Origin: a virus
Taxonomy: Duplodnaviria; Caudoviricetes
DNA length: 57,886 nt
Virus record (IMG/VR): IMGVR_UViG_3300045973_000815
Span: 1-57,886 of that record
Strand: one strand, 5' to 3'
The stretch's first letter is position 1. The number at the start of each line of letters is the position of its first letter. Position numbers and translations under genes: made by a program. The notes under the pieces were generated by a model, which worked only from the letters and a program-made list of their open reading frames with translations, was not told where the DNA came from and did no database searches. This document shows, piece after piece, positions 1 through 57,886 of this stretch.

Positions 1-232
1 GAATGGTTGAACGCCCTCGGCCTTCGCGTCGTCGTCGGTGATGGCGTGCAGGCGCTCGACCCGCACACCGGCCACCTCGAGCATAAAACAACTCACCCAA
101 CAAAACATGTGGATTGACGGCCGCCAGAACGCGTGCGGCGAGTCGCCGTCAGCCGAGTAGGCGAGGGCGTAGGCCATGGCGAGTTCATCGGGCGACCGCC
201 CCTTGATCGAGTCGCGGCACCAGGCGGTCGAG
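1..232. repeat. Terminal direct repeat, left copy
   Basis: Matches 57655-57886; identical over 106-232, 15 mismatches in 1-105. Confidence 0.95.
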
Positions 233-540
233 GTGCTGTGAATGCAGAGGCCCCACGTCTCGCGCACCCACAGCTGGTCGCCCGGAGCGCCGTAGGGGCA
301 TCGAATCCACTCGCCGAGGTCGAAGGCTCGTTCCCGACCTGGCACCTGGTGTGAGTGGATAGAGCGCACGGCCCCGCCGCCTTCGACGACGTGGAACGGG
401 ACCTGGTGCATGTAGTTGGGCAGCGTCGACCAGTAGTGCTCGGCGGGCTGCGGATTCACCACGCGGCGGGTCTGGGTCTTCGTACCGGCCAGCAGCGCGC
501 ACACCATCGGCGACGAGAACAAAATCGGACGTTCCTTCAT
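1..540 (-). CDS. ASCH/PUA-like conserved phage protein, 5' part (wraps the origin, about 238 aa in total)
   Basis: Read by hand from ATG 540: MKERPILFSSPMVCALLAGTKTQTRR...CPYGAPGDQLWVRETW; absent from the ORF track because it runs off the end. Confidence 0.8.
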   Translation of the reverse strand, partial: MKERPILFSSPMVCALLAGTKTQTRRVVNPQPAEHYWSTLPNYMHQVPFHVVEGGGAVRSIHSHQVPGRERAFDLGEWIRCPYGAPGDQLWVRETWGLCIHSTSTAWCRDSIKGRSPDELAMAYALAYSADGDSPHAFWRPSIHMFCWVSCFMLEVAGVRVERLHAITDDDAKAEGVQPF

Positions 541-752
541 GGCTTCCTCCTTCTGGGCCGCAGCCCAACACCCACGCCGTGCTCCCGCTGCCGCATGAGG
601 TACACGCACTTCACGCACGTCACGTAGCCCTTCCCGATGAACATTCGGTCATCGCCCGCCTGCCCGCAGAGTGGATGCACGATGGGCGCGACAACGCCCA
701 CGAGGTGCTCCACGCGGCCCGGTGCGTGCGCCTTCCATTCGCGGCGACTCAC
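537..752 (-). CDS. Small Zn-finger-like hypothetical protein
   Basis: HPLCG...TCVKC; 4-nt overlaps with neighbours. Confidence 0.6.
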   Translation of the reverse strand: MSRREWKAHAPGRVEHLVGVVAPIVHPLCGQAGDDRMFIGKGYVTCVKCVYLMRQREHGVGVGLRPRRRKP

Positions 753-1297
753 GGCTTCCTCCAGTTGCGCACGCGCAGGTCGGTGACACGCTCGAAGGCC
801 TCGACCTCATCAGAGTCCAGCGCCTCCGCGTCATTTAGCTTCATGCCCAGGTGCCGCGCCTCGCGAATCCGCGCCTTCAAGTCGGCCAGTTTGGCGAGCG
901 CGTCCTTCGCCAGCAGGCGCTCAGCCTTCGCCGCTTCAATCCACGCAAGCAGTCCGGCCAACCCATCGCGCCGAATGCCAGCCGCCTGAACGATGGGGTC
1001 CCACACCCGACTCGACTCGCGCGTCAACCGCTCGACCTCGGCGCTGGCCTCGTCGCGCTCGCGCAGCGCGCTTCGCGTACCCTCTCGCCGCTGCTCGATT
1101 TCGGCGCGGTGCGCGTCAATAGACCGCTGGGCGTTGAGAACGGTCTGCTCGTGTGCTCGCTTCTCGGCATCGAGGATACCGAGGAGCCGCTCGACCTCGG
1201 CGCGTAGGCCCTCGACCTCCGCTCGCTGCGTGCGGTAGGCGGCGCGCATGTCCTCGTACCGGTGCCGCTCCTCGTGCGTCAGACTCTCGCGGCTCAC
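749..1297 (-). CDS. Coiled-coil hypothetical protein
   Basis: Heptad-like E/R/L pattern; coupled by GTGA overlaps. Confidence 0.7.
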   Translation of the reverse strand: MSRESLTHEERHRYEDMRAAYRTQRAEVEGLRAEVERLLGILDAEKRAHEQTVLNAQRSIDAHRAEIEQRREGTRSALRERDEASAEVERLTRESSRVWDPIVQAAGIRRDGLAGLLAWIEAAKAERLLAKDALAKLADLKARIREARHLGMKLNDAEALDSDEVEAFERVTDLRVRNWRKP

Positions 1298-1620
1298 GTC
1301 GCACCTCCCTTCGCCTTGGCGACGGCTGCGCGGGCGCGTGCGATGCGCGGGCCGTGGTGGCGCATCGAAGCCTCGCGCAGACCCACGTCGCCCGGGTCGA
1401 GGCTCGCCATGAGGCTGTCGAAGTACTCGACCTCCTCCACGACGGACGCCAGCAACTCCGGCGCGGCAGCGATGAGGCGGGCGTTGGCTGCGGTTTCGAT
1501 TTTGTCGGCGACACGCACCGGCATGCCGTACGGGGGCACGTCGGCATCAGTCGTGACGGCCCACTCCTCGCCAATCGGCTGCTGCCACGCGTGCCACGGC
1601 CCTGGCGTGTGCGCGCTCAC
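1294..1620 (-). CDS. HTPGPW...AAPELL family small phage protein
   Basis: HTPGPW and ANARLIAAAPELL motifs. Confidence 0.8.
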   Translation of the reverse strand: MSAHTPGPWHAWQQPIGEEWAVTTDADVPPYGMPVRVADKIETAANARLIAAAPELLASVVEEVEYFDSLMASLDPGDVGLREASMRHHGPRIARARAAVAKAKGGAT

Positions 1621-1772
1621 GGCTTCACCCCGATGTCGATGGCCATGACAGCGTCACGCACGGCTCGCGCGAACGCCTCCGCCCGGTCCGCGAGGACTGC
1701 CAGCTTCAGTGACGGGTCACCGCCTGCCTTCAGCGTGCGCGCCGCTGCGTTCTGGTACTCGATGAGCGTCAT
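1617..1772 (-). CDS. 51-aa hypothetical protein
   Basis: [13 protein letters not shown]...; fills the gap with 4-nt overlaps on both sides. Confidence 0.55.
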   Translation of the reverse strand: MTLIEYQNAAARTLKAGGDPSLKLAVLADRAEAFARAVRDAVMAIDIGVKP

Positions 1773-3445
1773 TCATTCGCCTCCTTCGGCTTCTCCAGCT
1801 TCGCCTTCACCATCTGCTCGAGGTCCAGGCCGCACACCTTGGCCACCTCGGAGGCCTCCTCTTCGAATCCGCTCCACGTCGAGCCGACCAACTGGGGCAG
1901 CAGGTTGCAGACGAGGAAGCCCAGCAACTCCTCCTTCGCCGCAGTGCCAATCCACGTCTCGACGTCCACGCCATCGTCGATGCGCAGGCTGGAGCGGTAC
2001 ACGTCCTCAAGCCCAGCCGCACGGTCCGCAGCGCGCGCGAGGATGCGCGCCCACGTCACCGTCAGGCCCTCCTTCTTCGCGCGCCCGGCAGCTGCGCGCA
2101 CCAAGTCGCCAACCACTTCGTCACGCAACTGGCGCGCATCGGTGGCGTCCTTCTGCGCGACAGGGTCCGACGTGACGGCCTTCCTGTCCCGCTTCTCGAT
2201 GGCGCTGGTGGCCCACTTCAGGTCCAGGTGCTTCGCGATGGCGTCCAGCGCGTCGCGCTCGACGTACATCTTCCGCATGCCCATCGCGGTGTCAGGCGCC
2301 ACGAAGAGCTTCGGGCGATCCTCGTCAGGCACCTTCTCCAGCAGTTGCACCCACGTACGCTTGCTCTTGTCCTCGGGCGCTGGAACATCGGCCTCGACGT
2401 ACTTGCTGCCGTAGGACAACTCGTTCCCGTGCTTGAAGAGCTTCTTGCCCGCGTCGATGGTGAGGGCCTCGGCACCCTTGGACTCTGCCTTCGTCGCCTT
2501 CTCCTCCCACGTCGCGCGCGCCTTCTGCGCGAAGCACGTCGTGTCCGTGCACCAGTCGCTGCCCGACAAGTCGTCGAAGAGGCCAGGCGTTGAGCCACTG
2601 CGCTTCGGGCAGACGGTGCATGCCCCAACGTCGGGCACCAGCATGTCGTCCTTGCGGTCGAATGGCGCGCCCTTCAGCGAGACGCAGTGCGCCTTCTGCA
2701 GGTGCTCCAGCGCGTCCCGCACGGGCATGTCGAGGATGGACTCGAGCGCCTTCGCCTGGTCCTTGTGCGAAGGCACGCGCGCCAATGCCACGGCCAGCGT
2801 CGTGGACAGGGCCCCAGTGTCGAGCGCCTTTCGTCCCTCGGCACAGAGACTGCGCAACTTCAGTCTCGAGTACACCCACGCGCGTGACTTGCCCGCCTTC
2901 GCGGCCACCTGGTCAGCGGTGTAGCCAGCCGTCTGCATCAGGGCGTCGTACCCGTCAGCCTCCTCGAGCGGCGTGAGGTCGCTGCGCTGGATGTTCTCCA
3001 CCAGCTGCACCTCAAGCACCTGCACGTCGGTGAGGTCGCGCACGTCGACAGGCACCTCCAGCAGCCCCGCCAACTTCGCGGCGCGCAGGCGTCGGTTGCC
3101 AGCCACTACCTCGTGCACCACCTTCTTGCCGTCGCTGATGGGCCGCACCAGCAGGGGCACCAGCACGCCGACTTTCTCCAGGCTGGCGGCCAACTCGTCG
3201 ATGCCGTGGAACGTCTTGCGCGGGTTGGTGTCGCTCTCGCGGAGTTCCTCAACGGCCATCGTCGCGTACGTCGACGACACCATGAATGGCTCGTTGAAGT
3301 GCTCGTCAGCCTTCGCCTTGTCTGCGCTCGTCGGGAGCCCAGCGGCCAACGCCACCGCGTCCACCAACGAGGTGATGGGCGCCGCGTCCAGTTGCACCAC
3401 GGGCTCTGCAGGTACGTCGATGAACCTTCGCTTCTTCGCGGCCAT
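1769..3445 (-). CDS. parB: ParB/RepB/Spo0J-family protein with long C-terminal extension (ParB1)
   Basis: [40 protein letters not shown]; CxxC..C...C motif in the extension. Confidence 0.9.
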
Positions 3446-3446
3446 G

Positions 3447-3653
3447 TCAGGCCTCCTTCGCGCGACGGAAGGTGTCCTGGGTGGACGACGCCCACCAGAT
3501 CGTCAGCGGCTGTCGCACTGAGTACTTCCGCTTGGTGCTGTGTCCCTCGTTGATGAAGGTCGACAGCGGGCTGATGGCCTTCGGCATCTTTCCCATCCAG
3601 ACGCGCGCGTGCGCCCACTGCTTCCCCGTCCGATTCTTCGACTTGTTGCCCAT
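3447..3653 (-). CDS. Hypothetical protein
   Basis: AAGGAG RBS; same operon. Confidence 0.55.
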
Positions 3654-3766
3654 GGTGCGACTCCTTCAGGATGCGAGAAAAACGACCCGGCTGGTGCGCG
3701 CTCAACCGTCACGCAGATGCACGCACCAGCCGGTGCCCCGAGGGCCAATCCCCCAGGGCGACAAAC

Positions 3767-4096
3767 TCAGAATGGCAAGACCGACTCCGCAGCAGGCAGC
3801 GGCTTGAAGCCCAGCGGCTTCTCAGCGCGCGCGAGGTTCTGCTTCCATCGCTCGAGCGCGTCAGCCGCCAGCGTCAGCCCGCTGATTGCGCCACCACAGC
3901 CACCCGTCGCCATGTGCGCTGGGTTGTCGACGCGCGACACCAGCCAGGTGAAGAGCGGACCGTACGGGTCCAGCGTCACGCGCACGCCGAGGAAGAAGCC
4001 GTCCGTCGTCTTCGACCACAGGACGTGCTCGGTCGCCGACTTCTCCGTGTGCCTCCAGCCCCGGAAGCTCTCGATTCCGCAGAACGGGCAACTCAC
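3767..4096 (-). CDS. Hypothetical protein (CPFCG start)
   Basis: GTG start overlaps the bet stop. Confidence 0.55.
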   Translation of the reverse strand: MSCPFCGIESFRGWRHTEKSATEHVLWSKTTDGFFLGVRVTLDPYGPLFTWLVSRVDNPAHMATGGCGGAISGLTLAADALERWKQNLARAEKPLGFKPLPAAESVLPF

Positions 4097-5169
4097 GTCG
4101 CGCCACCAATCTCGTCCATGCGCTGCCCCTCCTCCGCGCGCAGCTCCGCGAGCCACGCGGCCACCTGGGCCTTGCTCTCTGCGGACGGCGTCTTCGCCAG
4201 GCCCGCCTCGTGCTCCGCGATGGACTCGGCCAACTCGACCGCGTCCAAGCCGCTGATGGGCTTGCCCTTGTTCTTCCCGCGCTGCACGCAGGAGAACGTC
4301 ACCTCGGCGTCGATCGGCTGCGTCTCGGTGATGGGAGCGGGCGCGGTCTCGGGCAGCGCTGCGGCCTTCGCGGGCGACGGCTTCGGGGCCACCTTCGCCT
4401 GGACCTTCGCCAGCACCGCATTCGTGCGCGACTGCACTGGCTCCGTCTTGGGGGCCTCATACTCCTCTTCCTCGTCGCGGCGCATTTCGGCTTCGACGTA
4501 GATGCCTCCGAGCAGGTTGGGGTACGCGCGGCGCGACTGATCGGCACGCGCGCACTTCCGCAGTTGGCCAGCGGGGTCCGTCGCCCAGAACTTCGTGACA
4601 CTGCCATCGCGCTTCTTGCCGATGCGGCTCTCCAGCGTCAGGTACGTGATTTCGATGACGCGCCCCTCACGCTTCGCATGTGCCCAGGCGCCGAGGATCT
4701 TCATCCCTCCCTTGGCGCGGTCGGTCGGATTCCACTTGTGGGTGACGGTGCCTGCGTCCTCGTCGACGTCGAAGACATCGCCCGCGTACACGACGCCCGA
4801 CTTCATCCCACGGTAGTCAGGCTCCGCGTCCATCCTCGCGGCCATCCCCTGCTCGGACGCCATCGGCTCGTGCTTCTTCGTATTCGTCTGCGCGTCCCAG
4901 CGCTCGATCAGGTAGCACTGCTTCGTGAACGGGTCCAAGCCGGTGCGCTTCGCCCACGCGAGGAAGAACTCGAACTCCGCCTGCGTCGCACTCGGCGGCG
5001 TCACGGCCTTGCGGGCGAGGGCCACGCGCTCCTCATCCCACGTCGGCGGGTTCCACCGCGAAGGCAGAGCGCCAGTGCGCGCGTGAACGAGGCTCACCAC
5101 CTGCGCATCGACCTGCTCCACCTGCTGCGTCTTCGCTTCCATGTCGTCTCCCGGTTGGCTCTGCATCAC
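4093..5169 (-). CDS. bet: Bet/RecT-family single-strand annealing recombinase
   Basis: AKRTGLDPFTKQCYLI and W...P..QLRKCA.....RRAYP motifs; adjacent to exonuclease. Confidence 0.85.
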   Translation of the reverse strand: MMQSQPGDDMEAKTQQVEQVDAQVVSLVHARTGALPSRWNPPTWDEERVALARKAVTPPSATQAEFEFFLAWAKRTGLDPFTKQCYLIERWDAQTNTKKHEPMASEQGMAARMDAEPDYRGMKSGVVYAGDVFDVDEDAGTVTHKWNPTDRAKGGMKILGAWAHAKREGRVIEITYLTLESRIGKKRDGSVTKFWATDPAGQLRKCARADQSRRAYPNLLGGIYVEAEMRRDEEEEYEAPKTEPVQSRTNAVLAKVQAKVAPKPSPAKAAALPETAPAPITETQPIDAEVTFSCVQRGKNKGKPISGLDAVELAESIAEHEAGLAKTPSAESKAQVAAWLAELRAEEGQRMDEIGGAT

Positions 5170-6281
5170 GGCACCATCACTTTCAGTTCCTCAACTTCGC
5201 CCACGCCTGCGTCACCTGAGGACAGCTCGAGGCGCTGCCTCACTGAGTCGAGTTCCGGCACGAGCTCGCCCGCGAAGTCCTTCGACCACCGAGGCGCAAG
5301 CTTCCAGAAGCCTGGCCGCTTCTCCCGCTGGTACTTCGCCACCCACTCACTGAGTTCAACCGGGTCGATGGCGGCCTTCGCCAGCGCCTCCCAGTCGGTG
5401 CCGACGCTGGGCTTCGTCCACACGCGGCTGATGCTGCCGACGCGCGTCGACGCCAGGCCCTTGTCCGCGCCGATGAGCGTGCGCAGTTGGTTGCCCATCA
5501 GCTTCAACTCGCCGTCCAACAGCTTCTCCACCAACTTCAGTCGGCCGTACTGCGCCATGAGCGCCTCGCGCGCATCGCCGTCAGCCACTGCCTGCACGAT
5601 GCCGTTGGTCGTCGGGAAGGCACGCGAGAGAAACTCCTTGTACCGCTCCGTCGCGTCCGGAGGCGGCGGCTGGCCAGTCACGACGTGGTCCCGCCAGAAT
5701 CGCTCGGCAATCTCCAGCAACCCGAGCCAGAGCTGCTCGTTGAACGGAACGGTGTAGACGCCGAATTCCTCTCGGTCGAACAGCACCGCGACGTCCGTCA
5801 GCTTCATGCCGACAACGCCCATCTGCCACTGGGTCTGCAGGAGGTAGTACTCAGGGACGGCGTCAGTTCCAGGCTCGCCCCACTCGTGACGCATGCGCCA
5901 CGACGAGGTCTTGATCTCCACGTTCCGCACGGCGCCCGCGCACTCCGCAGGGTCAGCGATCCACGCCTTGGTGTCGCGGCGCGACTCGAAAGCAATACGG
6001 TCGGGCGTCGCGAGTGCAAGCGATTGCACCGGGTGGCGCAGCGTGCGACTCCGCACCAGGTGCAGCCCCTCGTGGCGGCGCGCGTACAGCTTGGCCACTG
6101 GCTCCTCGAGCAGGTCGCCGAGTTCCGTCGCAAGGTTTCCCTCGCGAGGTACCTGCACGCCCATCTTCTCTTCCCAGATGGCGACAGGTGAGGACCAGCG
6201 CGACAGTCCCGCCAGCACTGCAATCTCTGACGCGGTGATGCCAGTGCGCCGTTGCTCCAGCTGCTCCTTCGACAAGCTCAT
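5166..6281 (-). CDS. YqaJ/lambda-exonuclease family protein
   Basis: RRTGITASEIAVLAGLSRWSSP, ATPD, EIKT, YLLQTQWQMGV. Confidence 0.92.
   Translation of the reverse strand: MSLSKEQLEQRRTGITASEIAVLAGLSRWSSPVAIWEEKMGVQVPREGNLATELGDLLEEPVAKLYARRHEGLHLVRSRTLRHPVQSLALATPDRIAFESRRDTKAWIADPAECAGAVRNVEIKTSSWRMRHEWGEPGTDAVPEYYLLQTQWQMGVVGMKLTDVAVLFDREEFGVYTVPFNEQLWLGLLEIAERFWRDHVVTGQPPPPDATERYKEFLSRAFPTTNGIVQAVADGDAREALMAQYGRLKLVEKLLDGELKLMGNQLRTLIGADKGLASTRVGSISRVWTKPSVGTDWEALAKAAIDPVELSEWVAKYQREKRPGFWKLAPRWSKDFAGELVPELDSVRQRLELSSGDAGVGEVEELKVMVP
6014..6029. promoter_or_regulatory. 16-bp palindromic site (in exonuclease gene)
   Basis: GTGCAAGCGATTGCAC. Confidence 0.65.
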
Positions 6282-6309
6282 GTGTGCGTCTCCCGGTTGA
6301 AGCCGCCAC

Positions 6310-6385
6310 TCAGCGACTTCTAAGGCATGTCTAATTGACTCTCGGTTACGAAGTCAACGAGGATGTTGCCGATGTCACTTAGACG
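6310..6385. promoter_or_regulatory. Divergent control region between the early arm and RHH-int
   Basis: AT-richer gap with inverted repeats TTGACT...AGTCAA and GTCTAA...TTAGAC. Confidence 0.5.
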
Positions 6386-6620
6386 AGGTACTCGGGAGAC
6401 CATGTCCGTGCTGCGACCGAAAGATCCGCTGCTGTCTGGGCCGAAGAAGACCATCAACTTCTACGGGCCCGTTGCCCTCGAAGAAGCGCTCAAGCGCAAC
6501 GCCATGCTTGATGGCTTCGAGAGCCTCAGCACCTACTGCGTCGAGCTGATGGCCTTCGCTATCCGCGCCCGCGAGGCAGAGCGAGTCGCACAGGCCGCAG
6601 CCGAGCACGCCAAGAAGTAG
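6363..6620 (+). CDS. Ribbon-helix-helix (Arc/CopG-like) regulator
   Basis: KKTINFYGP strand followed by two helices (LEEALKRNA, SLSTYCVELM). Confidence 0.65.
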   Translation: MLPMSLRRGTRETMSVLRPKDPLLSGPKKTINFYGPVALEEALKRNAMLDGFESLSTYCVELMAFAIRAREAERVAQAAAEHAKK

Positions 6621-6663
6621 GCCTCCCGACGTACCTCCGCGATTTCACTCACACGGAGGCAAC

Positions 6664-7893
6664 ATGTCAGACCCGATTGGTAGAACTCTCCCGCTCGCAA
6701 AGTGGGCGAGCCCGGACGTCGAGGATGCCTCGGCGGAGAAGCCACTGGGTGTGGGCGTGATTTCAGTTCGTCGAGAAGTGTCTCCACGGGAGTCCGTGGA
6801 GCTTACGGAAGCGCAGTTGTCTCAACTCACTCTCTCACTGGTGGCCGCGCTCAAGCCGGTCTCCAGCGAGACGCCCCCACCGCCAGAGCTGCCGCTCTTC
6901 GGTGAGTTGGTGGCCGCATGGCTCGCGAAGGTTGAGCCGACCCGCGTCGACAAGGGCCAGGACAGGCGCCTCACTCGCCACCTGCGTTCCCTCTCGCTCG
7001 AGGACGAGTCGACCCTCACTGCCGGGATGATCGAGGACGTGTTGCACGCGCTTGCAACTTCGTCGGCGCCTGGCGTGAAGCCTGCGCTGAGCAAGTCGAC
7101 CATCAACAAGGTCCAAGGCGCTGGCCGCAAGGTCATCGACCAGGCGATGCGCGAGAAGCGCTGGCACGGGCCGAACCCCTTCAAGCTGGTCAGGCGCGCC
7201 AAGGAGACGGCGCCCAAGTACGAGTTGCTCTCGCTCGAGGAGCTGGCCCTCGTCCAGAAGCGCATCCCCGAGCCCCGCATGGGCCTGTTCCGCTGCGCGC
7301 TCCACCTCGGCATGCGGACGGGCGAGCTGCTGGCGCTCCGCAAGGAGGACGTCGACTTCAAGCGCGGCGTCGTGGTGGTGCGCCGCAGCCACGGGCGAGA
7401 CACCACGAAGACCGGCAGGGAGCGCGTCGTTCCCATCGTCCCGGCCATCGCAGGCGACCTCCTGCACGCCATCGAAGGATCGCCTGGGGATCTCGTCTTC
7501 GGCGGCGTCGGCGGCAAGCGCCAGCGCGCGGACACGAAGCTCACGCGCGTGCTGCGCACCGCGATGGTTGCGGCGGGCATCGGCGTGCAGGCCGTCACCT
7601 ACAAGTGCCGTCGTCGCGGCTGCCGACGCGTCGAGGTGGGCGGGGCCCCAGTGCTACCTGGACATCGCTGCGAGTGCGGCGCGAAGTTCTGGGCAGTGCC
7701 GGAGGTGCGCAAGGTGCGCTGGTACGACTTGCGCCACATGAGCGCGACGTTCCATCACCAGCATGACGCGGACCCCATCTGCGTCGCGCTGGCGCTCGGG
7801 CACTCCATCGCGGGCACCACTGGGCGCGTCTATACGCACCCTAGTGACGAGACGATGCGGCGAGAACTTGGCCGCTGGTTCCTTGCGCGATAA
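6664..7893 (+). CDS. int: Tyrosine integrase with Zn-ribbon-like insertion
   Basis: GMRTGELLAL, KTGRERVVPI, YDLRH, LGHS...YTH; GGAGG RBS. Confidence 0.95.
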   Translation: MSDPIGRTLPLAKWASPDVEDASAEKPLGVGVISVRREVSPRESVELTEAQLSQLTLSLVAALKPVSSETPPPPELPLFGELVAAWLAKVEPTRVDKGQDRRLTRHLRSLSLEDESTLTAGMIEDVLHALATSSAPGVKPALSKSTINKVQGAGRKVIDQAMREKRWHGPNPFKLVRRAKETAPKYELLSLEELALVQKRIPEPRMGLFRCALHLGMRTGELLALRKEDVDFKRGVVVVRRSHGRDTTKTGRERVVPIVPAIAGDLLHAIEGSPGDLVFGGVGGKRQRADTKLTRVLRTAMVAAGIGVQAVTYKCRRRGCRRVEVGGAPVLPGHRCECGAKFWAVPEVRKVRWYDLRHMSATFHHQHDADPICVALALGHSIAGTTGRVYTHPSDETMRRELGRWFLAR

Positions 7894-7956
7894 TTCTTGA
7901 CGTCTGCGCGCGCGTTCAGGTATTTCATCGATGCACCCTGAATAGGCGTCCGCGTT

Positions 7957-7995
7957 CTTGGGAAGCTCGTGCTCTACCAGCTGAGCTACCACCGC
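7957..7995 (-). other. Probable attP core: 5' half of tRNA-Gly(CCC)
   Basis: GCGGTGG-TA-GCTC-AGCTGGTA-GAGC-A-CGAGC-TTCCCAA-G, then similarity stops; about 60 bp after the int stop. Confidence 0.85.
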
Positions 7996-8106
7996 ATGTG
8001 TTCCGCCCGAAACCGGCGCGACCACATGGCCGTGAGTAGCACCAGCCCGGTAGTCGCATCAAGCGGAACAAGCCCGGCGCCTCAACCCTCGGGGAATGGA
8101 GGCGAG

Positions 8107-8352
8107 ATGTCCGCTGCACCGCTGAGAATGAACGACGCGAAGGTCCAGAAATTCCGCCAGGCCCTCGAGCAGCTGCCCGCCGAGGTCCTCAGCATCACCC
8201 ACGCGCTCGCGCAGGCAGCGTCTGAGCGGAATCTTGGAGGCGTCGCGCAGCCCTCTAAGCGAGTCTCCAAGCGCCTCCTGCGCGACTCCAAGCAGGACGC
8301 TGAGCGCGCCTTCGTCGGTGGCTTCTCGCGCGTCCTCGGGGGTGCCCTGTGA
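8107..8352 (+). CDS. Small hypothetical protein, possibly regulatory
   Basis: GGAGG before ATG 8107; first gene of the rightward operon. Confidence 0.55.
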   Translation: MSAAPLRMNDAKVQKFRQALEQLPAEVLSITHALAQAASERNLGGVAQPSKRVSKRLLRDSKQDAERAFVGGFSRVLGGAL

Positions 8353-8696
8353 GCGAGTCCGTCACGAGGGCCATCGAGTTGTACGCTGAGTCGCACGGGC
8401 TGTCGGTCGAGGAAGCCGTCGCGCGCGTCGCGGCTGGTGCTGAGGCGGCTGCGGAGATCCTCGTCGTGTCCGAGTCGAAGGTGCGGGCGATGGCCTTCCT
8501 CGAGAAGTGCGAAGCCGAGTTGAAGCCCTGGACGGTGCATGAGCTGGGCAAGGCTGCCGGCGTCGTCAACGGGTCGCAGATGCTGAAGTACCTACGCGCG
8601 GACGGGCTGGTCGTTGACGGCGAGCGCGAGATTCACGCCCGCTTCAAGGGCTCCGTCATCGCCAAGCGCAACCTGCGCCTCGTCGCCCGCCGCTGA
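8349..8696 (+). CDS. Hypothetical protein, possible winged helix
   Basis: WTVHELGKAAGV...MLKYLRADGLV. Confidence 0.6.
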   Translation: MSESVTRAIELYAESHGLSVEEAVARVAAGAEAAAEILVVSESKVRAMAFLEKCEAELKPWTVHELGKAAGVVNGSQMLKYLRADGLVVDGEREIHARFKGSVIAKRNLRLVARR

Positions 8697-8705
8697 GTCA
8701 CCACC

Positions 8706-8993
8706 GTGGCTCACTGCTGCGTTGTCTGCGCGCGCGAAGGCGCGCTGCACCTACCCCTCTTTGGTGGAGCCGTTCTCGGCCCTGCCTGTGCCGACACCTG
8801 CCAAATGCTGGTCTGGGAATCCCACATGCTGACGAACGTGAAGCACGAACCCTACGAGCGCTCGGAGCTGTCGTGGCGCTGGCGTCGCCAGGTCGCCGCA
8901 GCCAATGGGCGCCCCTTCCTCGAGCCCGCGCCGAAGTCTCCCGGTGAAGTCGCCTGCCTGCGACTCCTGGCTGACCTCGGAGGTGGACGGTGA
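8706..8993 (+). CDS. Small Cys-rich hypothetical protein
   Basis: CVVC, CADTC. Confidence 0.6.
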   Translation: MAHCCVVCAREGALHLPLFGGAVLGPACADTCQMLVWESHMLTNVKHEPYERSELSWRWRRQVAAANGRPFLEPAPKSPGEVACLRLLADLGGGR

Positions 8994-9838
8994 GCGCGAA
9001 GTGGCTGCGCATCGAGACGGACTTCGTCGACCACCCCAAGGTCCTGCGGCTGGCCAGCGTCCTTCGCGACGACGAGGCGGCAGCAGGCTGGTACGTGATG
9101 CGGGCGTGGTCGTGGGTGTCCCGTTTTTGTCCCACGGGACAAGTGCGGGACATTGATGGGACAGCGTTGGAGTCGGCGTGCAAGTGGCGCGGACCCGCCG
9201 GTGAACTCATCGCTGGCTTCCTCGAGTCCGGGTGGTTCGACGAGTGGGACAAAGAGGGACAAAAGATGGGACTCGAGGCGCACGACTGGTCAGAGCACCA
9301 GGGGCGCGTGGCTTCCAAAGCCGCGAAAGAACGAGACAGGAAGCGCGCGTACCGCGCAAAACGGGCTGCTGAGGATGCCGAGAATGTCCCACGGGACAAT
9401 GACGGGACAAGCGGTGGGACAGATGCGGGACGTCCGGCCCAACGTGACGTGACGGGACGTGACGTGACGGGACGTATAAAAGACATACCTGTCGAGCAAA
9501 GCTCGACGCCCTCCCGGCAGGTTGAACTCCTCGATGAGAAGCAACTCTCGCTCGAGGACAACCTCACCGACGGCGAGTTCCAGGTCTTCGAGCACTGGCG
9601 CGTCACCTGCGCCCACCCCAAGGCGAAGCCCACCCCTGAGCGCAAGCGGTTGATCGCCAAGCAACTGAAGCTCTACACCATCGCGGATCTCCAGCGCGCC
9701 ATCGATGGCTGCGCCCGCAGCGCCTGGCACATGGGCGCCAACGACAAGCACCGGAAGTTCGACGACATCGAGTTGATCCTCCGTGACGCCCGACACATCG
9801 AGAGCTTCATGGCTGGCACCATGGAGAATGCCGCTTGA
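8990..9838 (+). CDS. Phage replication initiator (replisome organiser)
   Basis: WLRIETDFVDHPKV N-terminus; C-terminal AIDGC...WHMGAND....DDIELILRD; internal iterons; directly upstream of the helicase. Confidence 0.85.
   Translation: MSAKWLRIETDFVDHPKVLRLASVLRDDEAAAGWYVMRAWSWVSRFCPTGQVRDIDGTALESACKWRGPAGELIAGFLESGWFDEWDKEGQKMGLEAHDWSEHQGRVASKAAKERDRKRAYRAKRAAEDAENVPRDNDGTSGGTDAGRPAQRDVTGRDVTGRIKDIPVEQSSTPSRQVELLDEKQLSLEDNLTDGEFQVFEHWRVTCAHPKAKPTPERKRLIAKQLKLYTIADLQRAIDGCARSAWHMGANDKHRKFDDIELILRDARHIESFMAGTMENAA
9127..9485. repeat. Probable replication origin iterons
   Basis: About a dozen GGGAC repeats, two TGTCCC-AC-GGGACA palindromes (9128, 9385), tandem ACGTGACGTGACGGG, then an A-rich stretch. 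Confidence 0.75.
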
Positions 9839-11187
9839 GCCTCGATCTTCAGGCCCTACGTGGGCTCATCGGTGCCGCTGAAGTCTCCGTCGAAGACGCC
9901 CGCGCCATCCTCGACGAGACGCAGGTGACGGTCGAGGACCTTGAGGGCGAGCAACTGCGCCCCCTCTGGGCCATCGTCGAGTCGCGCATTCGAAACCACC
10001 AGGGCATTGATCCGGTCGCCATCCGGCATGCGCTTCGTGCGCTGCCACCCAAAGCACTCGACTCATCGATGGAGGCCCTGCTGTCCCCCGAGTACGGAGT
10101 TGCCCGGGAGCGCCTGGCCCTTGTGCGCGACGGCGCCACCCGCCGACGGCTCATCGAGCAGCTGCGCGCCATCGCTGGCGCCGCGAAGTCTGGAAAGCCC
10201 CTGGCCGAGGTCGAGGCGATGCTTCGGCAGGCCCCCGACGCACTGCAGGGAATCCAGACACGTGTCAGGAACTGCCAGGGTGATCCTGTGGCGATGATGG
10301 ACCACCTGGAGGCCCGTTGGAGGGGGGATGGCCCCAAATCGCTCACCACGGGGCTGGGGGAGCTCGACGACGTGCTTGGCGGGCTCATCAACAACCTGAT
10401 CGTGATTGGTGCGCGCCCCGGGGTGGGCAAGTCGGCGATGGTGGCAGGCCTCGTCAACCAGTGGGTGCAGGCAGGCCAGAAGGTGGGCGTCCTCTGCTAC
10501 GAGGACGACGCGCGCGACATGCAGGCGCGCCTCGTGGCGTGCAAGGCGGGCGTCTCGGTGAAGCACTCCCGGGGTGACTTGCTGCCCAACGAGGAACAGC
10601 GCACCGCCATCAGCGACGCCTTCGCGTGGTGGCACAGGTTGGCCGGACAGGTCGAGGTCGACGACGCGCGCCCCGCCGGCAGCGTGACCGACGTGCTGGC
10701 GTCCATGCGCGCGATGGTGAAGCGCGGGTGTCGGGTCATCCTCCTCGACAACATGACGTGCGTCTCGCTGGCGCAAAGCCCGGAGCCAGAGCACCACCTC
10801 CGCATCGAGGCGGCGCTGCGGGACATCCGCAGCGAGGCCCAGCACCTGCGCGTGCCCGCAATCGTCATTGGGCACCTACGACGCGGCCAGGGGGACAGCG
10901 ACACGACGGCGCCGCGTCTCTCCGACTTCGCCGCTGCATCAGCGTGGGAGAACTACGCCCGCGTGGCGTTGGGCATGTGGCGCACCGCGTCGGGCGAAGT
11001 GCGGCTGCGCGTCCTCAAGCAGACCAACGGACCCAGCGGCCAGGACTTCGAGGTCGACATGGCGCAGGAGGCGGCAGTCGTCACGGGTACGCGCCTGATG
11101 ACGTCGGCACCGCCACCGGCGCGGGCATCAGGCACGAGGGCGTATAAGCGACGTTCAACCGCAGAGGAGGAAACACCCCATGAATGA
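9835..11187 (+). CDS. dnaB: DnaB-like replicative helicase
   Basis: TGLGELD, GARPGVGKS Walker A, ILLDN, PRLSD, LKQTNGP. Confidence 0.92.
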   Translation: MSLDLQALRGLIGAAEVSVEDARAILDETQVTVEDLEGEQLRPLWAIVESRIRNHQGIDPVAIRHALRALPPKALDSSMEALLSPEYGVARERLALVRDGATRRRLIEQLRAIAGAAKSGKPLAEVEAMLRQAPDALQGIQTRVRNCQGDPVAMMDHLEARWRGDGPKSLTTGLGELDDVLGGLINNLIVIGARPGVGKSAMVAGLVNQWVQAGQKVGVLCYEDDARDMQARLVACKAGVSVKHSRGDLLPNEEQRTAISDAFAWWHRLAGQVEVDDARPAGSVTDVLASMRAMVKRGCRVILLDNMTCVSLAQSPEPEHHLRIEAALRDIRSEAQHLRVPAIVIGHLRRGQGDSDTTAPRLSDFAAASAWENYARVALGMWRTASGEVRLRVLKQTNGPSGQDFEVDMAQEAAVVTGTRLMTSAPPPARASGTRAYKRRSTAEEETPHE

Positions 11188-11404
11188 TGACGACTACCGC
11201 AGGAATGCAGCAGCAGCCGCAGCGATGGCCCTCGATCAGCGCGACCACCTGCGCCTGGCCAACGTCGAGCTCCCGGGGCGCGGCTGGGCTGTCGTGCTCG
11301 TCATTGACGGGTACTACGGCGAAGAGGTTGACGCGCAGCATGTGTTGGAGGGCTTCGTCAAGGAGACGGGCATTCCTAAGCCGTCACCGTTGCGGAAGCG
11401 CTGA
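11180..11404 (+). CDS. Hypothetical protein
   Basis: GAGGAGG RBS. Confidence 0.6.
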   Translation: MNDDDYRRNAAAAAAMALDQRDHLRLANVELPGRGWAVVLVIDGYYGEEVDAQHVLEGFVKETGIPKPSPLRKR

Positions 11405-11413
11405 AGGTCGGGA

Positions 11414-11429
11414 GTGCAAACGCTTGTAC
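11414..11429. promoter_or_regulatory. 16-bp palindromic site (intergenic)
   Basis: GTGCAAACGCTTGTAC. Confidence 0.7.
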
Positions 11430-11468
11430 CGAGCGCGGCGGCTTCCGCGCATCACCAGGAGACGCGCT

Positions 11469-11663
11469 GTGAATGAGCTGACGAAGTGGGCACCTGAGGG
11501 CCGCGAGGCACTGCGGAAGGCACTGCAGGAAGCGAAGGACAAGGCCGCACGCGAAAGCACTGACGTGCGGTGTGCGCTGTGCGGCATGGCCGAGGCCGAT
11601 GTAAAGATGGAATGGGCGACGTTCGGCGCGCACAAGTGCGTGCGCCTGGGGGGTTCACGGTGA
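11469..11663 (+). CDS. Small Zn-finger-like protein
   Basis: AGGAG RBS with GTG; CALC...HKC. Confidence 0.55.
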   Translation: MNELTKWAPEGREALRKALQEAKDKAARESTDVRCALCGMAEADVKMEWATFGAHKCVRLGGSR

Positions 11664-12049
11664 ACGCCTTCTTGCAGAACGTCGACCGCCTGCGGCTCCT
11701 CGAGCATGAAGAGAACCTCGCGGCAAGGGCGGCTGCGGAGCCGCGCGCGTGGGCGGGACGCGGGACTCGTCGCGGGCGTTGCGAGTGTGGCAATCCGATG
11801 CAGCGAGGCCTGGGACAGTGCGCCAGCTGCGCCGCAATGCAGAAGACAACGGCGCGCCTCGCGAGTGGGCGAATCTCGTCGGCCACAGTGCTGGCGTGGG
11901 TGGTGTCGCGTGGCGGCAGGACGTGCAACGCGGACGTCGCCGAGCGTTTTGGGTTGGGGCTCAACGCCGCCAGTCAGGTGCTGAGCCGCATGGTCGAGGG
12001 TGGGAAGATGCGTCGTGTCTCCATTGGCGTCTACGAGGTCGAGTCATGA
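11660..12049 (+). CDS. Zn-finger plus winged-helix DNA-binding protein
   Basis: CECG...CASC, then ADVAERFGLGLNAASQVLSRMVEGGKMRRVSIGVY. Confidence 0.7.
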   Translation: MNAFLQNVDRLRLLEHEENLAARAAAEPRAWAGRGTRRGRCECGNPMQRGLGQCASCAAMQKTTARLASGRISSATVLAWVVSRGGRTCNADVAERFGLGLNAASQVLSRMVEGGKMRRVSIGVYEVES

Positions 12050-12345
12050 AGCGCTGGACGAAGTTCGAGGACGTGGTGCGGGCAGCGCAGGCGGCGACGC
12101 AGCGCGCCAGTATCCAGATGCCGCTGGTGGGTGCGCACGAGTTGCTCCAGGCCTTCTTCGATGACGTGCGCGCGCGCGTCATGGCGGGCGAGACGGTCAA
12201 CGTGCCTGGCTTCGGGTTGTTTCGCCCGGCATCACGCAAGGCGCGTCGGGTGAAGAACCCCCAGTCTGGAGAGTACATGCAGCTTCCCGCCATCCACACG
12301 ATGCGCCTGCAGCCCGCGAAGAAGGCGAAGGTGACCCGTGAGTGA
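12046..12345 (+). CDS. HU/IHF-family DNA-binding protein
   Basis: GETVNVPGFGLF...RKARRVKNPQSGE. Confidence 0.9.
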   Translation: MKRWTKFEDVVRAAQAATQRASIQMPLVGAHELLQAFFDDVRARVMAGETVNVPGFGLFRPASRKARRVKNPQSGEYMQLPAIHTMRLQPAKKAKVTRE

Positions 12346-12634
12346 CCCCGCGTACGTCCCTGTTATCGAAGAGTTGCTCAGGCGAATGGCTGCGATGGAG
12401 GAGCAGGCGCGCCGCGCGGGAGAGCATGAGTTCGAGAGAGATCGGGTCGCTGAAGTGCAGCGCGCCGAGAACCTCGCCCGCCACTCTCGCGAGCGTGAAG
12501 AGGGCTACGTGCTGGGCGTCGCGTCGAACATCATCGGCGGGCTGCTGGCGAAGGGCATCGACGCGTCGATGGACCAGGCCGCCGAGCTCGCCGTCATCCT
12601 CGCGCGGAAGCTCATCGCCAAGGTGCGCGAATGA
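12338..12634 (+). CDS. Hypothetical protein
   Basis: Coupled ORF in the operon. Confidence 0.6.
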   Translation: MSDPAYVPVIEELLRRMAAMEEQARRAGEHEFERDRVAEVQRAENLARHSREREEGYVLGVASNIIGGLLAKGIDASMDQAAELAVILARKLIAKVRE

Positions 12635-12828
12635 GCCACGCCTGTTGTGGTCGTGAGAAGAAGCACACCTGCACGTCGTGCGGCAGGACGCTGTGCGCCT
12701 GGCACTCGGCTGGCTCGCCTGTGTCCGTTGACGGAGAGATTCACTTCGTCACGGTCTGCCTGCCCATCTGCACGTCGCCCTGGTGGCAGATGCTCGAGTC
12801 CGAGCGCGCGAAGCGGGAGGCCGCATGA
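12631..12828 (+). CDS. Small Cys/His-rich protein
   Basis: CTSC...CAWH...CLPIC. Confidence 0.6.
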   Translation: MSHACCGREKKHTCTSCGRTLCAWHSAGSPVSVDGEIHFVTVCLPICTSPWWQMLESERAKREAA

Positions 12829-13343
12829 CGCGCGATGATGTCCAGCGCCTGTTGCGGAACCAGCGGTCAGCCGTCGAGCGTGGCCAACTCGCCGACGCCA
12901 TCGCCATCTCGCGAGAGCTTGAGCGCCGACCTGAAGACTCGGTGGTGCTGTGGACCCCACTGCCCCCGTCGTGGAACCGGGTCTTCAAGGCGCGTGCGAT
13001 GCCCCTCGGCGGCGGACGCTTCACCGCGCAGGTCTACAAGTCGAAGGACGCCAAAGAGTACGCCGCAGCCGTCGCGCTCGAGTGCCAGCGCCAGCGCGCC
13101 CCGAAGTTCCCGAAGGAAGTCATGCTGCGCTTCCACTCGGTGACAGTCGCGATGGAGCGCGCGGGCTGCGACCTGGACGACCGGTTGAAGGTGTACTTCG
13201 ACGCGCTCAACGGCGTGCTGTTCGACGACGACGAGCAGGTGGCCGAGTACGGTGACGTGCGGCGCATCGTCGACGGCAAGCGGCCAGGCATTCAGGCGAC
13301 GTTCACCCCCATCGCGGTTGACCGCTATGGAGCCCCAACATGA
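12825..13343 (+). CDS. rusA: RusA-like Holliday junction resolvase
   Basis: LPPSWN...DLDDRLKVYFDALNGVLFDDDEQV. Confidence 0.85.
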   Translation: MTRDDVQRLLRNQRSAVERGQLADAIAISRELERRPEDSVVLWTPLPPSWNRVFKARAMPLGGGRFTAQVYKSKDAKEYAAAVALECQRQRAPKFPKEVMLRFHSVTVAMERAGCDLDDRLKVYFDALNGVLFDDDEQVAEYGDVRRIVDGKRPGIQATFTPIAVDRYGAPT

Positions 13344-14856
13344 GTGGTGTCTTCATTCTGGCGGTGGCCTTCGCGTCGTTCTCCGCGCTTGGGGCGTTCT
13401 TCCTGATGCTGGACGCGTCTGCGGAGCGCGACCTGCGGCGCGAGTTGACCAACCAGAAGATGCTCGAGCGCGCATGGCGGCGGGCCAAGGAGAAGGGGGA
13501 GCGATGATTGGATGGGCGCAGTCAGCGGTGCAGAGGGGGACACGCCCTGCGCTTCAACACTGGTTCGACGGCGCCGACGAGGTGTCGGCCTGCGGAGACT
13601 CGACGCGCCTGGTGTGCTTCGGGAATGAGGTGGGGCCGGCGCCAAAGGATGTTTGCGCCGCCTGTCTCCAAATCTGGATTGCGTGGCGCGGCATTGCGCC
13701 AGTCACCGAGAGGCAGAAGTGAGCGAGACGAAAGCGGCGTGCGTGGTGTGTGGCACGCCCGAGTTGATTCAGCAGTTGTGCAAGCGGCACTTCGGCGAGT
13801 GGTTCATCTCGCCCGAGGGCCTGCGGTACCGAGACGCGAAGTTCCGAGAAAACGACAGCGAAGCGCAGCTCCAGTACTTCAACACGATGATGGCCGACTT
13901 CGTTCGGCGGACGATGGGAGAGGGACGATGAAGACGACAGGACACGGGGCAGTGTGCATCCACTGCGGCGGGTGGAACTGCGCGCGGTGCACGCCACCTC
14001 ACGCAGAGCATGTTTCGCAGGCCCTTGGAGAGACGGCGCTGACGGCGGATGAACTCGAACTTCACCGCATGCGCCGAGAGCGCAACGAGGCACAGGCCGC
14101 AGCCGCGCAGATGGAGCGCGACCTGGAGAAGTCCGACATGGCCTACCTGCAGGCCATGCAGTGGTACGAGAACGCGCGCAAGACTGGGGCTGCTGCCTGG
14201 GAGCGCGTGAAGAAGTACGACGAGGAGAACACGCGCCTCAGGGCGCTTCCGACGTGCGGCTACTGCAGGACCATTCGGCAGGCGGAACTTAAGTCCACTC
14301 CGGTTGCGCACACCCAGAGCCCCTACGTCGCCTCAGACTGCCACGGCGGATGGCACACCTTCGCGGCTGGTGAGAGTCGGTGCAAATGCAGCAGGCCAGC
14401 AGATGGTGGCGTTCCACGCGGTCCAGAGTTGAACGTGCAGGTGACGCCAGCGGAGATGCTGCGCAAGTGCAGATTCTGCAAGGCAGAGCATCCCGAGTCG
14501 ACAATGGTTGGCGCCGGGGACATTTGGCAATGCGGCGACCTCTCCGGGTGTGAGAGGTTCCGCCGATGAGCGGTCCAACGCCAATGCCAGGGCTCCTCTT
14601 GGGGCTGTTGCTGCTCATGCTGGCCGTGTGGATCATCTCGCCACGCCTCCCGAAGCAGAGCGGCGGTGGCTACAAGGCGCCGAGCACACCATGGCCGCCC
14701 ATCCCACCTCCGTCGATCAGGTATGCCCCGACCTGTAGATGCGCGATAGAGCCGTACGGCGTAAGCGACTGGAGCACCGTCTCTCGGCTGTGCCCGAAGC
14801 ACGGATATGGCGCGACTCTGCGCATGCCGCGTCCGTCAGCGGGGGTGGAACGATGA
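13340..14856 (+). other. Run of five coupled hypothetical CDS (13340-13507, 13504-13722, 13719-13931, 13928-14569, 14566-14856)
   Basis: Consecutive ATGA/GTGA overlaps; CxxC motifs; two have an N-terminal hydrophobic segment. Confidence 0.6.
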
Positions 14857-15446
14857 AGCGCAACCTTGCCGCGCTCGTCACGTCGAAGTCTGGGACATGG
14901 GGAACGCCAGTCGACTTCTTCAGTTGGATTGACCGCCAATTCGCCATCACAGTTGACGTCTGCGCGCTGCCGTCGAACACGAAACACCCGCGCTTCTTCT
15001 CGCCGGCAGATAACGGGCTCTCCCAGTCATGGGCCGGTGAGTCTGCCTGGATGAACCCAAGCTACGGTCGCGGCATCGGGCAGTGGATCGACAAGGCGCG
15101 CGACGAGGCGATGCTGGAGCGCGCACTGGTGGTACAGCTGCTGCCCGCACGCGTCGACACCGACTGGTGGCGGCGCTACGTCATGTCGAGCGACGGTGCC
15201 GCAGGGAAGTTGATGCGCTCTGAGTACGACACCGCCAGCGGCATGCACTGGCTCCGCTGGGCGGGCCTCATCACGGGGGTGTACTTTCACACGGAGAGGC
15301 TCTGCTTCGAGGGCATGGCCGACGACAGCGGGGACTCAGCCCCCTTCCCCTCCGCCGTCGTGGTGCATGCTCACCCGAGCAGGCGCCCACCCAGGCCGAC
15401 ACTGGAGCCGGGCGAGGTCTGCCTGACCGCGCGCTGGCCGAGGTGA
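14853..15446 (+). CDS. Phage Dam-type N6-adenine DNA methyltransferase
   Basis: WGTP, DVCA, NGLSQSW, WMNPSY, LLPARVDTDWW, APFPSAVVV. Confidence 0.88.
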   Translation: MKRNLAALVTSKSGTWGTPVDFFSWIDRQFAITVDVCALPSNTKHPRFFSPADNGLSQSWAGESAWMNPSYGRGIGQWIDKARDEAMLERALVVQLLPARVDTDWWRRYVMSSDGAAGKLMRSEYDTASGMHWLRWAGLITGVYFHTERLCFEGMADDSGDSAPFPSAVVVHAHPSRRPPRPTLEPGEVCLTARWPR

Positions 15447-15459
15447 GGCTGGGCTGGTA

Positions 15460-15475
15460 GTGCACGCGTTTGCAC
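15460..15475. promoter_or_regulatory. 16-bp palindromic site (intergenic, beside an AT-rich promoter-like stretch)
   Basis: GTGCACGCGTTTGCAC. Confidence 0.75.
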
Positions 15476-15533
15476 TTCGCGCTTGCGCCATCACTTAGAA
15501 TCCAATTATACCGGTTGCGCAGGTCATTGAGGC

Positions 15534-15857
15534 TTGCGCAACCGGGAGATTCGAGTGGAGAAGCCGACTGCAGGACCGTGGAAAGTTGAAGCACGACGCG
15601 GCGACCGCGTCACCATCATCAGCGCTGGCGTCAACGCGCAGGGTGACGGCCCCGAATGCGACGTCATCAACGCACCCTTCGGCATGAGCGAGGTGAACGC
15701 TGCCCTCATCTGCGCCGCGCCGAACATGCTCGAGGTGCTGCAGACGACGGCGGGCAACATCCGCAGCATGCGCGCCGCCAACCCGTCCACGACGTTCGAC
15801 GCCTGGCTGGCCGTCGTCGAGGACGCCATCACCCGCGCGACCTCGGAGGCACCGTGA
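15534..15857 (+). CDS. TxGPW...AAP family small phage protein (start uncertain)
   Basis: PTAGPWKV...NAALICAAPNMLEVL. Confidence 0.7.
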   Translation: MRNREIRVEKPTAGPWKVEARRGDRVTIISAGVNAQGDGPECDVINAPFGMSEVNAALICAAPNMLEVLQTTAGNIRSMRAANPSTTFDAWLAVVEDAITRATSEAP

Positions 15858-15932
15858 GCGGGCATACGCCGGGACCGCTTCGCGACACCGCGAAAATGTC
15901 GGCAGACCTGACGCCGGCGCGACCTGCCGCCG

Positions 15933-18304
15933 GTGGCCTGCCGAGAGTGCAGCGATGTCCGGAGGCAAGCCGTGAGCGCGCGCATCCATCGTCAGCCCGA
16001 GCCTGGGAGGCAGGCCTGTCAGAGCAGCCTCAGCAAGCTGAGCCATGTGGTCGGCGAGTGCTGGTGCGGGATACTGCACGCGAAGGTGACCTGCGCACCC
16101 TGTGCTCGCGCGCTGGCTACGCAGTTCCGCATCGCGCGCATCGAGGAACTGGAGCATCGGGTTGCCGTAGCTATCGCCCAGCGCAACGAGTTGCTGAAGG
16201 CGCTGGAGCGCGCCCTCAAGCGCTGCACCAACTGCGACACGTGCGGCCCGGCGCTCTGCTCCGCATGCGAGGTCGATGCGGCTGTCCTCGCCAGGGCGAA
16301 GGGCGGCGCCAAGTGAGCGACGCCAGCGCGACACGGAAGAAGCTGAAGAAGGAGTTGAAGAAGCTCCAGGCGAAGTCCCTCTCCCTGAGCTTCGCGCGAT
16401 CCTCTCTGCCTGCCGGTGCCTCGCGAGCGCGCGTCACCAGCGCCAACGCGAAGTGGGCTCGAGTGGCTGAGGCGCGCGACCGGGTCCAGAAGCAGCTCGA
16501 CGAGATGCCCCTGAAGACTTCGACGCCATGGATTGAGGAGGTGATGTTCGTCGACTGCGCCGAGTGCGGCGAGTCGATTGAACTCGGTACGGGCGTCAGC
16601 ATCAGCGAGGGCTACGAGGAAACGTGCACCGAGTGCGGTGCTGACTTCTGGGTGGAAACTCAGTCGTACCGGCCATGATGGAGGCCGTCGTTCGCGCGAA
16701 CCTCGGCGAGTACTCCACACAGAGGGCGGCATGAAGTTTGACCCCGATGACCTCCCTGCTGGTTACGGCGATGCGTGGGAAGTCCTGCGCGAGTATGGCG
16801 ACGCGACCAAGCGGAAGAACGCCGCTCGCATGCGCGATGGATACAAGCACTGGAGCCAGTCACCGGCGTGGCGCGCAAAGAAGGCTGCAGCGGTGCGGCG
16901 ATGGAGGGCGAGGCAGCCGCCCCGGCCATTCACGGTGAAGGTGAAGCTCACCATCGTCGCCAAGTCGGTGACCCATGCCCGGGCCTTCGCCAAGGCGCTG
17001 GCCAGGTTGCAGCTTCAGGCGGAGGCTACGCCGTGATTACCACCTGCCCGAAGTGCAACACGTTCGACGGACGAATCGAGCGCACCTCCTTCAGCACCAG
17101 GCGTCGGCTGAAGCCCATTCTCTGCACCATGCACACGTCGCCCATCGCGAGTTGCGACGTCTGCGGAGTCACCTGCGCCATGGTCATCAGGCACGCATTC
17201 ATCGGCCGTCCGCAGCAGAGCTGGGAGCCCATCGCTTTCGGCGACTGGGAGTTCCTCGCGACTGGCGGGAAGCTTCCTCCAGGGTGGAATGGGCACATGG
17301 CCGACCAGAGGGTGCACGTCTGCGGCGACTGCGCGAAGGCCGTGCGCGAGGCGCAACAGGTGGCGATGGACAGGGTAGTCGAGGCCAGGGGCGGACTGCG
17401 CTCCTCCGTGGTTGATGGGCAAACGCCATGAGCCGCACCGGCACTCGGTACCCCGACGGGCGCAGCGTGTACGCATGCGACACGTGCGGACTTCAACACC
17501 CGTGGTCGGAAGACGCGCTCTGGTTCGGTTCGCTCCAGGACGCTGATGACGGGACGTTCAAGTCGTTCTGCTCGCGCTCGTGCGCAGAGATGTTCGCATC
17601 GCAATTCCAGCGGACGGTTCCATCGGTGCCGATGACGGTGAAGCGGTGACGACCCACGTCACCGAGTTCGGCCTCGGGCTATGCGCGGGCGTGACGAACA
17701 GGCCGGGTCTTCCGTTCGGTCGCATGGTGCTCGAGGCGCAAGGTCTGCGGCCGGACCGGATCGCCTGCAACGGCGCGCGATGGGAAGACCCGGAGCCGGA
17801 AGGTCAACAGGTGATTCCGTCCGTCCAGTGCCGGAGCCGCGTCCCCACCTGCCCGCGCTGCGCCGTGCTGCGCGACGCGGCGCTTGAGGGGCGGCTACCT
17901 CAGCGGTCGGTGTCCGTCGACCCAGCGAAGCCAGGTGCAGATCGCACCGTCGCACTGCTGGTGACGCCGTGAGTAGGCGGCGCTGGCGCGCGTTCGTGCG
18001 CGTGGCTCAGCACGTCGAAGGCCAGGAGTCGCGGGTCCTCCGAATCCGACACGCAGACTTCGGCAGCGACCTGAAGGTGGAGCGGAGTTGCTTCTATGTG
18101 CCGGGGAAGTGGCGGTCGCTCATCGTCGTCGACCGCCACAAGTGGCTCACCATCGCCGCAATGCCGCCCCTATGGCTCACCACGAAGCAGGCTGAGGCGG
18201 TGCTCGTGGCGCTCGATCAGTGGCTGGAGCGGGGATCGCCGGTGATGACGCGCCTGCCGCTGGTGCTCGAGGGCGAGAACGAAGTCCCCGTCTTCGGATT
18301 CTGA
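15933..18304 (+). other. Run of small hypothetical CDS (about 15933-16316, 16313-16678, 16731-17036, 17033-17431, 17428-17649, 17646-17972, 17969-18304)
   Basis: Mostly overlapping start/stop codons; most carry CxxC pairs. Confidence 0.6.
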
Positions 18305-18449
18305 AAAAGGTGCGGGGCACATCCAAGGCGCTCACCCCGGCCCCGCCCGGGGGTGCAAAGCTCGCTCTACACCGGAGAACGGAGTGGAGCAGGCCGCGCC
18401 GAAAACACGTCTACCGGCTGCGTCTGCGTCGCGCCAGTTTCACGGCGAA

Positions 18450-18944
18450 TCAGTACATGCGGACGAAGTGCTTCCAGTCGTCGACCGTCGGCTCTCCGTC
18501 GCAGGCCTGGCGCATCGTCTCGATGGTGCCCGCCTGCTCCGCGCTGGCGAGTCCCGTCAACTCGGAGTCACCCTCGACGGCCTGCTCCTCGTCGGCAGCG
18601 CGGCACAGGCGCACGGCGGACTCGATGCGGGCGTGGCGCGAGGCCTTGGTGTCAGTCAGCGTCGCCTCATCGACCTGTGCGCCCAGCCACTCGGCAACAG
18701 CGATCTCGAGCGCGGCGTAGGCATCGTCAGTCTCGCTACCGTCAACAGCCCCCAGACGCGCGGCGGCGTCCTCGATGCGAGCCCAGCTCGCGGATTCACC
18801 CGTGGCCAGAGTCTCGGTGCCGTAGCGGATGCGCCCAGAGCCGGCCACAGCGCCCGCCTGGTGCAGCATCACCTTGCCCCCGTCAATGCTGAACTCTGCT
18901 GAGACCTTCGCTCCGCTCTTCGTCCGCACAGTCACAGTCGTCAT
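18450..18944 (-). CDS. Hypothetical protein
   Basis: AAAGGAG RBS. Confidence 0.7.
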   Translation of the reverse strand: MTTVTVRTKSGAKVSAEFSIDGGKVMLHQAGAVAGSGRIRYGTETLATGESASWARIEDAAARLGAVDGSETDDAYAALEIAVAEWLGAQVDEATLTDTKASRHARIESAVRLCRAADEEQAVEGDSELTGLASAEQAGTIETMRQACDGEPTVDDWKHFVRMY

Positions 18945-19043
18945 GGTGTCGCTCCTTTGGTGCCGGTTTGCAGCCGGTTCTGGTTGGTTAGACGTTGTCG
19001 CGTGTACTGCCAGTTGTCCAGAGTTTCAGGCGCTACTATGACC

Positions 19044-20462
19044 TCAGACGTCAGAGGCCAGGTCCATCGGGTCGGGTGAGGTCGGCGTGGGGTGGATCGC
19101 CACGTCGTCTGCCTCATCCTGCGCCTCGACCTCAGCGCGCAGCTGCTTCAGTACCGCGTCGATGGCGTCGAGTCCTCGCGTGCCTCCACCGCGCGTGCGC
19201 ATGAGTTCCACCAGCGTGTCCCAGGTCTCGATGTCGGCAGCCTCTTCGCGCGCCTGCAGGTCGTTCCACATGCGCGTGAGGCGCTCGAATGCCTCGTCTC
19301 CAGTCATCGCTTCCCCCACGAGAAGCGGCCGCAGCGGCAGCAGTCGCCAGCAATGGCGCGCGCAGGGAGCACGTGGCCGACGATGCGGCACCAGATGGAC
19401 TTCAGGGCGTTCATGCCTCCTCCGTAGCGCGGCGAGCAATCCAGCACGGGCAGTCGGGGTTGCTGAGGTAGCGGTAGGCGGCGTCTGCGGCTTCAGCCCG
19501 GGTCTGGTGGATGGAGTCGATGCACTCGCCGTCCAGGCTGACGACCCAGCCGACCTCGTACCGCATCGGGGCGATGATGGCCGCGCGGTCGCCGACCTCG
19601 ATGCGCTCAGCCTTCGCACGCTGGGCGACGGGCGGCGGCGCGGTCGGGAGCGGGTCGCGCTTCACTTGGCACCACCCTTCGCCGTCGCAATCGCGTGGCA
19701 GACGAAGCAGTGGCCATCCGGCTCGTTGGGTCCGCAACTGCCCTTGTCCTGGCACCCCACCCGCTCGAGTGCGGCCAGCATCTCCGGGGCTGCGGCGAGC
19801 AGGTGCGCGTAGACATCGCCAAACGGCATCCCTCCGGTGATCCACGCGACCGACTGAATGCCGTACCCTACGCCAATTGACACCTGCGACTTGACCGTCA
19901 CCACCTTGGGGTGGCGCACCACCTTCAGCGAGCCAGGCATCTTCATGACCGCACCGCCTTCGCGGCCTTCGCCAGCACCAGCATCGCGTCCGCCACCCGC
20001 TCGAGCGCCGCCGCGTACTTCTCCGCCTGGGCCTCGACTGCTGCCACCGCCGCTTCTGCCGTCGTCATGTGCGTTCTCCGTGGTTCAGGTTTGCGTCCCG
20101 CACCGCCTCAAGCCCGCCCCTTGCGAGGGCGGGCCGGTGCGGCGCGCGGTTGCTCAGACTGCCTGCATCACCTCATCGAACCGCACGGCATCCTCGGCGG
20201 GCATCGCAGCGGCGGAGGCGATCCAGTAGGTGTAGCCATCGCCCCCGCTGCGCGACTCGTAGGCAAGCATCACACCTCGAGCGAGCATTGCGATCTCGTG
20301 ACGGGTCTGCCCGCCGATGCCCTTCACCAGTGCGCCGGCCGAGTCGTAGAGGCGGGTCTTGAACTTCATCTGCCCATTGAAGTTGCGCTCCAGGCGCTCA
20401 ACGAAGCTGCCACCAGCGGCGAGGGTGCGGAGGGCTTCGACTGCTCGGTTCGAGATCTTCAT
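19044..20462 (-). other. Leftward cluster of small CDS (19044-19307, 19411-19665, 19662-19946, 19943-20068, 20154-20462)
   Basis: Coupled starts and stops; 19662-19946 has LLAAAPEMLAALE; GGAGA RBS at 20068 and 20462. Confidence 0.6.
20098..20142. terminator. Strong intergenic hairpin (terminator or processing site)
   Basis: CCGCACCG/CGGTGCGG plus GCCCGCCC/GGGCGGGC stems; no clear U tract. Confidence 0.45.
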
Positions 20463-20595
20463 GTGCGTTCTCCGGGTGCTGCGTTGCGTGGCGTTTGCTG
20501 CGCCACGCCTATTACTTGGCACCGTTTGGGGCGGTCTGCAAGGAAACTAGTTCAGTTTCAATTAGACCACCCGGGCGCCACGTTGTTTCGCGCGG

Positions 20596-21852
20596 TTATG
20601 CGCGGACCAACTCGGACTTCCGGCCCGTGAAGGCCTCCCACCGCGCGATGGTGCGCCCGACGTAGACGGGGTCGAGCTCGATGACGCGCGCCTTCCTCCC
20701 CAGGCGCTCGCAGGCCATCAGCGTGGTGCCGCTGCCGCTGAACGGGTCGAAGACCGTGTGGCCGCGCGCGGTCGAGTTGAGGAGCATGGCCTCGACCAAC
20801 TCCACGGGCTTCATCGTCGGGTGGTCATCGCTCCTCTTGGGCTTCGGGAACGAGAACACCGACACCTGCGAGTCGTCACCGTACCAGCCCTTGCCGCCCC
20901 GCCCGATGCGCCCCTCGCCAGGCTTCATCGCGTAGAGAATCGGCTCGTGCTGGAAGTGGTAGTCACTGTGCCCCAGCACCAGCGAGTCCTTGGCCCACAC
21001 GAGGTTTTGCTTGATGCGGAACCCAGCTGCGCGAATCGCATCGATGAAGATCGCGGCATGCCCACCCGCCGGGTGGGCAGCGTAGATGTGGCCGCCCGGC
21101 TTCAGCACGCGGAAGCACTGGGCGAAGGCAGCTGCGAGGAGCGGCGCCAGCTGGTCCTTCCCGTCGTTGTTCACCTTCCCCGCTGCCGACTCATAGCTGA
21201 CGCCATATGGCGGGTCCGTCCAGACGAGGTCAATTCCCCCCCCCAGCAGCACTCGTGCCACCGACTCATCCTTGGTCGAGTCCGCGCATAGGAGTGTGTG
21301 GTCTCCGAGGCGGTACATCGCGCCAGTCGGGACCGCGTCTCCATCCGGAAGCGAGTCAATCTCCGCGAGGCCTTCAGCCGGCTTCGCCAACTCGTTCAGG
21401 ATTCGATCAACGTCGTCCCCATCGAACCCGGTGCCCAGCAGCGCGTCAGGCCCACCATCCGAAGCGATGGACACCAGCAACTGGTTCAACGCGTCGTCGT
21501 CCCACCCGCCGACCTCGACGAGCCGGTTGGACGCGACCAGGTAGGCCTTCGCGTCGGCGTCGTCCTTCGATGCCCACCCGTGGAGGACGGGCACCAGCCA
21601 CTCGCCATCGGCATCCTGCTTCAGGCCCTTCGGCAACCCAGCGCCGTCCTTCTTGAGGGCCGCCAGCGCCTCGATGCGGCCGTGCCCTGCCACCAGCTTC
21701 CCGGTGCGCTCGTCGACCGCCGGGAGTTCGACGAAGCCCCGCTTGCGGATGCTGGTGACGATCTCCCCCAGGTCGTGCTGCTTCGGATTCACGTCAGCGC
21801 GTCGGACGTCAGCCAGGCGCGTGTACTCAATGCGGCGTGGGTCATCGGTCAT
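20596..21852 (-). CDS. ParB-N domain fused to an N6/N4 DNA methyltransferase
   Basis: NPKQH, VAGHGRIEAL; TDPPYG, HPTMKPVELV, DPFSGSGTT. Confidence 0.92.
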   Translation of the reverse strand: MTDDPRRIEYTRLADVRRADVNPKQHDLGEIVTSIRKRGFVELPAVDERTGKLVAGHGRIEALAALKKDGAGLPKGLKQDADGEWLVPVLHGWASKDDADAKAYLVASNRLVEVGGWDDDALNQLLVSIASDGGPDALLGTGFDGDDVDRILNELAKPAEGLAEIDSLPDGDAVPTGAMYRLGDHTLLCADSTKDESVARVLLGGGIDLVWTDPPYGVSYESAAGKVNNDGKDQLAPLLAAAFAQCFRVLKPGGHIYAAHPAGGHAAIFIDAIRAAGFRIKQNLVWAKDSLVLGHSDYHFQHEPILYAMKPGEGRIGRGGKGWYGDDSQVSVFSFPKPKRSDDHPTMKPVELVEAMLLNSTARGHTVFDPFSGSGTTLMACERLGRKARVIELDPVYVGRTIARWEAFTGRKSELVRA

Positions 21853-21872
21853 GGCGGGCACCGTACCGAGGA

Positions 21873-21888
21873 GTGCACGCGTTTGCAC
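21873..21888. promoter_or_regulatory. 16-bp palindromic site between divergent MTase and terS
   Basis: GTGCACGCGTTTGCAC. Confidence 0.75.
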
Positions 21889-21907
21889 TGCGGGCTACAA
21901 CGGAGGC

Positions 21908-22462
21908 ATGCCTGCAGGACGACCACCGAAGTTGACGCCTCAACTCCAGAAGGCCTTTTGCGCGCAGCTGGTGAGCGGCTGCACGTACGAGACGGCCGCT
22001 GCCGCCATTGAGGTCAGCAAGAGCGCCATCACTCAGTGGATGGCCAAAGGACGCACGCAAGAGCGCGGAAAATATGCTGATTTTCTGCGCGCAGTCGAAA
22101 AGGCCCGTGCCGAAGTAGTTCAGCGGTTGCTGGCGCGCGCGCAGAAGCGAGTCATGTCGCGAAAGGAGGGCGGCATCGATGCAGACCCGCTGCCCTTGCT
22201 GGCCATCCTCGATCGCTCGTATGCCCCACAAGTTCGCATTCAGGTGGCGACGGAGTTGAGTGCGACGTTGGACCGACTGGAAGCGGAGTTCGCGAATGAG
22301 CCTGAGATCTACGAGCGCATCCTCGCCGCCATCGCTGAAGAGACTGGCCCGGGAGCGGTTGCGCCAGCGTCGCGAGCGCGCACTCACGAAGACGCTCGAG
22401 GTGGTGCGGCCGTGGGCGCCAGAGACGCCGTCGGAGCGACAGAGGACCTTCCTCAGCCTTGA
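21908..22462 (+). CDS. terS: Terminase small subunit
   Basis: MPAGRPPKLTP plus HTH; directly upstream of terL. Confidence 0.8.
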   Translation: MPAGRPPKLTPQLQKAFCAQLVSGCTYETAAAAIEVSKSAITQWMAKGRTQERGKYADFLRAVEKARAEVVQRLLARAQKRVMSRKEGGIDADPLPLLAILDRSYAPQVRIQVATELSATLDRLEAEFANEPEIYERILAAIAEETGPGAVAPASRARTHEDARGGAAVGARDAVGATEDLPQP

Positions 22463-24737
22463 CGCGGAGGAGGTCTTCTTCGGCGGCGCAGCTGGTGGCG
22501 GCAAGTCGAGCGCGCTGTTGCTGGCTGCACTGCAGTACGTCGACGTGCCTGGGTACAGCGCGGGCCTCTTCCGACTGACGAAGTCGGACATGCTGAAGCC
22601 CGACGCGATTCTGGCGCGAGCCAACGCGTGGTTCTCTGGGACGCGCGCGTGGTGGGACGCGGCAGAGCACGCGTGGAAGTTTCCGACAAAGGGCGCGCCT
22701 GCCACCATCCACTTTGGGTACGCCACGTCGCTGGCGGAAGTGACGAAGCGCTACCAGGGCGCGGCCTTCCAATTTTGCGTGGCTACTGGAACGCCGGTGT
22801 TGATGGCGGACAGGACGTGGAAGGCGATCGAGTCCATTGCAGTCGGAGAGTTCGTCTCGACTCTTGAAGGACCTCGACGAGTCCAGCAGTCCTATGCGCT
22901 TGGGGTGAAGCCCGTCGTGCGCGTCACGGGCCCAGTTGGGTCATCGACGGTGAGCGCATCGCACAGGCTTCTTTGTACGAGCGGTGACTGGGCGTCCCCT
23001 TTGGACCTGCGACCCATTGAATCGAGTTCCGCACGCAGCACTCATGAATCGCCCACGCACTCATGCCGAGTACCAGCCCAGATTCCTCCTGGGTCATCGA
23101 TGGGTCTGCCGCCAGTTGGCGAATCTTGGCGAGCACATCGGCCGGAACCTCAGCACCAGGACTGCGACGCTTCTTCAGCAGGTGCTCGAACCGATTCCGA
23201 AGCGTCATGTGGTGAACACCAAGAAACTTCGCTGCCTGAAGCGTGGTTCGCCCATCTAGAGCTCTTCGGACCTGCTCTTCGGTCAGCGGCACAGCGCAGT
23301 TGCGACGAGTATCATCGGCATGCTCTCGCCCGTGGTCCGATAGGGAAGCAAGCAACTCGAGATTCGCAGGGCGGTTGTTTCTGCGATTGCGGTTGCGGTG
23401 ATGAACTATCTCGTGAGGCTCCAGTAGCCGCCCAATCAAGCACTCCATCACCAGCCGATGTTGCTTCACGCCTCCCCATGCATTCGCCATCGGGTGATCC
23501 GGCGAGTACTCAATCACGTACCCGCCAGGGCCAATGCACGCCGATCCACCCCTACACGTCCAGGGAACTCCTGTGCTGCGAGGAGCACCACTCGCACGTC
23601 TGCGAAATGGTCCCAGCGGGTGAGGTGGAAGTCTTCGATCTACGGGTCGAAGGGGCGTCGCATTACGTGACATGGGGAGGGTTCATATCATCCAACTGTG
23701 GCATCGATGAGGTTGGCAGTTGGCAGGAGGCGCCCTACCGCTTCCTCTTCTCGCGACTGCGCCGGCCGCAGGGCATGCCCGTGCCGGTGCGCATGCGTTC
23801 CTCGGGCAACCCGGGCGGTGCAGGGCACCAGTGGGTGAAGCGGCGCTTCGTCGAGTACGCCAAACACGTCGATGCGGGTACGGACGCGCGCGAAGACATC
23901 AAGGCCGCACGTTTCCAGAGGCGGCCGCTACCGGAGCCACCAGTCTACGCTTCGGCGCCCTCGGCGGAGGCTGCAGACGCAGCGCGCTCCATCAACCGCG
24001 AGGCCCAACCCTCATACTTCGTCCCCAGCTTCAAGGAGGACAACGTCGGCCTCGACGTCGACGCGTACGCGATGCAGTTGGCGCGGCTGGACCCCGTCAC
24101 GCGCAAGCAGCTGGACGAAGGCGACTGGGACGCCGCGCACGGCGGCAACTACTTCCAGGCGGGGTGGTTCTCCAACTCCATCGTCGACGTGCCACCCACG
24201 GGGCTGCGCTGGGTGCGTAGCTGGGACTTCGCGGCGACTGAGGAGGAGCCAGGGAAGGACCCCGACTGGACGGTGGGCGCGAAGTGCGCGGTCGAGCGCC
24301 TGGCCGACGGAGAGAAGCGCTTCTGGGTTGCGGACATCGTGCGCTTCCGCAAGGAGCCCGGCGCCACGGAGCGCGAGGTGAAGACGACGGCCGTCCTCGA
24401 TGGGAAGCGCGTCACGGTGTTGATGGAGCAAGAGCCAGGCAGCGCGGGCAAGACGGTGGTGCACGGCATCAAGACGCGCGTCCTCTTCGGGTGGAGCGTG
24501 ACGGGCATGCGCAAGACGGGGCCAAAGGAGTCCTACTGGAAGCCCCTCGCGGCGCCGGCCGAGGCGGGCAACGTGTGCCTCGTGCGCGGGGCTTGGAATG
24601 AGGACTTCATTCGGGAACTGAAGGACCTCCCAGGGGCGCATGATGACCAGGCGGACGCCGTCGCGCAGGCCTTCGCGCACCTCACCGATGAGAAGGCGGC
24701 ACAAGTCGACCGACTGCGGGCGACAGCGAAACTCTGA
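22296..24737 (+). CDS. terL: Terminase large subunit, intein-containing (start uncertain)
   Basis: FGGAAGGGKS Walker A; spliced Walker B FQF|CGIDE; SSGNPGG; nuclease SWDFAAT, DPDWTVG, EQEPGSAGK, HDDQADA. Confidence 0.95.
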   Translation: MSLRSTSASSPPSLKRLARERLRQRRERALTKTLEVVRPWAPETPSERQRTFLSLDAEEVFFGGAAGGGKSSALLLAALQYVDVPGYSAGLFRLTKSDMLKPDAILARANAWFSGTRAWWDAAEHAWKFPTKGAPATIHFGYATSLAEVTKRYQGAAFQFCVATGTPVLMADRTWKAIESIAVGEFVSTLEGPRRVQQSYALGVKPVVRVTGPVGSSTVSASHRLLCTSGDWASPLDLRPIESSSARSTHESPTHSCRVPAQIPPGSSMGLPPVGESWRAHRPEPQHQDCDASSAGARTDSEASCGEHQETSLPEAWFAHLELFGPALRSAAQRSCDEYHRHALARGPIGKQATRDSQGGCFCDCGCGDELSREAPVAAQSSTPSPADVASRLPMHSPSGDPASTQSRTRQGQCTPIHPYTSRELLCCEEHHSHVCEMVPAGEVEVFDLRVEGASHYVTWGGFISSNCGIDEVGSWQEAPYRFLFSRLRRPQGMPVPVRMRSSGNPGGAGHQWVKRRFVEYAKHVDAGTDAREDIKAARFQRRPLPEPPVYASAPSAEAADAARSINREAQPSYFVPSFKEDNVGLDVDAYAMQLARLDPVTRKQLDEGDWDAAHGGNYFQAGWFSNSIVDVPPTGLRWVRSWDFAATEEEPGKDPDWTVGAKCAVERLADGEKRFWVADIVRFRKEPGATEREVKTTAVLDGKRVTVLMEQEPGSAGKTVVHGIKTRVLFGWSVTGMRKTGPKESYWKPLAAPAEAGNVCLVRGAWNEDFIRELKDLPGAHDDQADAVAQAFAHLTDEKAAQVDRLRATAKL
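22776..23696 (+). mobile_element. Intein (307 aa) in terL
   Basis: Block A CVATGTPVLMAD; block B VSASHRLL; block F/G VFDLRVEGASHYVTWGGFISSN followed by Cys+1. Confidence 0.9.
22924..23673 (-). CDS. HNH homing endonuclease with C-terminal HTHs, antisense inside the intein
   Basis: GYVIEYSPDHPMA...QHRLVMECLIGRLLEPHEIVHHRNRNRRNNRPANLELL...DHGREH; HTH TLQAAKFLGVHHMTL. Confidence 0.88.
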   Translation of the reverse strand: MSRNATPLRPVDRRLPPHPLGPFRRRASGAPRSTGVPWTCRGGSACIGPGGYVIEYSPDHPMANAWGGVKQHRLVMECLIGRLLEPHEIVHHRNRNRRNNRPANLELLASLSDHGREHADDTRRNCAVPLTEEQVRRALDGRTTLQAAKFLGVHHMTLRNRFEHLLKKRRSPGAEVPADVLAKIRQLAADPSMTQEESGLVLGMSAWAIHECCVRNSIQWVAGPKGTPSHRSYKEACAMRSPSMTQLGP

Positions 24738-24754
24738 CGCTGTACCTTGTCGGC

Positions 24755-26302
24755 ATGGCGAAGAAGAGGAAGTCCGCGACGCGCACCGACGGCTGGAAGA
24801 ACATCTACACGGGCCTTGGGGGCTCGAGGGACAAGCGCCTCGGCGGAAGCTTCACCTCCGACCGCCTGGACGAGACGACGTGCGAGGATCTCTGGCTCGG
24901 TGACGACATCTGCGCGCGCATCATCGAGGCGCAGCCAGAGGCCGAGTTGCGCCAGGGCTTCGAGTTGGTTGTCTCCGACGCCAGCCCCTCGCCCAAGCCT
25001 GGGCCTCCAGACAGGACGGACAAGGGCGAGGACAAGTCCATCAAGGCGCCTGCACCAGTCGCCGAAGAGGCGGGCGACATGGGCGAGGGCGAAGGCGCGG
25101 AGCTCGCCCAGAAGCTGATGGCCTACTTCGACGACAGAGACGCCACCGCATGCCTTCAGCAGGCGCGGCAGTTCGGGCGCGCGTATGGAGGCGGGGCCAT
25201 CCTCCTCGGTGCGCAGGATGGGCAGTCATTCGATCAGCCGCTGAATGAGGCCGCCATCAAAACGTGCCCCTGGCTGAAGGTGTTGCGCCCGCGCGAGTGC
25301 ATCCCCTCGCGGTACTACCGCACGCCGAAGTCTCCGAAGTTCGGCGAGGTGTCGCACTACCGCGTGCACCGCGACACGCTGGGCGGTGGCTCCTCCGAGG
25401 TGCTCGAGGTGCACGAGTCCCGCCTCATCCCCTTCTATGGCGTCGTCGTTTCGACTCGTCAGCGCGCCGCACGCAACAGCTGGGGCGACTCGGTGCTGGT
25501 GCGCGTCGTCGAAAAGGTGTCGGACTTCCAGGCATCCTTTCAGGCGGCTGGCGTGCTGGTGCAGGACTTCGCGCAGGCCGTCTTCAAGATGGCGGGGCTT
25601 GCCGAGATGCTGGCTCAGGGTGACGACGGCGACGCCATTGTCACCGCGCGCGCCCAATCCATCGACATGTCGCGCAGCGTCGCGCGTGCCCTCCTCATCG
25701 ACAAGGACGAGGAATTCAAGCGCGAGGCCACGCCAGTCTCTGGCCTGCCTGAGTTGCTGGATCGCCTGTGCAACCGCCTGGCAGCGGCCGCACGCATGCC
25801 CGTCACGGTGATGATGGGCCAGTCGCCCGCAGGATTCAACGCGACGGGCAGCGCCGACATCCGCAACTGGTACGACCAAATCGCAGGCGACAGGACGCGC
25901 CAGTTGCTGCCGCGCCACAACCGCCTCCTTCGCATCCTGATGCTGGCGGCAGACTCACCCACGCGCGGGCGAGAGCCAAAGCGCTGGAGCATCAAGTACC
26001 CTCCCCTCTGGCAGATGACGGAGGCAGAGCAAGCCGAGCTGCGCGGCAAGGTGGCCACCGCTGACGTCGCGTACATCAACGCGGGCGTCCTGCTGCCTGA
26101 GGAGGTAGCTGTCGCTCGCTTCGGTGGTGACGCCTGGACGATGGAGACGCAGTTGGACACGAAGGCGCGCGCCGTCGCGGAGAAGGAAGCGAAGCAGGCC
26201 CAGCAGGCGATGGAGGCGCAGATGCAGCAGGCGCTCGTCGACCCGAACGAGCCTGTGGACCCGAAGGCCCCGCCTGTGCCCACCAAGGAGCCGACGAAGT
26301 GA
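24755..26302 (+). CDS. Portal protein (DUF1073-like)
   Basis: RTDGWKNIYTGLG, RAYGGGAI, VHESRLI, PVTVMMGQSPAGFNATG; follows terL. Confidence 0.9.
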   Translation: MAKKRKSATRTDGWKNIYTGLGGSRDKRLGGSFTSDRLDETTCEDLWLGDDICARIIEAQPEAELRQGFELVVSDASPSPKPGPPDRTDKGEDKSIKAPAPVAEEAGDMGEGEGAELAQKLMAYFDDRDATACLQQARQFGRAYGGGAILLGAQDGQSFDQPLNEAAIKTCPWLKVLRPRECIPSRYYRTPKSPKFGEVSHYRVHRDTLGGGSSEVLEVHESRLIPFYGVVVSTRQRAARNSWGDSVLVRVVEKVSDFQASFQAAGVLVQDFAQAVFKMAGLAEMLAQGDDGDAIVTARAQSIDMSRSVARALLIDKDEEFKREATPVSGLPELLDRLCNRLAAAARMPVTVMMGQSPAGFNATGSADIRNWYDQIAGDRTRQLLPRHNRLLRILMLAADSPTRGREPKRWSIKYPPLWQMTEAEQAELRGKVATADVAYINAGVLLPEEVAVARFGGDAWTMETQLDTKARAVAEKEAKQAQQAMEAQMQQALVDPNEPVDPKAPPVPTKEPTK

Positions 26303-26535
26303 AGCCCAAGGTAGAGCGCCTCGACGAGGGCTTTCTTGAGCGCGTGCAGTTGCGACGCGCAGCGGAGCCATTCCTTGACCTCGAAGGCCTCGCGCGCTCG
26401 CTGGGCGTCGCCCTGCGCGGGGAGTGCACCACTCCGCAGAGGCGCCGCCACACCGGGCCTGACACCTGCCCCCTGTGCAGCCTCCCCATGCCTCGCTCGA
26501 CGGGCGCGCTGGTGTGCGGGCGGGCACACCCATGA
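26299..26535 (+). CDS. Small Zn-finger-like protein
   Basis: CPLC...C..H; coupled to both neighbours. Confidence 0.5.
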   Translation: MKPKVERLDEGFLERVQLRRAAEPFLDLEGLARSLGVALRGECTTPQRRRHTGPDTCPLCSLPMPRSTGALVCGRAHP

Positions 26536-27368
26536 AGCAACTCATCGCCAGTCGGCGCGCCTACATGAAGCTGATGACGGGCCGCAATCCGCGCCGTCGT
26601 CCCATGCCGCGCGCCATCCCTCCCAAGGCTGTCGTAACCGCGTACACGCGCGTGATGCTGGACCTGGTGGCCGTCATGCGCGCAGTGACAGCGAGGGAGC
26701 TCTACCCGAAGCTGCGCCAGCATCTCGCCCACGCGCGAGACTTGAGGGGCCGCACTGACGCCGTCGACGATGACGTGGCGCTGGTGAAGGCCACCCTCGC
26801 GCGCGGCGCCTTCGAGAAGGGCAACCTCAAGGCCATCGTGAAGCCGATGGGGCGCCGCACGGCAGACTGGCAGAAGGCCCAGCTCGAGCGGCAGCTACGC
26901 GCGTCGGTGGGCATCGACATTCCGGTGAGGGACCCACGACTGGTGGATCGCATCGAAGCCTTCACTGCTGAGAACGTGGCCCTCATCACGTCCATCCCCG
27001 AAGAGGCGCTCGGCCAGGTGCAGAAAGTCGTCATGCGCGGCATGTCTGCAGGCGACAGGTGGGAGGACATCGCCGACGCCATCGAGAAGCGCTTCGGCGT
27101 CAGCGAGTCACGGGCTGCCCTCATCGCCAGGGATCAGGTCGGGCGCTTCTATTCCGCGCTGAACGAGGTGCGTCAACGAGATCTAGGACTGACGCACTTC
27201 TTCTGGCGCGTCGCGCTCGATGAGCGCCTGTGCGCAATCTGCGCCCCACTCGACGGCAAGCGGTTCTCGTGGGACAAGCCACCAGCAGATGGTGGGCCTG
27301 GGGAGATTCATCCTCAGTGTCGCTGTTCTGCAGATCCGGACGTCGAAGGAATGCTCGCCGAGCTTTGA
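26532..27368 (+). CDS. Head morphogenesis protein (Mu gpF/SPP1 gp7 family)
   Basis: RAALIARDQVG, W....DERLC..C..LDGKRFSW, HPQCRC. Confidence 0.9.
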   Translation: MKQLIASRRAYMKLMTGRNPRRRPMPRAIPPKAVVTAYTRVMLDLVAVMRAVTARELYPKLRQHLAHARDLRGRTDAVDDDVALVKATLARGAFEKGNLKAIVKPMGRRTADWQKAQLERQLRASVGIDIPVRDPRLVDRIEAFTAENVALITSIPEEALGQVQKVVMRGMSAGDRWEDIADAIEKRFGVSESRAALIARDQVGRFYSALNEVRQRDLGLTHFFWRVALDERLCAICAPLDGKRFSWDKPPADGGPGEIHPQCRCSADPDVEGMLAEL

Positions 27369-27493
27369 ATGTCTCCGTCACGCCCCCCAGCCGCAGGTGG
27401 GGCAAAACAGCGGCAGCGCAGGCCCCCGTCAAGACGTACCCTCCCGGGCGGTGACTGCGCCGAGTGGCTCACGAGACGAGCCGTTCGCATCTA

Positions 27494-27509
27494 GTGCAAA
27501 CGCTTGCAC
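27494..27509. promoter_or_regulatory. 16-bp palindromic site upstream of the protease/scaffold gene
   Basis: GTGCAAACGCTTGCAC. Confidence 0.75.
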
Positions 27510-27526
27510 TCGGGCACCTTCGCAAC

Positions 27527-28822
27527 ATGGCGATTCGATTCGACCGTGGCGAACTCCAGAAGCCGGTGAAGCAGTCCAACGGCTGGTTGCGCGTGGACGG
27601 CTACCTGACGCGGACGGGTATCTTCGAGTACCTGCAGCCCGACGGCACCAAGCGGCGCGAGTACCGTCCCCCCGAGGAAGTCTTCAAGGAGGACTCGCTC
27701 GAGACGTTCGCCATGGTGCCCGTCACCGACACCCACCCTCCCGTCATGCTGGACGCTGGCAACACGACGCAGTTCGCGCGAGGGGCCGTCAGCGACACGG
27801 TGAAGCGCGACGGCGACAAGGTGCGCGCCTCCCTCCTCATCACCGACGCGGCCCTCGTCGCGAAGCTGGAGGCGAAGGACGCCACCCAGGTGTCGTGCGG
27901 CTACATCTGCGACGTCGAGGACACCCCGGGCGAGTTCCAGGGGCAGAAGTACGACTCCATCCAGCGGAACATTCGGGGCAACCACGTCGCCATCGTGCCG
28001 CATGGGCGCGCCGGCGCAGAGGTACGCGTGCGCATGGACGGCAGCGCAACCATGGACCCGGGCGCGTGCGAGAAGTGCGGCGGCATGGCTGACAAGTGTG
28101 ACGCCGCCACCAAGTGCTGCGATGCCTGCACGCACCCTGCGGCAAAGGCAGACGGTGCAGATCGCGTCTACCGGGTGAAAAACTCGGGTGCTAACGATCT
28201 CGACACCACCAACGAGGCGCACGGCGCCCAAGGACAAGTACCCATGAGCAAGATTCGCATCGATGGCGTGGACTACGACCCGAGCACCGAGGCCTTCGCG
28301 CAGGCGCTGGCGAAGCGCGACGAGAAGATCGCCGCCGACATGGCCGCGCTGAAGTCGTCCCTCACCGAGGCCACCGCGAAGGCCGACAAGGCCGAGGGCC
28401 GCGCCGACGCCGCCGCCGAGGCGCTCAAGAAGGCCGAGGCCGACTTGAAGGAGCTGCCCGCGAAGGTGCGCTCTGACATGGCAGCGCGGGCCGAACTGGA
28501 CGCCCGCGCGCGCGTCATCCTGGGCAAGGACGCGAAGCTGGACAGCGTCTCGCCGCTCGAGGTCCGCAAGATGGTGCTGGCGAAGCTGTCGCCCGAGCTC
28601 AAGCTGGACGGCCGCAGCGAGGCGTACGTCGAGGCCCGCTTCGACGCGGCGCTCGAGGCCGCCGAGAAGGACGACAGCGAGTGGCAGAAGGACGCCGACA
28701 AGCTGGACGCCGGCACGAAGCCCGCCGACGTGAAGCTGGACGCCGACGAGGCCAAGAAGGCCTTCATCAAGGCCTCGCAGGACGCGTGGAAGAAGCCCCT
28801 CACCTCGGCGAAGTCGGTCTGA
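27527..28822 (+). CDS. DUF2213-type prohead protease/scaffold
   Basis: TRTGIFEY, YRPPEEVF, PVTDTHP, SCGY, QRNIRGNHVAIVPHGRAG; coiled-coil C-terminus. Confidence 0.88.
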   Translation: MAIRFDRGELQKPVKQSNGWLRVDGYLTRTGIFEYLQPDGTKRREYRPPEEVFKEDSLETFAMVPVTDTHPPVMLDAGNTTQFARGAVSDTVKRDGDKVRASLLITDAALVAKLEAKDATQVSCGYICDVEDTPGEFQGQKYDSIQRNIRGNHVAIVPHGRAGAEVRVRMDGSATMDPGACEKCGGMADKCDAATKCCDACTHPAAKADGADRVYRVKNSGANDLDTTNEAHGAQGQVPMSKIRIDGVDYDPSTEAFAQALAKRDEKIAADMAALKSSLTEATAKADKAEGRADAAAEALKKAEADLKELPAKVRSDMAARAELDARARVILGKDAKLDSVSPLEVRKMVLAKLSPELKLDGRSEAYVEARFDAALEAAEKDDSEWQKDADKLDAGTKPADVKLDADEAKKAFIKASQDAWKKPLTSAKSV

Positions 28823-28859
28823 AGTCCGACTCAACCCAAGCAACCACAAGGACGACACC

Positions 28860-29357
28860 ATGAGCCAGACTGCTTACTCGACGTACCAGACGGCCGCCTT
28901 CGCGGGCATGCTCGCCGACAACGGCGACGCGGACATCCTGTCGTACATCAACGAAGAGGCATCGGCCGTCCTGCCCTTCGGCATCGCCGTGATGAAGGGC
29001 ACCGCCGACTTCGGCGCGCTGCTCCCCGCCTCGGCTGGCGCCGTCATGGTGGGCATCGCCGCGCACACCCACCAGGTGGACCCGGGCCAGGCGGGCAGCA
29101 CGCCTGCGGGCGCGGGCATCCCCCCGAAGTACCTCATCAACACCCTGAAGCGCGGGCGCATGTACGTGCAGGTCGAGGAGGCCGTGACGCCTGCCTCGCC
29201 CGTCTTCGTGCGCTACGCCTCGGGCTCCGGTGGCACCCAGAAGGGCGCCTTCCGCGCGTCGGCCGACACGGCCACCGCCGTGGCCTGGACCGCCGCCCGC
29301 TACCTCACCTCCGCTGCCATCGCCGGCTACGCGGTTGTCGAAGTCAACCTGCCGTAA
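28860..29357 (+). CDS. Capsid cement/decoration protein
   Basis: PFGIAV, GRMYVQVEEAVTPASPVFVR; lies before the MCP. Confidence 0.8.
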   Translation: MSQTAYSTYQTAAFAGMLADNGDADILSYINEEASAVLPFGIAVMKGTADFGALLPASAGAVMVGIAAHTHQVDPGQAGSTPAGAGIPPKYLINTLKRGRMYVQVEEAVTPASPVFVRYASGSGGTQKGAFRASADTATAVAWTAARYLTSAAIAGYAVVEVNLP

Positions 29358-29383
29358 GCCGAGCCCCTGAAAGGAACTGACAC

Positions 29384-30328
29384 ATGGCACCCCGCAGCTA
29401 CAACCTCCCCAAGCTCGACGCGGCTGAGAACATCTTCTTCGCCCGTGAACTCGAGCAGATCCGCGCCAAGTCGTACGACATCAAGTACGCGCAGCGGAAG
29501 ATTCGCACCCTGGTTCCGGTCGACAACTCCGTCGACCCCGGCGCCGAAGTGGTGACGTACAGCCAGTACGACCGCGTTGGCGTGGCGAAGCTGATCGCCT
29601 CGTACGCGGAAGACCTCCCCCGCGCGGACGTGAAGGGCAAGCAGTTCAGCGTCACGGTGAAGGGCATGGGCTCCAGCTACGGCTACTCCGTGCAGGAGAT
29701 CCGCAGCGCTCGCCTGGCCGGCAAGCCGCTGGACTCGCGCAAGGCTGACGCTGCGCGGCAGGCCATCGAGGACAAGATCGACTCCATCGGCGCGGTCGGC
29801 GACACCGCGACCGGCCTCGTGGGCCTGCTGAACATCGCGTCGGCCCAGACGTACACCATCACGGCTGGCGCTGGCACCCAGACGAAGTGGAACTTCGGCG
29901 CGACGCCGAAGACGGGCCTCGAGGTCATCAAGGACATGAACTCGGCGGTGCACACCGTGGTGACCGTCACCAAGGAAGCCGAGAAGCCCGACACGCTGCT
30001 GCTGCCGGTCGCGCAGTACGCGTACATCGCGTCGACGCCCCTGCAGTCGGGCAGCGACACGACCATCCTGCAGTTCTTCCTGCGGAACTCGCCGTACATC
30101 AAGGCGGTCGAGCCCTGGGAGAAGCTGGCGGGCGCTGGCTCGGGGGCGACGGACCGCATGATGGCGTACCGGCGTGACCCGGACGCGCTGATGTTGGTCA
30201 TCCCGCAGGAGTTCGAGCAGTTCCCTCCCGATCAGGAAGGCCTCAACTCGGTCATCGCGTGCCACGCGCGCATCGCGGGCGTGCAGTGCTTCTACCCGCT
30301 GTCGGTCATTTACGCGGACGGGGTCTGA
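29384..30328 (+). CDS. Major capsid protein (DUF2184-like)
   Basis: FFARELEQI, YGYSVQEI, GLVGLLN, PDTLLLP, YPLSVIYADGV; AAAGGA RBS. Confidence 0.92.
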   Translation: MAPRSYNLPKLDAAENIFFARELEQIRAKSYDIKYAQRKIRTLVPVDNSVDPGAEVVTYSQYDRVGVAKLIASYAEDLPRADVKGKQFSVTVKGMGSSYGYSVQEIRSARLAGKPLDSRKADAARQAIEDKIDSIGAVGDTATGLVGLLNIASAQTYTITAGAGTQTKWNFGATPKTGLEVIKDMNSAVHTVVTVTKEAEKPDTLLLPVAQYAYIASTPLQSGSDTTILQFFLRNSPYIKAVEPWEKLAGAGSGATDRMMAYRRDPDALMLVIPQEFEQFPPDQEGLNSVIACHARIAGVQCFYPLSVIYADGV

Positions 30329-30345
30329 CTTTCCCCAGGCAGCAC

Positions 30346-30394
30346 CCCGCCCCGGCCACGCGCGCACGTCGCGTGGAACCACCGGGGCGGGTTT
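30346..30394 (+). terminator. Hairpin after the MCP, probable partial terminator
   Basis: CCCGCCCCGG/CCGGGGCGGG plus CCACGCG/CGCGTGG stems, followed by TTT. Confidence 0.6.
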
Positions 30395-30397
30395 CAT

Positions 30398-30458
30398 GAG
30401 GGGGAAGGAAGCGCGTCATCGCGCTGGCCTGCAGTTGGTTCAAGTCCCGCCCCTCTCG
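30398..30458 (+). ncRNA. tRNA-like structure lacking a D arm
   Basis: GAGGGGG/CCCTCTC stem, GGTTCAAGTCC T-loop, AGCGCG-TCAT-CGCGCT hairpin. Confidence 0.35.
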
Positions 30459-30481
30459 TCACGCAGACTCGGAGAACGCAC

Positions 30482-30820
30482 ATGCTGATTGTCTACAACC
30501 GCGAAGGGCTGCACCACGCCGGCAACCTGCACCTCCTGCCTGGCCTCAACGACGTCGACGAGAAGGACTTCGCCGAGGTGTCGAAGTTCGAGGCCTTCAA
30601 GGCTCTCGTCGAAGAGGACATCATCGAGGTGCTGACGTCGAAGGACGGCAAGCAGCTCGTCTCGGCGGACATCGCGAAGCTGCCCGAGAAGAAGGCCATC
30701 GAGTTGGTGGCTAAGACGGTGTCGAAGGGGCTCCTGCTTTCGATGCAGGCCGCTGAGAAGCGCCAGGCGGTGCTGGACGCCATCTCGGCGCAGTTGGACG
30801 CCATCAACCCCAAGCTGTAA
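30482..30820 (+). CDS. Hypothetical head-associated protein
   Basis: GGAGA RBS; strong codon bias; position. Confidence 0.75.
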   Translation: MLIVYNREGLHHAGNLHLLPGLNDVDEKDFAEVSKFEAFKALVEEDIIEVLTSKDGKQLVSADIAKLPEKKAIELVAKTVSKGLLLSMQAAEKRQAVLDAISAQLDAINPKL

Positions 30821-30832
30821 GCGCTCCCGCCC

Positions 30833-31201
30833 ATGGCCCTCACCGTCGACAAAGCGGACGTGCTGCTGGTTGCCGCCGAGTTGTCGACGGTGACGGACGC
30901 GCAATGGGCGTCCATCTGGGCCGACGTCGAGCTCGAGGTGGGCGTGGCTGGAGCCGGGAGTCAGGTGCGTGCTGACAGACTGGCCGTGCAGCTGGCCGCG
31001 CACATGGCAACCGTGAGGCACGTACGCAGCGGAGGGGCTGCGTCGCCCGGCCCGCTCACCTCGGTGTCGATGGGCGGCGTGTCGAAGTCCTACGCGCAGC
31101 CCGCTGGTGGCGTACGCAACTCCGCGCTCGAGTCGACGAAGTACGGGCAGGAGTACGTGAGGCTGACTCGTCTGTTCGGCAGGCGCATTCTCGTCACCTG
31201 A
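30833..31201 (+). CDS. Head-tail adaptor (DUF4054-like)
   Basis: LAAHMA, SVSMGGVSKSY, TKYGQEY. Confidence 0.82.
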   Translation: MALTVDKADVLLVAAELSTVTDAQWASIWADVELEVGVAGAGSQVRADRLAVQLAAHMATVRHVRSGGAASPGPLTSVSMGGVSKSYAQPAGGVRNSALESTKYGQEYVRLTRLFGRRILVT

Positions 31202-31207
31202 GGCGCC

Positions 31208-31681
31208 ATGCGCACGCGACTCACCATCAAGGACAAGGGCCTGGCCAGACTCCTGAAGGTGAGTGAGTCGCTGGCGAGGAAGCCCTACGTGAAGGTGGGC
31301 GTCATGGGCGACTCTGCCCGCGCGCCTCGCGAGGGAAACGTCGACACCATCGCCCTCGCCGTCATCCACGAGTTTGGCGTGCCCCAACGTCGCATCCCTG
31401 CCCGCCCCTTCCTGCGCAGTACCTTCGACGCGAAGAAGTCCGCGTGGAACTCCCTGCTGTCGCGCATGGCGCTGGGCGTGGTGCGCGGCAAGCTGACGGT
31501 GGAACAGGCCCTCGGGCTGCTGGGGCAGCGCGCGGCGGCTGACGTGAAGCTGCGCATCACCACGGGCAGCAACTTCGTCCCCAACGCCCCGATGACCATC
31601 GCACGCAAGGGCAGCTCGAGGCCTCTCGTCGACACAGGGCGGCTTGTCGCCTCAATTTCGTATGTCGTGGTGACGCCTTGA
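31208..31681 (+). CDS. Neck/tail-completion protein
   Basis: VKVGV, IHEFG, IPARPFLR, PNAPMTIARKGSSRPLVDTG. Confidence 0.85.
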   Translation: MRTRLTIKDKGLARLLKVSESLARKPYVKVGVMGDSARAPREGNVDTIALAVIHEFGVPQRRIPARPFLRSTFDAKKSAWNSLLSRMALGVVRGKLTVEQALGLLGQRAAADVKLRITTGSNFVPNAPMTIARKGSSRPLVDTGRLVASISYVVVTP

Positions 31682-32037
31682 GCGCCTTCGAGGACATGTC
31701 TGACGTGGTGGGCCTGCTGTCCACGGGCACCTACGTCGTCACGCGGCCAGGGGCGACGGCGTACGTCAACGGCGTGCGCACGGTGGGGACGCCCACCGTC
31801 TTCAGCATCGACGCGCACATTCAGCCACTGACGGGCCTGCAGTTGGACAGGCAGCCGGATGGCTTCCGCAACTCGGAGAAGCTGGTGTGCTTCACCGTCG
31901 TCGAGCTACGCACCGTCGACGCTGCGGAGCCAGACACCGTGACTGTCTTCGGGCTGGCGCACCAGGTTGAGTCCGTGCAGCGTTGGAGCAACCTCGGAAA
32001 CTTCTACCGCGCCATCCTCGTGAGGCCCGCCAAATGA
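31678..32037 (+). CDS. Head closure-like protein
   Basis: IQPL..., size and position. Confidence 0.7.
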   Translation: MSAFEDMSDVVGLLSTGTYVVTRPGATAYVNGVRTVGTPTVFSIDAHIQPLTGLQLDRQPDGFRNSEKLVCFTVVELRTVDAAEPDTVTVFGLAHQVESVQRWSNLGNFYRAILVRPAK

Positions 32038-32561
32038 CGTGGGCTGACGTCGAGACTGCGGTGGTGCAGTGGGTGAAGTCGTCGACTGGACTCGGCGACG
32101 CGGCCATTGTCCTCGGCCACCAGAATGGCCCCAGCCCATTCCCTGGGCCAGGCGCACAGGTGTACTTCGGCGACTTCGTCAGCGAGGGCGCCGCTGATGA
32201 CTTGACGTGGGACTTCGATGCGGGCCGTCCTGCGGGCGCGGAGATCGTCTTCACCTCGACGGGCTGGCGCACCGTGTCGTGCACCGTCAACTTCTTCTCA
32301 CCTGGCACCACGGGCAACTCGACGGCGCGCACCCTCGCGCAACAGGCGCAGTCAGGTGTGCGCCTACCGTCAGCACGCAGCGCGCTGAATGCAGCGGGCA
32401 TCGGCGTCATGGACGAAGGCCACGTCCGATGGGTGCCTGTGCAGGATTCGGGCGTGTGGTACGGAATGGCTGTGCTGGAAGTGAAGCTGCTCCTCCGCGC
32501 GACGGCCACTGAGGCCGTTGGCTACATCGCAACAGTTGTCCCCACCACCACGGTGACTTGA
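32034..32561 (+). CDS. Tail terminator-like protein
   Basis: Size and position before the sheath. Confidence 0.7.
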   Translation: MTWADVETAVVQWVKSSTGLGDAAIVLGHQNGPSPFPGPGAQVYFGDFVSEGAADDLTWDFDAGRPAGAEIVFTSTGWRTVSCTVNFFSPGTTGNSTARTLAQQAQSGVRLPSARSALNAAGIGVMDEGHVRWVPVQDSGVWYGMAVLEVKLLLRATATEAVGYIATVVPTTTVT

Positions 32562-32568
32562 GGTCCAC

Positions 32569-33909
32569 ATGTCGGCACTCGCAGATGTCGTTTCCGTCTC
32601 CATCACCAGCGCCACCAGCAACCCCACGCAGGCGGGATTCGGGACGCCCCTCATCCTCAGCAACTCGGCCTCGGCCTGGCTGACTGGCAACGCGGCTGAC
32701 GTGGTGCGCGAGTATACCGACGCGACGGCGGTGGCCCTGGACTTCGCCACCACCACGCCGGAGTACAAGGCGGCGTCGAAGGCCTTCAGCGCCAACCCCC
32801 GCCCGCCCAAGGTGCTGGTGGGCAAGGGTACCCTCAAGCCGGTGCCGCGCTACACCATCGTCCCTGTCGTCCAGCCGGTGGGCTTCGTCTACAAGTTCTC
32901 CGTCATCGGCACGTCGGGCGTGGCCGTGCCCCTGACGTGCACCGTCGTGACGTCGACGCTGGCGGCCATCTGCGCCGGCATCCTCGCGGCCATCAACACG
33001 GCTGCGGTGGCGGGCGTGCCCACGGCGACGGGCGGCATTACCAACGTGCAGCTGACGGGCACGGCGGGCGTGTGGTTCGGCTTCACCCCCACCGACTTCA
33101 CCAACATCGGCGTCACGGTGGACAACGCGGACCCGGGCGTGGCGACGGACCTGGCCGCCATCAACCTCGTGCGGAGCGACTGGTACTTCCTCCTCACCGT
33201 CTTCAACTCGACGGCGTCGGTGACTGCGGCGGCGGCGTGGGCGCAGGCCAACGGGAAGTTCTACCAGGCGCAGACGCAGGAGACGAACGTCCCCAACGTC
33301 GCCAGCGGCAGCGACACCACGTCGGTGGCGTACCTGCTGAAGGCCAGCGCGTACGACAACACGTACCTGCAGTTCAGCCCTGGCGCCGACGACTTCCTCG
33401 ACGCTGGCCTCACTGGCGTCGTGGCGCCCTTCACTCCCGGCGACGAGACGTGGAAGTTCAAGACCATCAGCGGCTGCCCGGTGACGGCCTTCACCGCTAC
33501 GCAGCGCACCAACATGCGGGCGAAGTACTGCAACTTCTACGAGACGACGCAGGGCGTCCCGATGACGGAGGAAGGCCAGTCCTCGTCGGGCAAGTACAGC
33601 GACCTGGTGCGCTACCTCAACTACCTGCAGGCGCGCGTGGGCGAGCGAGTCTTCGGGCGCCTCGCTGCCTTCCCCAAGGTGCCGTACACCGACGAGGGCA
33701 TCGCCGTCGTCTCGGGCGAAGTCGCCGGCCAGCTGCAGGAAGACGAGAAGCGCGGCGCCATCGCGCCAGGCTGGACCGTCTCGGTGCCCAAGGCTGCCAA
33801 CGTCAGCGCCCTCGACAAGTCCTCACGCACACTGCGCAACGTGGTGTTCGCCGCGACGTACGCGGGCGCCATTCATCGAGTGCTGATTTCTGGCTCCGTG
33901 AGCGCGTAA
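32569..33909 (+). CDS. Tail sheath protein (DUF3383-like)
   Basis: AGFGTPLIL, DWY, TWKFKT, KVPYTDEG, AGAIH. Confidence 0.92.
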   Translation: MSALADVVSVSITSATSNPTQAGFGTPLILSNSASAWLTGNAADVVREYTDATAVALDFATTTPEYKAASKAFSANPRPPKVLVGKGTLKPVPRYTIVPVVQPVGFVYKFSVIGTSGVAVPLTCTVVTSTLAAICAGILAAINTAAVAGVPTATGGITNVQLTGTAGVWFGFTPTDFTNIGVTVDNADPGVATDLAAINLVRSDWYFLLTVFNSTASVTAAAAWAQANGKFYQAQTQETNVPNVASGSDTTSVAYLLKASAYDNTYLQFSPGADDFLDAGLTGVVAPFTPGDETWKFKTISGCPVTAFTATQRTNMRAKYCNFYETTQGVPMTEEGQSSSGKYSDLVRYLNYLQARVGERVFGRLAAFPKVPYTDEGIAVVSGEVAGQLQEDEKRGAIAPGWTVSVPKAANVSALDKSSRTLRNVVFAATYAGAIHRVLISGSVSA

Positions 33910-33936
33910 CCCCGCTGCACCAACTGAGGAACGACC

Positions 33937-34365
33937 ATGTTCGACACGTACGACCCGGCGCAGATCAACTTCAGCTTCAACGGCTTCCTCATCAGCGGCT
34001 TCATGGACGGCACGTTCATCACCATCGAGCGCAAGGAGGACTCGTGGACGCCGCACATCGGCGCGGACGGCGAGTACGCCCGCGCGCGCAATCGCAACCA
34101 GTCGGGCACCATCAAGTTCACGGTGATGCAGACGTCCTCGTCGAATGACTTCCTGTCGACGCAGATGGCGCTGGACGAGGTGACTGGCCTGGGCACGGGG
34201 GTCGCCATGCTGCGCGACGGGTTGGGCCGCACCGTCGTCATGGGCGCGGACGCCTACCTGCTGAAGCCAGCGCAGGTGCAGTACGGCAAGGAGATCGCCG
34301 GACGCGAGTGGACGCTCGAGGTGCCGAAGCTCGAGGTGTTCATCGGCGGGAACGGGCTGACGTGA
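33937..34365 (+). CDS. Tail tube protein (DUF3277-like)
   Basis: TYDP, GADGE, MQTSSSN, REW. Confidence 0.9.
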   Translation: MFDTYDPAQINFSFNGFLISGFMDGTFITIERKEDSWTPHIGADGEYARARNRNQSGTIKFTVMQTSSSNDFLSTQMALDEVTGLGTGVAMLRDGLGRTVVMGADAYLLKPAQVQYGKEIAGREWTLEVPKLEVFIGGNGLT

Positions 34366-34598
34366 GACTCGCCGAGCTCGACCCGAAGCTGACCGACGGT
34401 CGGCTGCGCTTCCGATGCCCAGCATGCGGCGAGCACCAAATCAGCATCCCCGTCGGGCCCGTCTTCCAGGCGGTTCCGCCAATCTGGTCGGTCGCAGGCA
34501 CGCTGGAGAACCTCACGGTGCGCCCGTCCATCGATGCCCTCACGCCCCCGTGCAGGTGGCATGGCTTCATCACCAACGGGGCCATCGAGACGTGCTGA
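34362..34598 (+). CDS. DUF6527-like small Cys/His protein
   Basis: FRCPACG.H...W......ENLTVRPSI......CRWHGFITNG. Confidence 0.7.
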   Translation: MRLAELDPKLTDGRLRFRCPACGEHQISIPVGPVFQAVPPIWSVAGTLENLTVRPSIDALTPPCRWHGFITNGAIETC

Positions 34599-34639
34599 CG
34601 TGACGTAACGAGTCGCACGGCGTAGCTTGCAGGGCGTCA

Positions 34640-34655
34640 GTGCACGCGATTGCAC
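34640..34655. promoter_or_regulatory. 16-bp palindromic site upstream of the tail chaperone
   Basis: GTGCACGCGATTGCAC. Confidence 0.72.
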
Positions 34656-34682
34656 TGGCGCCCTTCTTCTTTCGGAGACGCA

Positions 34683-35153
34683 ATGATTGAGCCCCACCGC
34701 CGCACCATCGATGGCTTCGACTTCGAGCTGACTCCCCTGCCCGCCTGGGCCTCGCTCGAGACCTTCCCCCGCATCACCAAGTTCCTCTCGCCCGTAGTCG
34801 ATGGGCTTGGCGACGTCGGCGGCGACAGGACGATGGCCTTGAAGGGCGTCGCGAAGGCGATTCAGGGGTTGTCCTCAAGCAACCCCGCCGAGTTGAAGGC
34901 CCTCACCCAGAAGCTCCTCGAGTCCTGCCTCATCACCTACGAGGGGAAGCAGGTCCGGTTGCTGACCATCTTCGACATCGCTATGCAGGCGCGCCTCCTC
35001 ACCGTCTTCAAGGTGCTGGCGTGGGCGGTGGAGGTCAACTACCAGGATTTTTTCGACGTGCTGAAGAGCGGGTTGTCCGCCATCGGAAGCAAGACGGGAT
35101 TCCTCTCCAAGCTCCAGACGCCGTCCTCGCCGTCTGGCCCTGCTACCGAGTGA
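34683..35153 (+). CDS. Tail assembly chaperone
   Basis: Lies before the tape measure; EVNYQDFF motif. Confidence 0.85.
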   Translation: MIEPHRRTIDGFDFELTPLPAWASLETFPRITKFLSPVVDGLGDVGGDRTMALKGVAKAIQGLSSSNPAELKALTQKLLESCLITYEGKQVRLLTIFDIAMQARLLTVFKVLAWAVEVNYQDFFDVLKSGLSAIGSKTGFLSKLQTPSSPSGPATE

Positions 35154-35278
35154 TGGACGCGGGCTGGGCTTCCCTCGTGGAACTCCAGTCGCAGTGGACG
35201 TTGGGCGACCTGCTGAATGCCTGTGACGCGCTGGACGCACTCGAGGAAGCTCGAGCGGCCGCATCGAAGAAGGGGTGA
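35048..35278 (+). CDS. -1 frameshift extension of the tail chaperone (G-T type)
   Basis: In-phase slippery heptamer T-TTT-TTC at 35048-35054; -1 frame open to 35278 with ASLVELQSQWTLGDLL. Confidence 0.8.
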   Translation, partial: FFRRAEERVVRHRKQDGIPLQAPDAVLAVWPCYRVMDAGWASLVELQSQWTLGDLLNACDALDALEEARAAASKKG

Positions 35279-35281
35279 CGC

Positions 35282-36883
35282 ATGGAGTCCGTACGCGAGT
35301 TGTTCCTCACGCTGGGTCTCGACGCTGACGAGTCCAAGTTCGCCTCCGCGCAGCTGGCCGTTGACGGGCTCGAGAAGGGGCTGGGCTTCCTCGTCGACGC
35401 GGCCCAGGCCCTCGCCTCCTTCCTCGTGGACGCAGTCCAGGGCACGGAGGAGTACGGCTCGAAGGTTGCGGACCTCTCCGCGCGAAGCGGCATCGCCACC
35501 GACGCGCTGCAGGGCATCGGCTATGCAGCGGAACAGTCTGGCTCTACCTTCGAGGACGCCACGCGCGCCCTTGAGGTGCTGGGGAAGACGATGGGCGAGG
35601 CGAAGGGAGGAAGCGCGGAGGCGCAGGCAGCCTTCGCCAAGCTGGGCGTGCGCGTCACCGACGCCAGCGGCAACCTGCGCGACTCCACCGAAGTCATGTA
35701 CGAGGCGGCGGACGGCCTGCTGAAGCTGCCCGAGGGCGCAGAGCGCAGCAACGCGGCAATGGCCGTCTTCGGGCGCGGCGCGAAGGCCCTGGGCGGGCTG
35801 CTGTCTGAGGGCGGCGCCGGCATCCGTGCGATGGCGCAGGAGGCGCAGGACCTCGACCTCATCATGTCCACCGACTCAGTGAAGGCTGCGGACACCTTCG
35901 GCGATAGCATGGGCAGCGTCCACCGCATCGTCGCGCGCTTCTCACAGTACATCGGCGAGACGTTGATTCCCGTCCTTCAGCCGATGCTGGACGGCTTCAA
36001 GGAGTGGTGGAAGGCCAACAACCAGCTGGTGCGCCAGCGCGTCGAGAAGTGGCTCGAGGGCGTCATCAGGTTCCTGAAGGGCACAGCCGCCGTCGTCGAG
36101 TTCGTGGTGAAGCGTTTCGAAGACTTCGTCAACGTCCTGAAGTTCATCGGCATCGCCATTGCCAGCTACGTCGTCGCCTCAGGCATTGTCGCAATCAGTA
36201 CGATGATCGGAATGGTCGCCGCAGCTGCCGCAGCAGAGGGCGGCTTCATCGCACTTGGCGTCTCGATGGTTGCCGCAGGATGGGAAGCAGCGGCGGCATG
36301 GGGCGCTGCCGACGTCACCGTCTTTGCGCTTGCTGGTGCCCTCGTAATTCTCGCCCTCATCGTCGACGACATCTACGTGACGCTGCAGGGCGGGGATTCG
36401 ATCATGGGTGAGTTCGGAGGAGAACTCGCGGCATGGATTGAGTCATGGTCGGAGCCATCGAAGGAAGACAACTGGCTCATCGCCGGAATCAAGAAGGCCT
36501 GGTGGTACCTCAACGACATTCAAGAGCGCCTGCTGCCTGCCATCATGGGCAAGCGCGGATACGGCAGCGCGCAGGTCGGTGAGGTCCGGCCTGGCGAAAC
36601 GCCAGAGCAGGCAGCTGCTCGACTCGGCGGCCACTTCGTCAACGTGGCGAACGGGGCAAGCGCATTCGGGGAGGCCTCACTTACGCCGCAGGGCACCGCT
36701 CAATCGCAGGAGCGCGCCAACTACGTGATGGCTCAGACGAACGTCACCGGGACAACCGTCACTGTCCACGCAGCGCCTGGACAGGATGCCCATTCGGTCG
36801 GTGTCGAGGTCACGAAGCAGATGGATACGTGGTGGAGTGAGAAGGCCTCGGCAGCACACGCAGTTGCGGGAGTGAAGCGATGA
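35282..36883 (+). CDS. Tape measure protein
   Basis: Ala-rich helical protein, FAKLGVRVTDASGNLRD, hydrophobic segments; position. Confidence 0.9.
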   Translation: MESVRELFLTLGLDADESKFASAQLAVDGLEKGLGFLVDAAQALASFLVDAVQGTEEYGSKVADLSARSGIATDALQGIGYAAEQSGSTFEDATRALEVLGKTMGEAKGGSAEAQAAFAKLGVRVTDASGNLRDSTEVMYEAADGLLKLPEGAERSNAAMAVFGRGAKALGGLLSEGGAGIRAMAQEAQDLDLIMSTDSVKAADTFGDSMGSVHRIVARFSQYIGETLIPVLQPMLDGFKEWWKANNQLVRQRVEKWLEGVIRFLKGTAAVVEFVVKRFEDFVNVLKFIGIAIASYVVASGIVAISTMIGMVAAAAAAEGGFIALGVSMVAAGWEAAAAWGAADVTVFALAGALVILALIVDDIYVTLQGGDSIMGEFGGELAAWIESWSEPSKEDNWLIAGIKKAWWYLNDIQERLLPAIMGKRGYGSAQVGEVRPGETPEQAAARLGGHFVNVANGASAFGEASLTPQGTAQSQERANYVMAQTNVTGTTVTVHAAPGQDAHSVGVEVTKQMDTWWSEKASAAHAVAGVKR

Positions 36884-37548
36884 GCGAGCGAGCACCATCG
36901 AAGGCTGAACGGGTCGTCATCGAGAACGCGGCGGGACTCAAGCTGACGGTCGACGCGACGCTGACGGAGCAACACACCGGCACGGTCGAGCTCACGAGGT
37001 ACCCGGTCGAGAGCGGCATCTCGCCGACCGACCACGCTCGAGTGGCGCCAGAGAAGGTCCAGGTCGACGGCATCATTTCGAACACGCCCGTGGGTACCAA
37101 CGAGCAGACGGCGCAGGGACTCGAGGCCATCGACCGCACCAAGTTCGCGCTGAAGCAGGACGTCTCTGGCGGCGCTGGTTCGCCTGGTGCTGGCGGCTAC
37201 GCGCTGCGCCAGCTCGCGGTGCTGCTGGCCTTCAAGAACGACCGCGCTGCGCTGGCGGTGAGCGGCCCCCTGCGGAAGTACAAGAGCATGATCCTCACGT
37301 CGCTCAGCTACACGCGCGACGCGAAGGTGGGCGATGCGCTCAAGTTCAGCGCCACCTTCGAAGAGGTGCGCTTCGTCACCAACTCGACGACGCAACTGGC
37401 AGCGGTACCGACGAAGGTACCCACCAAGTCAACTAAGTCACCGCCACCGAACCAAGGCAAGCAGAACGCGACCCCCGCAACACCCGAGCAAACGCGCTCT
37501 GTCGCGAAGGGCATTTTCAACATCGGCAAGGCACTGACGAAGGGCTGA
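36880..37548 (+). CDS. Baseplate/tube-initiator-like protein
   Basis: TRYPVESG..TDH, LKFSATFEEVR. Confidence 0.78.
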   Translation: MSERAPSKAERVVIENAAGLKLTVDATLTEQHTGTVELTRYPVESGISPTDHARVAPEKVQVDGIISNTPVGTNEQTAQGLEAIDRTKFALKQDVSGGAGSPGAGGYALRQLAVLLAFKNDRAALAVSGPLRKYKSMILTSLSYTRDAKVGDALKFSATFEEVRFVTNSTTQLAAVPTKVPTKSTKSPPPNQGKQNATPATPEQTRSVAKGIFNIGKALTKG

Positions 37549-37551
37549 ACA

Positions 37552-37586
37552 CCTGCCCAGCGGCTGAAACTAGGCGCTGCATGTAC
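37552..37586 (+). repeat. 35-bp moron leader, copy 1
   Basis: 31/35 identical to 38523-38557; ends 9 nt before the ATG. Confidence 0.85.
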
Positions 37587-37595
37587 CATTGATAC

Positions 37596-38486
37596 ATGTC
37601 CAACTCTCGTGGCGGTGTTGTCGGTGGAACTCTGCAGGTCATCGGAACCCTCGCTGCCCTCTGCGTGGTGGGCGGTGTCGTCAGCGTCATCGTCGCTGAG
37701 AACCTTCGCCATCAGGAAGAGCGCGCAGAGGCCAAGCGAGTTGCCCAGGCCCCAGTCCAATTACCTCCGCCGCTGAGTGGAGAGGAAGAGCCGGCTGCGC
37801 CACCTGTCGGGCGCGGCGTGCGTCCACGGCCAGGTGCGTCATCACTTCCAGAACTCGCCTCCAACATCATCGAGAAGTACGGGAAGAATGAGCTGGCAGG
37901 CGATGACCTCTGGAAGGGATTCCGGGCGACGATTCTGGGCGAAGTGAAGATGGTCCGCGTGCCAGTCGCTGGCGACCCATACGTCGCGCTCAGTGGTGAC
38001 GGAATGCTCAAAACGCTCAGGTGCGGAATCAGTCCATCTCAGCGGAGCGCATTCACGAACATCGAGGCTGGGCAGATGATCTTGGTCCGCGCGAACGGAA
38101 AGGGCATGTCACTCGGATCTGTCTACTTCGATGAGTGTGAACTTGTAGAGGTCCTGACCCTTGAAAAGCCACACGCGCAGCAGGCGGGAGCCACGACGCT
38201 GAGTTGCATGCGTCCGCTTGCTACCAAGCACGCTGCTGAGAATGGGACCACAGCGAAGCTTGATGAGAAGGAGCGGATGCTTGCTCATATCGACGCGAAG
38301 GCATTTGAAGTGGCGAAGGCTAGAGGTATTCGGATGCTCACTTGCGATGACCCATCCGTGATCTCAATCGCCGAGTGCATTTTCGAAGACTCTGACGAGA
38401 AGAAGCAGGAGTGTAGAACTCCGACGATGCGAGGACTCCGCAAGGAGATGATGGACTTTGCTGCACTCCTGCCAGACCTCAAGTGA
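37596..38486 (+). CDS. Moron: membrane-anchored protein with tRNA_anti-like OB fold
   Basis: N-terminal TM, Pro linker, KYGKNELAGDDLWKG.....GEV motif; lower GC. Confidence 0.75.
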   Translation: MSNSRGGVVGGTLQVIGTLAALCVVGGVVSVIVAENLRHQEERAEAKRVAQAPVQLPPPLSGEEEPAAPPVGRGVRPRPGASSLPELASNIIEKYGKNELAGDDLWKGFRATILGEVKMVRVPVAGDPYVALSGDGMLKTLRCGISPSQRSAFTNIEAGQMILVRANGKGMSLGSVYFDECELVEVLTLEKPHAQQAGATTLSCMRPLATKHAAENGTTAKLDEKERMLAHIDAKAFEVAKARGIRMLTCDDPSVISIAECIFEDSDEKKQECRTPTMRGLRKEMMDFAALLPDLK

Positions 38487-38522
38487 CGGCCCAGACAACG
38501 CGACGGAGTCACGCCCTAAACG

Positions 38523-38557
38523 CCTGTCCAGCGGCTGAAAATTGGCGCTGCGTGTAC
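38523..38557 (+). repeat. 35-bp moron leader, copy 2
   Basis: 31/35 identical to 37552-37586; ends 9 nt before the ATG. Confidence 0.85.
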
Positions 38558-38566
38558 TGTGTCTGA

Positions 38567-39373
38567 ATGCAAAAGAAGCCAGTCGCGTGGGGGAAGTTGG
38601 TGGTGATGGTGATTCTATGGACGCCCATCATCATGGCGTACAGGTCGTGCAGGAACTACCAGCCTCCGGCTCCAGAGCCGGTGAGAGTTGCTCCGTGGAA
38701 GGGCCAGGCAGCGTGGGTTGCGATGCTCGAGAAGGTGCTCGATGCGCCGGCCTCGGTACCTGTCTACGGCAAGGTGAAGGACGGTGACGTCGACCTCATC
38801 ACCTACGACTTCGCGAAGTTGATGCCTCACGGGACAGCCACCATGACACGCACGCGCGGGAAGCCAGCTGCGTGGCGTTGGCAGGTTTCTGGAACAACGG
38901 TCCAGGTTGATGACCTTGTCCAGAAATCAGATCTGGAGCACCTGGTCACGTTTCAGGGAGGAACGGAGTGGTACCGTATCAGGTCGGGTCGATTCGCTGA
39001 CCACATGCTCGCGATTCAGCGTCCGGCAAAGTCAGACCCTATGGTGACGATCGAGCCGATGGCGTACTCCGAGACGGACGTAACGGATGGTATCCGTCCG
39101 TGGCTCTGCTCGAATGGGCGCGTCCCAGGCGTGCAAAAGACGTCGACCTTTGAGGCGACGTGCGAACGGCTCGTGCGTGAGCAGTTGAGGGCCCCGTCCA
39201 CTGCAGAGTTCCAGCAGTTCCGCGATGACCCATCGAGCTACTCAGCGAACTGCGACATGGAGATCAAGTCATGGGTTGAGGCCAAGAACGCATTCGGCGT
39301 TCCGCTGCGCAACCCATTCATCTGTCGATTCAATGCGAAGACCGGCGTCGTGACCGCGCAGTTCCTACGGTGA
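38567..39373 (+). CDS. Moron: membrane-anchored exported protein
   Basis: N-terminal TM; C-terminal C...V...LRAPSTAEF...VEAKNAFG...R..F.C domain; lower GC. Confidence 0.75.
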   Translation: MQKKPVAWGKLVVMVILWTPIIMAYRSCRNYQPPAPEPVRVAPWKGQAAWVAMLEKVLDAPASVPVYGKVKDGDVDLITYDFAKLMPHGTATMTRTRGKPAAWRWQVSGTTVQVDDLVQKSDLEHLVTFQGGTEWYRIRSGRFADHMLAIQRPAKSDPMVTIEPMAYSETDVTDGIRPWLCSNGRVPGVQKTSTFEATCERLVREQLRAPSTAEFQQFRDDPSSYSANCDMEIKSWVEAKNAFGVPLRNPFICRFNAKTGVVTAQFLR

Positions 39374-39424
39374 TCAGTACGGCGGCGCCTGTCCCATGCG
39401 CATCTGCGGCGGTAGGGTGCACGT

Positions 39425-39751
39425 ATGGCAGTCGTGCTCCCCATCACCGTTTCCAGTGCTCACTTCTCCTTCGTCACTGAACTCGACTCCATCGGGTACA
39501 CATTCGAGTTCCGGTGGAACCACCGCGACTCGGGCTGGTACCTGCATCTCGGTGACGCCGAGGGGACGCCGCTGGCGCAGGGCATCCGCGTGGTGCTGGG
39601 GACGGACATGCTGGGCCACTTCCCCGGGCGGCTTGGCTTTCCGCCTGGCGTGCTGACGGCCGTGGACACGTCGGGCCAGTCGCTCGAGGCAGCCTTCGAC
39701 GACTTGGGCAGCCGCGTGAAGCTGTACTACCTCTCGCTGAGTGACCTGTGA
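39425..39751 (+). CDS. Small baseplate protein
   Basis: FRWNHRDSGWYL, DDLGSRVKLYY. Confidence 0.78.
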   Translation: MAVVLPITVSSAHFSFVTELDSIGYTFEFRWNHRDSGWYLHLGDAEGTPLAQGIRVVLGTDMLGHFPGRLGFPPGVLTAVDTSGQSLEAAFDDLGSRVKLYYLSLSDL

Positions 39752-40635
39752 GCGGCGGCCAGCAACTGTACGACAGGCGGGTGCAGCTCATCGTCGGCAA
39801 ACCGACGAAGCAACCCAACGACCCGTTCGTCCAGGCGCTCGTTATCAGCGACCTGCGCGTCACCTTCAAGGTGGAGCGCGACGACAAGCCCGAGCCGAAC
39901 AAGTCTGAGATCGCCGTCTACAACCTCGGGCCTGCATCGCGTGCGGCGCTCGAGGGGAAGGGCACGCCCGTGGTGTTGCTGGCCGGGTACGCCAGCGGCA
40001 TCAGCCAGTGCTTCAGCGGCACCACGCGCATCGTCGAGTCAGAGAAGCAGGGTACGGACTGGGTGACGCGCATCCGCTGCGGTGACGGCGAGCGCGCCTA
40101 CACCACAGTGCGCATCAACGAGTCGATGAAGCCCGGCGCATCGGTGAAGGACTTCACGGGCAAGCTGGTACAGGCCATCGCCAAAGACCCAGGCAACGTC
40201 CTGGACGTGGCCAGCAAGTTCACGCGTACCTACGTCAGCGGCTACGCGGCACACGGCCTTGCTGCCGCCGAGCTGTCGGAGGTGATGGCGGCAGAGGGCT
40301 ACTCGTGGAGCCTGCAGGACGGGCGTTTTGAGGCGCTGAAACCCACCGGCTTCACGAAGGACGCCGGTCCGCTCTTCACTCCCAACACCGGGCTCATCGG
40401 CACCCCGACGCTTGGCACCCCCGACGCGAAGGGCGGGCCGCAGGTGTGGAAGCTGAAGGTGCTGCTCGAGCCCCGCCTGCGCCCTGGCCAACGCTTCGAG
40501 GTCGAGCGCACGGTATCCGTCAACGGGCAGCCCGTGAAGAAGGAGGGCTTTCGCGCGAACAAGGTGACCCACACGGGCGATACGCATGGCGGCGGCGACT
40601 CGTGGTCGACCGAGATTGAGGCGATTCAGGTCTGA
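39748..40635 (+). CDS. Baseplate hub protein
   Basis: PNKSEIAVYNL, LLAGY, CGDG, WSLQDG, TGLIGTP, HTGDTHG. Confidence 0.85.
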   Translation: MSGGQQLYDRRVQLIVGKPTKQPNDPFVQALVISDLRVTFKVERDDKPEPNKSEIAVYNLGPASRAALEGKGTPVVLLAGYASGISQCFSGTTRIVESEKQGTDWVTRIRCGDGERAYTTVRINESMKPGASVKDFTGKLVQAIAKDPGNVLDVASKFTRTYVSGYAAHGLAAAELSEVMAAEGYSWSLQDGRFEALKPTGFTKDAGPLFTPNTGLIGTPTLGTPDAKGGPQVWKLKVLLEPRLRPGQRFEVERTVSVNGQPVKKEGFRANKVTHTGDTHGGGDSWSTEIEAIQV

Positions 40636-40889
40636 CGATTTGTGAGCAACGACTTGCTCACTTTTCGACAAGTGAGGTTGACACACCACACCTTCAACGT
40701 GCCACTACGCGCGTCGGCCTCTCAAGTTCTCCTCTTGGTGGACCAGCCGGACTGACGCGGCGCTTGCCCCGGTCGCTGGTACGGCACCGCCTTCAAGAGC
40801 CCGCTGGCAGTGCCAAGGACGAGGCGAGACGTTGGCGATCTGAAGTCACTCTGGGTCGGATCATAGAGAGATGCGGTAGGGTCGACGGC

Positions 40890-41699
40890 GTGAGCTACTC
40901 CCCCACCCTCGCGGACGTCATCGACACCGCGCTGACGAGGCGCCTGCAGGGCGTCCACACGGCGCTGCCTGCGCGCGTGGAGGCCTACGACGCGGCGACG
41001 CAGACGGTTGACGCGCAGCCGCTGGTGCAAGCGTTTGCACTGGAGGAGGACGGCACCTTCACCTGGTACGCCCTCCCGGTGGTGACGCACGTCCCGGTGA
41101 CATTCACGGGGGGCGGTGGCTTCCGGGGGACGTACCCGGTTGCCCAGGGCGACACGGTGCTGCTGGTGTTCGCCGAGGCCTCCCTGGACGCCTGGCAGCC
41201 CGCTGGTGGCGTGTCGCAGCCTCCGGACCTCCGCAGACACCACCTGGCGGACGCCATCGCCATCGCGGGCCTGCACGACGACGGGAAGCCGTGGACTGGC
41301 GCGTCAACGTCGGCGGCGACGTGGGGGAAGGACGGCGGGCCGCAAGTCGTCGCTCGAGCGGCGGGCATCGAGTTGGGTGGCGACGACGCCAACCCACCGA
41401 CAGAGGCGCTGGTGTTGGGCACCACCTACACCGCCGACGAGAACACGATGCTGGACACCCTACTGGCGCAGCTCGCCACCGCCGCGACGGCTCTCACCGC
41501 AGCCGCAGCAAGCCTCGCGACGGCGACGACGGCCCTCGCGGTACCCACTGTTGGCGGCGCGATGGCGGCGACTCCACTCGGTGTCGTGGTGGCGCAGGTG
41601 ACGACGGCAGCCACCAGCCTGCAGTCCGCCTCGACGGCCATCACCAACTTCCGCGCGACTGACGCAGCGCACCGCAGCCAGAAGGTGAAGACGGCATGA
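40890..41699 (+). CDS. Baseplate spike (Gp138-like)
   Basis: HTALPARVEAYD, VDAQPL, GDTVLLVF, RRHHLADAIAI. Confidence 0.87.
   Translation: MSYSPTLADVIDTALTRRLQGVHTALPARVEAYDAATQTVDAQPLVQAFALEEDGTFTWYALPVVTHVPVTFTGGGGFRGTYPVAQGDTVLLVFAEASLDAWQPAGGVSQPPDLRRHHLADAIAIAGLHDDGKPWTGASTSAATWGKDGGPQVVARAAGIELGGDDANPPTEALVLGTTYTADENTMLDTLLAQLATAATALTAAAASLATATTALAVPTVGGAMAATPLGVVVAQVTTAATSLQSASTAITNFRATDAAHRSQKVKTA
41025..41040. promoter_or_regulatory. 16-bp palindromic site (in spike gene)
   Basis: GTGCAAGCGTTTGCAC. Confidence 0.7.
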
Positions 41700-42202
41700 G
41701 CGGCCAACTCGTCGTGGAGACCTGGGAGAAGGCCCGCGCGGATGCCTACGCGAACCTGCTGCGCCAGGTGCTGACGCATGGCATCGACGGCGCGGAGCAG
41801 GTTGCGCCAGTCGCGGACTCGCTTCCCTCATCAGTGGATGCCGCGCTGCGGGCGACGGCCTACGCGATGTACCGCGCCATCACGACGACGGCGCCATGGG
41901 TGGCTTTCGCGCCTGGAGCATCGTGGGCCATGTACGACACGATCCACACGCAGACGGCGTACCGCGCGCTGCCGTGGGGGGACTGGGAGTTGCGCGGCTT
42001 CATCACAGGAGGCCTCGTTGGGGTCGGCCATAGCCTCGTCACCCTCCCCGCTGCGGCGCGGCCCAGGTGGAACATGAACTTCCCGCTGACGACGGACGCT
42101 GGCCAGGGGCGGCTGGAGATCTACCCAGACGGCACCTGCGTCGTGCTGAGTGGCGGCAACGGCTGGGTGTCACTCGACGGGGTGCGCTGGTCTACGCAGT
42201 GA
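41696..42202 (+). CDS. Putative tail/fibre accessory protein
   Basis: C-terminal LRG...TLPAAARP...WVSLDGV fibre-tip-like motif. Confidence 0.65.
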   Translation: MSGQLVVETWEKARADAYANLLRQVLTHGIDGAEQVAPVADSLPSSVDAALRATAYAMYRAITTTAPWVAFAPGASWAMYDTIHTQTAYRALPWGDWELRGFITGGLVGVGHSLVTLPAAARPRWNMNFPLTTDAGQGRLEIYPDGTCVVLSGGNGWVSLDGVRWSTQ

Positions 42203-42216
42203 CGTAGGGTGACGGC

Positions 42217-43260
42217 ATGGCTCTCCCGGCCCTCTCAAAGCTGTACGTCCCACGCGGTAACGTCCCCCATCCCGACAGCGTTACGTCGGAGGCCAACTTG
42301 GTGCGCGGCTGGGGGTGCATGCTGCGCGCTGGCCTCATCAACGTCATCACCACGGGCACCCAGGTCGGGACGCGCGACGCGAACAGTGTCTGGGCGCACG
42401 TCGCGAGCTGCGACGGCACCACGGCGTCGGCAGTGACCGACCAGTGGGGCGCGACGATGGACCTCGCGAAAGTGAACTTCGCAGCGGTGAACCGGTCGTG
42501 GTGGCTCGGGCAGAACGTGACGCTGGGCTACCAAATTCTCATCGCCACCGCCGTCAGCGCCGCACCGGTGGCATCGTCGAACATGTGGAGCGTCACCCTC
42601 TCGAAAATCTCTGACGGCGGCTTCACCACGGTCGGCATCAGCCCGACGGTCCTGCCTGCGGCGATTTCACTCTTCAACGCGGGGACTACGCTCACGTCAG
42701 TCGGAGCAGGCGTTGCCTACAGCGATGCCGTTCTCGGCACGCACCTCGGCCACTTCATCTTCGCGCCAGATGGGCAGTTCTACTACTTCGTCAGCCGCTC
42801 TGGGTCGGGGCGCTTCCACTGCGGACTGGCGGTCCTGAAGTCCACCGGGCAGGACGCCAGCGACACGCGGAACGTGTTCTGCGCCTACCATTCGGGTGGC
42901 ACGGGGCGCGGGGCCTGGACCTTCGCTGGCCTCAACACGGCCGCGAACTTCATCGCGCGCGACGTGGGCAACTCGACCATTGTCTCTGGTGGCGGCATTC
43001 GCGGCACCACCTACGGCGGGAGCACGCAGCAAGGCGGGGGCGTGGTTGGTGGGAGCGTGTTTGGGGCAAAAGCACCGACCTGGCCTGTCGAGGTGGCGCA
43101 GTACACCCCTGCGTGGCAGCCACGAGGCATCATCCCCGACCTGCTGATTACCGGGCAGGCGACCATCGGCTACAGCGACCCGCTCAACGACAGCACACAG
43201 ACGCGCATCATCGTCGGCGACTTTGCCGTGCCGTGCCCCGGCATGCAGTTCATCTGCTGA
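42217..43260 (+). CDS. Putative virion structural protein
   Basis: G/T/S-rich beta-type composition in the tail module. Confidence 0.65.
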   Translation: MALPALSKLYVPRGNVPHPDSVTSEANLVRGWGCMLRAGLINVITTGTQVGTRDANSVWAHVASCDGTTASAVTDQWGATMDLAKVNFAAVNRSWWLGQNVTLGYQILIATAVSAAPVASSNMWSVTLSKISDGGFTTVGISPTVLPAAISLFNAGTTLTSVGAGVAYSDAVLGTHLGHFIFAPDGQFYYFVSRSGSGRFHCGLAVLKSTGQDASDTRNVFCAYHSGGTGRGAWTFAGLNTAANFIARDVGNSTIVSGGGIRGTTYGGSTQQGGGVVGGSVFGAKAPTWPVEVAQYTPAWQPRGIIPDLLITGQATIGYSDPLNDSTQTRIIVGDFAVPCPGMQFIC

Positions 43261-43269
43261 GAGGGCGAC

Positions 43270-43689
43270 ATGGCGACCGGCGTCCTTGGTGCGACAGAGG
43301 TGATCGACGCAGGCGGCGTGAGCTCGCTGTCGTCGATGGTCCTGATGGACCTGGCTGTTGCTGCGGCAACGCCCGCCGACATCCTGCCTCCAGTCGTCAC
43401 GCTCATCACGCCGGCGACGTCGCTGCAGTTGACCTCATCGACCGCCCTCGTCATCGACGTCACGGACAACTCAGCGCTGCGCCGCAGCATCATCGCAGTG
43501 CGCTTCCAGGCGCTGGGGCTCGAGGAGCTCGCGCACACGGGCGATCGATTCTCGGCGTTGTACTCGGTGTCATCGACGCGGACGGCCATTGCAGGAGGAT
43601 GGCGCTACTCACTCGTGCGCGCGGGCGGGTGGCCAGGTGATGTAGTGGTTGACGTGTACGCCATCGACACCAGCGGACTGGAGGCCTGA
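43270..43689 (+). CDS. Putative Ig-like virion protein
   Basis: DILPPVVT...VTDNS...VYAIDTSG. Confidence 0.6.
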   Translation: MATGVLGATEVIDAGGVSSLSSMVLMDLAVAAATPADILPPVVTLITPATSLQLTSSTALVIDVTDNSALRRSIIAVRFQALGLEELAHTGDRFSALYSVSSTRTAIAGGWRYSLVRAGGWPGDVVVDVYAIDTSGLEA

Positions 43690-44138
43690 TGCCTATCTCA
43701 TTCTCATGGACTGTTGGCATCACCAGCCCCACGCCAGACGTCACCAGCACGACGTCGGTCGACACGGCCATGAGGGACTTCGCGCTCGACGCCAACGGCG
43801 ACATCTGCCTCGACAGCAACGGCGACATCGTCGTGGTGTCTGGCACCGCAGCCATCGTCAGCGAATTGAAGTCACGCCTGCAGACGTTCGCTGGTGAGTG
43901 CTTCCTCGACACGACGCTGGGCGTGCCGTGGCTGGAGAAGATTCTCGGGCACAAGCCGACGGTGGGCGAGTTGGACGCCATCTTCCGTGAAGTCATCCTT
44001 GGTACGCCCGGCATGACGTCGCTGACGAAACTCATCGTCTCGCAGGCCTCGCGCACGCTGACGGTGGCCTTCGGCGCAACCGCCGCGACGGGCGCGACTC
44101 TCGAGCTGGCCCTCGGCATCAACCTGGGAGGCAACTGA
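43689..44138 (+). CDS. Baseplate wedge/sheath initiator (gp25-like)
   Basis: RLQTFAGECFLDTTLGVPW, ILGTPG. Confidence 0.82.
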   Translation: MPISFSWTVGITSPTPDVTSTTSVDTAMRDFALDANGDICLDSNGDIVVVSGTAAIVSELKSRLQTFAGECFLDTTLGVPWLEKILGHKPTVGELDAIFREVILGTPGMTSLTKLIVSQASRTLTVAFGATAATGATLELALGINLGGN

Positions 44139-44139
44139 A

Positions 44140-45480
44140 ATGCCCGCACCGTACGGAGTCACCACCACGGGCTTCAATGCCCAGACGCTGGCGGAGGTGC
44201 GCGACACCGTCGTCGCTGCCCTTCGTCGCACCTTCGGGGCGCAGGCCAACGTCGACAGTCGCAGTCGCCTGGGCCAGTACACCGACATCCTCTCGGAGCA
44301 ACTGTACGACGTCTGGCAACTGGCGCTCGCCGTGGCTGGCGCACTCAACCCCGGCAGCGCAACGGGCGTCGTCCTCGACAACCTGTGCGCGCTGACGGGC
44401 ACGACACGGAAGGTAGCCACCTACTCGACGGTGACGCTGGCCTGCGTCGGCACCGCAGCAACGGTGCTTCCCGTCGGGCGTGTCGCCTCCGTCGCGGGCA
44501 CCAGCGCGCGCTTTCAGACGACGGCCTCTGCGACGCTGGCGGTAGCGGCAGCCTGGGCAGCGACGACGGCCTACTCGGTCGGCGACGTGCGCAGCGCCAG
44601 CGGCGCCCTCTGGTACGCGACGGTGGCTGGCACCTCGGGCAGCACCGCGCCGACTGGCGCAGGCCCAGTGACTGACGGCGGCATGACGTGGACGCGCATT
44701 GGCACGGGCGCAGCCTTCGCGCTGGTGGCTGCGCAGGCGACGGTGACGGGCGCTGTCCAGGGGTACGCGGGCAGCGTCGCCACCATTGAGACGCCGGTGG
44801 CTGGATGGGCCTCGGTGGTGAATGTCCCCGACGCGGCTGCTGGCCGGGCGCTCGAGACTGACTCCGAGCTGCGCGCGCGACGCACGCGCGAGATTGCAGG
44901 CATCGGCACGTCGTCCCTTGATGCACTGCGCGCGGCCATCCTCAAGACGACGGGCGTCACCAGTTGCACCGTCTTCGAGAACACCACCGACGCGACGGTG
45001 GACAGCATCACGCCGCACGCTGTCGAGGCCCTCATCGAGGGCGGACTGGACGCGACGGTGCGCGCGGCCATCTTCGCCTCCATTGCGGCTGGCATCGAGA
45101 CGTGCGGAGGAGTCACGGGCAGCATCAGCGACAGCCAGGGCAACCCCCACACCATCAAGTTCAGCCGCCCTGCCTCCGTCAGCGTCTACGTCGCGGTGTC
45201 GGTGACGAAGGACGCCAGCGCGTACCCCATCGACGGCGACGCCAAGGTGAAGGCGGCCATCGTCGCGGCTGGCAACGCGCGCGGCCTGGGCATCGACACG
45301 GTTGCGGCGCGACTCGAGGCCGACGTCTTTGCGGCTGTGCCTGGCATCCTGGACGTGTCCTGCGCCATTGGCACCTCGCCCACGCCGACGACACGTGTCA
45401 CTGTGCCCATCAGCCTGCGTCAGCGGGCCGCCTTCGACACGAGCCGCATCGGCGTCGTGTCCATCAACGGGGTGCCGTGA
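44140..45480 (+). CDS. Baseplate J/gp47 protein
   Basis: YGVTTTGF, ATGVVLD, ETDSELRAR, VFEN, IKFSRP. Confidence 0.92.
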   Translation: MPAPYGVTTTGFNAQTLAEVRDTVVAALRRTFGAQANVDSRSRLGQYTDILSEQLYDVWQLALAVAGALNPGSATGVVLDNLCALTGTTRKVATYSTVTLACVGTAATVLPVGRVASVAGTSARFQTTASATLAVAAAWAATTAYSVGDVRSASGALWYATVAGTSGSTAPTGAGPVTDGGMTWTRIGTGAAFALVAAQATVTGAVQGYAGSVATIETPVAGWASVVNVPDAAAGRALETDSELRARRTREIAGIGTSSLDALRAAILKTTGVTSCTVFENTTDATVDSITPHAVEALIEGGLDATVRAAIFASIAAGIETCGGVTGSISDSQGNPHTIKFSRPASVSVYVAVSVTKDASAYPIDGDAKVKAAIVAAGNARGLGIDTVAARLEADVFAAVPGILDVSCAIGTSPTPTTRVTVPISLRQRAAFDTSRIGVVSINGVP

Positions 45481-45884
45481 TGAGCCTGACGCCCTCTCCC
45501 TTCTCTCGCCTCGCCAGCGCCACAGTCAGCGGGCTGGTGTCGACCGTCGCCCAGTCGCTGGCAGGGGCGAAGCGTGGCAGCCCAGTTGCGCTGGTGTCGT
45601 CAGGCGCCAGCATGGCCACAGACTTCTCGACGGCCAACAACTTCACGCACACGACGACGGAGAACACCACCCTCGCCAACCCGTCGAACATGGCTGCAGG
45701 GCAGCACGGCGTCATCGTCATCACGCAGGGTGCGACGCCGCGCACCATCGCCTTCGGCACCGCGTGGAAGTTCGCGGGAGGCACGGCCCCTGCGTTGACT
45801 GCAACCGCTGGAGCTGTCGACGTGCTGACCTACTACTGCACCGGCTCAACCGTCATCGCCTCGCTGCTGAAGGACGTGCGCTGA
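45480..45884 (+). CDS. Putative tail fibre domain protein
   Basis: TTLANPSN, QGATPRTIAFGTAWKF, AVDVLTY. Confidence 0.7.
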   Translation: MSLTPSPFSRLASATVSGLVSTVAQSLAGAKRGSPVALVSSGASMATDFSTANNFTHTTTENTTLANPSNMAAGQHGVIVITQGATPRTIAFGTAWKFAGGTAPALTATAGAVDVLTYYCTGSTVIASLLKDVR

Positions 45885-46546
45885 TGCTTGGCGCTCCCCT
45901 CATGCTGGCGGCTGCCCAGCTCTCGTCGCTGCTGACTGGCCTCGCGGCGTACTGGCGGCTGGACGGCAACGCGACCGACCTCGTTGGAGGCACCACGGGG
46001 ACGCTCACGGGGACTGGCGTTTCGTGGGGCACGGGCAAGATTGGGCAGGGGGCTCAAGTCACGCAGCCGGGGGCCATAGATACCGGTGTCTTGCCACCAG
46101 TCGGGGCAGCTGCACGCACACTCTCGTTCTGGTTCAAGGTCGCGGGGACGCAGTCCGCGAACATCATCGGATACGGCACGCCAGCAGGGTTCCAGCAAAT
46201 CGACGTGCTGCTGCTGGGCGCCATCATTGGAGTGCACTGGTACGGCAACAGCGCGACAGAGATTGCCTTCGCCTACGCCACCGGCGTTTGGAACCACTAC
46301 GCGCTGACGTATTCAGGGACGCACCTGCAGGCGTGGCTGAACGGCGTACCCAGCATCGCAAACCCGGTCGCACTCTTCACCGGTCCGGCCGTTTCGTTGC
46401 GATTCGGTGGTGGGTCGTACTTTGGCTACAACGGGGTGTTCACCGGCGCTCTCGACGAAGTGGGCGTCTGGAACCGCGTCCTCACCAGCACCGAAATCGC
46501 AGCACTCTACGGAGCGGGCGCGGGTAACGCGTACCCGTTCGGGTGA
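45884..46546 (+). CDS. LamG/concanavalin-like domain protein
   Basis: GLAAYWRLDGN, TLSFWFK, WNHYALTY, FTGALDEVGVWNRVLT. Confidence 0.88.
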   Translation: MLGAPLMLAAAQLSSLLTGLAAYWRLDGNATDLVGGTTGTLTGTGVSWGTGKIGQGAQVTQPGAIDTGVLPPVGAAARTLSFWFKVAGTQSANIIGYGTPAGFQQIDVLLLGAIIGVHWYGNSATEIAFAYATGVWNHYALTYSGTHLQAWLNGVPSIANPVALFTGPAVSLRFGGGSYFGYNGVFTGALDEVGVWNRVLTSTEIAALYGAGAGNAYPFG

Positions 46547-47742
46547 CAGCCATGGCTGACGCGCGCCCCTTCCTGGTGACGGACAGCAGCGGAGCGCCAG
46601 TTCTGGGTGCGGCCGCGGGCATGGTGCTGACGTACGTCGACAAGGCGGGCGCGGCGCAGGCGTCACCGGGCATCACCGAGTTGGGCGGCGGGCTGTACCA
46701 GGTGTTGCCCACTGACGCCGACGAGACGGCCGGGCGCGTCGCCTACGTCGACTGCGGCGCGGGCAATGAGCCCCGGCGCATCACGCTGGCCATCCACAAG
46801 ACGGACAACAGCAACCAGTTCTTCGCCTTCCACGCCGAGGACACGGCTGGGGCGCTCTGGACGGGCGCTGCGCCGACGTTCGCCAGCTACACCGACAAGG
46901 CGGGCGGTGCGCGCACGGCGCCCACCCTGACGGCCATTGCAGCCGCGTACCTGTGGGTGGCCACGCCCAGCGCGGCTGACGTAACGGCCGACAGCGCGGG
47001 CCTCGTCCTCGTGGGCGGCCTACCGTGGGTGCAGCTGGCGACGGAGCCGGTGGCCTCGGGGACAACATCGGCGCTGACGGTGGTGACGGCCACCTACCCG
47101 GCGTCGTCGCCTGGCCTGTCGCACGTCCTGGACTTCGTCACGCGCGCGCAGGCTCGAGCGCTGGGCCAGTACCGCACGGCGTCGAAGTTCATGGCGCTGC
47201 TGGGCGAGTTGGGCGGCATCGTCCAGGGGCTCGAGGACGCCGTGTGGGGCCTCATCGACATGACGGCGGTGTCGACGGCCACAGGCATCTGGTTGGACCG
47301 CCTCGGCGCAGTCGTCGGTGAGGAGCGCGGAGGCGAGGCGGACGCGCTCTACCGCACCATCATCCAGGCCCGCATCATCGCCCTGCGCAGCAGCGGCACC
47401 GTCGAGAACATCATCGCCGCGCTGGTGCCCATCCTCGTTGCGACTGAGGGTGCAGGCTACACACTCGGCGTCGTTCAGTTCGCGCCTGCTGGACTCGAGT
47501 TGTCGCTTGGGCCAAGCGGCGCTGCCTTCAACTCCGGGACGCTCATCCAGCGCCTGGGCCGCATCATCAAGGCCGCGCGGGCTGCAGGCGTCGGCGTCTC
47601 CGTGCTGTACCCGTGCGGACCGGACGACCACAACTTCACGTTCGCGACGAGCGCAGCGCCCGAGGCGGACATCGACTTTGGATTCAGCAACACCTCAGCC
47701 CCGACGACTGGCGGCTGGTTCACTGGCGTAGTTCGCGCCTGA
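46543..47742 (+). CDS. Baseplate wedge (DUF2612-like C-terminus) with a duplicated N-terminal domain
   Basis: TATGIWLDRLGAVVGEER...YRTIIQARI; two YxDKAG repeats. Confidence 0.75.
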   Translation: MTAMADARPFLVTDSSGAPVLGAAAGMVLTYVDKAGAAQASPGITELGGGLYQVLPTDADETAGRVAYVDCGAGNEPRRITLAIHKTDNSNQFFAFHAEDTAGALWTGAAPTFASYTDKAGGARTAPTLTAIAAAYLWVATPSAADVTADSAGLVLVGGLPWVQLATEPVASGTTSALTVVTATYPASSPGLSHVLDFVTRAQARALGQYRTASKFMALLGELGGIVQGLEDAVWGLIDMTAVSTATGIWLDRLGAVVGEERGGEADALYRTIIQARIIALRSSGTVENIIAALVPILVATEGAGYTLGVVQFAPAGLELSLGPSGAAFNSGTLIQRLGRIIKAARAAGVGVSVLYPCGPDDHNFTFATSAAPEADIDFGFSNTSAPTTGGWFTGVVRA

Positions 47743-47751
47743 GGAGACGCA

Positions 47752-48825
47752 ATGAGTAAGCCGACTGTCCTGCCCGAGTGGGCCACAAGTGGAAGCGCCG
47801 CAGTCGTTGAACCCCTCATCGCCGAGAAGCAGCTTGGCTGGGTAGCCGCGACGAAGCCGCCAGCCCAGTGGTTTAACTGGTGGTTCAAACTCGTCTACCA
47901 GTGGATTGTCTGGCTCGACGCCTTCGAGTCGACCGCGCACACCTGGTCGGCCATCCAGACGTTCAACTCGAATGCGACGTTCGGCGCGGGCGTCACGGTC
48001 ACCATCACGGACACGCTCCAGATGGGCGGCAGCAGCAACGCCTACTTCAACGGCGGCTCATTCACCGGAGGCACGCTTTCGCTTCAGCCTCCCGATGCCG
48101 TCACGCCGTCCATCGTCGGCGTCGCAGCTGGAGCTGGGCGCCGTCTCTTCCTCCGCTGGCAGGTGCAGACGACGCCGGCCATCTACGCGCGCATCTACGC
48201 CTCGCCACCGGCATCGGGCGCCACCAACGGCATGGGGGCGGGCCTCGAATTCACCTACAACTGCGCGTGGAACGGCAGCGCCTGGGTTCGGGACAGCGCA
48301 ACGCAGACGTACGGGCGCGTCGTCCTCGGCCAGGGACTGCAGGTGTACGCCAACAACGACACCACCCCGCTGCTGATGCTGGGCGCGAAGGACGCCGGCA
48401 CCTACAACGGCGGATTCCAGACGGGCTACACCGCGCGCGACATGCTGGTGCTGGACTCGGGCGGGCGTATCGTCGTTGGGCAGGAGCAGACGCAGAACGG
48501 ATGGGCCAACGTCTCCCTGGCCGCGAACAACGCTGCAGCAGCAGGGTACGCAGCCCCTCGCTACGTGCGCGACAGCATGGGATTCGCCCACTTCGAGGGC
48601 ATGTCCAACATCACGTCGGCGATCGTCAACGGGACGCAGATTGCGACACTTGATGCCTCCGTTCGACCGAGCGCGTACAGCCGGTTCCATGTTCCTGTCG
48701 ACACCGGAACAAGCACTGGCGCCTACCTGGAGATCGACACGTCGGGAAACGTCTCGCTCTTCTTTGGCGGCACGTTCCCGATCGCCACGAATGTGCTCTG
48801 GAACTTCAGTTTCAAGGCGGTGTGA
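47752..48825 (+). CDS. Tail fibre protein
   Basis: KQLGW...KPPAQWFNWW N-terminal anchor; IATLDASVRP tip. Confidence 0.82.
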   Translation: MSKPTVLPEWATSGSAAVVEPLIAEKQLGWVAATKPPAQWFNWWFKLVYQWIVWLDAFESTAHTWSAIQTFNSNATFGAGVTVTITDTLQMGGSSNAYFNGGSFTGGTLSLQPPDAVTPSIVGVAAGAGRRLFLRWQVQTTPAIYARIYASPPASGATNGMGAGLEFTYNCAWNGSAWVRDSATQTYGRVVLGQGLQVYANNDTTPLLMLGAKDAGTYNGGFQTGYTARDMLVLDSGGRIVVGQEQTQNGWANVSLAANNAAAAGYAAPRYVRDSMGFAHFEGMSNITSAIVNGTQIATLDASVRPSAYSRFHVPVDTGTSTGAYLEIDTSGNVSLFFGGTFPIATNVLWNFSFKAV

Positions 48826-48869
48826 TTTCGGCACTGCCGCAAAGGCTGCGTGGGGGTTAAGTCTGAGTC

Positions 48870-49247
48870 ATGAGCGACGCCCCCCACGCCGCCCCCTGCA
48901 GTGAATGCCAGCGGGTAGTTGCAGATCGTCTGGATGCCATCGAGCGGAAGATGCGCGAGCACTTTTCGCCCACTCTGGATGACCACGAGGACCGCCTGGA
49001 CAAGATCGAGCCGCAGCTGGATACGGTGCGGCGCGACCTCATTGCAGTGCGTGCCGACATGGGCACCGTGCGCAGCGAGGTGTCGGGGCTTCGCACCGAC
49101 GTGGGGCGCATCGCAAATGCGCAGACGGCCCAGTCGCTGCTGCAGGAGAAGACCTTCGACGTCCTGGCCACCGTCTCCAAGCACGTCAAGCGCCTCATCG
49201 AGATTCAGGAGCCTCGCAGCATCATCGTGGAGGCCTCCAATGGATGA
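48870..49247 (+). CDS. Coiled-coil hypothetical protein (lysis region)
   Basis: Heptad repeats. Confidence 0.65.
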   Translation: MSDAPHAAPCSECQRVVADRLDAIERKMREHFSPTLDDHEDRLDKIEPQLDTVRRDLIAVRADMGTVRSEVSGLRTDVGRIANAQTAQSLLQEKTFDVLATVSKHVKRLIEIQEPRSIIVEASNG

Positions 49248-49629
49248 CGGCTCGGTGGAGCTCCTGAAGCTGGTGGGCACGGGCGGCGGCGGCATCGTCG
49301 CGTGGAAGATCGTCGAGACGCTCATCGGCGCTCGCTTCAAGAAGGCCGACAAGACCGAAGAGCACGCAGAGGCGGCGAAGGTCCAGGCCGAGCGGGCTGT
49401 CGCCGAGGACGTGAAGCAGCTCCGGGCGGACATGTCGGAGGTGAAGACCGACCTGCGCGTCCTGCTCGAGAAGCTCTCGCGGAACGACGAGGAAGTCCGG
49501 GCGGTGAAGGCCCGCGTCGAGGGCCTGTCGTCGAACTACGGCGCGAGGCTCGCTGCGCTCGAGGCCACCGTCGTCGAGGTGAAGACGAAGCTGGCGTCGG
49601 TTGAGGACTCGCGGAGGGTTCGCAAGTGA
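49240..49629 (+). CDS. TM plus coiled-coil protein, holin/antiholin-like
   Basis: N-terminal hydrophobic segment; GGAGG RBS; upstream of the endolysin. Confidence 0.6.
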   Translation: MDDGSVELLKLVGTGGGGIVAWKIVETLIGARFKKADKTEEHAEAAKVQAERAVAEDVKQLRADMSEVKTDLRVLLEKLSRNDEEVRAVKARVEGLSSNYGARLAALEATVVEVKTKLASVEDSRRVRK

Positions 49630-50168
49630 CGCCCCTGCGCTTCGACGAGAAGGTGGTGGACGCCGCGCTGCGGCAGGTCGGCCTCCCGTACGTCTGGGCC
49701 GGAAACGGCGACTGGGCTGTGCGCGTCGACCCGCTGGACGGCCAGGCGAAGAACGTACCGGTGCGCCAGCTTGGCTGCGACTCGCTGGCGTTCGATTGCG
49801 TCGGCCTGGTGAAGTGGGCAGCGCTGGCGTCGGGCGCCCCTGACCTCCGAGGCTGGTGGAACGCGGACCACCTCTGGCACCTGCTGCCCGACATGGAGCC
49901 GACCGAGCAGCCTGGCTGGAATCGGCTCATCTTCTTCGGCTCGAACGGGCGCGCGTCGCACATCGAGCTCGACCTGGGTCGTGGCGTGTCGCTCGGCGCA
50001 GCTGGCGGCGACCACACCACCCTTACCTACGCAGACGCGCTGAAGCGCGGAGCTCGCGTCCGGGTCGCCCGCATCACGCGCGGCGACGTGCTGGGCTACC
50101 GAAGCCTGGCAGCTGTGCTTCGCCTCCCGGTCCGCCCGGGTCCATTCCCCGTCACGCTTTCCACCTGA
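49626..50168 (+). CDS. NlpC/P60 peptidase, probable endolysin
   Basis: GLPYVWAG, FDCVGLV, SHIEL. Confidence 0.87.
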   Translation: MTPLRFDEKVVDAALRQVGLPYVWAGNGDWAVRVDPLDGQAKNVPVRQLGCDSLAFDCVGLVKWAALASGAPDLRGWWNADHLWHLLPDMEPTEQPGWNRLIFFGSNGRASHIELDLGRGVSLGAAGGDHTTLTYADALKRGARVRVARITRGDVLGYRSLAAVLRLPVRPGPFPVTLST

Positions 50169-50174
50169 GGTTCA

Positions 50175-50190
50175 ATGCAAACGTTTGCAC
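50175..50190. promoter_or_regulatory. 16-bp palindromic site over the holin-like start codon
   Basis: ATGCAAACGTTTGCAC. Confidence 0.7.
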
Positions 50191-50765
50191 TGCGCGCCGT
50201 CCGCTTCGCCATCACGTTCATCGGCTTCTCCCTGGTCCTCGCGGCCGTCGTCCTGCCCATCCAGGCCTTCGGGGCTGACGCACCAATTCCCCCGCCCGAG
50301 CCTTCGACGTGGGGCCTGGTCTGGCAGGGCCTCATCGGCCTCGCCGGCACCGTCCTGACGGTCGTCATGGCCATCATCGGCTCCGCCATCCGCGCGAAGG
50401 CGAAGGACTCCAAGTTCGGCGCCATCGTCAGCCAGTTGTGGGTGATGGTGCAGGCGGCCGTTGCGCACGCCGAGGCGGACCTCCGCCCGAAGCTGCAGAA
50501 GGCGCTCGAGGACGGTAGCTTGTCGCCCGAGGAAGGCGTGGAGTTGAAGAAGGCCGTCATCGACGAGCTCAAGATCATCGGCGCGGAGCAACTCCAGGGC
50601 CTCGTGAAGTCGTTCGGGTTGCCCGAGGGCGCCATCAACACGATGCTGTCGGGCCTCGTCGAGCGCGCCGTCTCGCTGCTGAAGGTGACGCCGGTGCCCT
50701 CTCCGCTGGCCACCACGTCGCCAGGTGAGGCGCCTGCGCCGGTTGCGCCAGCGTCCCCTCAGTAG
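50175..50765 (+). CDS. Holin-like membrane protein
   Basis: Two hydrophobic segments, VQAAVAHAE helix, Pro-rich tail; follows the endolysin. Confidence 0.65.
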   Translation: MQTFALRAVRFAITFIGFSLVLAAVVLPIQAFGADAPIPPPEPSTWGLVWQGLIGLAGTVLTVVMAIIGSAIRAKAKDSKFGAIVSQLWVMVQAAVAHAEADLRPKLQKALEDGSLSPEEGVELKKAVIDELKIIGAEQLQGLVKSFGLPEGAINTMLSGLVERAVSLLKVTPVPSPLATTSPGEAPAPVAPASPQ

Positions 50766-50839
50766 CCCACCCCGGGGAGACCGTCGCGTCTGACGCCCCC
50801 AGGCTGGACCCGGTCAAGCAGGACGTCCGGGACGGCCTG

Positions 50840-51043
50840 ATGCGGGCGGAGGCGCTGCCGGTCGGCGGTGGGTACGTCGAAGCCAGCGCGGGTTTCGACC
50901 TCCGTCGTGGACTGAATGCAGCGGCCTTCGCCCGCATCGAGGCTGGCGCACATCCGCTGCGCCCGTTGACGTTGTTCGGATACGCCGAGACACACTTCAT
51001 GGGCGACCTCGAGGCTGGCGTCGGAGCGCGTCTGGCCTGGTGA
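50840..51043 (+). CDS. Small beta-strand protein ending in a beta-signal-like motif (may be a frameshift extension)
   Basis: Amphipathic strands ending LEAGVGARLAW. Confidence 0.55.
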   Translation: MRAEALPVGGGYVEASAGFDLRRGLNAAAFARIEAGAHPLRPLTLFGYAETHFMGDLEAGVGARLAW

Positions 51044-51109
51044 TGATCCGCCGCAGCTGGTGCTGATCGCACCTGTTGCGCGGTCGCCTGCGTCGGTAGC
51101 TTGCTGGGC

Positions 51110-51538
51110 ATGGGCAAGTCCACGACCTTCAGCAATGACCTCCTCAAGGCGATCCTGAATGCGACGCCGATCGCCAACCTGCTCGACAACGCAGCTACGG
51201 CTCCGCTGACGAACCTATACGTCGCGCTCCACAGCGCCGACCCAGGCGCTGGTGGCACGCAGTCCACCAACGAGATCGCCTACACCGGCTACGCGCGTGT
51301 CGCGGTGCTGCGCACGTCGGGCGGTTGGATTGTCACCAGCACCAGCGTCAGCCCGGCTGCCACCGTCAGCTTCCCTGCAGGCACTGCCGGTACTGGGACG
51401 GCGACGTTCTGGAGCGTCGGTGTCGCTGCATCGGGCGCCACGAAGATTCTCTACTCGGGCCCCGTCTCGCCCAGCATCGCGTGCGGCGCCGGAATCACGC
51501 CGCAGTTGACGACGGCCAGCACCATCACCGAGAGCTGA
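51110..51538 (+). CDS. Tail-fibre-associated structural protein
   Basis: LYVALHSADPG...NEIAYTGYARVAV motif. Confidence 0.8.
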   Translation: MGKSTTFSNDLLKAILNATPIANLLDNAATAPLTNLYVALHSADPGAGGTQSTNEIAYTGYARVAVLRTSGGWIVTSTSVSPAATVSFPAGTAGTGTATFWSVGVAASGATKILYSGPVSPSIACGAGITPQLTTASTITES

Positions 51539-51539
51539 T

Positions 51540-51743
51540 ATGGAACCGGTCGCCACCATCACGCTGACGCTGCGCAAGAACGGGGAGCTCGATGTCTCGG
51601 GCCCCACCGCAAACCGGCTCGTCTTCCTCGGCATGCTCGAGCTCGCCCGCGACTCGGTGAACCACTACCACCATGAGGCCAGCAAGCTGGTGCAGCCCGC
51701 CGGCCCGCGCCTCGCTGAAGTCCTGAAGGGGAGCCCCCGATGA
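51540..51743 (+). CDS. Hypothetical protein
   Basis: V.GP......LGMLELA; coupled to neighbours. Confidence 0.65.
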   Translation: MEPVATITLTLRKNGELDVSGPTANRLVFLGMLELARDSVNHYHHEASKLVQPAGPRLAEVLKGSPR

Positions 51744-52222
51744 GGCACGCCCCGCCACCCATCCCGATGCTCGAGCGAGACGATCTGCTGTACTTGGCAG
51801 GCATCTTCGACGGCGAGGGCTGCTGCTCGATCTCCAAGCACCGCGCGCACGCGGGCCGCGACTACTTCTCGTACACGCCGAGTTGGAAGATCGTCCTCAC
51901 CCACGAGGAGACGATCAGCTTCCTCGCCTCGAAGCTCGGCCGCCCCTACGCGTTTCAGAAGGCACGCGTGGGGAAGAACTGGAAGAACTCCTACCGGCTG
52001 CTCATCAACGACTTCGTCGGCATCCACACCGTTCTTCAGCAACTGCTCCCGCACCTGCACGTCAAGCGCGACGCCGCGATCGTCATGATCCGCTTCTGCG
52101 AGTCGCGGATGCGGAAGCCGGGCGACGCCTACCACCGTCCCTTCACCGAAGCGGACATCGCCATGCATCTGTCGCTTCGCGGCTTGAACGCGAAGGGCAT
52201 CACCGCACCCGAGGAGGTGTAA
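51740..52222 (+). CDS. Single-motif LAGLIDADG homing endonuclease
   Basis: LLYLAGIFDGEGC; LLPHLHVKR. Confidence 0.88.
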   Translation: MRHAPPPIPMLERDDLLYLAGIFDGEGCCSISKHRAHAGRDYFSYTPSWKIVLTHEETISFLASKLGRPYAFQKARVGKNWKNSYRLLINDFVGIHTVLQQLLPHLHVKRDAAIVMIRFCESRMRKPGDAYHRPFTEADIAMHLSLRGLNAKGITAPEEV

Positions 52223-52223
52223 T

Positions 52224-52790
52224 TTGTCGCTTCAGACCTGGCAGGAAACCCTCGTTGTCGGCACCACGGACGGCCCCACGCTCACCGCGGCGGCGCGTGC
52301 GAGCTGTATCCCCGTCGCGAACAGAATCATTTTGCCCAACAACTACTTCTACGTCGGGCGCATCCTGAAGATCATGATGAGCGGCCGCATCTCGTGCGCC
52401 GTCACCACGCCAGGCACCGCAAGGTTCGATATCTGCCTCGGGTCGGCCGGCACGACCATCGTGTTCGACACATTGGCGCTGGGCCTCAACATCGTCGCGA
52501 AGACGACGGTGCCCTGGTACTTCGAGTGCAAGTTGGTGTGCCGCTCGGTGGGCAATGCGACCGCGACCACGTTCTTCCCGTTCGGCGCGTACTTCGCGTC
52601 GGAAGCGGTGGTCGGCAGCGCGCTCCCTGCGGCTGGCGGCAACGGCTCGCTGCTCGTGCCCGTCGCGGCTCCTGCAGTCGGCGCCGGATTCGACAACACG
52701 GCGGCCTCGGCCCTCGATGTGTTTTTCACGCAGACCGTGGCCACCGGCAGCTTGACCGTCCACAACTACCAAGTCGATTCGTTGAATTAG
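52224..52790 (+). CDS. Putative virion beta-sandwich protein
   Basis: GAGGAGGT RBS with TTG; beta-rich composition. Confidence 0.7.
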   Translation: MSLQTWQETLVVGTTDGPTLTAAARASCIPVANRIILPNNYFYVGRILKIMMSGRISCAVTTPGTARFDICLGSAGTTIVFDTLALGLNIVAKTTVPWYFECKLVCRSVGNATATTFFPFGAYFASEAVVGSALPAAGGNGSLLVPVAAPAVGAGFDNTAASALDVFFTQTVATGSLTVHNYQVDSLN

Positions 52791-52801
52791 TCGGAGGCGT
52801 C

Positions 52802-53212
52802 ATGCCCATCCAGTCGGGACGTGTCGGTGCCAGCGGCGTCGTGGGGGTGCCTGCGCTGCGCACGGCGTCCTCGCTGGACCCGTCGCGTGCCATGCGCGCC
52901 AGCGGCGGCGGCCCGATGGGGAGCGGCATCCTGCGCAGCGGCTGGCGGCCTGCGCCGTTCAGGTCGCCTACCCTCGACGACCACGGGAACGTCATCACGG
53001 GCGTCACCCGCGACAGCACGGGCACGCCGCTGCCCTCGGTGACGGTCGACTTGTACCTGACAGCCACTGACCAGCGCGTCGACAGCACCGTCAGCGACGG
53101 CGCGGGGAACTTTACCTTCGGCGCGACGGCAGGCCCCTACTACTTGGTCGCGTACAAGGTGGGCACGCCCGACGTCAGCGGCACCTCGGTGAACACGCTC
53201 ACGGGGGTCTGA
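52802..53212 (+). CDS. Ig-like (carboxypeptidase-regulatory-like) domain protein
   Basis: ITGVTRDSTGTPLPSVTVDL...SDGAGNFTF. Confidence 0.72.
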   Translation: MPIQSGRVGASGVVGVPALRTASSLDPSRAMRASGGGPMGSGILRSGWRPAPFRSPTLDDHGNVITGVTRDSTGTPLPSVTVDLYLTATDQRVDSTVSDGAGNFTFGATAGPYYLVAYKVGTPDVSGTSVNTLTGV

Positions 53213-53216
53213 CCTC

Positions 53217-54506
53217 GTGGTCGATGTCTTCCTCTACTCCGGTGCGGCATCGCCCACCGACGTAGTGCTCAGTGACCCAACAGTCCTGCGCACTTCTGGC
53301 GGAATCGTCTCGGCAACCGGCGCAGCTGCTGGCAGCGCGAGTGCGAGCGGTACCGGCGCGTCGACGGCAGAGTCCATTGCGAGCTCGACTGGCGTGGGCT
53401 CCGCCTCCGCAGTCGGGGCGACGGGCGGCAGTACCGTCTCTGCCACCGGCACTGCTGCAGGCACGGGTGCGGCATCGGCGGTTGGCGCGTCCCTCGTCGC
53501 GGCGACAGGTACATCCACAGGCGTCGGTTCCGCTGTAGGCACAGGGCTGGCTCTCGCCCCTGCAACTGCCACCTCTGTAGGCGTCGGCGCAGCAACCGCT
53601 ACGGGCGCAAGCCAGGCCGCGTCCACGGCGAGCTCTCCCGGCATCGGTGCAGCGGCGGCAACTGGCGCCTCACTCGCAGCCAGCGTGGGCACCAGCGCCG
53701 GCGTCGGCGCGGCGGCTGCGTCCAGCAGCTCTGGCACGACGTCGCAGGCCGTTGGCACGTCGGCGGGAACAGGTGCTGCCGCTGCGACTGGCGCGGCCCT
53801 CTCGGCCAGTGTCGGCACGTCAGCAGGCGTTGGCGCAGTAGCTGCGACCGGGGCGGCACTCGATGCGGCCACTGCGACGTCGGCTGGCGTCGGTGCGGCG
53901 TCAGCCACGGGGCGCTCTTTGGCTGCCTCTGTGGCGGCCAGCGCGGGCGCTGGTTCCGCATCGGCCGTCGGCCAGGCGTTGGGTGGGGGTTCGACTGCCA
54001 GCGCGTCAGGGGCGGCCGTGGCGGCGGCTGTGGGGGCGTCCCTGGTTGCGGCTGTCGCGACGTCGGCAGGCGGCGCCGTACCTACTGGCGTCGGGGCTGC
54101 TCGAGCGGCTGCCACTGGAACTTCGGCTGGCGCTGGCGCAGCGACTGCTACGGCTGCCTCAGTTGCGGCTGGCACGGGCACCTCGACGGGTACCTCGACG
54201 ACAGCGGCCACCGGAGCCTTCAGCTTCAGCGGCAACGTCGGCGCGGCTGCGGGTACGTCCACCGTCAGCGGCGTGGGGCGCGCCCTGGTGGCTGCGACGG
54301 GCACGGCCAGCGGCACCTCAACCGCCCTCGCCGTCTTCGCGGGCGTGACGGGTGACGTCGCCGGGGCTGTGGTGCTGCTGGGCAACGGGCGCACGTCCGT
54401 CGTCATCACCTCCCCCAGTGCGGCCTCGGGTGCAGCAGTTGCTGGGCGTGGCTCCACTGGCTCGACAGTGCTGGGCAGCGGCGTCACGCGCGCGCTGGTA
54501 GGGTGA
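53217..54506 (+). CDS. Ala/Gly/Ser/Thr repeat fibre-like protein
   Basis: About 20-aa repeats resembling GTSAGVGAAAATGASLAASV. Confidence 0.8.
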   Translation: MVDVFLYSGAASPTDVVLSDPTVLRTSGGIVSATGAAAGSASASGTGASTAESIASSTGVGSASAVGATGGSTVSATGTAAGTGAASAVGASLVAATGTSTGVGSAVGTGLALAPATATSVGVGAATATGASQAASTASSPGIGAAAATGASLAASVGTSAGVGAAAASSSSGTTSQAVGTSAGTGAAAATGAALSASVGTSAGVGAVAATGAALDAATATSAGVGAASATGRSLAASVAASAGAGSASAVGQALGGGSTASASGAAVAAAVGASLVAAVATSAGGAVPTGVGAARAAATGTSAGAGAATATAASVAAGTGTSTGTSTTAATGAFSFSGNVGAAAGTSTVSGVGRALVAATGTASGTSTALAVFAGVTGDVAGAVVLLGNGRTSVVITSPSAASGAAVAGRGSTGSTVLGSGVTRALVG

Positions 54507-54510
54507 CGCC

Positions 54511-54831
54511 ATGGCTGACGACTTCACCATCGCGAAGGGCGACCTCCTGCCGGTGCTCGAGGCAGAGTTGCAGCCGGCGCCAGGGCAGACATTCACCCTC
54601 GCCGGGGCCACCGTCATGTTCCGCATGTGGAGCAAGCGCGCAGTCGCCGACAAAGTGAATGCGCCATGCACCATCATCGACGCAGTGGCGCGCACCGTCC
54701 GCTACACTTGGCTGGCGGGAGACACGGACACCGCCGAGGGCTACCTCGGTCAATTCGTCGTCACCTTCCCCGGTGGCAACGTCCAGCACTTCCCCAACGA
54801 CACGGCGAAAGTCATCCGCGTCACTCCTTGA
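54511..54831 (+). CDS. BppU N-terminal-like protein
   Basis: FTIAKGDLLP, VRYTWLAGDTDT.G...F.VTFPGG...FPN. Confidence 0.75.
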   Translation: MADDFTIAKGDLLPVLEAELQPAPGQTFTLAGATVMFRMWSKRAVADKVNAPCTIIDAVARTVRYTWLAGDTDTAEGYLGQFVVTFPGGNVQHFPNDTAKVIRVTP

Positions 54832-55843
54832 AGAGGCCGTCCGCTTCGACGAGGGCGCGCGCCGTCTTCTCCACCTCGGCCAGCGACAGCCCGTAGATGC
54901 GGGCCACCACCTTCGCGGCGCCGTCCGTCTCGAGCCACTGCGCCAGCACCGCGTCGACCAAGAGCGCGCGGAGGCGTGCGCCGGTGACGTTGCCCAGTCC
55001 GCGCACCCCGTTCAGTTGCAGGCGGGCTGCGACGGCTGGACTCTCCGAGAGGGCCGACAGCAGGAGCCGCACCTCAGCATCATCGAGCGCCGTCTTCCGC
55101 TGGACAGCATCACCCACGCGGGTGAGGAGGAGCGCATGTGTACGCGTTTGCACTTCGCGCTCTGCGACGGCCGGGCTCGTTGGAGTCGAGCGCCTCCGCT
55201 GCTCCGCGCGGGACGTCTCTGGCATGAAGCGCCGCTGCACCAGCTTCTGCACCGCACGGACAGGCAGCGCACCACCGGCCGACTTCTGGGCGTCTTCTAC
55301 GGCCTTCAGTGCGGCCAGCTGGGGCTTCTCGCCCTTCACGCGGGCGATGGCCACGGCTGACGCCTCCGACGCGATGCGGCCAGCAAGGAAGGCCTTGCGT
55401 GCTTCAGGCACCAGGTCGCGCAACTTCAAGACGGTGAAGACGCTCGAGCGGCTGATGCCCAGGCGCTCGGCCACCTGATCGCCAGTCAGCCCGCCCACCT
55501 TCATCAGGCGCTCGTACCCCTCGGCCAGCTCCAGCGGATGCACGTCGGCGCGGGCCAGGTTCTCCGTCAACTGCGCCTCGAGCACCTCGACGTCCGTCAT
55601 CACGCGCACGATGACGGGCACCGTCTTGAGGCCTGCCAGCTTCGCAGCACGGAAGCGCCGGTGGCCGAAGACAAGCTCCAACTCTCCATCGACGATGCGG
55701 GCCACCAGTGGCTGCAGGACGCCCTGGATTCGAAGGCTGTCGGCCAACTCGGTGAGGTCGCCGAACAACTTGCGTGGGTTTGTTGGACTCTCCCTCAGCT
55801 TCGACAGGGGTACCTGCTCCAGTGAGTTCGCCATGCTTGCCAC
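54821..55843 (-). CDS. parB: ParB/RepB/Spo0J-family protein (ParB2)
   Basis: NPRK, GVLQPLVAR, FGHRRFRAA, ENLARADVHPLELA, HTH. Confidence 0.92.
   Translation of the reverse strand: MASMANSLEQVPLSKLRESPTNPRKLFGDLTELADSLRIQGVLQPLVARIVDGELELVFGHRRFRAAKLAGLKTVPVIVRVMTDVEVLEAQLTENLARADVHPLELAEGYERLMKVGGLTGDQVAERLGISRSSVFTVLKLRDLVPEARKAFLAGRIASEASAVAIARVKGEKPQLAALKAVEDAQKSAGGALPVRAVQKLVQRRFMPETSRAEQRRRSTPTSPAVAEREVQTRTHALLLTRVGDAVQRKTALDDAEVRLLLSALSESPAVAARLQLNGVRGLGNVTGARLRALLVDAVLAQWLETDGAAKVVARIYGLSLAEVEKTARALVEADGLFKE
55138..55153. promoter_or_regulatory. 16-bp palindromic site inside parB2
   Basis: GTGTACGCGTTTGCAC. Confidence 0.7.
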
Positions 55844-55914
55844 CTACCACGCCAAGAAACAGGCGTGAATCGAATGGGCGATGACCATCAAATGAAGAGG
55901 CAAAAGTATAAGTG

Positions 55915-55962
55915 CGGAAGAAAGACGAAGCCCCCGCCAACCGGGAGGGTGGCAGGGGCCTC
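55915..55962 (-). terminator. Rho-independent terminator upstream of parB2
   Basis: GC hairpin followed by TTCGTCTTTCTT on the minus strand. Confidence 0.6.
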
Positions 55963-56003
55963 GTGGGCACGCGGCTGGGTGGGAAGGCCGGCGCCTCTTC
56001 GGG

Positions 56004-56438
56004 TCAGGCGACTCTTCGGTACACGCGAGAGAGGAACCCGCGCTCGTTCTCCTGACGCAGCTGGTGCTCTACCTCTGCCAGGGCCTCCAGCTTCGCCATC
56101 ACGCGGTGCACGGTGGTGGGGCTCGAGCCACAGCGCGCGGAGATGACGGCCGCAGACAGGTACTCCGTCGATGAAAGCACCTGAGCCACGTCGGCCAGGC
56201 GATTCGATGTCTTCCCGCCCTTACGTTTAGCGCCCATGACCTCCAACTGCGCGCGAAGCCTGCGCAACTCCGCGCGCTGTGCGGCAATGACGCCCGACCG
56301 CTCGAGGGGAGAGAATTCACCGTGCTCGACGGCGTCGACCGCAAAGACGTCGCCGCACCAGCAGCACACGCGCTCAGCAGGCGCCGAGTCGTGAAGGCAG
56401 TGCCCTCCGCACAGGTTTGGGTTCTCTCTGCAACTCAC
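56004..56438 (-). CDS. Cys-rich plus HTH protein
   Basis: C..HC.H...CCWC; SAAVISARCGSSPTTVHRVM. Confidence 0.6.
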   Translation of the reverse strand: MSCRENPNLCGGHCLHDSAPAERVCCWCGDVFAVDAVEHGEFSPLERSGVIAAQRAELRRLRAQLEVMGAKRKGGKTSNRLADVAQVLSSTEYLSAAVISARCGSSPTTVHRVMAKLEALAEVEHQLRQENERGFLSRVYRRVA

Positions 56439-56740
56439 GCGTCGAGTTCCTCGCCCTCGTCCTCTTCCGCCTCGCTGCCGTCGCCGACGGCAGTCACCTT
56501 CAGCACCGCATCGCGCTCCGTCAGCGTCAACACCAGCGGAGGCTGCGCGGTCTCGTCGCGGTAGATGGTCTTCCCATGGGTGCGGGCGACCTCCAGCAAC
56601 TTCGCCTTCGCCGCCTTCTCCTCGACGAGCGCAGCCACGCGCGCGTCGCGCTTCTCGACGTACAGCTCGAGCGCCGCGTCCAACTCGGGGATGGTTTCGC
56701 GCTCGACACCTGGGAGTTCTGTCTGCTTCGCCTTCTTCAC
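56435..56740 (-). CDS. Hypothetical protein
   Basis: Coupled ORF; acidic tail. Confidence 0.7.
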   Translation of the reverse strand: MKKAKQTELPGVERETIPELDAALELYVEKRDARVAALVEEKAAKAKLLEVARTHGKTIYRDETAQPPLVLTLTERDAVLKVTAVGDGSEAEEDEGEELDA

Positions 56741-56979
56741 GTTTCACCTCGATGGTCCTGCGTTGAAATCATCCCCTGCTCCTTCGCCATGTCGAGCCAC
56801 ACGGCCTTCTCGGCATCGCTGTGAAACCAGAGGCCGTACGCGTCGAAAAAGTAGATGCCGTTATTGATTCGAATCGCCCCATGAAACGGCTTCCCGGGAG
56901 GGACTGAGGCATGGATGCGCAGCGGCAGTCCCGTCACGGACAGGCCTCCGAAGATGTCGCGCGGGTTCGTCGCGCTCAC
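56737..56979 (-). CDS. Hypothetical protein
   Basis: GTG start overlaps the HNH stop. Confidence 0.55.
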   Translation of the reverse strand: MSATNPRDIFGGLSVTGLPLRIHASVPPGKPFHGAIRINNGIYFFDAYGLWFHSDAEKAVWLDMAKEQGMISTQDHRGET

Positions 56980-57485
56980 AGCTTCACCCGCTTGAACTCG
57001 ACGTGCTTCCACAACTTTCCGTAGAGAATCGCCTCGACAGTCGCGACGCTCACTGAGAAGCGCTTCGCCAGGTCCTTCACCTTCTCGCCCCTCTCGCGAA
57101 GGCCGATGAGTTGCCGCACCTTCTCCTCGGTGAACCTGGCGTTTGGGTGCTGAGCGCCGCGCGCGTACCTGCCATGGCGCAGCCGGTCGGCGGCGTTGTC
57201 GTGTGCGCTACCCCACGCGAGGTTGCTCGCGCAGTTGTTCATCGGGTTCCCATCAAGGTGCCTGACCTGTGCACCCTCAAAGGGAGGCGGCCCGTGGAAC
57301 GCGTCTGCAACCATGCGATGCACACCGACCGGACGAATTCCTGTGCTCGTCACGACAACGACGTTGAGGTATCCCTTTCTGTTCCGAACTTGCGCCAGAG
57401 CGAACGGAATGCGCCGCCGCCGAGCGCTCACGACGACGCCGTCGGCACTCACGAAGTACCCAGGGAATGAGGGGCACTCATTCAT
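56976..57485 (-). CDS. NUMOD4-HNH homing endonuclease
   Basis: PGYFVSADG, KGYL, VHRMVADAF, VRHLDGNPMNNCASNLAWG; C-terminal HTH. Confidence 0.9.
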   Translation of the reverse strand: MNECPSFPGYFVSADGVVVSARRRRIPFALAQVRNRKGYLNVVVVTSTGIRPVGVHRMVADAFHGPPPFEGAQVRHLDGNPMNNCASNLAWGSAHDNAADRLRHGRYARGAQHPNARFTEEKVRQLIGLRERGEKVKDLAKRFSVSVATVEAILYGKLWKHVEFKRVKL

Positions 57486-57886
57486 GGGTGACTCGCTTCA
57501 CGGAAATCACCCAGACCCACGGGTTCGCGTCCCACGACTCGGCGCCGTTGATGGCGCGCCAGAGGTCCGCGTAGGGCAGGCGGTGCGGCTGGTCGCCGAG
57601 CCGTGCGCCGTCGAACCCGGGCCCCGGAATCACCTGGTCAGGCGACACGTCGGTGAACGGCTGAACGCCCTCGGCCTTCGCGTCGTCGTCGGTGATGGCG
57701 TGCAGGCGCTCGACCCGCACGCCGGCCACCTCGAGCGTGAGGCGGCTCGCCCAGCGGGGCATGTGGATTGACGGCCGCCAGAACGCGTGCGGCGAGTCGC
57801 CGTCAGCCGAGTAGGCGAGGGCGTAGGCCATGGCGAGTTCATCGGGCGACCGCCCCTTGATCGAGTCGCGGCACCAGGCGGTCGAG
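57478..57886 (-). CDS. ASCH/PUA-like conserved phage protein, 3' part
   Basis: WRPSIHMPRWASRLTLEVAGVRVERL...WDANPWVWVISV motifs. Confidence 0.8.
   Translation of the reverse strand, partial: STAWCRDSIKGRSPDELAMAYALAYSADGDSPHAFWRPSIHMPRWASRLTLEVAGVRVERLHAITDDDAKAEGVQPFTDVSPDQVIPGPGFDGARLGDQPHRLPYADLWRAINGAESWDANPWVWVISVKRVTHE
57655..57886. repeat. Terminal direct repeat, right copy
   Basis: Matches 1-232 and keeps the conserved WRPSIHMPRWASRLTLE coding sequence. Confidence 0.95.

Follow-up and report, generated by a model that had tools for sequence, protein, structure and literature searches.

Can the two strands of one stretch of DNA carry the two halves of a mobile element, a protein-splicing domain on one strand and the nuclease that would mobilise it on the other? 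The terminase large subunit gene (terL) of the window, by which we mean the whole 57,886-nucleotide stretch of viral DNA analysed here, raises this question: the original prediction held that terL is interrupted at YQGAAFQF|CGIDE by a 307-aa intein, and that an HNH endonuclease is encoded antisense to it. Our analysis indicates that both genes are real, and that together they very likely form a mobile intein, with splicing encoded on one strand and homing on the other.

The terL open reading frame (ORF; 22260 to 24737, plus strand) specifies a precursor of 825 aa, intein included, whose true start may lie a few codons 3' of the first GTG. Besides aligning with its homologues, it matches Terminase_6C of Pfam at aa 654-807 (E 8.6e-11) and PHROG 979, terminase large subunit (E 6.9e-79). 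No intein is present in the seven TerL homologues closest to it (66-78% identical), and their alignment with the window protein confirms the predicted boundaries, with 307 aa inserted at exactly FQF|CGIDE, inside the Walker B strand-DE motif; the inserted segment has Cys as its first residue and Asn as its last, and Cys is the next residue after it. The N-extein (22260 to 22775, plus strand), which comprises the N-terminal part of the ATPase with the Walker A loop, ends in ...YQGAAFQF, and 40 of the 45 nt of this flank are identical to those of two intein-less loci (L086 and L088). The C-extein (23697 to 24737, plus strand) starts with Cys+1 and the Walker B GIDE, and goes on to the remaining ATPase and the RNaseH-like nuclease domain; its homologues are 61-74% identical.

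The insert itself (22776 to 23696, plus strand) runs from Cys1 to a final Ser-Asn and, judged by its boundaries, its conserved junctions and its structural model, is a class-1 intein with a Hint fold that is predicted to splice. AlphaFold returns the Hint fold as two confident lobes with a disordered linker between them. The N-terminal lobe (22776 to 23015, plus strand; intein aa 1-80; pLDDT 92-98) contains blocks A and B, and the C-terminal lobe (23541 to 23696, plus strand; aa 256-307; pLDDT 76-98 from aa 261) contains blocks F and G and the terminal Asn307. In Pfam, matches of Hint models to the start of the intein (aa 1-51 and 1-80) are weak and below the gathering threshold (Hom_end_hint, E 1.5e-4; Vint, E 6.7e-3), whereas Foldseek matched the confident lobes to 26 solved intein chains (E up to 0.001), with a target TM of 0.79 for the NpuDnaB mini-intein. 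His63 of block B and Asp288 of block F are invariant in 38 aligned inteins. Across 65 distinct sequences of the family, each of which has the long intein-frame ORF antisense to the HNH gene, Cys1 is found in 64, the remaining one ending at the contig edge there; the last intein residue is Asn in 60 and Gln in 5, and the +1 residue is Cys, Ser or Thr in all. The acidic Walker B pair directly follows the intein in the 63 sequences that have it at the Walker B site. The penultimate His is absent across the family, whose consensus end is ...NKN (...SSN|C in the window), and block B of the window intein has Ser in place of the usual Thr; both deviations are known in active inteins.

On the opposite strand, an uninterrupted ORF of 249 codons (23673 to 22924, minus strand; stop codon 22926-22924) is nested in the intein, with an in-frame TGA four codons 5' of its ATG at 23673. 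A search with family models bore out the endonuclease proposed for it: the translation matches HNH_3 (PF13392; E 4.4e-9; 36.3 bits against a cut-off of 24.8) as well as HNH endonuclease families of PHROG (E down to 4.3e-18), and it has homologues in 73 protein clusters, up to 65% identical over the full length, that figure being reached by the nearest one (P0002). The HNH catalytic core (23463 to 23350, minus strand; HNH aa 71-108, the stretch matched in Pfam) has an invariant His-His pair and two invariant Asn. Indeed, residues H91, H92, N100, N104, H114 and H118 are invariant in an alignment of 30 sequences of which the window copy is the first row, and in the model the core consists of strands 89-92 and 105-108 and a helix, 111-126; to these residues we assign, by assumption, the roles of catalytic His and of metal-binding Asn and His. 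The two HTH-like segments of the prediction also stand, as helix-turn-helix (HTH) DNA-binding modules of three helices each in the model (within 23280 to 23029, minus strand; HNH aa 132-161 and 178-215); HTH_23 matches the window ORF weakly (E 0.035), and HTH families are found on homologues. The model has a mean pLDDT of 85.9, falling to 48-65 over the last 30 aa, and its top Foldseek match, a weak one (E 0.028; query TM 0.24), is I-HmuI (PDB 1u3e); no solved structure in PDB was matched by sequence. Taken together, the family matches and the model identify the product of the minus-strand ORF as a genuine HNH_3 endonuclease that carries a pair of HTH modules, and for which nuclease activity is predicted. 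What counts against its expression is that a consensus scan of positions 22300-24300 gave no sigma-70-like promoter and that the ATG at 23673 has no Shine-Dalgarno sequence ahead of it; among the related loci, only 25 of 65 have a Shine-Dalgarno-like word 5' of the presumed HNH start. A search of RNA runs gave none that contains this DNA. The database gene caller recorded only a truncated HNH product of 188 aa (P0001) for the window, and nested elements may be under-annotated for this reason.

How do the two genes share their DNA? The first base of each intein codon lies opposite the first base of an HNH codon, the second opposite the third (the wobble base) and the third opposite the second. 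This is the frame relation originally described, and not the codon-aligned shadow frame. The nuclease gene was also said to overlap blocks B and F, and it does, at its two ends only. One of these doubly constrained overlaps (22924 to 23015, minus strand) sets the C-terminal tail of the HNH protein, a stretch of low conservation, against Hint block B, as indicated by residue mapping, pLDDT and, in a subclade of related inteins, low dN in both frames; the other (23541 to 23673, minus strand) sets HNH aa 1-45, its conserved N-terminus, against block F in the Hint C-lobe, and rests on residue mapping and on a switch in codon-position diversity near the boundary in the same subclade.

Antisense to the HNH core lies the intein-frame linker (23016 to 23540, plus strand; aa 81-255), which is open and without constraint at the protein level. 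Its Ser/Cys/Pro/Arg-rich character and its want of an endonuclease motif had been noted from the sequence, and both observations hold: residues ~81-255 have no Pfam or PHROG match, Ser, Pro, Arg, Cys, Gly, Ala and Thr make up 63% of the composition, and about 175-180 aa are modelled as disordered (pLDDT ~45-55, a short stretch at 151-170 excepted), so that no folded endonuclease is present in the plus frame. G+C by codon position is 0.68/0.64/0.45 in the linker, and 86% at position 3 of the C-extein. The odd composition is thus explained, as had been proposed, by the nuclease frame: linker position 2 is the HNH wobble position (64% G+C), and the linker's own third position falls to 45%. We conclude that, at the protein level, the linker is without function.

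The pattern of substitution leads to the same view of the two frames. We examined a subclade of 20 related inteins, in which the HNH protein shares only 34% identity with that of the window (tblastn). The intein codon position with the highest diversity is the third in the flanks, but the second, which is the HNH wobble, between about aa 46 and aa 300. In the centre of these inteins, dN/dS is 0.15-0.17 in the HNH frame, as against ~1.95 in the intein frame, and since estimates from overlapping frames are biased by construction, the intein-frame value of about 2 is to be read as an absence of constraint and not as positive selection; in the flanks formed by the Hint ends, the intein-frame value is ~0.1. 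Purifying selection therefore acts on the nuclease frame in the 20-member subclade, where the minus frame was expected to be favoured in the middle of the intein.

Openness of the intein frame is a second, separate constraint. Across the HNH ORF, the intein frame is free of stops in 80 of 80 viral loci and in the window, while the other two antisense frames contain 2-23 stops, and both frames are likewise open in two further MAG contigs; the expectation that homologues would keep both frames open is borne out. When the codons of the window HNH ORF were shuffled synonymously 500 times, the intein frame acquired 5.9 stops on average and was never stop-free (0/500; observed, 0). The same shuffles in the 65 distinct sequences predict 2.9-15 stops where none is observed, and the highest stop-free share in any sequence is 0.034. 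Phe followed by Ile, Met, Thr, Asn or Lys are the only dipeptides that no choice of codons can rescue from a stop in the opposite frame. These dipeptides do not occur in the HNH proteins of the 65 loci (0 observed; ~75 expected) and are nearly missing from the 73 database homologues (2; 41.6 expected), whereas the exteins, used as controls, contain 206 against 154 expected. Moreover, all codons for Ser after Phe are TCN (43:0), and all those for Arg after Phe are CGN (18:0). Neither frame is open by chance, and the dual coding is under selection.

The element is conserved in layout and sporadic in distribution. It is missing from the closest TerL relatives of the window and from DNA alleles that are uninterrupted at the site (L085, L086 and L088), and it is present in TerLs whose C-exteins are only ~27-40% identical. 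Across these very different terminases, intein and HNH gene always occur together and in one fixed frame relation. The family comprises 216 viral contig matches and ~200 clusters at 50% identity (E up to 1e-30) and comes from uncultured environmental phages; GenBank phage records contain no full-length relative of the element, and no TerL of a GenBank phage is more than 34% identical to that of the window. Around the element the G+C content is 0.64-0.70, and across it 0.58-0.62. Pairwise identities of HNH and extein correlate moderately (Spearman 0.39), which is no proof of recent transfer.

Several other readings of the locus have to be weighed. The one that survives best, an improbable one in our judgement, accepts the HNH protein as real and denies it a part in intein homing: it would have been co-opted, as a packaging aid or as a weapon against co-infecting phages, with the intein as its landing pad, and nuclease-mediated exclusion of competitors is indeed known. 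HNH proteins that adjoin terminase genes and assist packaging are well known too, in the account available from PMC3592412. However, the closest TerL relatives have neither intein nor HNH, so that the HNH protein is dispensable for packaging by a TerL of the window's type. Furthermore, an HNH_3 domain with two HTH modules in ~250 aa resembles the I-HmuI type of homing enzyme rather than the packaging HNH proteins, which are small, and co-option does not sit well with an intein and a nuclease that remain inseparable across such different terminases.

It is still less probable that the family is a functional homing element of which the window holds an inactive relic, fixed and heading to decay. 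The missing Shine-Dalgarno and promoter sequences would agree with this, as would the distance to the nearest homologue (just 65% identity), the constraint having been demonstrated in another lineage; against it, the window ORF is intact at full length, free of forbidden dipeptides and of intein-frame stops, and has all the invariant residues of the 30-sequence alignment, the last point holding by construction, as the window is its first row.

More doubtful again is a fractured gene, in which two terL halves with split-intein pieces would be joined by trans-splicing around a free-standing endonuclease gene, and reading through the middle would be irrelevant. Such an arrangement exists for other endonucleases, according to the part of Dassa et al. 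2009 (PMC2677866) that bears on it, and in two Hint-related loci (L170 and L188) the intein frame does stop after 167-178 aa. If the halves were translated separately, there would be no selection against plus-frame stops; the avoidance of stops therefore counts against this arrangement, all 65 distinct sequences having none where 2.9-15 are expected, as do the avoidance of unrescuable dipeptides by the HNH protein itself and the single continuous ORF in the window and in each of the 65. Finally, the minus-strand ORF might be taken for a non-coding shadow that arose by chance in GC-rich DNA, within a large intein with a degenerate middle, given the 58-70% G+C of the window, at which long antisense ORFs are common, and the caller's shorter version of the gene. 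In our view this is refuted by the HNH_3 match above gathering, the 73 homologous clusters with their conserved catalytic residues and the HNH-frame dN/dS of 0.15; the confident fold, a frame relation that is not codon-aligned and the retention of the ORF in related loci of just 37-48% G+C also speak against it.

The preferred reading, a mobile intein with its two functions on opposite strands, is also what the original prediction had proposed as a dual-coding selfish element; the HNH_3 match, the open frames and dN/dS support it, and it would work as follows. One 825-aa TerL precursor would be translated, from which the mini-intein-like Hint domain (aa 1-80 and ~256-307) would excise itself together with the linker, the exteins being religated into a TerL of 518 aa. 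The DNA of the linker, read from the other strand, belongs to a gene of its own that is nested completely in the intein and encodes a presumably I-HmuI-like HNH_3 enzyme, and selection acts on this DNA in two ways, preserving the HNH protein sequence on one strand and, because TerL must still be made, keeping the frame on the other strand free of stops. The HNH protein would be translated separately, off a transcript antisense to terL; in co-infected cells it would cleave or nick terL alleles that have no intein, at the conserved sequence coding for Walker B, and repair off the intein-bearing copy would spread the whole cassette.

Most likely, the element originated when a free-standing HNH homing endonuclease gene invaded a mini-intein, in line with the view that in the origin of inteins splicing comes first and the nuclease invades later. 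We consider it rather unlikely that the antisense placement is an adaptation and not a frozen accident. On that proposal, the HNH gene would be uncoupled from late terminase synthesis and expressed early, from its own antisense promoter, while targets replicate; its transcript, or convergent transcription, would damp the terL precursor until late; and the shared frame relation would have been selected as one in which the HNH wobble absorbs the need for an open frame. The missing Phe-Ile/Met/Thr/Asn/Lys dipeptides would then be an imprint by which antisense genes nested in others could be detected from sequence only. For the present family, this footprint already is a simple test that flags nested members by protein sequence alone.

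The novelty implied in the original prediction was overstated, since the general design is already known: antisense or out-of-frame homing endonucleases in inteins have been in print since 1998, and were extended in 2025-2026, the HNH enzyme being a new variant. An antisense LAGLIDADG endonuclease in the Synechocystis DnaX intein (Gorbalenya 1998; Gogarten 2002) is cited in bioRxiv 10.1101/2025.01.02.630785, where Gosselin, Arsenault and Gogarten describe inteins of actinobacteriophages, TerL inteins among them, with antisense endonucleases of the LAGLIDADG and VSR-like types. As far as the available text of that preprint goes, the likeness is close: an opposite-strand nuclease gene sits between the blocks needed for splicing, the intein frame is open, TerL is often the host, and a free-standing endonuclease gene is proposed to have invaded an existing intein. 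The nuclease in the window is neither LAGLIDADG nor VSR-like, the types described so far, but HNH_3 with HTH modules, HNH appearing in the same text only as an in-frame domain; and in contrast to the actinophage cases we are dealing with a large family from uncultured environmental phages. We found no published description of an antisense HNH intein.

The cyanobacterial dnaX intein with an out-of-frame LAGLIDADG endonuclease, in a frame termed '+2ORF' (Phillips, DeSimone and Gogarten, bioRxiv 10.64898/2026.09.14.751524), shares with our family, in what is available of that report, the low dN/dS of the nuclease frame, the inflated dN/dS of the intein frame, attributed there to the loss of synonymous change, the sporadic distribution and the model of secondary invasion. 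It differs in nuclease family, host gene and organisms, and the words HNH, antisense and terminase are absent from its text. A hidden HNH endonuclease, the ShiLan domain, lies out of frame within a mycobacteriophage DNA methylase gene (Arsenault et al. 2025, PMC11855218, in the part concerned with it); there too one gene contains a second, for an HNH enzyme, and remains open over its whole extent, and the cores are kin, as one HNH protein of our family (L017) matches those methylase loci with 38.9% identity over aa 16-110. ShiLan, however, shares the strand of its host gene, and no splicing domain is detectable there, whereas the present gene is antisense and inside a complete Hint domain. The mycobacteriophage inteins at site TerL1-e (Kelley et al. 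2016, PMC5050341) are likewise inserted in Walker B of the terminase ATPase, in hosts of a different TerL type; the passages of that paper on TerL1-e mention no opposite-strand nuclease, and the words 'opposite', 'reverse' and 'free-standing' are absent from its available text.

These comparisons place the element as a variant and not as a new principle, and extend nested endonuclease genes in inteins beyond a few actinophage and cyanobacterial cases. It provides a clean and large case from nature in which some 750 bases code for protein in both directions, and in which two constraints can be told apart: one strand has to preserve a protein sequence, the other has only to stay open. With I-HmuI, an HNH nicking homing endonuclease encoded by a phage group I intron, the nuclease appears to share an elongated build of HNH and helix-turn-helix parts, the structural match being weak; it is nested in an intein, unlike that intron-encoded enzyme. 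As in bifunctional inteins, the slot for the nuclease lies between Hint blocks B and F, and the homing life cycle is presumably the same; unlike in those inteins, the nuclease would here be a separate polypeptide encoded on the other strand, and the in-frame residues that occupy its slot are unstructured filler.

The terL gene of the window (TerL, 825 aa; 22260-24737, +; Terminase_6C E 8.6e-11, PHROG 979 E 6.9e-79) is interrupted by an intein, inside which the opposite strand encodes an HNH_3 endonuclease. The seven closest TerL homologues in a searched collection of 5.8 billion proteins are 454–509 aa long, 66–78% identical and uninterrupted through ...RYQGAAFQF-[C/L/I/V]GIDE...; aligned with them, the window's protein shows an insertion of 307 residues precisely between FQF and CGIDE (22776-23696, +), with Cys first, Ser-Asn last and then Cys, which confirms the insertion proposed in the original prediction. 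The hydrophobic Walker B strand is thereby broken directly ahead of the acidic pair. A 72%-identical intein-less TerL was found in a Myxococcota MAG, only a hint at the host group of this TerL type. Directly upstream of terL, a 430-aa ORF (20596-21888, −) encodes what we take to be a fusion of a ParB-N-like domain and a DNA methyltransferase with a DPPY motif. In mycobacteriophages, too, TerL inteins are known from a Walker B site (Kelley et al. 2016, PMC5050341). Three TerL homologues of ~40% identity (P0143, P0175 and P0179; 746–786 aa) carry a LAGLIDADG_3 domain, inserted near the Walker A loop in the two that were aligned (P0143 and P0175), so invasions of this TerL type differ both in site and in type of nuclease.

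The antisense gene is an uninterrupted ORF of 249 aa (23673-22924, −). Its product matches HNH_3 above the curated Pfam threshold (36.3 vs 24.8 bits, E 4.4e-9) as well as twelve families of HNH endonucleases in PHROG (E 4.3e-18 for the best), and has homologues in 73 clusters, mostly of 200–260 aa, with E down to 8e-100 and identities of at most 65%. When 30 HNH sequences are aligned, conservation spans the N-terminal region, the HNH core and both helix-turn-helix modules, with the His-His pair, two Asn and two further His invariant. The AlphaFold model derived from the alignment (mean pLDDT 85.9, the last ~30 residues alone being poorly defined) comprises N-terminal strands, a core of strand-strand-helix type and two modules of three helices each, the latter bearing out the two HTH-like segments originally claimed. 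Its best structural match, a weak one (E 0.028), is the homing endonuclease I-HmuI, and a search of PDB sequences with the HNH profile gave no match to any solved structure. The ATG is preceded, four codons upstream, by an in-frame TGA, which rules out an earlier start. The database gene caller gave the window's HNH (P0001) a length of only 188 aa, with an internal Met as its start; we favour the 249-aa form because the N-terminus is conserved in the homologues. Dual-coded loci such as this one are prone to mis-annotation.

An open frame opposite a gene may be a mere by-product of composition, and the comparison of related loci argues against this here. A profile scan of IMG/VR with the HNH alignment found 216 contigs encoding a relative, the best 80 of which were analysed. 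Among these best 80, tblastn with the window's intein or extein pieces gave a match on the strand opposite the HNH in 78, and the intein itself was matched in 73, full-length matches spanning the HNH. In all 80, and in the window, the same antisense frame is free of stops over the whole HNH ORF, while the other two antisense frames contain 2–23 stops; the check proposed earlier, whether homologues keep both frames open, thus comes out positive throughout this set. With identical sequences removed and the window counted in, 65 distinct sequences remained, with G+C contents from 37% to 64%. Permuting synonymous codons within each HNH ORF (500 shuffles per sequence) predicts 2.9–15 stops in the intein frame, 5.9 for the window, against none observed in any of the 65; stop-free shuffles reached a share of at most 0.034 in any sequence and numbered 0 of 500 for the window. 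Because the shuffles predict stops and none is found, the openness of the plus frame is selected and not a by-product of composition.

The need for an open intein frame has also left its mark on the nuclease. A stop appears in the intein frame wherever an HNH codon that ends in TT, TC or CT precedes one with A as its first base. Most residues can escape this through the choice of a synonymous codon, but no such choice helps when Phe is followed by Ile, Met, Thr, Asn or Lys. These forbidden dipeptides are absent from the 65 HNH ORFs (0 observed, 75 expected, sd 7.7) and nearly so from the 73 database homologues, seen as protein only and not as DNA (2 vs 41.6 expected), whereas the C-exteins of the same loci, taken as a control, contain 206 where 154 are expected. 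Where an alternative codon exists, it is used: Ser after Phe is encoded by TCN only (43 to 0), and Arg after Phe by CGN only (18 to 0). In a further profile search, run against 1.84 billion representatives, 200 clusters had E values of up to 1e-30; the 35 representatives listed first among the new ones contain no forbidden dipeptide (30 expected), and the depletion weakens lower in the list, where the HNH core occurs in other architectures. TerL's need for translatability has therefore shaped the nuclease's own sequence.

Site-by-site rates reveal which frame evolves as protein in each part of the element. The test set consisted of 20 distinct, gap-free inteins of 345 aa from one subclade (70–98.5% nucleotide identity), whose HNH is merely 34% identical to that of the window (tblastn). 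Within aa 1-40, and again from ~aa 301, nucleotide diversity peaks at intein codon position 3; at ~aa 46-300 the peak moves to position 2, the HNH wobble position, and the minimum to position 3, the second position of the HNH codons. In the window, the frame relation is as originally described, with the HNH wobble on intein codon position 2. By the Nei-Gojobori method, dN/dS in the centre (aa 91-250) is 0.15–0.17 in the HNH frame and ~1.95 in the intein frame, as had been anticipated, although for this 20-member subclade and not for the window's own lineage; in aa 251-300 the values are 0.08 and ~2.6, respectively. The pure Hint flanks, where no HNH frame applies, give 0.08–0.12 in the intein frame, and the block B overlap (aa 46-90) has low dN in both frames. 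The intein-frame ratios above 1 are an artefact of the overlap, because the synonymous sites of this frame are second positions of the other gene; the same effect is described for a dnaX intein in a preprint (bioRxiv 10.64898/2026.09.14.751524).

The family as a whole retains the anatomy of an intein: (i) Of the 65 sequences, 64 have Cys1 and a conserved block A, and the other is cut by the contig end. (ii) Block F is conserved; the intein ends in Asn in 60 and in Gln in 5, and the +1 residue is Cys, Ser or Thr in all 65. (iii) In the 63 sequences inserted at Walker B, +1 is followed by the acidic pair of this motif, the exceptions (L077 and L079) occupying a P-loop site. (iv) The inteins measure 296–398 aa, and a long ORF antisense to the HNH (479–1819 aa from stop to stop) is found in 65 of 65. 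The inteins ending in Gln (L050, L060, L063, L065 and L066) have Ser or Thr at +1, and the penultimate His is absent from the whole family.

In the AlphaFold model of the intein (38-sequence alignment), pLDDT is 92–98 at aa 1-80 and 95–98 from aa 271, and falls to ~45–55 at aa 81-250, a short stretch (151-170) excepted. For the ordered parts, 26 chains of solved Hint domains were matched (E up to 0.001), with a target TM of 0.79 for the NpuDnaB mini-intein. Mapping the residues of both proteins places the constrained HNH core opposite the unconstrained linker and the floppy HNH tail opposite Hint block B, and overlap with the Hint C-lobe is confined to the first ~45 HNH residues; as modelled, this layout shows a tidy division of labour. 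Codon-position G+C (0.69/0.49/0.86 in the C-extein, 0.68/0.64/0.45 in the linker) supports the suggestion that the odd linker composition stems from HNH wobble falling on intein position 2.

Related nested architectures also exist. A search anchored on the Hint N-lobe gave 80 loci, 31 already known and 49 new. Of the new loci, 21 match the HNH on the antisense strand, within an open ORF of 199–269 aa; two of these (L128 and L130) match part of the HNH protein only, and Pfam, applied to L128, detects no HNH_3 domain there. In 4 others the HNH is on the same strand, and the remaining 24 lack an HNH match. None of the Hint-anchored loci shows a visibly broken HNH frame; copies decayed beyond recognition would be counted among the 24. 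On the minus strand of L077 (3360-4553) and L079 (3609-4547), a second type of TerL intein, in the Walker A P-loop (...RG|C ... HN|[T/S]GKT...), also contains an antisense HNH; the frame relation is unchanged and the intein frame stop-free. Seven Hint-related loci have instead a nested same-strand ORF in the +2 frame, detected by tblastn (L178, L179, L180 and L182), by Pfam (L150, L138 and L178) or as an ORF only (L176). HNH_3 is found with E of 1e-14 to 1e-17 in L178 (2031-2732), L150 (354-1055) and L138 (1006-1641), with the intein frame open, and the host gene is confirmed as TerL for L178 and L150; we found no description of an out-of-frame sense-strand HNH within a complete Hint domain. 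In L170 (1801-3041) and L188 (1801-2999), the intein frame ends after 167–178 aa and is followed by a +2-frame ORF of 238–314 aa without a Pfam match; possible causes of this break are a frameshift, a split arrangement and a sequencing error.

The element is absent from the seven closest TerLs, and three IMG/VR loci (L085, L086 and L088; 70–74% C-extein identity) are uninterrupted at the intein site. TerLs bearing the element have C-exteins only ~27–40% identical to that of the window, while their HNHs are 42–57% identical over the locally aligned part. This distribution fits gain by homing, or many losses. HNH and extein pairwise identities correlate only moderately, with no clear case of recent transfer, so the argument for mobility rests on the intein-less close relatives. 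The 45 nt upstream of the site are 40/45 identical between the window and both L086 and L088. Downstream (23697-23741) the figure is 29/45, far more diverged; a co-conversion tract left by homing, or else ordinary variation, could account for this. G+C is 0.58–0.62 across the cassette (22850-23750) and 0.64–0.70 on both sides, and HNH wobble positions have 64% G+C vs 86% at third positions of the C-extein; the lower values fit a foreign origin.

As far as our searches tell, the element occurs commonly in uncultured phages but in no GenBank phage record; among the GenBank phages the intein region has no close DNA relative and HNH-core matches are to free-standing HNH genes only. In the genome collection just 2 loci were convincing, both on short contigs from MAG bins assigned to Verrucomicrobiota and Chlamydiae. 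The family was reached via the HNH alignment only, the plus-frame intein as a single-protein query giving no match among viral contigs. Among sequencing runs, no RNA run is listed with this DNA, but two DNA runs from pond metagenomes contain it, one of which may be its source; their contigs, only short fragments in the second run, contained no joint across the intein and were otherwise uninformative.

The original observation is confirmed, and the sequence tests support the dual-coding reading; the nuclease may, as also proposed, be expressed independently of late terminase synthesis. A scan of 22300-24300 found no promoter or terminator, a result that would be informative only for a known host, and words resembling a Shine-Dalgarno sequence precede the presumed HNH starts in 25 of 65 sequences, with no consistent signal. 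The TerL precursor is predicted to splice, the antisense gene to be expressed, and its nuclease to cleave the empty Walker B allele.

Full-text literature searches gave no description of an antisense HNH inside an intein, although the supplementary tables of Gosselin, Arsenault and Gogarten (bioRxiv 10.1101/2025.01.02.630785) may list further architectures; PMC6669764, considered as a possible precedent, proved irrelevant. The former preprint describes 63 actinophage inteins with non-canonical nucleases, credits an antisense LAGLIDADG case to Gorbalenya 1998 and Gogarten 2002, and proposes that free-standing endonuclease genes invade inteins; the dnaX case is treated with frame-specific dN/dS in the 2026 preprint (bioRxiv 10.64898/2026.09.14.751524). 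The general design, an intein with a nested, separately encoded homing endonuclease, is already published, and the terL element is, by its sequence, the antisense HNH_3 version of it. The ShiLan element (PMC11855218) is a hidden HNH with a core related to that of the terL-intein family; however, it lies on the same strand and without a Hint domain, whereas the HNH of the terL element is antisense and inside one.
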